Virus genome (UHGV): UHGV-1801607
Strand: one strand, 5' to 3'
DNA length: 16,068 nucleotides
Origin: a virus
A model generated the notes under the pieces. The model made no database searches. It was not told the origin of the DNA and worked only from the letters and a program-made list of their open reading frames with translations. Within the stretch, counting starts at the first letter, position 1; each line of letters starts with the position of its first letter. Position numbers and translations under genes: made by a program. Shown here piece after piece: positions 1 through 16,068 of this stretch.

Positions 1-66
1 CTGGAAAGTCTCTACAAAACACAATTGTACCGCTCTCAAAGAGCGGAACGAGCATCTTTGGTACGT

Positions 67-96
67 TTCCAATGTTAACTTTTTTCATGGTATCCT
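67..96 (+). promoter_or_regulatory. Putative sigma70 promoter with extended -10 (TGgTATCCT) for the small membrane protein gene
   Basis: Seen in sequence: TG at about 88-89, one base, then TATCCT at about 91-96; weak -35-like TTCCAA about 17-18 bp upstream. Lies about 20 nt upstream of the AAGGAGG Shine-Dalgarno of the 119..346 ORF. Not verified experimentally or by a promoter model. Confidence 0.3.
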
Positions 97-118
97 GTGA
101 AAAACTAAGGAGGTTGGT

Positions 119-346
119 GTGAAGCGATGGTTCCTCATAATTACTGTTTTCGCGATCATTTACGCTATTTTCCCTGCATTAAAAGCACCAATGCAAATAA
201 TTTCACTGGCAATAATTGCAATTGGTGCTTTCATTACAGTATCCGTACTTGTGTTTAAGGTTTTAAAGTTTTTAGTTTGGCTATCAAAAGATGATGGATG
301 CAAAGTTCATCAAGAAAAAGAAGGCAAAATAACCAAAGTTGACTAA
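119..346 (+). CDS. Small hydrophobic protein (75 aa), predicted two-helix membrane protein; candidate moron, function unknown
   Basis: ORF with GTG start preceded by AAGGAGG (107-113) at 5 nt spacing. Translation has two long hydrophobic stretches (about residues 4-20 and 26-54) and a charged C-terminal tail. AT-rich compared with the flanking structural genes. Opposite strand to the whole late operon. Confidence 0.55.
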   Translation: MKRWFLIITVFAIIYAIFPALKAPMQIISLAIIAIGAFITVSVLVFKVLKFLVWLSKDDGCKVHQEKEGKITKVD

Positions 347-2466
347 CTGTCACTAGCGAGCCATGTAATAATCCCCGTGCGGGCAATGGTTTTTGCTTCA
401 TCTGTTGATAGGGTTTTCTCCCATCTCTTAAATGCCCCAGATTGCATCAGTTTCCTTTCTATTGCGCGTCTCACTTCTGCTCTGTCTACTGGTGCGTTTT
501 GCAGGCGAAATAGCATTGATTTAAACTCAGGAGAAGACAGTAGAGCATCAGCAGCCTTTATCCTGCTTGTTTTCCCTGACATCAATGCGGACGTTATCAC
601 CCCTGTTGCACCTACACCAGGAAGACCAGATAAGCTTGTAACACCTTCCGCCGCAGCAGCTTTTGAGGCTATTCCATAAATTTTTGCTAGACTACCCTTT
701 TCCTTCAGAAAGTTATTAACTTGCTGATCCACAAGGCTGCTAGCATACTGCTTACCAGTATTGAGTCTATTCATAGCCTTGGCAGCTTGATAAATCGTAT
801 CAAGGCGCTTTGATGCATCTGTGCCAATAGCATCACGGAGAGCCTTCATATTGGCCCCATTGCGTGACATTCCGTTATACCATTTTACAAATCCATCAAC
901 CCCTAATTGCTGACCTGGTGATTTAGCATAGCTGGTAAATGCTTTATTCATTGAGGTGAGCGCAACTTCCTGCCGCATATCCTTTGGAATTGACTTCATT
1001 AATTGCCTAAAGTCACCACCGTTTCCTTTTGCCATATTAACAACGGCACTTTCAACTTTTGGAATTGCTGATTGCTGAAGTTTTCTACCCAAAACGGTTA
1101 CGGCATCATCTTCCATGGATTTTCGTTTTTTTACCAACTCCTTACCAAGCGTCCATAACTCCCCTGCGCCATATTTTTCTGCGACAGCCTGTTGGTCATC
1201 TGTTATAGCTGCATATAACTTTTTAAGAACACCTGTTTCTTCATCCTTGAATGGGCCAGAGCCTTTGCCAATAGCTTGCCCAACCTGCTTTCTAGCGAGA
1301 TCTAAACGCCCATACGTTGGCAAGGTGTTTGGATCAAGTCGGTTCAATGTCCGCTTCATTATTGGAGATAATTCATCAATTCCACCTATGTCATCAGCAA
1401 AATCCTCTAAAAAATTCAATGTATTGGTTGCCTCAATACGGTCTCTTACTGGAACCTTTTCGGCAATTTTGTTGTAGATGTTATCTGACTGATTTTGTAA
1501 TGATGAAATGGTTTTATCAAAATTATCTGCAAGCCTGTCAGAAACCAGTTGCTTATCAAGGTTTCCCCCAAATGAAGTTATCATTTCATCAGCTTTTCTT
1601 CCTAATTCAGTAATAAAGCGCTTATGCGCCTCACTAATCTCTGTTCCAGGGAGACTTGCCACTGCATTATCAAGAGCCCTGACAGCAGGATTATTAGAGA
1701 TCATTCCTGGAGTGGCATAATTTTCCAGTTCTAGCTCACGGATGGCATTTATCGCGTTAAAATCAGGATTAACTTCATCGGCGAAACCTTGAATAGCTCG
1801 TTGCCCGCCAATAAATTTATTATCCATTGCGCCAGCAGCTTTCTTTAACGTTGCTTTAGATGATTTACTCCCCATCCCTACGGATGAGCGATAAATATCC
1901 CCGGCACTATTTTTAATTTTTCCTGCAATCTTCCCAAGCGCTGGACCAACAATCTCGGCTACAGGGCCAGCCACAGCGCCAATAGCAGCGCCGGAAGCAA
2001 CATCGCCATTTGTTCCATTGGCTACAATAGCCCCTTCTCCAGCACCAAGCCCTGCGGCGGCAGCCAGCCTTGCCGCCCCTTTCGGAACCTGAGAAATAAT
2101 CCCACCACCACTAACAAATGGCGCTGCTTGTCCAACAAACTCACCAACATCTTGTGCGGTTGATGGTTTTGCCGCTAACTTCTGCTGTAGAGACTGAATT
2201 GCGGCTTGCTCTTCTGGTGTCATATCCTGAAACAGGCCAACACCTTTACCAACATCCATCAATCCACTGAGAACGCCATACATAAAACGGTCGAAACCGT
2301 TAGCATTATTAACAACATTTTCCTGTCTGGAATTTTCCTCTGGTGAAACCAAAGGAGATTGCTGCTGTTCTGGTTGGGAATCAAGCACAAAGCCATCAGG
2401 AAGTTGTGAGTTATCAGGCTGTTCATCCAGAACAAACCCCTCTGGTAAACCTACATTGGTTGCCAT
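343..2466 (-). CDS. Ejection/internal virion protein, P22 gp16-like (707 aa)
   Basis: Last gene of the conserved P22 order 7-20-16; large Ala/Gly-rich protein with an N-terminal tandem peptide repeat ([12 protein letters not shown] / [12 protein letters not shown]). Start overlaps the stop of the upstream gp20-like gene by 16 nt. Assignment by synteny and composition; longer than the 609 aa I recall for P22 gp16. Confidence 0.75.
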
Positions 2467-3800
2467 TGTCCGTTCCTGTAAATAATTTTCTGACCAGTTT
2501 TAGGATTTTTCGCGGTCATACCTTCTCGAAATGTTTGACCGCCAGATGTTGCTTGTTGTGTCTGTTGTTGCGCAGGCTGCTGAATATCTTCATACAGCTT
2601 GGCTTTTCTGGATTGCAATTGCTTAGTTAGTCCGCTGGGGAGAGAATCTCCATAAGTTGAAAGATAATCATCCATTTGCTGATTAAACTTTTCGCCTTCA
2701 GTATTTGCCATCAGTTTTGAGGTGTTGATTAAGTCTTGGACTTGCTCATTATTCAGCATCTTGCCGTTAGATAATTGGCTAACATAGTTACCAAGTGTGC
2801 CGAATATTCCATCAGTGCGTTTTACCTGCACTTGCTCACCTTCGCGTACCACAGATTGCGGATCCAGCGATTTCATATAGTTGAAAATCATTCCCAACTG
2901 CGCGGCTGGAGTGTTGCGCTTCCCAAGGGCTTGTAGGTTGTCAGAAGCACTGCGCATTGCAGAATAATTCTTTGAGAACCCATTAATATCACTATTCAGA
3001 TCTCGAACAAGTTTTGGGTCAATCTTTCCGCTTTCCTGTTGTTTCATCCCTAATTCCTGCAACTTCAGGGCTACGTTATCATTATGCATTTGTGCCCGCT
3101 GAGCCCTGTCTAGTTGAGCGTTTTGGATATTTGCCCATCCTCTCGCGTTCTCCATGTCAGCCTGACGGATGCTTTCATCCAATCGCCCTTTCTCAAGTTG
3201 GCGACCAACCATCTTATCCTGATAATCCAGCATTTTATCCGGGCCAACAGCCCCTAGCGTCATAGTAGTCAGCATGTGTGATAGCTGCTCTGGATTCTGA
3301 ATACCTGTCTGAATCATCCAGTCAGCATTAGCACCAACGCGATTTAACCTGTCCTTGTTGTCAGTAATGAATTTACTGTAGGCTTCCGGTCCCTGAGAAA
3401 GAGCGACGTTAGCCATCATGGCTAAATCGCCCATATCGTTGCGTTGCTGATCATTAAGACCGGAAAACGCCTGTTGTGCCTGTGCAACAAACGCTGGATT
3501 TTCCTGGGCAAACTTAAATAGTCCCGATGGATCACCAGAAGCCCATGCATCAGCGTGAACCTTATTGAACGCACTAATAGCTTTCTGTTGCTGTTCCTGA
3601 TTGTAAATATCAGCAACTCCAGCCAGACCACGTAACGCGGTCAGGCCAACGTTATTTGCACCTGAGCGAGCCAGTTCATTGTTTTCGCGGATCAGACCAA
3701 GCGTTGCGTTAATGTCGCTTGCCTTTGGCGCATTCTCGTTTTGCGCACCAATGCCAGCAAGAAAACCACCAGAATTAATACCCTGTTGCCACGTAGCCAT
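2451..3800 (-). CDS. Ejection protein, P22 gp20-like (449 aa)
   Basis: Position between gp7-like and gp16-like genes; ATG at 3798-3800 preceded by GGGG 7 nt upstream; Gln/Asn-rich protein typical of P22-like ejection proteins. Confidence 0.75.
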
Positions 3801-3810
3801 TGATTACCCC

Positions 3811-4503
3811 TTAAAACAACGAGCCAAGCAGACCAAGACCAGCACCGATACCAGCACCCCACGGAGTTGATAGCTCGAGAGCACTGGCTATGCCACCACC
3901 CAAAAGCGCACCGGATGCAGCACCACTAACACCCTGCTGCAATGCTGACGGTCGGTTGGCGTTTGCAGCCGCCAGCGCCGCGCTTTGCTGTGAAATCTGA
4001 CTCATGTTGTTGGCATATGTCTGCCCGGCGTTTGCCTGACCTTGCAGAGCACCAAGCCCAACGTTTGCCAGATTCTGGTAGTTGTTCATCTGACCAGACA
4101 GCCACTGCTGACCAAGCGTTGGTGCGATTGTTGCTAACTGATTACCGGTTGCAGTGGAACCCAATCCACCTGTTGCTTCCGCTGACGCCAGACTCTGATA
4201 GCGAGCCTGACCAGCAAGATCTTTGTACTGCTGAGAGTTGTAATACTGGTTAAGTGCCTGACCTTGCCCTTCCAGAGACGATAAGTTCTCGAGGCTGCCG
4301 ACATACTTATCAGCCAGAGGAGTAAACGGCTTCAGGTTGTTCATGATGGTGTTGAACTGCTGATTTTGCAGGTCTGCTGCATACTTCTGAGCTTCTGCTG
4401 CATACTTTGCGCTTTTATCAGAACTGCCACCTTTCCCGCCTTTTTCAGGGCAATAAGGTTCCTCGCCGCGCAGTTTTCTGCCCAGCTTAAATGCATATAA
4501 CAT
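3811..4503 (-). CDS. Ejection protein, P22 gp7-like (230 aa)
   Basis: Length matches P22 gp7 (229 aa as recalled); Gly/Ala/Gln-rich C-terminal half; GGGAGA Shine-Dalgarno about 10 nt upstream of the ATG; conserved position after the gene-14 homolog. Confidence 0.8.
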   Translation of the reverse strand: MLYAFKLGRKLRGEEPYCPEKGGKGGSSDKSAKYAAEAQKYAADLQNQQFNTIMNNLKPFTPLADKYVGSLENLSSLEGQGQALNQYYNSQQYKDLAGQARYQSLASAEATGGLGSTATGNQLATIAPTLGQQWLSGQMNNYQNLANVGLGALQGQANAGQTYANNMSQISQQSAALAAANANRPSALQQGVSGAASGALLGGGIASALELSTPWGAGIGAGLGLLGSLF

Positions 4504-4505
4504 GG

Positions 4506-4961
4506 CTATCTCCCGTGATTCAGGAAGTCGATTAGTTCTTCGCGTGTGGCGCTGTAAAAAGTCACGTCATCCACGCCTTTAAAGTATTTCTTGATGGTTC
4601 CTACACGCTTAAGGCCAATCATTGCACAGTACATCTGACCGTGGCGGAATTTGCGTGCAGCGAACGATGTGACGCACTGAACGGTGGTGTTAGTCAGAAT
4701 GTATCGCCAGAACGCCAGCCCGATTTCCTTGCTGAAGCCGCGAATCTCTGGCAGGTACATGGCGTGGCAATCGAATGTCAGCGGCTGAATCTCCTGATAG
4801 TAAACAATGCCGCCGAACTGCCCGTGCACGTTCACCTCAAAGTAACGGCAATCATGTTTATAGTCGTATCCATCACCGTTGTTGCTCCCGGCAATAATGT
4901 CAGGGTGATTTCCGACTGCTTCTATCAGGTCGATGTTTCGCGTTGGTTTGAACTGAATCAT
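4506..4961 (-). CDS. P22 gene 14-position protein (about 151 aa), virion assembly/ejection accessory; function unassigned
   Basis: ORF located between the tail needle and gp7 homologs, where P22 has gene 14. The ATG at 4959-4961 overlaps the needle TGA stop by 1 nt (TGATG); the ORF track begins one codon earlier at a GTG. Sequence not recognised beyond position. Confidence 0.55.
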   Translation of the reverse strand: MIQFKPTRNIDLIEAVGNHPDIIAGSNNGDGYDYKHDCRYFEVNVHGQFGGIVYYQEIQPLTFDCHAMYLPEIRGFSKEIGLAFWRYILTNTTVQCVTSFAARKFRHGQMYCAMIGLKRVGTIKKYFKGVDDVTFYSATREELIDFLNHGR

Positions 4962-5809
4962 CACTGCTCCGCGATTATCTTGATGGTTGTGGCAGTAAAC
5001 GCCGCACCATTTGACTGAATGGTTAACGTGCTGCCATTTGTGGCAAGAAAGCCGTCTTTATCCACGCTGAAGAACGTAGCTAACAAGATGTTATCGGTTG
5101 TTGTCGCCGAGTTGCGACTGCTTACCAGTGTGTCAGGAACAGAGCCGGAAAAGGTTAGCTGCATTGACCTGTTGGCGGTTCCGCTGGGCCACGTCCCGAC
5201 GATCGACAGCTTGAAGAACAAGGTTTTGTTCTCGTTGAACACAACCATCTTGTTGTTAACGGTGTCGAAGAATGGTGCCAACGTGCCGGATGACGGCGTG
5301 AGCGTTTTCAGCAGGCTAACAAGGTTGGTCGGCGCTGTCGGGATGGTTACAGATACGCCAGAGTAAACAACCTCTGACTTCTTGCGAGTAGTGGCATACT
5401 CCAGAGCATCGATGCGCGTTTCATGGTCTGAAACCTGCGATTCGAGCGACTGAACTCTGGTATCAAGCGACGCAATATCGCTTTCATTCTGAGCTATTCG
5501 TGTTTCATGTTCCTGAAGAGTTGATTCTGCCTGGCTGATTCGCTCCTCATGATTAACAAGCGTTGCTTCCGCAGCAGAAATTCGCTGCTCATGGTCAGCG
5601 AGAATCACATCCTGCTCATCGTTCCTGACTTGTGCATCATAAGCGCCCTGTCCGGCCTCGTTGGCCTTGTTCGCCACGTTACCAACATCAGTGCCCTGCG
5701 CGATAACGTAAAGCAGATACGACTGCGAGAAGATATTGCGTGGAAGGATTGATGTATCGAGCCGCGTCGCCTGCACAATAACAGGGGTGTTGAGATTCGA
5801 ATCAGCCAT
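4961..5809 (-). CDS. Tail needle (P22 gp26-like N-terminus and coiled coil) with an extended C-terminal domain (282 aa)
   Basis: The first ~60 residues closely match my recollection of P22 gp26 (MADxxLNxPV..[28 protein letters not shown]...[19 protein letters not shown]). Four heptad-like repeats of the form xHExRIxxxExxL follow, then a ~150-residue C-terminal domain that P22 gp26 (233 aa) lacks. ATG overlaps the gp10 TAA stop (TAATG). Confidence 0.8.
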
Positions 5810-7227
5810 TACTCAATCCTTATCTGGCAGCCTGACAGAGTGACAGGTGACTTCGTGATAACGCGCAATTTGAAGCCGACATTTTTCCTGATGCGCCCGA
5901 CTCGCTTCCACAAAACACGTTTGTCATAAACGAACGGTTCATTCTGCTCAATCATCTGCTCACGCCCGTAATTGATGCCGTCAGTGGTTGCAGAGAGAAA
6001 AAGGCGGTCGGCGTACTGAGCAACGCCAGTTGAAGATTCAACTTCAAGGTCGAAAACTCTGGCGTTATCCGCTTTGAAGAGTGGAGTAAACAGCAGGTGT
6101 TCTTGCTGTAGCCCATACTGGCTGCTGATATCGAACTGCAATTTCCCAATCACCGATTCCAGCTTATCGCCGCACGTTATCTGATTGCCTTCGTAAATGA
6201 AGTCGATAGCGCGGTACACATCGTCATACAAGCCAGTTTTCAACACACACCATTGCGGACCATTGGCGCTTGAAGATGCGTCGTACACCAGAACATGGCG
6301 CGGAAGATGGATAATCAGCAGTTCATGCGCATCAAATCGCAGCGATTCCATCACACCATCAGCCAGTTCATCAGCAGTGTAGGAGCGTAGTATTTTCTCA
6401 ATGCTCGCGCTGGCGATTGGTGACACCTGACCGGATCCGATGATGTATACAGACGGCGCACCTGTTGCCGGATTGCTGATGAACGCATACGAATCAGCAA
6501 ACGGCGTTTTGCAGTAAGTCCCAGCAATGCCTTTCTGCACCATCAGCGATGGCTGTGCGACATACAAAGCAGCACCAACTGTGGTTGCACCAGTCAGGGA
6601 GAAATATTCAATCGTCGATGAACCAAAGCAGACGATGAAGTCTCGCCATGTACCTATGCCGATGATGCCGTCCGGCTGTGATTCTGCGCGATATGCTGCA
6701 CTGTATCGGTCAGGGTGCGATTCGTCTTCAAGGTCAGTGATAAACCATGAATCAGTTCCGTCTTTTGACCACGCATAACGCCCACGTAAGCGCGTAATGT
6801 CGCGAACTGAACCTAACTCGTACTGTGTGAATCCGCTGTCCGTAGGCCAGTTCGAGACGGTTTTAACCGTGCCATCATAGCGGTATTCGACCAGTTGACC
6901 ATTAACGCCTACCGCCTGTGATGTCCGCCCATGCGCCATTGATACGCGACCACTTCCGGCAACGTCACCGACTTCACTTTCGCCTTTGTAGAGCTTGCCA
7001 CCACACACGCGATAAACAGCATTCTGCGCCATGTTGTACTCGACACCGCGCGATACACCATTCACATCAGAGCGTTTGGCAATGCCCGGGAATGAGCGAA
7101 GATATCCGCTGCTGTTGAGGATTTCTTTGGGTGTAGCCAGCATATTCACTGGCAGATAGTCGATATAGTCAGCGTTTCGAAAGTCTTTGCCGACACCTTT
7201 CATAAGCGGAAGTTGCTGAATCGGCAT
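5809..7227 (-). CDS. Tail accessory factor, P22 gp10-like (472 aa)
   Basis: Length identical to P22 gp10 as recalled; conserved position between gp4 and needle; ATG immediately follows the gp4 TAA stop (TAAATG). Confidence 0.85.
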
Positions 7228-7728
7228 TTATTCGCTCCCGTTATCACAAGGTTCCTTTCGGTGGAAGTAATTCCAACCGTTCCACTTCGCCAACTGATTA
7301 CCGCTACCAACAGGCATACGGTTTGGATAACCGGACTTACATTTAGCGGCTTTTGCTCTGTCCATTGCAGACAGTTTGACGAGTCGCTCTTTCCCGTATC
7401 TGGCAGTGGTTATAAGTTTTGCTGACGCTTCCAGCGCATAATCCGGAGCAATGCGGCAGGCAAGGTTGAAAATGACGGCATTGATAGCGTTATTTGATAA
7501 ACCGTGCTCATCGCCCGGATCCGGAGCGACATCTGCATCAGCAAAAATGTAGCCAACGTTGATACCAGGTGACGCATCACCGCCAAGCCATTCAGCCATC
7601 ATCATTTCAAGGTCGTTGACGCCGTCTTCCATGGACTGAGGTTCGACATCGGTTAACGTGGCATTTGATGCCACACCGAGCTTACGTAATGCCGCAAGAA
7701 CTAAATCACCCTTCGTTGTCAGGTTCAT
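7228..7728 (-). CDS. Tail accessory factor, P22 gp4-like (166 aa)
   Basis: Internal ATG at 7726-7728 ([21 protein letters not shown]...) preceded by AAGGCGG about 6 nt upstream gives 166 aa, the P22 gp4 length. The longer track ORF starting at 7815 (MLQSQSQSQ...) is an out-of-frame read through the hexanucleotide repeat and is rejected as the true start. Confidence 0.85.
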
Positions 7729-7954
7729 CTGCTGCCGCCTTAGGTTTTCGACCAGGCTTTTTACGCTGTTTTTCTTCTGGCTCTGGCTCTGGCTCTGGCT
7801 CTGGCTCTGCAACATCCTTCAAAAGGTCATCAGGATGTGAAAACCAGCCAGCATCCAGATATTCCTGAAGCTCTTCGGCTTTCACGATTTCAAAGTCGTA
7901 TCCAACGCCTTTCCATTTCTTCATGTCTCCATGACTAAAGATCATGTGTGTCAT
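7706..7954 (-). CDS. Small acidic protein with (EP)n repeat and basic C-terminal tail (about 82 aa), function unknown
   Basis: ATG at 7952-7954 preceded by GGAGA at 6 nt spacing, immediately downstream of the coat terminator. Translation [82 protein letters not shown]. Overlaps the gp4 start by about 23 nt. The track ORF begins earlier, overlapping the coat gene, which is unlikely. Confidence 0.5.
7778..7807. repeat. Perfect hexanucleotide tandem repeat (TGGCTC)5 on plus strand, (GAGCCA)5 on minus strand
   Basis: Read directly from the sequence at 7778-7807 with partial flanking units; encodes [10 protein letters not shown] in the small minus-strand ORF. Confidence 0.9.
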
Positions 7955-7967
7955 GCTTGTCTCCAGA

Positions 7968-7990
7968 TAAAAAAGGGAGCCGAAGCTCCC
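7968..7990 (-). terminator. Intrinsic (rho-independent) terminator immediately downstream of the coat gene
   Basis: Minus-strand transcript reads GGGAGC-UUCG-GCUCCC followed by UUUUUUAU: a 6-bp GC-rich stem with a UUCG tetraloop and a U-tract, starting 8 nt after the coat TGA stop. Confidence 0.6.
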
Positions 7991-7998
7991 TCTGGTTA

Positions 7999-9294
7999 TC
8001 ACGCAGTCTGGTTAGGCAGACCAACACCAATTGCCTCTGGTCGTACAGCACATGCTGAATACCACACAGCAATACGGCACTTACCAGACAGAGTGTTGAT
8101 ATCGCCCTGCGTTGCGAAGATGCCGTTAACACCAATACCAGGAATGCTGAAGGAAGAAGTTTTCATGCCAGCAAACAGTTCATGGGTTACCGGGATCGGC
8201 TGAGACAGTAGGCGGATTGAGTCATCAGCCCAGAACACGTTAGCGGTGGTTGTTGCCACGTTCAGAACGTTTACCGGAGTGGTATCAGCAAGAGAAGTGT
8301 TTACGTTAGCGTAAGCCTTCTCTTCTTTTGTCAGTGACGCGTCATCCAGTGCAATCGGCTTCGGCGTGATTTCGATGTGAGTACCATCGATCACACGGGT
8401 GATTGAGAAAGTCGCATCATCAGTTAGCACGTTCTTCGCCATCTGAGACAGGAATTTCACACCAGTGAAGCTGATTTTGTCGCCGCGCTTAAATCCGGTG
8501 GTGGAGGATACGGTCACCGTTGCAACACGGTTGTCGACGTTCTCTTTGTTACCATCGGTATCAAGGGTGTATGCCTGCGGCTTAAACTTCTGCGCACCAG
8601 ACACAGTTACACCAGTAGCGGTTGACTTGGTAACTGCCGGAAGTTTCGGTGAGCGAAGAATTTCATCAAAGCCAGCAATCTGACGCTGAATAGTACCGTT
8701 GCGATACGCTTCTTCAGGAACGCGCCCAAAGATGTCACCATCTACCAGGTTGCGGCCTGCTTTGCGGTAATCGTCAGGGTTCAGGAAGTAACTGATGCCC
8801 ATATCGCGGTTTAGCTCACGGGAGAACATCAGGCGCTCTGCATCAGACACAAAATCCCAGCCAGACAGGCCAGTAGATGGACCAATTGCGCGGGTATCGT
8901 GAACAACAAGCGAGCCCATTTCAGTTGCCTGTTTGGCAATCGCTGACTCAATGTTATTCGCCAGTTTTTTGGCGGATGCCTGGATGCGGCGACGGTAAGA
9001 ACGCTCATCACGCAGGTCATCTGCACGAAGCTCGAAGAAATCGTTATCCGGATCGCCCATGTTGCATTTCACGGAGAGTTCCAGAATCCCTGTTGCGTTG
9101 CCAGTTAAATCCCAGCCAGTCTGGGTTGGCGCTTCCTGCTCAACAGGCATCCACACGGTGTTGCTTGAACGCTGCATGGATTCTGCCGGAGGGGTGTATT
9201 TTGTCACTTTGGACGCCATTGGCGTCAGGTTCTGGACGGTTTCAATGATTTCATCCAGAGCATATGTGACCAGTTGACCTTCATTTAATGCCAT
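7999..9294 (-). CDS. Major coat (capsid) protein, P22 gp5-like (431 aa)
   Basis: Strong similarity along the whole length to P22 coat protein as recalled (MALNEGQ.VT.A.DEIIET...[34 protein letters not shown] ... [13 protein letters not shown]); length 431 vs 430 aa; ATG overlaps the scaffold TAA (TAATG). Confidence 0.95.
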
Positions 9295-10205
9295 TATCGA
9301 ATTCCTTTATTCAGTTGCGCCTTGAGCTTGCGGTATGTCTCTACATCCCCTTTGTTTGCTGCCGCTTCCATCTGCTTTTCAATCGCAGAGATATTTGCAG
9401 CAACAGCGTGTCCCTGAATTGGTTCATCAGGTAACGGGGCTTCTGAAACAGGCTTGGCTCGAGGCTTGAGAGTTAAACGTTCTGACAGTCGAGTGAGTTC
9501 AATCAGCGCGGATTGCCCGTCCATCGCCAGCAACTGGCGTGTTTTCTCAGGATTAGCACCAAGGTGATACATGAGAGCGGCGGATTTCTCCGGGAAGAGG
9601 CGCATGATGTCGGCACCGACTGATGGCGGCACCAGTTGCATGAATGCATCCTCTTTCTCCTGATAGTCAGGGATATTGAGCTTTTCCGCTGCGTCGTAGT
9701 GCTTACGGGCTGCCTCGACGTATTGCGCTGATTGCTGGGTGAACTCCTGAGTTTTGCGACCCTGCTCGGCTACAGCCTGGCTTCGTGCGTCCATAGCCTT
9801 GATCTGCCATTCACTGTTTGCCTGCTGGAAGGCAGCCAGTGCGCGGCTCTGGTCATAGTCGTACTTAGCCAGTGCATCTTCGGAAAGATAATCGTTAGGG
9901 TCTGGTTGTTTTGGTAACTCAGGGTTCACCCGCAGGTGCTCCGGCAACTCTCCACGCTTAACCGCTTCCATCTGCTGCTCAAGCTCACGCTGTCGTTTGC
10001 GTTCGATGCGGCGACGGGCAAATTCAGCATTAGTTGCCGGGTCTTGTTTTGGTTTCTCATCGTCTTTCAGGACAATCTCGAAGCCTTCTTCCTGACCTGC
10101 GTTGTCGTTGGCATTATCGACAACTAAGCCATCAGCAGATGCCGCTGCATGATTGCCGGGCAGGGTTAATTCTTCAGAAGCCTGAATGTCGGTGGTTTGG
10201 TCCAT
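9294..10205 (-). CDS. Scaffolding protein, P22 gp8-like (303 aa)
   Basis: Same length as P22 gp8; highly similar central and C-terminal regions as recalled ([31 protein letters not shown] ... [11 protein letters not shown]). Confidence 0.9.
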
Positions 10206-10218
10206 GATTAACTCTCTC

Positions 10219-12384
10219 TTATTGAGGTGTCTCGGCTACTCCGCCGGAGGGGATTTGAACTTGACGCATAAGATTCGCGAAATCCATGCGTTGTGAATGA
10301 GTCTGGTCTGCATCTTTAAGAAGCAGCTCAGCGTTAGCACGAGCATCTTTGCTGCGCTGTTGCTGGAATTGACCTACGAGCTTGAGGTACTCACGCAGTT
10401 CTGCCTGCTTGTCGAGGTCCATATTGTTGAAGATTTCTGCAATCTTCGCGGCGTTGAGTTGGTTTTGAGCTTCAACCTTGGCAGCTTCAACCTGAATCTG
10501 CGCCTGTTGGTTCTCTGCCTTGAGCAATTCAGCCTGACCTTGCAGAAGGATACCCTGCGCCTGAATTTGCTCTGCTGATGGCTGCTGCGGCTGCTGTTGC
10601 GCCTGTTGTACCATCTCCATCTCTTCAGGTGTTTCTGGTTTCTTCAGCCCCATCATCACCAGTTGCTTGTTCGCGTACTCTCGCATCATCTCGACGCCTT
10701 TACCGTCAAGCAGAGTGAAGTATTGCAGCATCAGCATCTGGAACTCTGGAGTACCTTGCGGAACCTTGGTGAGTAACTCCTGAATCTCTGCGCGGTTCTG
10801 TTCCTTCATGCTCTGGAAGGATGGCCCAACGTCCGTATAGCACTCATAGCGACCACGAATGTCGTTGAGTGTGACCACATTGCCGGACTGGTAATCGACA
10901 ACTTGCGCATAGAGTTGAACGTCTTTCTCGCTACCATCTTCAAGTGTCAGCGTTACATGACGAGGAACGTCATAAATATCATTGACCATTGATGCATAAA
11001 TCTCGCCATCGCGTCGCATTGCGGTAGCCAGGTTATCCTGAAACACGTATGTCTCAAGGTCTGCCCGCATGTTCAGTTGATTGACGGTATCGAAAGCGAC
11101 CTGACCGTTTGCTGCCTGCGCATCCACGCCAAGACTAGCCACCTCTTTCACTGCGTTGGTGGCAGCCTCAAGCATGTAAGCGTTGGCCTGCGGTACTTCA
11201 GGGTTTTCCATGTAAGAGATTGGACCAATCGGCAGGTCGTTACCGTTTTCATCGTTCTTGTTCTGCAGATAGTACGGATAGTCATCATTTCCACCGTACA
11301 TGTATTCGTAGCCTTCGATTTGCTCAGGGAAGAAGGTCGGTTTCTTCTTCGGTGAACGAGCAACAATATCGGCGTTGAATGACATGATCATGTTACGAAG
11401 GCGCTGACCGTCTTTCGTCAGCCTTACCACTCCTTCGTAGCACTCCTTGTCACCAGCGAATGACCATTCGCCATACACTGGAACGATTGGAATATGCTCT
11501 CCGGCTATCTTCTCGCGGTCTTTCAGTATCTGCGTGCAGGTGATGATCGACTTATACACACGCCGACGCTTCACCTTGCGCTCTGCTACCTTAATGAATC
11601 CACGATTAGCCAGGTCGTCGATGACGTCTTTGATATCCTGCTGGTAATAGCTGACCGGCTCACCTGTCAGCGGGTCGCGGTAGATGAAGACTTTCTCTTT
11701 CTTCTCTTCTACCTCGTAATACTCAGCAACGTAGACGACATCATTCGATACCCACGGAAACAGCCATGTATCGTTTGGATTCTGGAAAGATGGCAAGGTG
11801 TCAGGATCAATACCGTAATCCTCTGCGAACTCTTTCCAGCCATTGCGCGACAAGGCGTTAATCACCGTGCAGTGCTTAGCGTCGCTCTTATCCATCTGCT
11901 TGCTGTTGGCGTCCCATATGACGTGTGAGCAGGCTTCATGGATTGGAAGGCGTCGGATTACCTGATTGTTGCTTGTTGGGTCGTTGTCTTCGTACTGGGT
12001 GACCAGACGCCATGCACCAACGCCGGACTCTATCTGCTCACGAACTCCAACGTTAACGGCAATCTTTGCCGTGTTATGGCGCATATCAGTACGATACATT
12101 CCCATCAACACATCGGCAGCATCAGGATTAGCGCCGTCTTTGGGTCGGAAGAGAACGTCGATAGGGTTCCGGCGCATCTCTGCGACCAGTTTCCTGACCA
12201 CCGGGCGAACAACATCGAATTGTCCGCGATATTGCAGAGTCGTGTAGTTTGATAGCCAGTCATCCCATTGCGACACTCGGCTAAAATACAGGTCATTTGT
12301 CGCCTCGGTTCTGGCTTCATCGCTCGCCATCCAGTCCGCGTCAAACTTACACAGAATGGAATTGAGTCTGTTTTCGTCGGCCAT
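10219..12384 (-). CDS. Portal protein, P22 gp1-like (721 aa)
   Basis: Near-colinear similarity to P22 portal as recalled ([100 protein letters not shown]), including the long Gln-rich C-terminal helical region; length 721 vs 725 aa. Confidence 0.95.
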
Positions 12385-13884
12385 TTAAGTTCTCCGTGCG
12401 ATGGGCCTGATTGGGGCTGGTATCTTTTTCTCTTTTGGTTTTTTGATGTCGCGCATCATTTTGGAGAAGCGGCGCATCATGTATGCATAGCGAACGGCTG
12501 AGAGAACGTCGTCGTTAAGCTTGACGATCTTCCCGTTTTCATCACGGTGATAGAGGCGAAACTCCTCAAAGAATGGTTCACAGGTGTTGAATACCTTGAA
12601 GCGACCATCTAGCATCATGTCGCGCAATTCAGTGATTCCAGGCTCAACAGCATTACCGCCATCAGGCCATGTCGCATGCTCCTGCAACATCATAAATCCA
12701 GCGTCTGCATACTGCCCTTTGAGCTGCTCACCGCCGCCCTTCTCATGCTGGTTTCCGTCATGAGGCCATGCGGTTGGCACTTTATGCGCCCATGATTTAA
12801 CAGCTCCCCATGCCTGAACAGCTGTTTTTTCTTTCGCCTTCCACACGCGTGAAACGTAGATTGTGTCTGCGTCCTTATCCCACCAAAGCTGAACCTGCGC
12901 CTGTGGGTGATCCCATCCGAAATCCATCCCACCAATTACGTAGAAGTGATCAGGACACTCGAACGGCTGACACTTAATCGTCTCTTCCGGTATCTGGAAG
13001 ATTCGACCACTACCCATCGTAGGAATACCGCGAGCACGCGCCTCTCTCTCATGCTCGGGATAGGATGCGATGATTTGCTCTTTCTGCTCGTCGGTGTAGT
13101 GCTCAGCGTCGTAGATGGTCATGTTGACAACTTTCTGCGACTTGCTGGGATTCTTCAGGAACTTGGTAACAACGTCAGACATCCCCATCAGCGGGGTAAA
13201 CGTCAGAATTGAGAATTGCCCGTATTTGTTGGTACGGGTAAGACCTTCGCCATAAATGCTGTATGGTGGTTCTTCGTCAAACCACACGCCGTGGATTGTG
13301 TCACCCTGCCAGCGAGCGCGGCCTTGCGAGTATGGTTTGAAGTAGCAGATTGAAATGCCATCTTCAACGCCATCAGCCGTGTGATGCTTAACCAGAAGAT
13401 GATCAACAAGGTTCGGAAAGAAAGGAGACTTCTTCCAGCTAATGATGTCCTCTTTCGGTATGGAACCGTAGCCAGGCTCATCATTCTCTTCGATACGACC
13501 GCACAGGATGCGTTGAGTCGTTTTGGTTACAGTCTCGTTTGTCTCGCCGCCAATCCAGAAGACAACAGGCTCATAGAAACGCTTACCTTTCCACTCCCCA
13601 CCATATTTACCATCAGCAGGATAGCCTTTTGTGCCCGGATAACGCCCTGTAAGGTGAAACGCGACTTCAGCAGCACCAGTAAATGACTTACCAAGCTGGT
13701 TACCAGCCATAAAACATCGCTCTGGATAGTCATGTCCGGCGTCGATGAACTCACGCTGTTTGCTGTATGGCGTAAATTCATATAGCAGGTGAGTGTTCCG
13801 GTAGTTCTCTTCTTCTTCGAGTAGCTCGAGCAATTCGATTTGCTCTTCGTCGCTCAAGTTATCAAGAATCGCGTCCAGTTCCAC
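12385..13884 (-). CDS. Terminase large subunit, P22 gp2-like (499 aa, GTG start)
   Basis: Walker A-like motif AGNQLGKSF near the N-terminus; length equals P22 gp2 (499 aa) when initiated at the GTG at 13882-13884; the next in-frame Met is about 58 codons downstream. TAA stop abuts the portal ATG. Confidence 0.9.
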
Positions 13885-14350
13885 GGTTGAATAGCTCCTT
13901 GATACGAGAGCGTCGCTTATCGCGATCTCCCTTATCAGGTGTCACGTCTTCAACTTGCGACTGCTCTTTGAGGCCCAAATCACGGGCGATGATATTAGCG
14001 TTGAGAAGGTCAGCGGCTGCGCCAGAGAATTTCTGGTCGTAGATGACCTGCTCTGCTCGCGTAACGACTTCAGATAAATCTTCTCGCAGGCGATATGTGC
14101 GCCATGTTTCAAGCGTCACATCAATGAACAGAGTGAGGCCGGTAATGGTCATCGCTCGCATCTTGGCGATAGGCTCTTGTATCACTTCACCCTGATACGA
14201 GAACGCCTTCATCTCCCATAGCGGGTTAGCTTCAACCCACTCGAAGTATTCACAACAAGCAGCCCACAGCGCCTCGGGCGATTCGAATTTAGGGTTTCGC
14301 CCATGACTACTGCGGGCCTCCCAAAATCGGTTGCCCTTTGGTGCTGCCAT
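13862..14350 (-). CDS. Terminase small subunit, P22 gp3-like (162 aa)
   Basis: Translation [44 protein letters not shown]... matches my recollection of P22 gp3; choosing the ATG at 14348-14350 gives 162 aa as in P22 (the track ORF starts two codons earlier at MNM). C-terminus overlaps the terminase large subunit start by 23 nt. Confidence 0.85.
14062..14083 (-). other. Putative pac site (headful packaging recognition sequence) inside the terminase small subunit gene
   Basis: Minus-strand sequence GAAGATTTATCTGAAGTCGTTA (encoding EDLSEVVT of gp3) differs at 2 of 22 positions from the P22 pac sequence as I recall it (GAAGACTTATCTGAGGTCGTTA). Coordinates approximate; recollection not checked against a reference. 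Confidence 0.45.
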
Positions 14351-14373
14351 ATTCATCTCACTTAGTTGTTATT

Positions 14374-14553
14374 TCAGGCTGAGGACTCTTTCGCGCCTTC
14401 AATCAGTGACTGCTTCAGCAATTCGAGTGTGCCAATCGCCTCGCATAAACTGATTTCACCATCGTAATCATGGATGGCGCTTTCCATCCGCTCGTATAGC
14501 TCTTGAGTAATTGGGAATTTCTTCTCCTTACCCAAATTGATTACGCGGCTCAC
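14374..14553 (-). CDS. Candidate small ORF (about 59 aa with GTG start, or 37 aa from internal ATG at 14485-14487) in the 200-bp gap upstream of the terminase small subunit
   Basis: Hand translation of the minus strand: GTG at 14551-14553 preceded by GGAG about 7 nt upstream, reading (M)SRVINLGKEKKFPITQELYERMESAIHDYDGEISLCEAIGTLELLKQSLIEGAKESSA, stop TGA at 14374-14376. Below the 60-aa cutoff of the supplied ORF track. Could be non-coding. Confidence 0.25.
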   Translation of the reverse strand: MSRVINLGKEKKFPITQELYERMESAIHDYDGEISLCEAIGTLELLKQSLIEGAKESSA

Positions 14554-14554
14554 A

Positions 14555-14797
14555 TCATGCTCCGGTGGTGAACAGGTCTAACGCTTCCTTCGATTTACGC
14601 ACCGCTTCGATAGTGCGGGTCGTGATATCTGAATTAGCGCCGCCTGACTGGAAGTGAATTTTGAATAGCTCAAGCTTCAGCTCGTCAGTGCCAATGAATT
14701 GAAATGCTTCTTCTGCGGCTGCGTTCTGGTTCATGACCAGTTTGTAAATCTCTAACTGGAATTTCTGTTCTTCAGTCATGGGAATAATCTCTGCCAT
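14555..14797 (-). CDS. Hypothetical small protein (80 aa) upstream of the terminase genes
   Basis: ATG at 14795-14797 preceded by GGAG about 6 nt upstream; acidic, helix-rich sequence. Position corresponds to the small ORFs found between the lysis cassette and gene 3 in P22-like phages. No function recognisable. Confidence 0.6.
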   Translation of the reverse strand: MAEIIPMTEEQKFQLEIYKLVMNQNAAAEEAFQFIGTDELKLELFKIHFQSGGANSDITTRTIEAVRKSKEALDLFTTGA

Positions 14798-14900
14798 TGT
14801 TGGCTCCGTTTATCCGTTAAAAGGGATATCAGTTAAGTTATCCCGTGTAGGGTATAAGCCATTATCAAAGCCACTCTGTAGGGAATGGCTTTTGTAATAA

Positions 14901-15272
14901 CTACTGTTCGCTTAGCTTCTGCTTCAGCAAGTAACCTTCCAGCATCCAGATTTTATTCACCGCATTTTCGCGGGCGATCTTGCGACCGATCTCCGGGTCG
15001 AAGTTTTCCGGGCTGGCGCAGGCGCTTTCGCCGGTGACGGTGAAGCCGTTGCGCAGCACCAGGACGCAGAATGTAAGAAGCTTTAATGCTTCCTGACTTT
15101 CGGTTAAATCAAGCGCGGATTTGTATGTCGCCATAGCGCCCTCTCCGCCAATACCATCGTATGCGGTGAAGCAATGCTCGCTTTTAATCACGTCTTCGAT
15201 GTGCTGAGGAGTGATTCGCGGGGCTGTTTTGCCTTTCTCAACGATTTCTTTTTCGATTTGCTGGTCGTTCAT
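14901..15272 (-). CDS. Phage protein (123 aa), tentatively N4 Gp49 / Sf6 Gp66-like family, function unknown
   Basis: Motifs LTFCVLVLRNGFTVTGESACASPENFDPEIGRKIARENAVNKIWMLEGYLL resemble the Gp49/Gp66 family proteins encoded upstream of terminase genes in many enterobacterial phages, as recalled. Family assignment not verified by a profile search. Confidence 0.6.
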   Translation of the reverse strand: MNDQQIEKEIVEKGKTAPRITPQHIEDVIKSEHCFTAYDGIGGEGAMATYKSALDLTESQEALKLLTFCVLVLRNGFTVTGESACASPENFDPEIGRKIARENAVNKIWMLEGYLLKQKLSEQ

Positions 15273-15317
15273 AATTATGACCTTGTTGGTTGTTAAAGAT
15301 GTTTTTGTGATGGCGAT

Positions 15318-15339
15318 AAAAAGGCCGCCTGAGCGACCT
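15318..15339 (-). terminator. Candidate intrinsic terminator between the 62-aa ORF and the Gp49-like gene
   Basis: Minus-strand transcript AGGUCGC-UCAG-GCGGCCU followed by UUUUUAUCG: 7-bp stem with one G-U pair, then a U-tract, about 10 nt after the ORF stop. On the plus strand the same stem would contain a C-A mismatch, consistent with minus-strand function. Confidence 0.45.
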
Positions 15340-15348
15340 GTTAGTTGT

Positions 15349-15537
15349 TCACAACTTCCATTGTTGAAGGTTCAGCATGTCGAAAAATGATCCGCATTTG
15401 GGGGGATTTTCCATTCTTGCCCTCTCTTCAGCCGCTTTGTAATAAGCCATTGGCCTTTTCACACCATCAGTACCAGTGATGTATTCAACGCCTTCCTTCT
15501 GGTCTTTGTTTACGGAAACCATCGCAACATCTTCCAC
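15349..15537 (-). CDS. Hypothetical small protein (62 aa from GTG, or 57 aa from ATG at 15520-15522)
   Basis: ORF from the track; the first codon is GTG, and an internal ATG has GGAAG upstream. An overlapping 37-codon ORF in another frame (ATG near 15630, MNLQPYGKKDSLWWRTDGKTSAESITNKWKMLRWFP) precedes it, so coding status is uncertain. Confidence 0.35.
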   Translation of the reverse strand: MEDVAMVSVNKDQKEGVEYITGTDGVKRPMAYYKAAEERARMENPPKCGSFFDMLNLQQWKL

Positions 15538-15712
15538 TTGTTCGTTATCGATTCAGCGGATGTCTTTCCATCAGTCCGCCACCACAAAGAATCTTTTTTG
15601 CCATAAGGCTGGAGGTTCATCTTTCAGTGGCTGCCAGTGTTATTTCCCCACTTACTGGCTTGGGTTGTTTCGCTGTACTGCCGTAATGCAAAAACTGGAT
15701 TAACCTGCGAAA

Positions 15713-16068
15713 TCACACCATTCCGGGCAAATACATTTGCACTTCATTTGCCGCTCTCTCACGTGCAACATGAAGCAATCTTTTTCGCCCACCAACGCCC
15801 CACTTAGCCATTTGGCTTGCGCACTGGCTTATCGCTTTGGTTTCAGTATTGATGATGTGATCGATTCTATTCAGACGGGACATTGCGCCAACGCCGAGAC
15901 GGACAACCGTTTTGAAAACTTCATAAACTTCGATTTCAAATTCCGGCTTAATCCATGCTGCATATCTGATTGCCAGAAGTTCAACACCCCACACACCTGG
16001 TTCTGCACCACCTTTGATTATTTTAAGTGGTTGAATTTGTTCCAAAGTGCTTTTTTGCACTTTGGCCT
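15713..16068 (-). CDS. KilA-N domain-like protein, 5' end probably beyond the window (partial)
   Basis: Segment GGAEPGVWGVELLAIRYAAWIKPEFEIEVYEVF resembles the conserved GG..GTWVHP.LA..FA.W.SP.F core of KilA-N/Bro-N domains, here only about 20 residues from the first in-window codon, so the N-terminal half of the domain is likely upstream of position 16068. The frame stays open to the window edge. Stop TGA at 15713-15715. Confidence 0.5.
   Translation of the reverse strand, partial: AKVQKSTLEQIQPLKIIKGGAEPGVWGVELLAIRYAAWIKPEFEIEVYEVFKTVVRLGVGAMSRLNRIDHIINTETKAISQCASQMAKWGVGGRKRLLHVARERAANEVQMYLPGMV

Follow-up and report, generated by a model that had tools for sequence, protein, structure and literature searches.

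The question raised by this locus is what a small gene does at the position where phage P22 carries sieA, the gene for a superinfection exclusion protein to which its product is unrelated. The locus lies at the left end of the 16,068-nucleotide stretch of the UHGV virus genome UHGV-1801607 that was analysed (hereafter, the window). Most of the window is a minus-strand block of P22-like virion genes, with the gene for the small terminase subunit at one end, those for the ejection proteins gp7, gp20 and gp16 at the other, and portal, coat and tail genes in between. The gp16-type gene (343–2466, minus strand) encodes a 707-aa ejection (DNA-transfer) protein with matches to phrog_6704 and phrog_770 (‘DNA transfer protein'), and at the very edge (1–88, minus strand) lies the 5' end (MKKVNIGNVPKMLVPLFESGTIVFCRDFP...) of a homologue of hkcC (phrog_1365), which starts with the ATG at 88–86, runs off the left window edge and shows 99% identity to the hkcC/hkcB junction DNA of phage HK620. 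These two minus-strand genes flank a plus-strand ORF of 75 codons (119–346), to which we refer below as the 75-aa gene.

Features and context of the 75-aa gene

The ORF starts with a GTG codon, 5 nt downstream of AAGGAGG (107–113), and its TAA stop (344–346) overlaps the complement of the gp16 TAG (343–345), so that the two genes are convergent and overlap by 4 nt (343–346). All these signals had been picked out in an initial sequence-only reading of the window, and the ORF coordinates bear them out; that reading also considered this gene to be alone on its strand, and no other credible plus-strand gene exists in the window, but it missed the hkcC homologue. Opposite-strand ORFs of 47 and 48 aa (160–303 and 255–401) were considered as the real gene and rejected because their frames are interrupted in homologues.

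The ORF has a G+C content of 34.2% (28.9% at third codon positions), compared with 48.7% for the window, 44.4% for the gp16 gene, 44–46% for the gp16 and gp20 genes and 50–53% for the other structural genes, and just 0.16% of all 228-bp segments of the window are as poor in G+C. The estimate by eye of about one-third G+C for the ORF is therefore accurate, whereas that of about one-half for the adjacent genes fits the other structural genes but is too high for gp16 and gp20. By Kyte-Doolittle hydropathy, the protein has two hydrophobic segments (residues ~4–21 and ~27–46) separated by KAPMQ, followed by an amphipathic stretch, KVLKFLVWLSK, and a mixed-charge tail, in agreement with the two segments and charged tail described at the outset. 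Lysine and arginine residues are located at the N-terminus and after the second segment, a distribution that fits a hairpin with both termini in the cytoplasm (N-in/C-in). The AlphaFold2 model, built on a shallow family alignment, is a single continuous helix (pLDDT 76.6, pTM 0.38) and is uninformative with regard to the hairpin.

The same arrangement exists in bacterial chromosomes and in isolated phages. Bases 119–346 and the gp16 DNA at 347–1100 are each 100% identical to chromosomal prophages of two E. coli strains (CP062910 and AP045773), and the isolated, viable phages EC.P3 and E212 carry the 75-aa gene, with 97.5% identity to bases 119–346 and the adjacent gp16 DNA. In an E. coli prophage that is 100% identical to the window locus, the hkcC gene is complete (121 aa), and to the left of the locus, hkcC is followed by an orf59a-like gene, an XhlA-family gene, mnt, arc, ant and the tailspike gene. 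The gene set from hkcC to the tailspike gene makes up the region known in P22-like phages as the ‘ant moron', which has been described for phage epsilon34, and both the variability of this region and the presence of hkcB at the sieA position are already known (Villafane et al. 2008, PMC2629481). That the locus itself might continue to the left of position 1, as had been suggested, was not borne out: the exchanged cassette, delimited below, is complete at 122–360, and leftward of it are hkcC and the rest of the ant moron.

A cassette in the sieA/hkcB slot

Bases 1–121 of the window are 97.5–99% identical to P22, HK620 and ~55 other records of P22-like phages. The counterpart of this segment in P22-pbi contains the annotated ‘P sieA' feature (58–88 in the window) and the start of sieA, and the counterpart in HK620 is the hkcC/hkcB junction. 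In a multiple alignment with P22, HK620 and EC.P3, the identity extends through ...AAGGAGGTTGGTGTG and ends right after the GTG codon (base 121), so that the promoter region, the ribosome-binding site and the start codon are common and are followed by three unrelated proteins. The putative promoter region on the plus strand can be assigned, tentatively, to 58–96, with the ‘P sieA' feature at 58–88 and an extended -10-like element, TGgTATCCT, at 88–96. The segment at 89–121 (plus strand), GGTATCCTGnnnAAAACTAAGGAGGTTGGTGTG, which includes part of this element, the AAGGAGG and the GTG, represents the left recombination joint and is hereafter called the leader.

The right breakpoint is located near base 360, ~5 codons inside the gp16 gene. 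Here, the gp16 C-terminus reads ...ITWL followed by ASDS and the stop, and where the cargo is a YobH-like or a 140-aa protein, the same ...ITWL is followed by SQQDTTASDDQPKMQ and the stop. In all, 11 E. coli genomes share the gp16 gene from base 361 onward but contain a different cargo, with the gp16 end ...ITWL-SQQDTTASDDQPKMQ. Taken together, the two breakpoints delineate the cassette-specific DNA as bases 122–360, comprising the cargo coding sequence and the last four codons and the stop of gp16, and the sequence comparisons strongly support the view that this cassette has been swapped into the exact sieA/hkcB slot. The sequence-only reading had placed the gene at the P22 sieA position, and the match of the 118 bp upstream and the GTG (97.5–99% identity) shows how exact this placement is; the synteny comparison that it called for reveals alternative cargos between conserved flanks across P22-like genomes. 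One apparent carrier of the 75-aa gene, phage S.Kent 1-2-1, was rejected: both flanks match but the cargo is YobH-like.

The 75-aa gene and sieA have in common the slot, the 118 bp of upstream DNA, the position of the GTG codon, the convergent orientation with respect to gene 16, the location between the homologues of genes 16 and 9, a product that is predicted to be an integral inner-membrane protein, and the presence in P22-like prophages of Salmonella and E. coli. The proteins themselves are different. SieA (phrog_7745; types A, B and C) consists of 162–164 aa or more (~160–200 aa for the family) and has 3–4 predicted transmembrane (TM) helices (Leavitt et al. 2024, PMC10883804), compared with the 75 aa and two hydrophobic segments here; hhalign gives a probability of 0.4% over 6 aligned columns, that is, no sequence similarity; the conserved motif near the SieA C-terminus, FxRYPxEAxxFNK, is missing; and sieA leaves a 22-bp gap where the 75-aa gene overlaps the gp16 stop. 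Membership in the SieA family was therefore rejected on similarity, size, helix number and motif, position being the only match, and the protein belongs to a different PHROG, phrog_7294. Together with the breakpoints at 121 and ~360, these differences substantiate the earlier description of a small membrane protein, unrelated to SieA, that has been swapped in. The variability of the slot is not new; what is new is that a slot known for exclusion contains a membrane protein much smaller than SieA and unrelated to it.

One leader and many unrelated cargos

The leader was used as an exact pattern to scan IMG/VR, with matches in at least 120 contigs, and the ORFs beginning at the leader GTG were grouped into families. 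Among the matches listed, the leader, which is kept behind at least four different upstream DNA contexts, precedes at least 12 unrelated cargo families. The most common are an HkcB-like protein (109 aa, at least 23 contigs), a signal-peptide protein (129 aa, at least 19), a second 109-aa family (at least 13), SieA (164 aa, at least 11) and the 75-aa protein, phrog_7294 (at least 10), followed by a two-TM protein (62 aa, at least 9), an unnamed 106-aa family (at least 8), a soluble 140-aa protein (at least 8), a multi-TM protein (116 aa, at least 6), unnamed families of 149 aa (at least 5) and 99 aa (at least 4), and the YobH-like protein (68 aa, at least 2). The exact leader pattern is absent from a one-genome-per-species collection, which fits a sporadic prophage element.

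Among the matches listed, 11 of the 12 cargo families have a hydrophobic stretch among their first 45 residues; 9 pass a Kyte-Doolittle threshold of 1.6 over 19 residues. The exception is the soluble 140-aa cargo, so that the slot is not limited to membrane proteins. This strong enrichment among the listed families suggests that the slot favours envelope-directed proteins. Like the 75-aa gene, the genes for HkcB and the other slot cargos follow an identical leader, and most of them encode small proteins with an N-terminal hydrophobic segment; unlike the 75-aa protein, HkcB of HK620 has 109 aa, with a hydrophobic N-terminus and an unrelated sequence, the body of which may, from a reading of the sequence, be a coiled coil. 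The YobH-like cargo (Pfam PF13996, YobH family, secreted or anchored) also differs from the 75-aa protein in combining a signal anchor with a cysteine-containing domain. Only one of the 12 families, SieA, has a known function.

The protein family and its evolution

The 75-aa protein is a full-length match to phrog_7294 (PHROGs v4, unknown function; E = 3e-48, 163 bits, residues 1–75 on profile positions 1–75 of 75). Searches of Pfam, NCBIfam and PADLOC returned only noise (DUF4229, E = 4.1; VirB4, E = 8.2; ‘4TM effector', E = 0.046), a profile search of the PDB with the family gave no match, and a full-text literature search found no paper that names the family or its RefSeq accessions. A word-indexed search of 5.8 billion proteins yielded 21 clusters, all from E. 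coli or Salmonella, with at least 78% identity overall and at least 84% for near-full-length matches. One further true relative, P0022, which is 75 aa long and 57% identical, came from an exhaustive HMM search that covered 1.84 billion representatives. Two sub-threshold HMM matches, P0023 and P0024 (722 and 1034 aa, with nine stretches each), were discarded, P0023 being a repetitive hydrophobic sequence. Relatives are confined to P22-like prophages of E. coli and Salmonella: the gene is present in 34 of 5426 complete E. coli genomes, chromosomal every time, and in contigs from Salmonella and E. coli that number in the hundreds. One natural lysogen with the gene is E. coli 55989 (NC_011748, 2674292–2674519, EC55989_RS13400). 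The alleles fall into two groups: those beginning with MKRWFLIIT... follow the sieA-type leader, and those beginning with MKQWLIIIA... have a GGGAGG and an ATG of their own.

Ten distinct E. coli alleles differ at 24 sites, all within the first 130 nt, and the tail is invariant. These sites are distributed over the first, second and third codon positions as 15, 2 and 7, so that one hydrophobic residue replaces another. The dN/dS among these close alleles is ~0.7, and recent constraint on the first TM segment is loose. In the comparison with the 57% identical homologue (68% nucleotide identity, dS ~1.0), the dN/dS drops to 0.32 overall and to 0.13 in the tail, and MKRW, IY, Pro19, LKA, LKFL and residues of the tail are kept. 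This homologue also consists of 75 codons, its G+C content is again 34%, and the other five frames contain 4–9 stops; indeed, every homologue is open for exactly 75 codons, with 3–10 stops in the other five frames. It is the divergent pair that carries the case for purifying selection, the value for the close alleles being too weak by itself. As judged from these comparisons, the ORF is a real gene whose protein evolves under purifying selection, the tail being the most constrained part and the helices being mainly kept hydrophobic. Lack of conservation in related prophages, which the sequence-only reading had named as grounds for giving up its proposal, is not observed, the 75 codons being intact in all alleles.

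Association with a single gp16 lineage

The gp16 protein of the window is only 24% identical to P22 gp16 and 22% identical to HK620 gp16 (BLASTP). All 34 E. coli genomes that carry the 75-aa gene have the window-type gp16 C-terminus, and the leader-bearing loci with this gene contain the window-type gp16 in 11 of 11 cases among the matches listed (10 IMG/VR contigs and the window). The contig with the 57% identical homologue also encodes homologues of gp7, gp20 and gp16; the 4-nt overlap with gp16 is kept, and this gp16 is 78% identical to that of the window and ends with ...ITWLSSGD. The 75-aa gene and gp16 thus stay together from 100% down to 57% and 78% identity, respectively. In the opposite direction, the association is looser: among the matches listed, the 140-aa and YobH-like cargos each occur once with the window-type gp16. 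The other cargos are separated from gene 16 by 0–45 bp, and several occur with two gp16 types. Among the matches listed, the overlap with gene 16 and the confinement to one gp16 type each set the 75-aa protein apart from every other cargo.

A functional link would be compatible with the observation that SieA escape mutations map to the C-terminal regions of gp16 and gp20 (PMC10883804). However, a strict association is also predicted by adjacency because the 4-nt overlap leaves no room for recombination. The linkage could reflect function or, equally, the lack of intergenic DNA in which to recombine.

Expression signals

In P22, 85 bp upstream of sieA are sufficient for single-copy SieA function, with exclusion of at least 10^7-fold (PMC10883804). 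The DNA ahead of the 75-aa gene is 97.5% identical to those 85 bp (the putative PsieA promoter), and given that nearly identical DNA is sufficient for sieA function in P22, expression of the 75-aa gene from the prophage appears plausible. The extended -10 that had been proposed by eye, TGgTATCCT, is present at 88–96, but only as a match to the consensus: a strict sigma-70 promoter scan found no plus-strand promoter, and the gene's own promoter that had been derived from this element is not recovered. The scan for terminators downstream of the gene produced nothing convincing on the plus strand, just a weak 5-bp stem at 550–567, and an Rfam scan of bases 1–1000 gave no family match at E up to 1. 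With overlapping stops and no convincing terminator, a transcript made in the lysogen would be expected to continue into gene 16 in antisense orientation. For alleles of the second group, mnt, two further ORFs and the 75-aa gene follow each other on one strand. Mnt is annotated in P22-pbi as a repressor for maintenance of lysogeny, and hence this unit is probably expressed in the lysogen.

An autonomous accessory gene in the late region of a prophage is a moron in the sense of Hendrix and colleagues. The 75-aa gene resembles a moron in its deviant base composition (34.2% versus 48.7% G+C) and in its presence or absence, with alternative cargos, between homologous flanks. With respect to the moron's own promoter and terminator, the picture is mixed: the upstream DNA corresponds to the region that is sufficient for sieA, but the scans detected neither a sigma-70 site nor a convincing terminator on the plus strand.

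A possible role in superinfection exclusion

The sequence-only reading had suggested an exclusion, abortive-infection or membrane-toxin role. The 75-aa protein may be a prophage-expressed inner-membrane protein that excludes superinfecting phages, a reading based on position and architecture to which we assign a probability of about 45%. For expression in the lysogen, membrane topology, and exclusion along with its target, we infer the following scheme. The gene, an accessory (moron) gene of an E. coli P22-like prophage, occupies the sieA/hkcB slot, which is part of the ant moron and is located between the genes for gp16 and the tailspike. It would be transcribed in the lysogen from the sieA-type leader, or from the mnt operon where the allele belongs to the second group. 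The product would form a two-helix hairpin in the inner membrane, with both termini and the conserved tail on the cytoplasmic side, and, as SieA does, would block superinfecting phages at this membrane, most plausibly P22-like ones. The blocked step would be DNA delivery through the gp20/gp16 conduit. The exclusion reading derives from the sieA slot, leader and start codon, combined with the sufficiency of the 85 bp, the enrichment of the slot in envelope proteins and the confinement to P22-like prophages. The positional analogy is weak given that a single cargo family out of 12 has a known function.

Short, phage- or prophage-encoded inner-membrane proteins that block genome entry include T4 Imm and HK97 gp15, the latter likewise a moron whose G+C content differs from that of the neighbouring genes. 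These proteins belong to different phage types with different entry machinery, and none of the libraries searched revealed a sequence relationship between the 75-aa protein and such exclusion proteins.

A more specific version, which we consider rather unlikely, is that the hairpin is a minimal exclusion factor that has co-evolved with one gp16 lineage and recognises or mimics the membrane-inserting C-terminal part of gp16, jamming the assembly of the conduit; more broadly, the leader would then mark a slot for a dozen unrelated envelope proteins, each blocking podovirus genome delivery in a different way. The only product of the slot that has been characterised is SieA, which blocks the P22 gp7/gp20/gp16 conduit. 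If the exclusion reading is correct, an unrelated protein half the size of SieA and tied to a different gp16 lineage would make it much simpler to study the passage of podovirus DNA through the inner membrane, and would also be a compact anti-phage module. Among the matches listed, the leader census provides 12 cargo families, and for 11 of these an N-terminal hydrophobic segment suggests an envelope location. Even if the 75-aa gene has no action on phages, the slot is a natural example of cassette exchange at a fixed joint of promoter, ribosome-binding site and start codon.

Alternative explanations

Among the alternatives, the protein might be a lysogenic-conversion membrane protein that benefits the host apart from phage exclusion, for example, by modulating a host transporter or by contributing to stress tolerance or colonisation, and that is carried along in a slot that is permissive and expressed from the prophage. 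Many small bacterial membrane proteins regulate larger membrane proteins, the conserved tail would suit the binding of a host partner, and the slot accepts diverse cargos, including the YobH-family and soluble 140-aa proteins, that have no known anti-phage role. Nevertheless, the sole characterised cargo is an exclusion protein, and confinement to P22-like prophages and to one ejection-protein lineage is easier to explain by a phage-directed function, so that a host role appears unlikely. The architecture of the protein brings to mind a different possibility, namely, a holin-like or toxin-like protein that permeabilises the inner membrane when triggered, as in abortive infection, or modulates the timing of lysis. 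Class II holins and pinholins, such as S21 of phage 21, consist of ~70 aa and have two TM segments, N-in/C-in topology and a charged C-terminal tail, and the 75-aa protein, with its predicted hairpin, conforms to this type (two TM segments, N-in/C-in, charged tail, ~65–95 aa) in architecture only. The PADLOC match to the ‘4TM effector' points in the same direction, although it is weak and not significant, and a convergent late transcript antisense to the whole mRNA could serve as an off-switch. However, unlike class II holin genes, the 75-aa gene is located behind the putative PsieA promoter rather than in the late operon; it lies outside any lysis cassette, with gp16 and hkcC as neighbours and no adjacent endolysin; and no holin family in Pfam or PHROGs matches, even at E up to 10. 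Neither an antitoxin-like partner nor an Rfam sRNA (bases 1–1000) was found, and type I toxin–antitoxin systems include a dedicated antisense sRNA gene, for which the same Rfam scan gave no match; the sole antisense transcript that would be expected over the 75-aa gene is the late operon mRNA. A constitutive pore-former would be costly, yet the gene is stable in 34 complete genomes and hundreds of contigs. Altogether, a holin-like or toxin-like activity seems quite improbable.

The least credible explanation is that the ORF is non-functional, a chance or decaying reading frame in AT-rich recombination junk. It is a small, AT-rich orphan, with the one 57% identical cluster as the sole distant relative in 1.84 billion representative proteins; the dN/dS of close alleles is ~0.7; and an open stretch of at least 75 codons appeared in 203 of 5000 shuffles (six frames), or ~4%. 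All this is outweighed by the strong Shine-Dalgarno sequence at the ideal spacing, the exact length of 75 codons shared by every allele and the divergent homologue, the dN/dS of 0.32 and, in the tail, 0.13, the avoidance of codon position 2 by the variable sites, the annotation of the gene by the NCBI pipeline and the existence of a PHROGs family, so that this explanation can hardly be entertained. The protein-level constraint also bears on a role at the RNA level, in which, alone or alongside the protein, the transcript made in the lysogen, being antisense to the end of gene 16, would silence gene 16 of an incoming homologous phage. The overlapping stops, followed downstream only by the weak stem at 550–567, and the linkage of the cassette to one gp16 lineage would fit such a sequence-specific mechanism, which has been proposed for STnc6030 of the P22-like prophage BTP1, a transcript antisense to the 3' end of the BTP1 gene 16 homologue that confers complete, phage-specific exclusion (Owen et al., bioRxiv 10.1101/787010). 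Antisense action would require neither purifying selection on the protein nor maintenance of the exact length at 68% nucleotide identity, and therefore, it cannot be the whole story. Furthermore, the convergent geometry is common to all slot cargos, including SieA, which acts as a protein, and even in BTP1, the mutations that allow escape from STnc6030 are amino acid changes that map to the gp16 C-terminus (bioRxiv 10.1101/787010). An RNA-level role is accordingly rated as very unlikely, and superinfection exclusion by the 75-aa protein is the reading that we prefer.

The parallel with STnc6030 is limited in other respects as well. The proposed lysogen transcript is likewise convergent with gene 16, a geometry that would allow antisense action, but STnc6030 is described as non-coding, in contrast to the conserved 75-codon ORF under selection here, and BTP1 has neither a cargo gene nor the leader at its gene 16 junction. 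As a separate observation, the STnc6030 region of BTP1 contains a 23-codon hydrophobic ORF with a strong Shine-Dalgarno sequence.

Organization of the cassette joints

The 33-bp leader of the 75-aa membrane-protein gene (window 89-121), which comprises an extended -10-like element, a Shine-Dalgarno sequence and the GTG codon, is present in exact copies in at least 120 IMG/VR contigs. Among the matches listed, 12 unrelated cargo families are found downstream of this leader, and 11 of these 12 share a hydrophobic segment at the N-terminus of the cargo protein. The leader serves as a constant junction at which cassettes are exchanged. The right breakpoint of the cassette lies inside gp16 (window 343-360), and therefore, a cargo swap alters the C-terminal tip of the ejection protein, where the final residues are ASDS in the window compared with SQQDTTASDDQPKMQ in those cases with the 140-aa or the YobH-like protein as cargo.

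A gene homologous to hkcC (phrog_1365, of unknown function) has its 5' end on the minus strand at window 1-88, with the start at position 88 and the remainder truncated by the window edge. The probable Shine-Dalgarno sequence of this gene is AGGA (complement of 92-95). Because this probable ribosome-binding site falls within the extended -10 element of the sequence-only reading (88-96), the 30-bp spacer is used by both of the divergent genes.

A small ORF in the BTP1 exclusion locus

In BTP1 (LT714109), a 23-codon hydrophobic ORF (MERDLLNFVFLIFGLVVGKLLFA; about 14011-14081, minus strand) lies within the region of STnc6030, the exclusion 'ncRNA', and is preceded by GGAGGG at a distance of 3 nt and by TATAAT at about 30 nt. 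This ORF and the gene 16 homologue are convergent, and the two overlap across the last ~12 nt of the latter. The mutations that escape STnc6030 are amino-acid changes in gp16 (bioRxiv 10.1101/787010), so that a candidate reading, under which STnc6030 may act via a small protein, may merit attention.

Base composition and allelic variation

The G+C content of gp16 and gp20 (window 343-3800) is 44-46%, compared with 50-53% in the remaining virion genes, and the GC3 of gp16 is 34%, against ~53% for that remaining set. A common source of lower G+C may lie behind both the cargo and the ejection-protein module. At the right end of the window (14357-16068), small ORFs on the minus strand resemble genes 66-68 of Sf6, and an ORF of 115 aa matches a PHROG with a transcriptional-regulator annotation; this segment contains no credible plus-strand genes.

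Among the E. coli alleles of the 75-aa gene, the variable sites are confined to the first 130 nt (window 119-250). In TM1, pN (0.090) is no lower than pS (0.076), and the replacements are hydrophobic without exception, a pattern that could reflect either relaxed constraint or diversifying selection. The second, MKQW allele group (E. coli 90-9280, EC6, EC19 and AST240) is found without the sieA-type leader. At these loci, mnt, a 92-aa ORF, a gene for a 186-aa protein and the 75-aa gene follow one another on the same strand, in what looks like a four-gene lysogenic operon. The 186-aa protein has a C-terminal TM segment, and its sole Pfam match is a weak, sub-threshold one to a coiled-coil family.

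Additional accessory genes are present between mnt and the cargo slot in related prophages (six ant-moron regions), encoding pairs of Panacea-domain proteins, a ClpP-like protease, a P63C-domain protein and an XhlA-family protein; these genes look like toxin-antitoxin or defence candidates.
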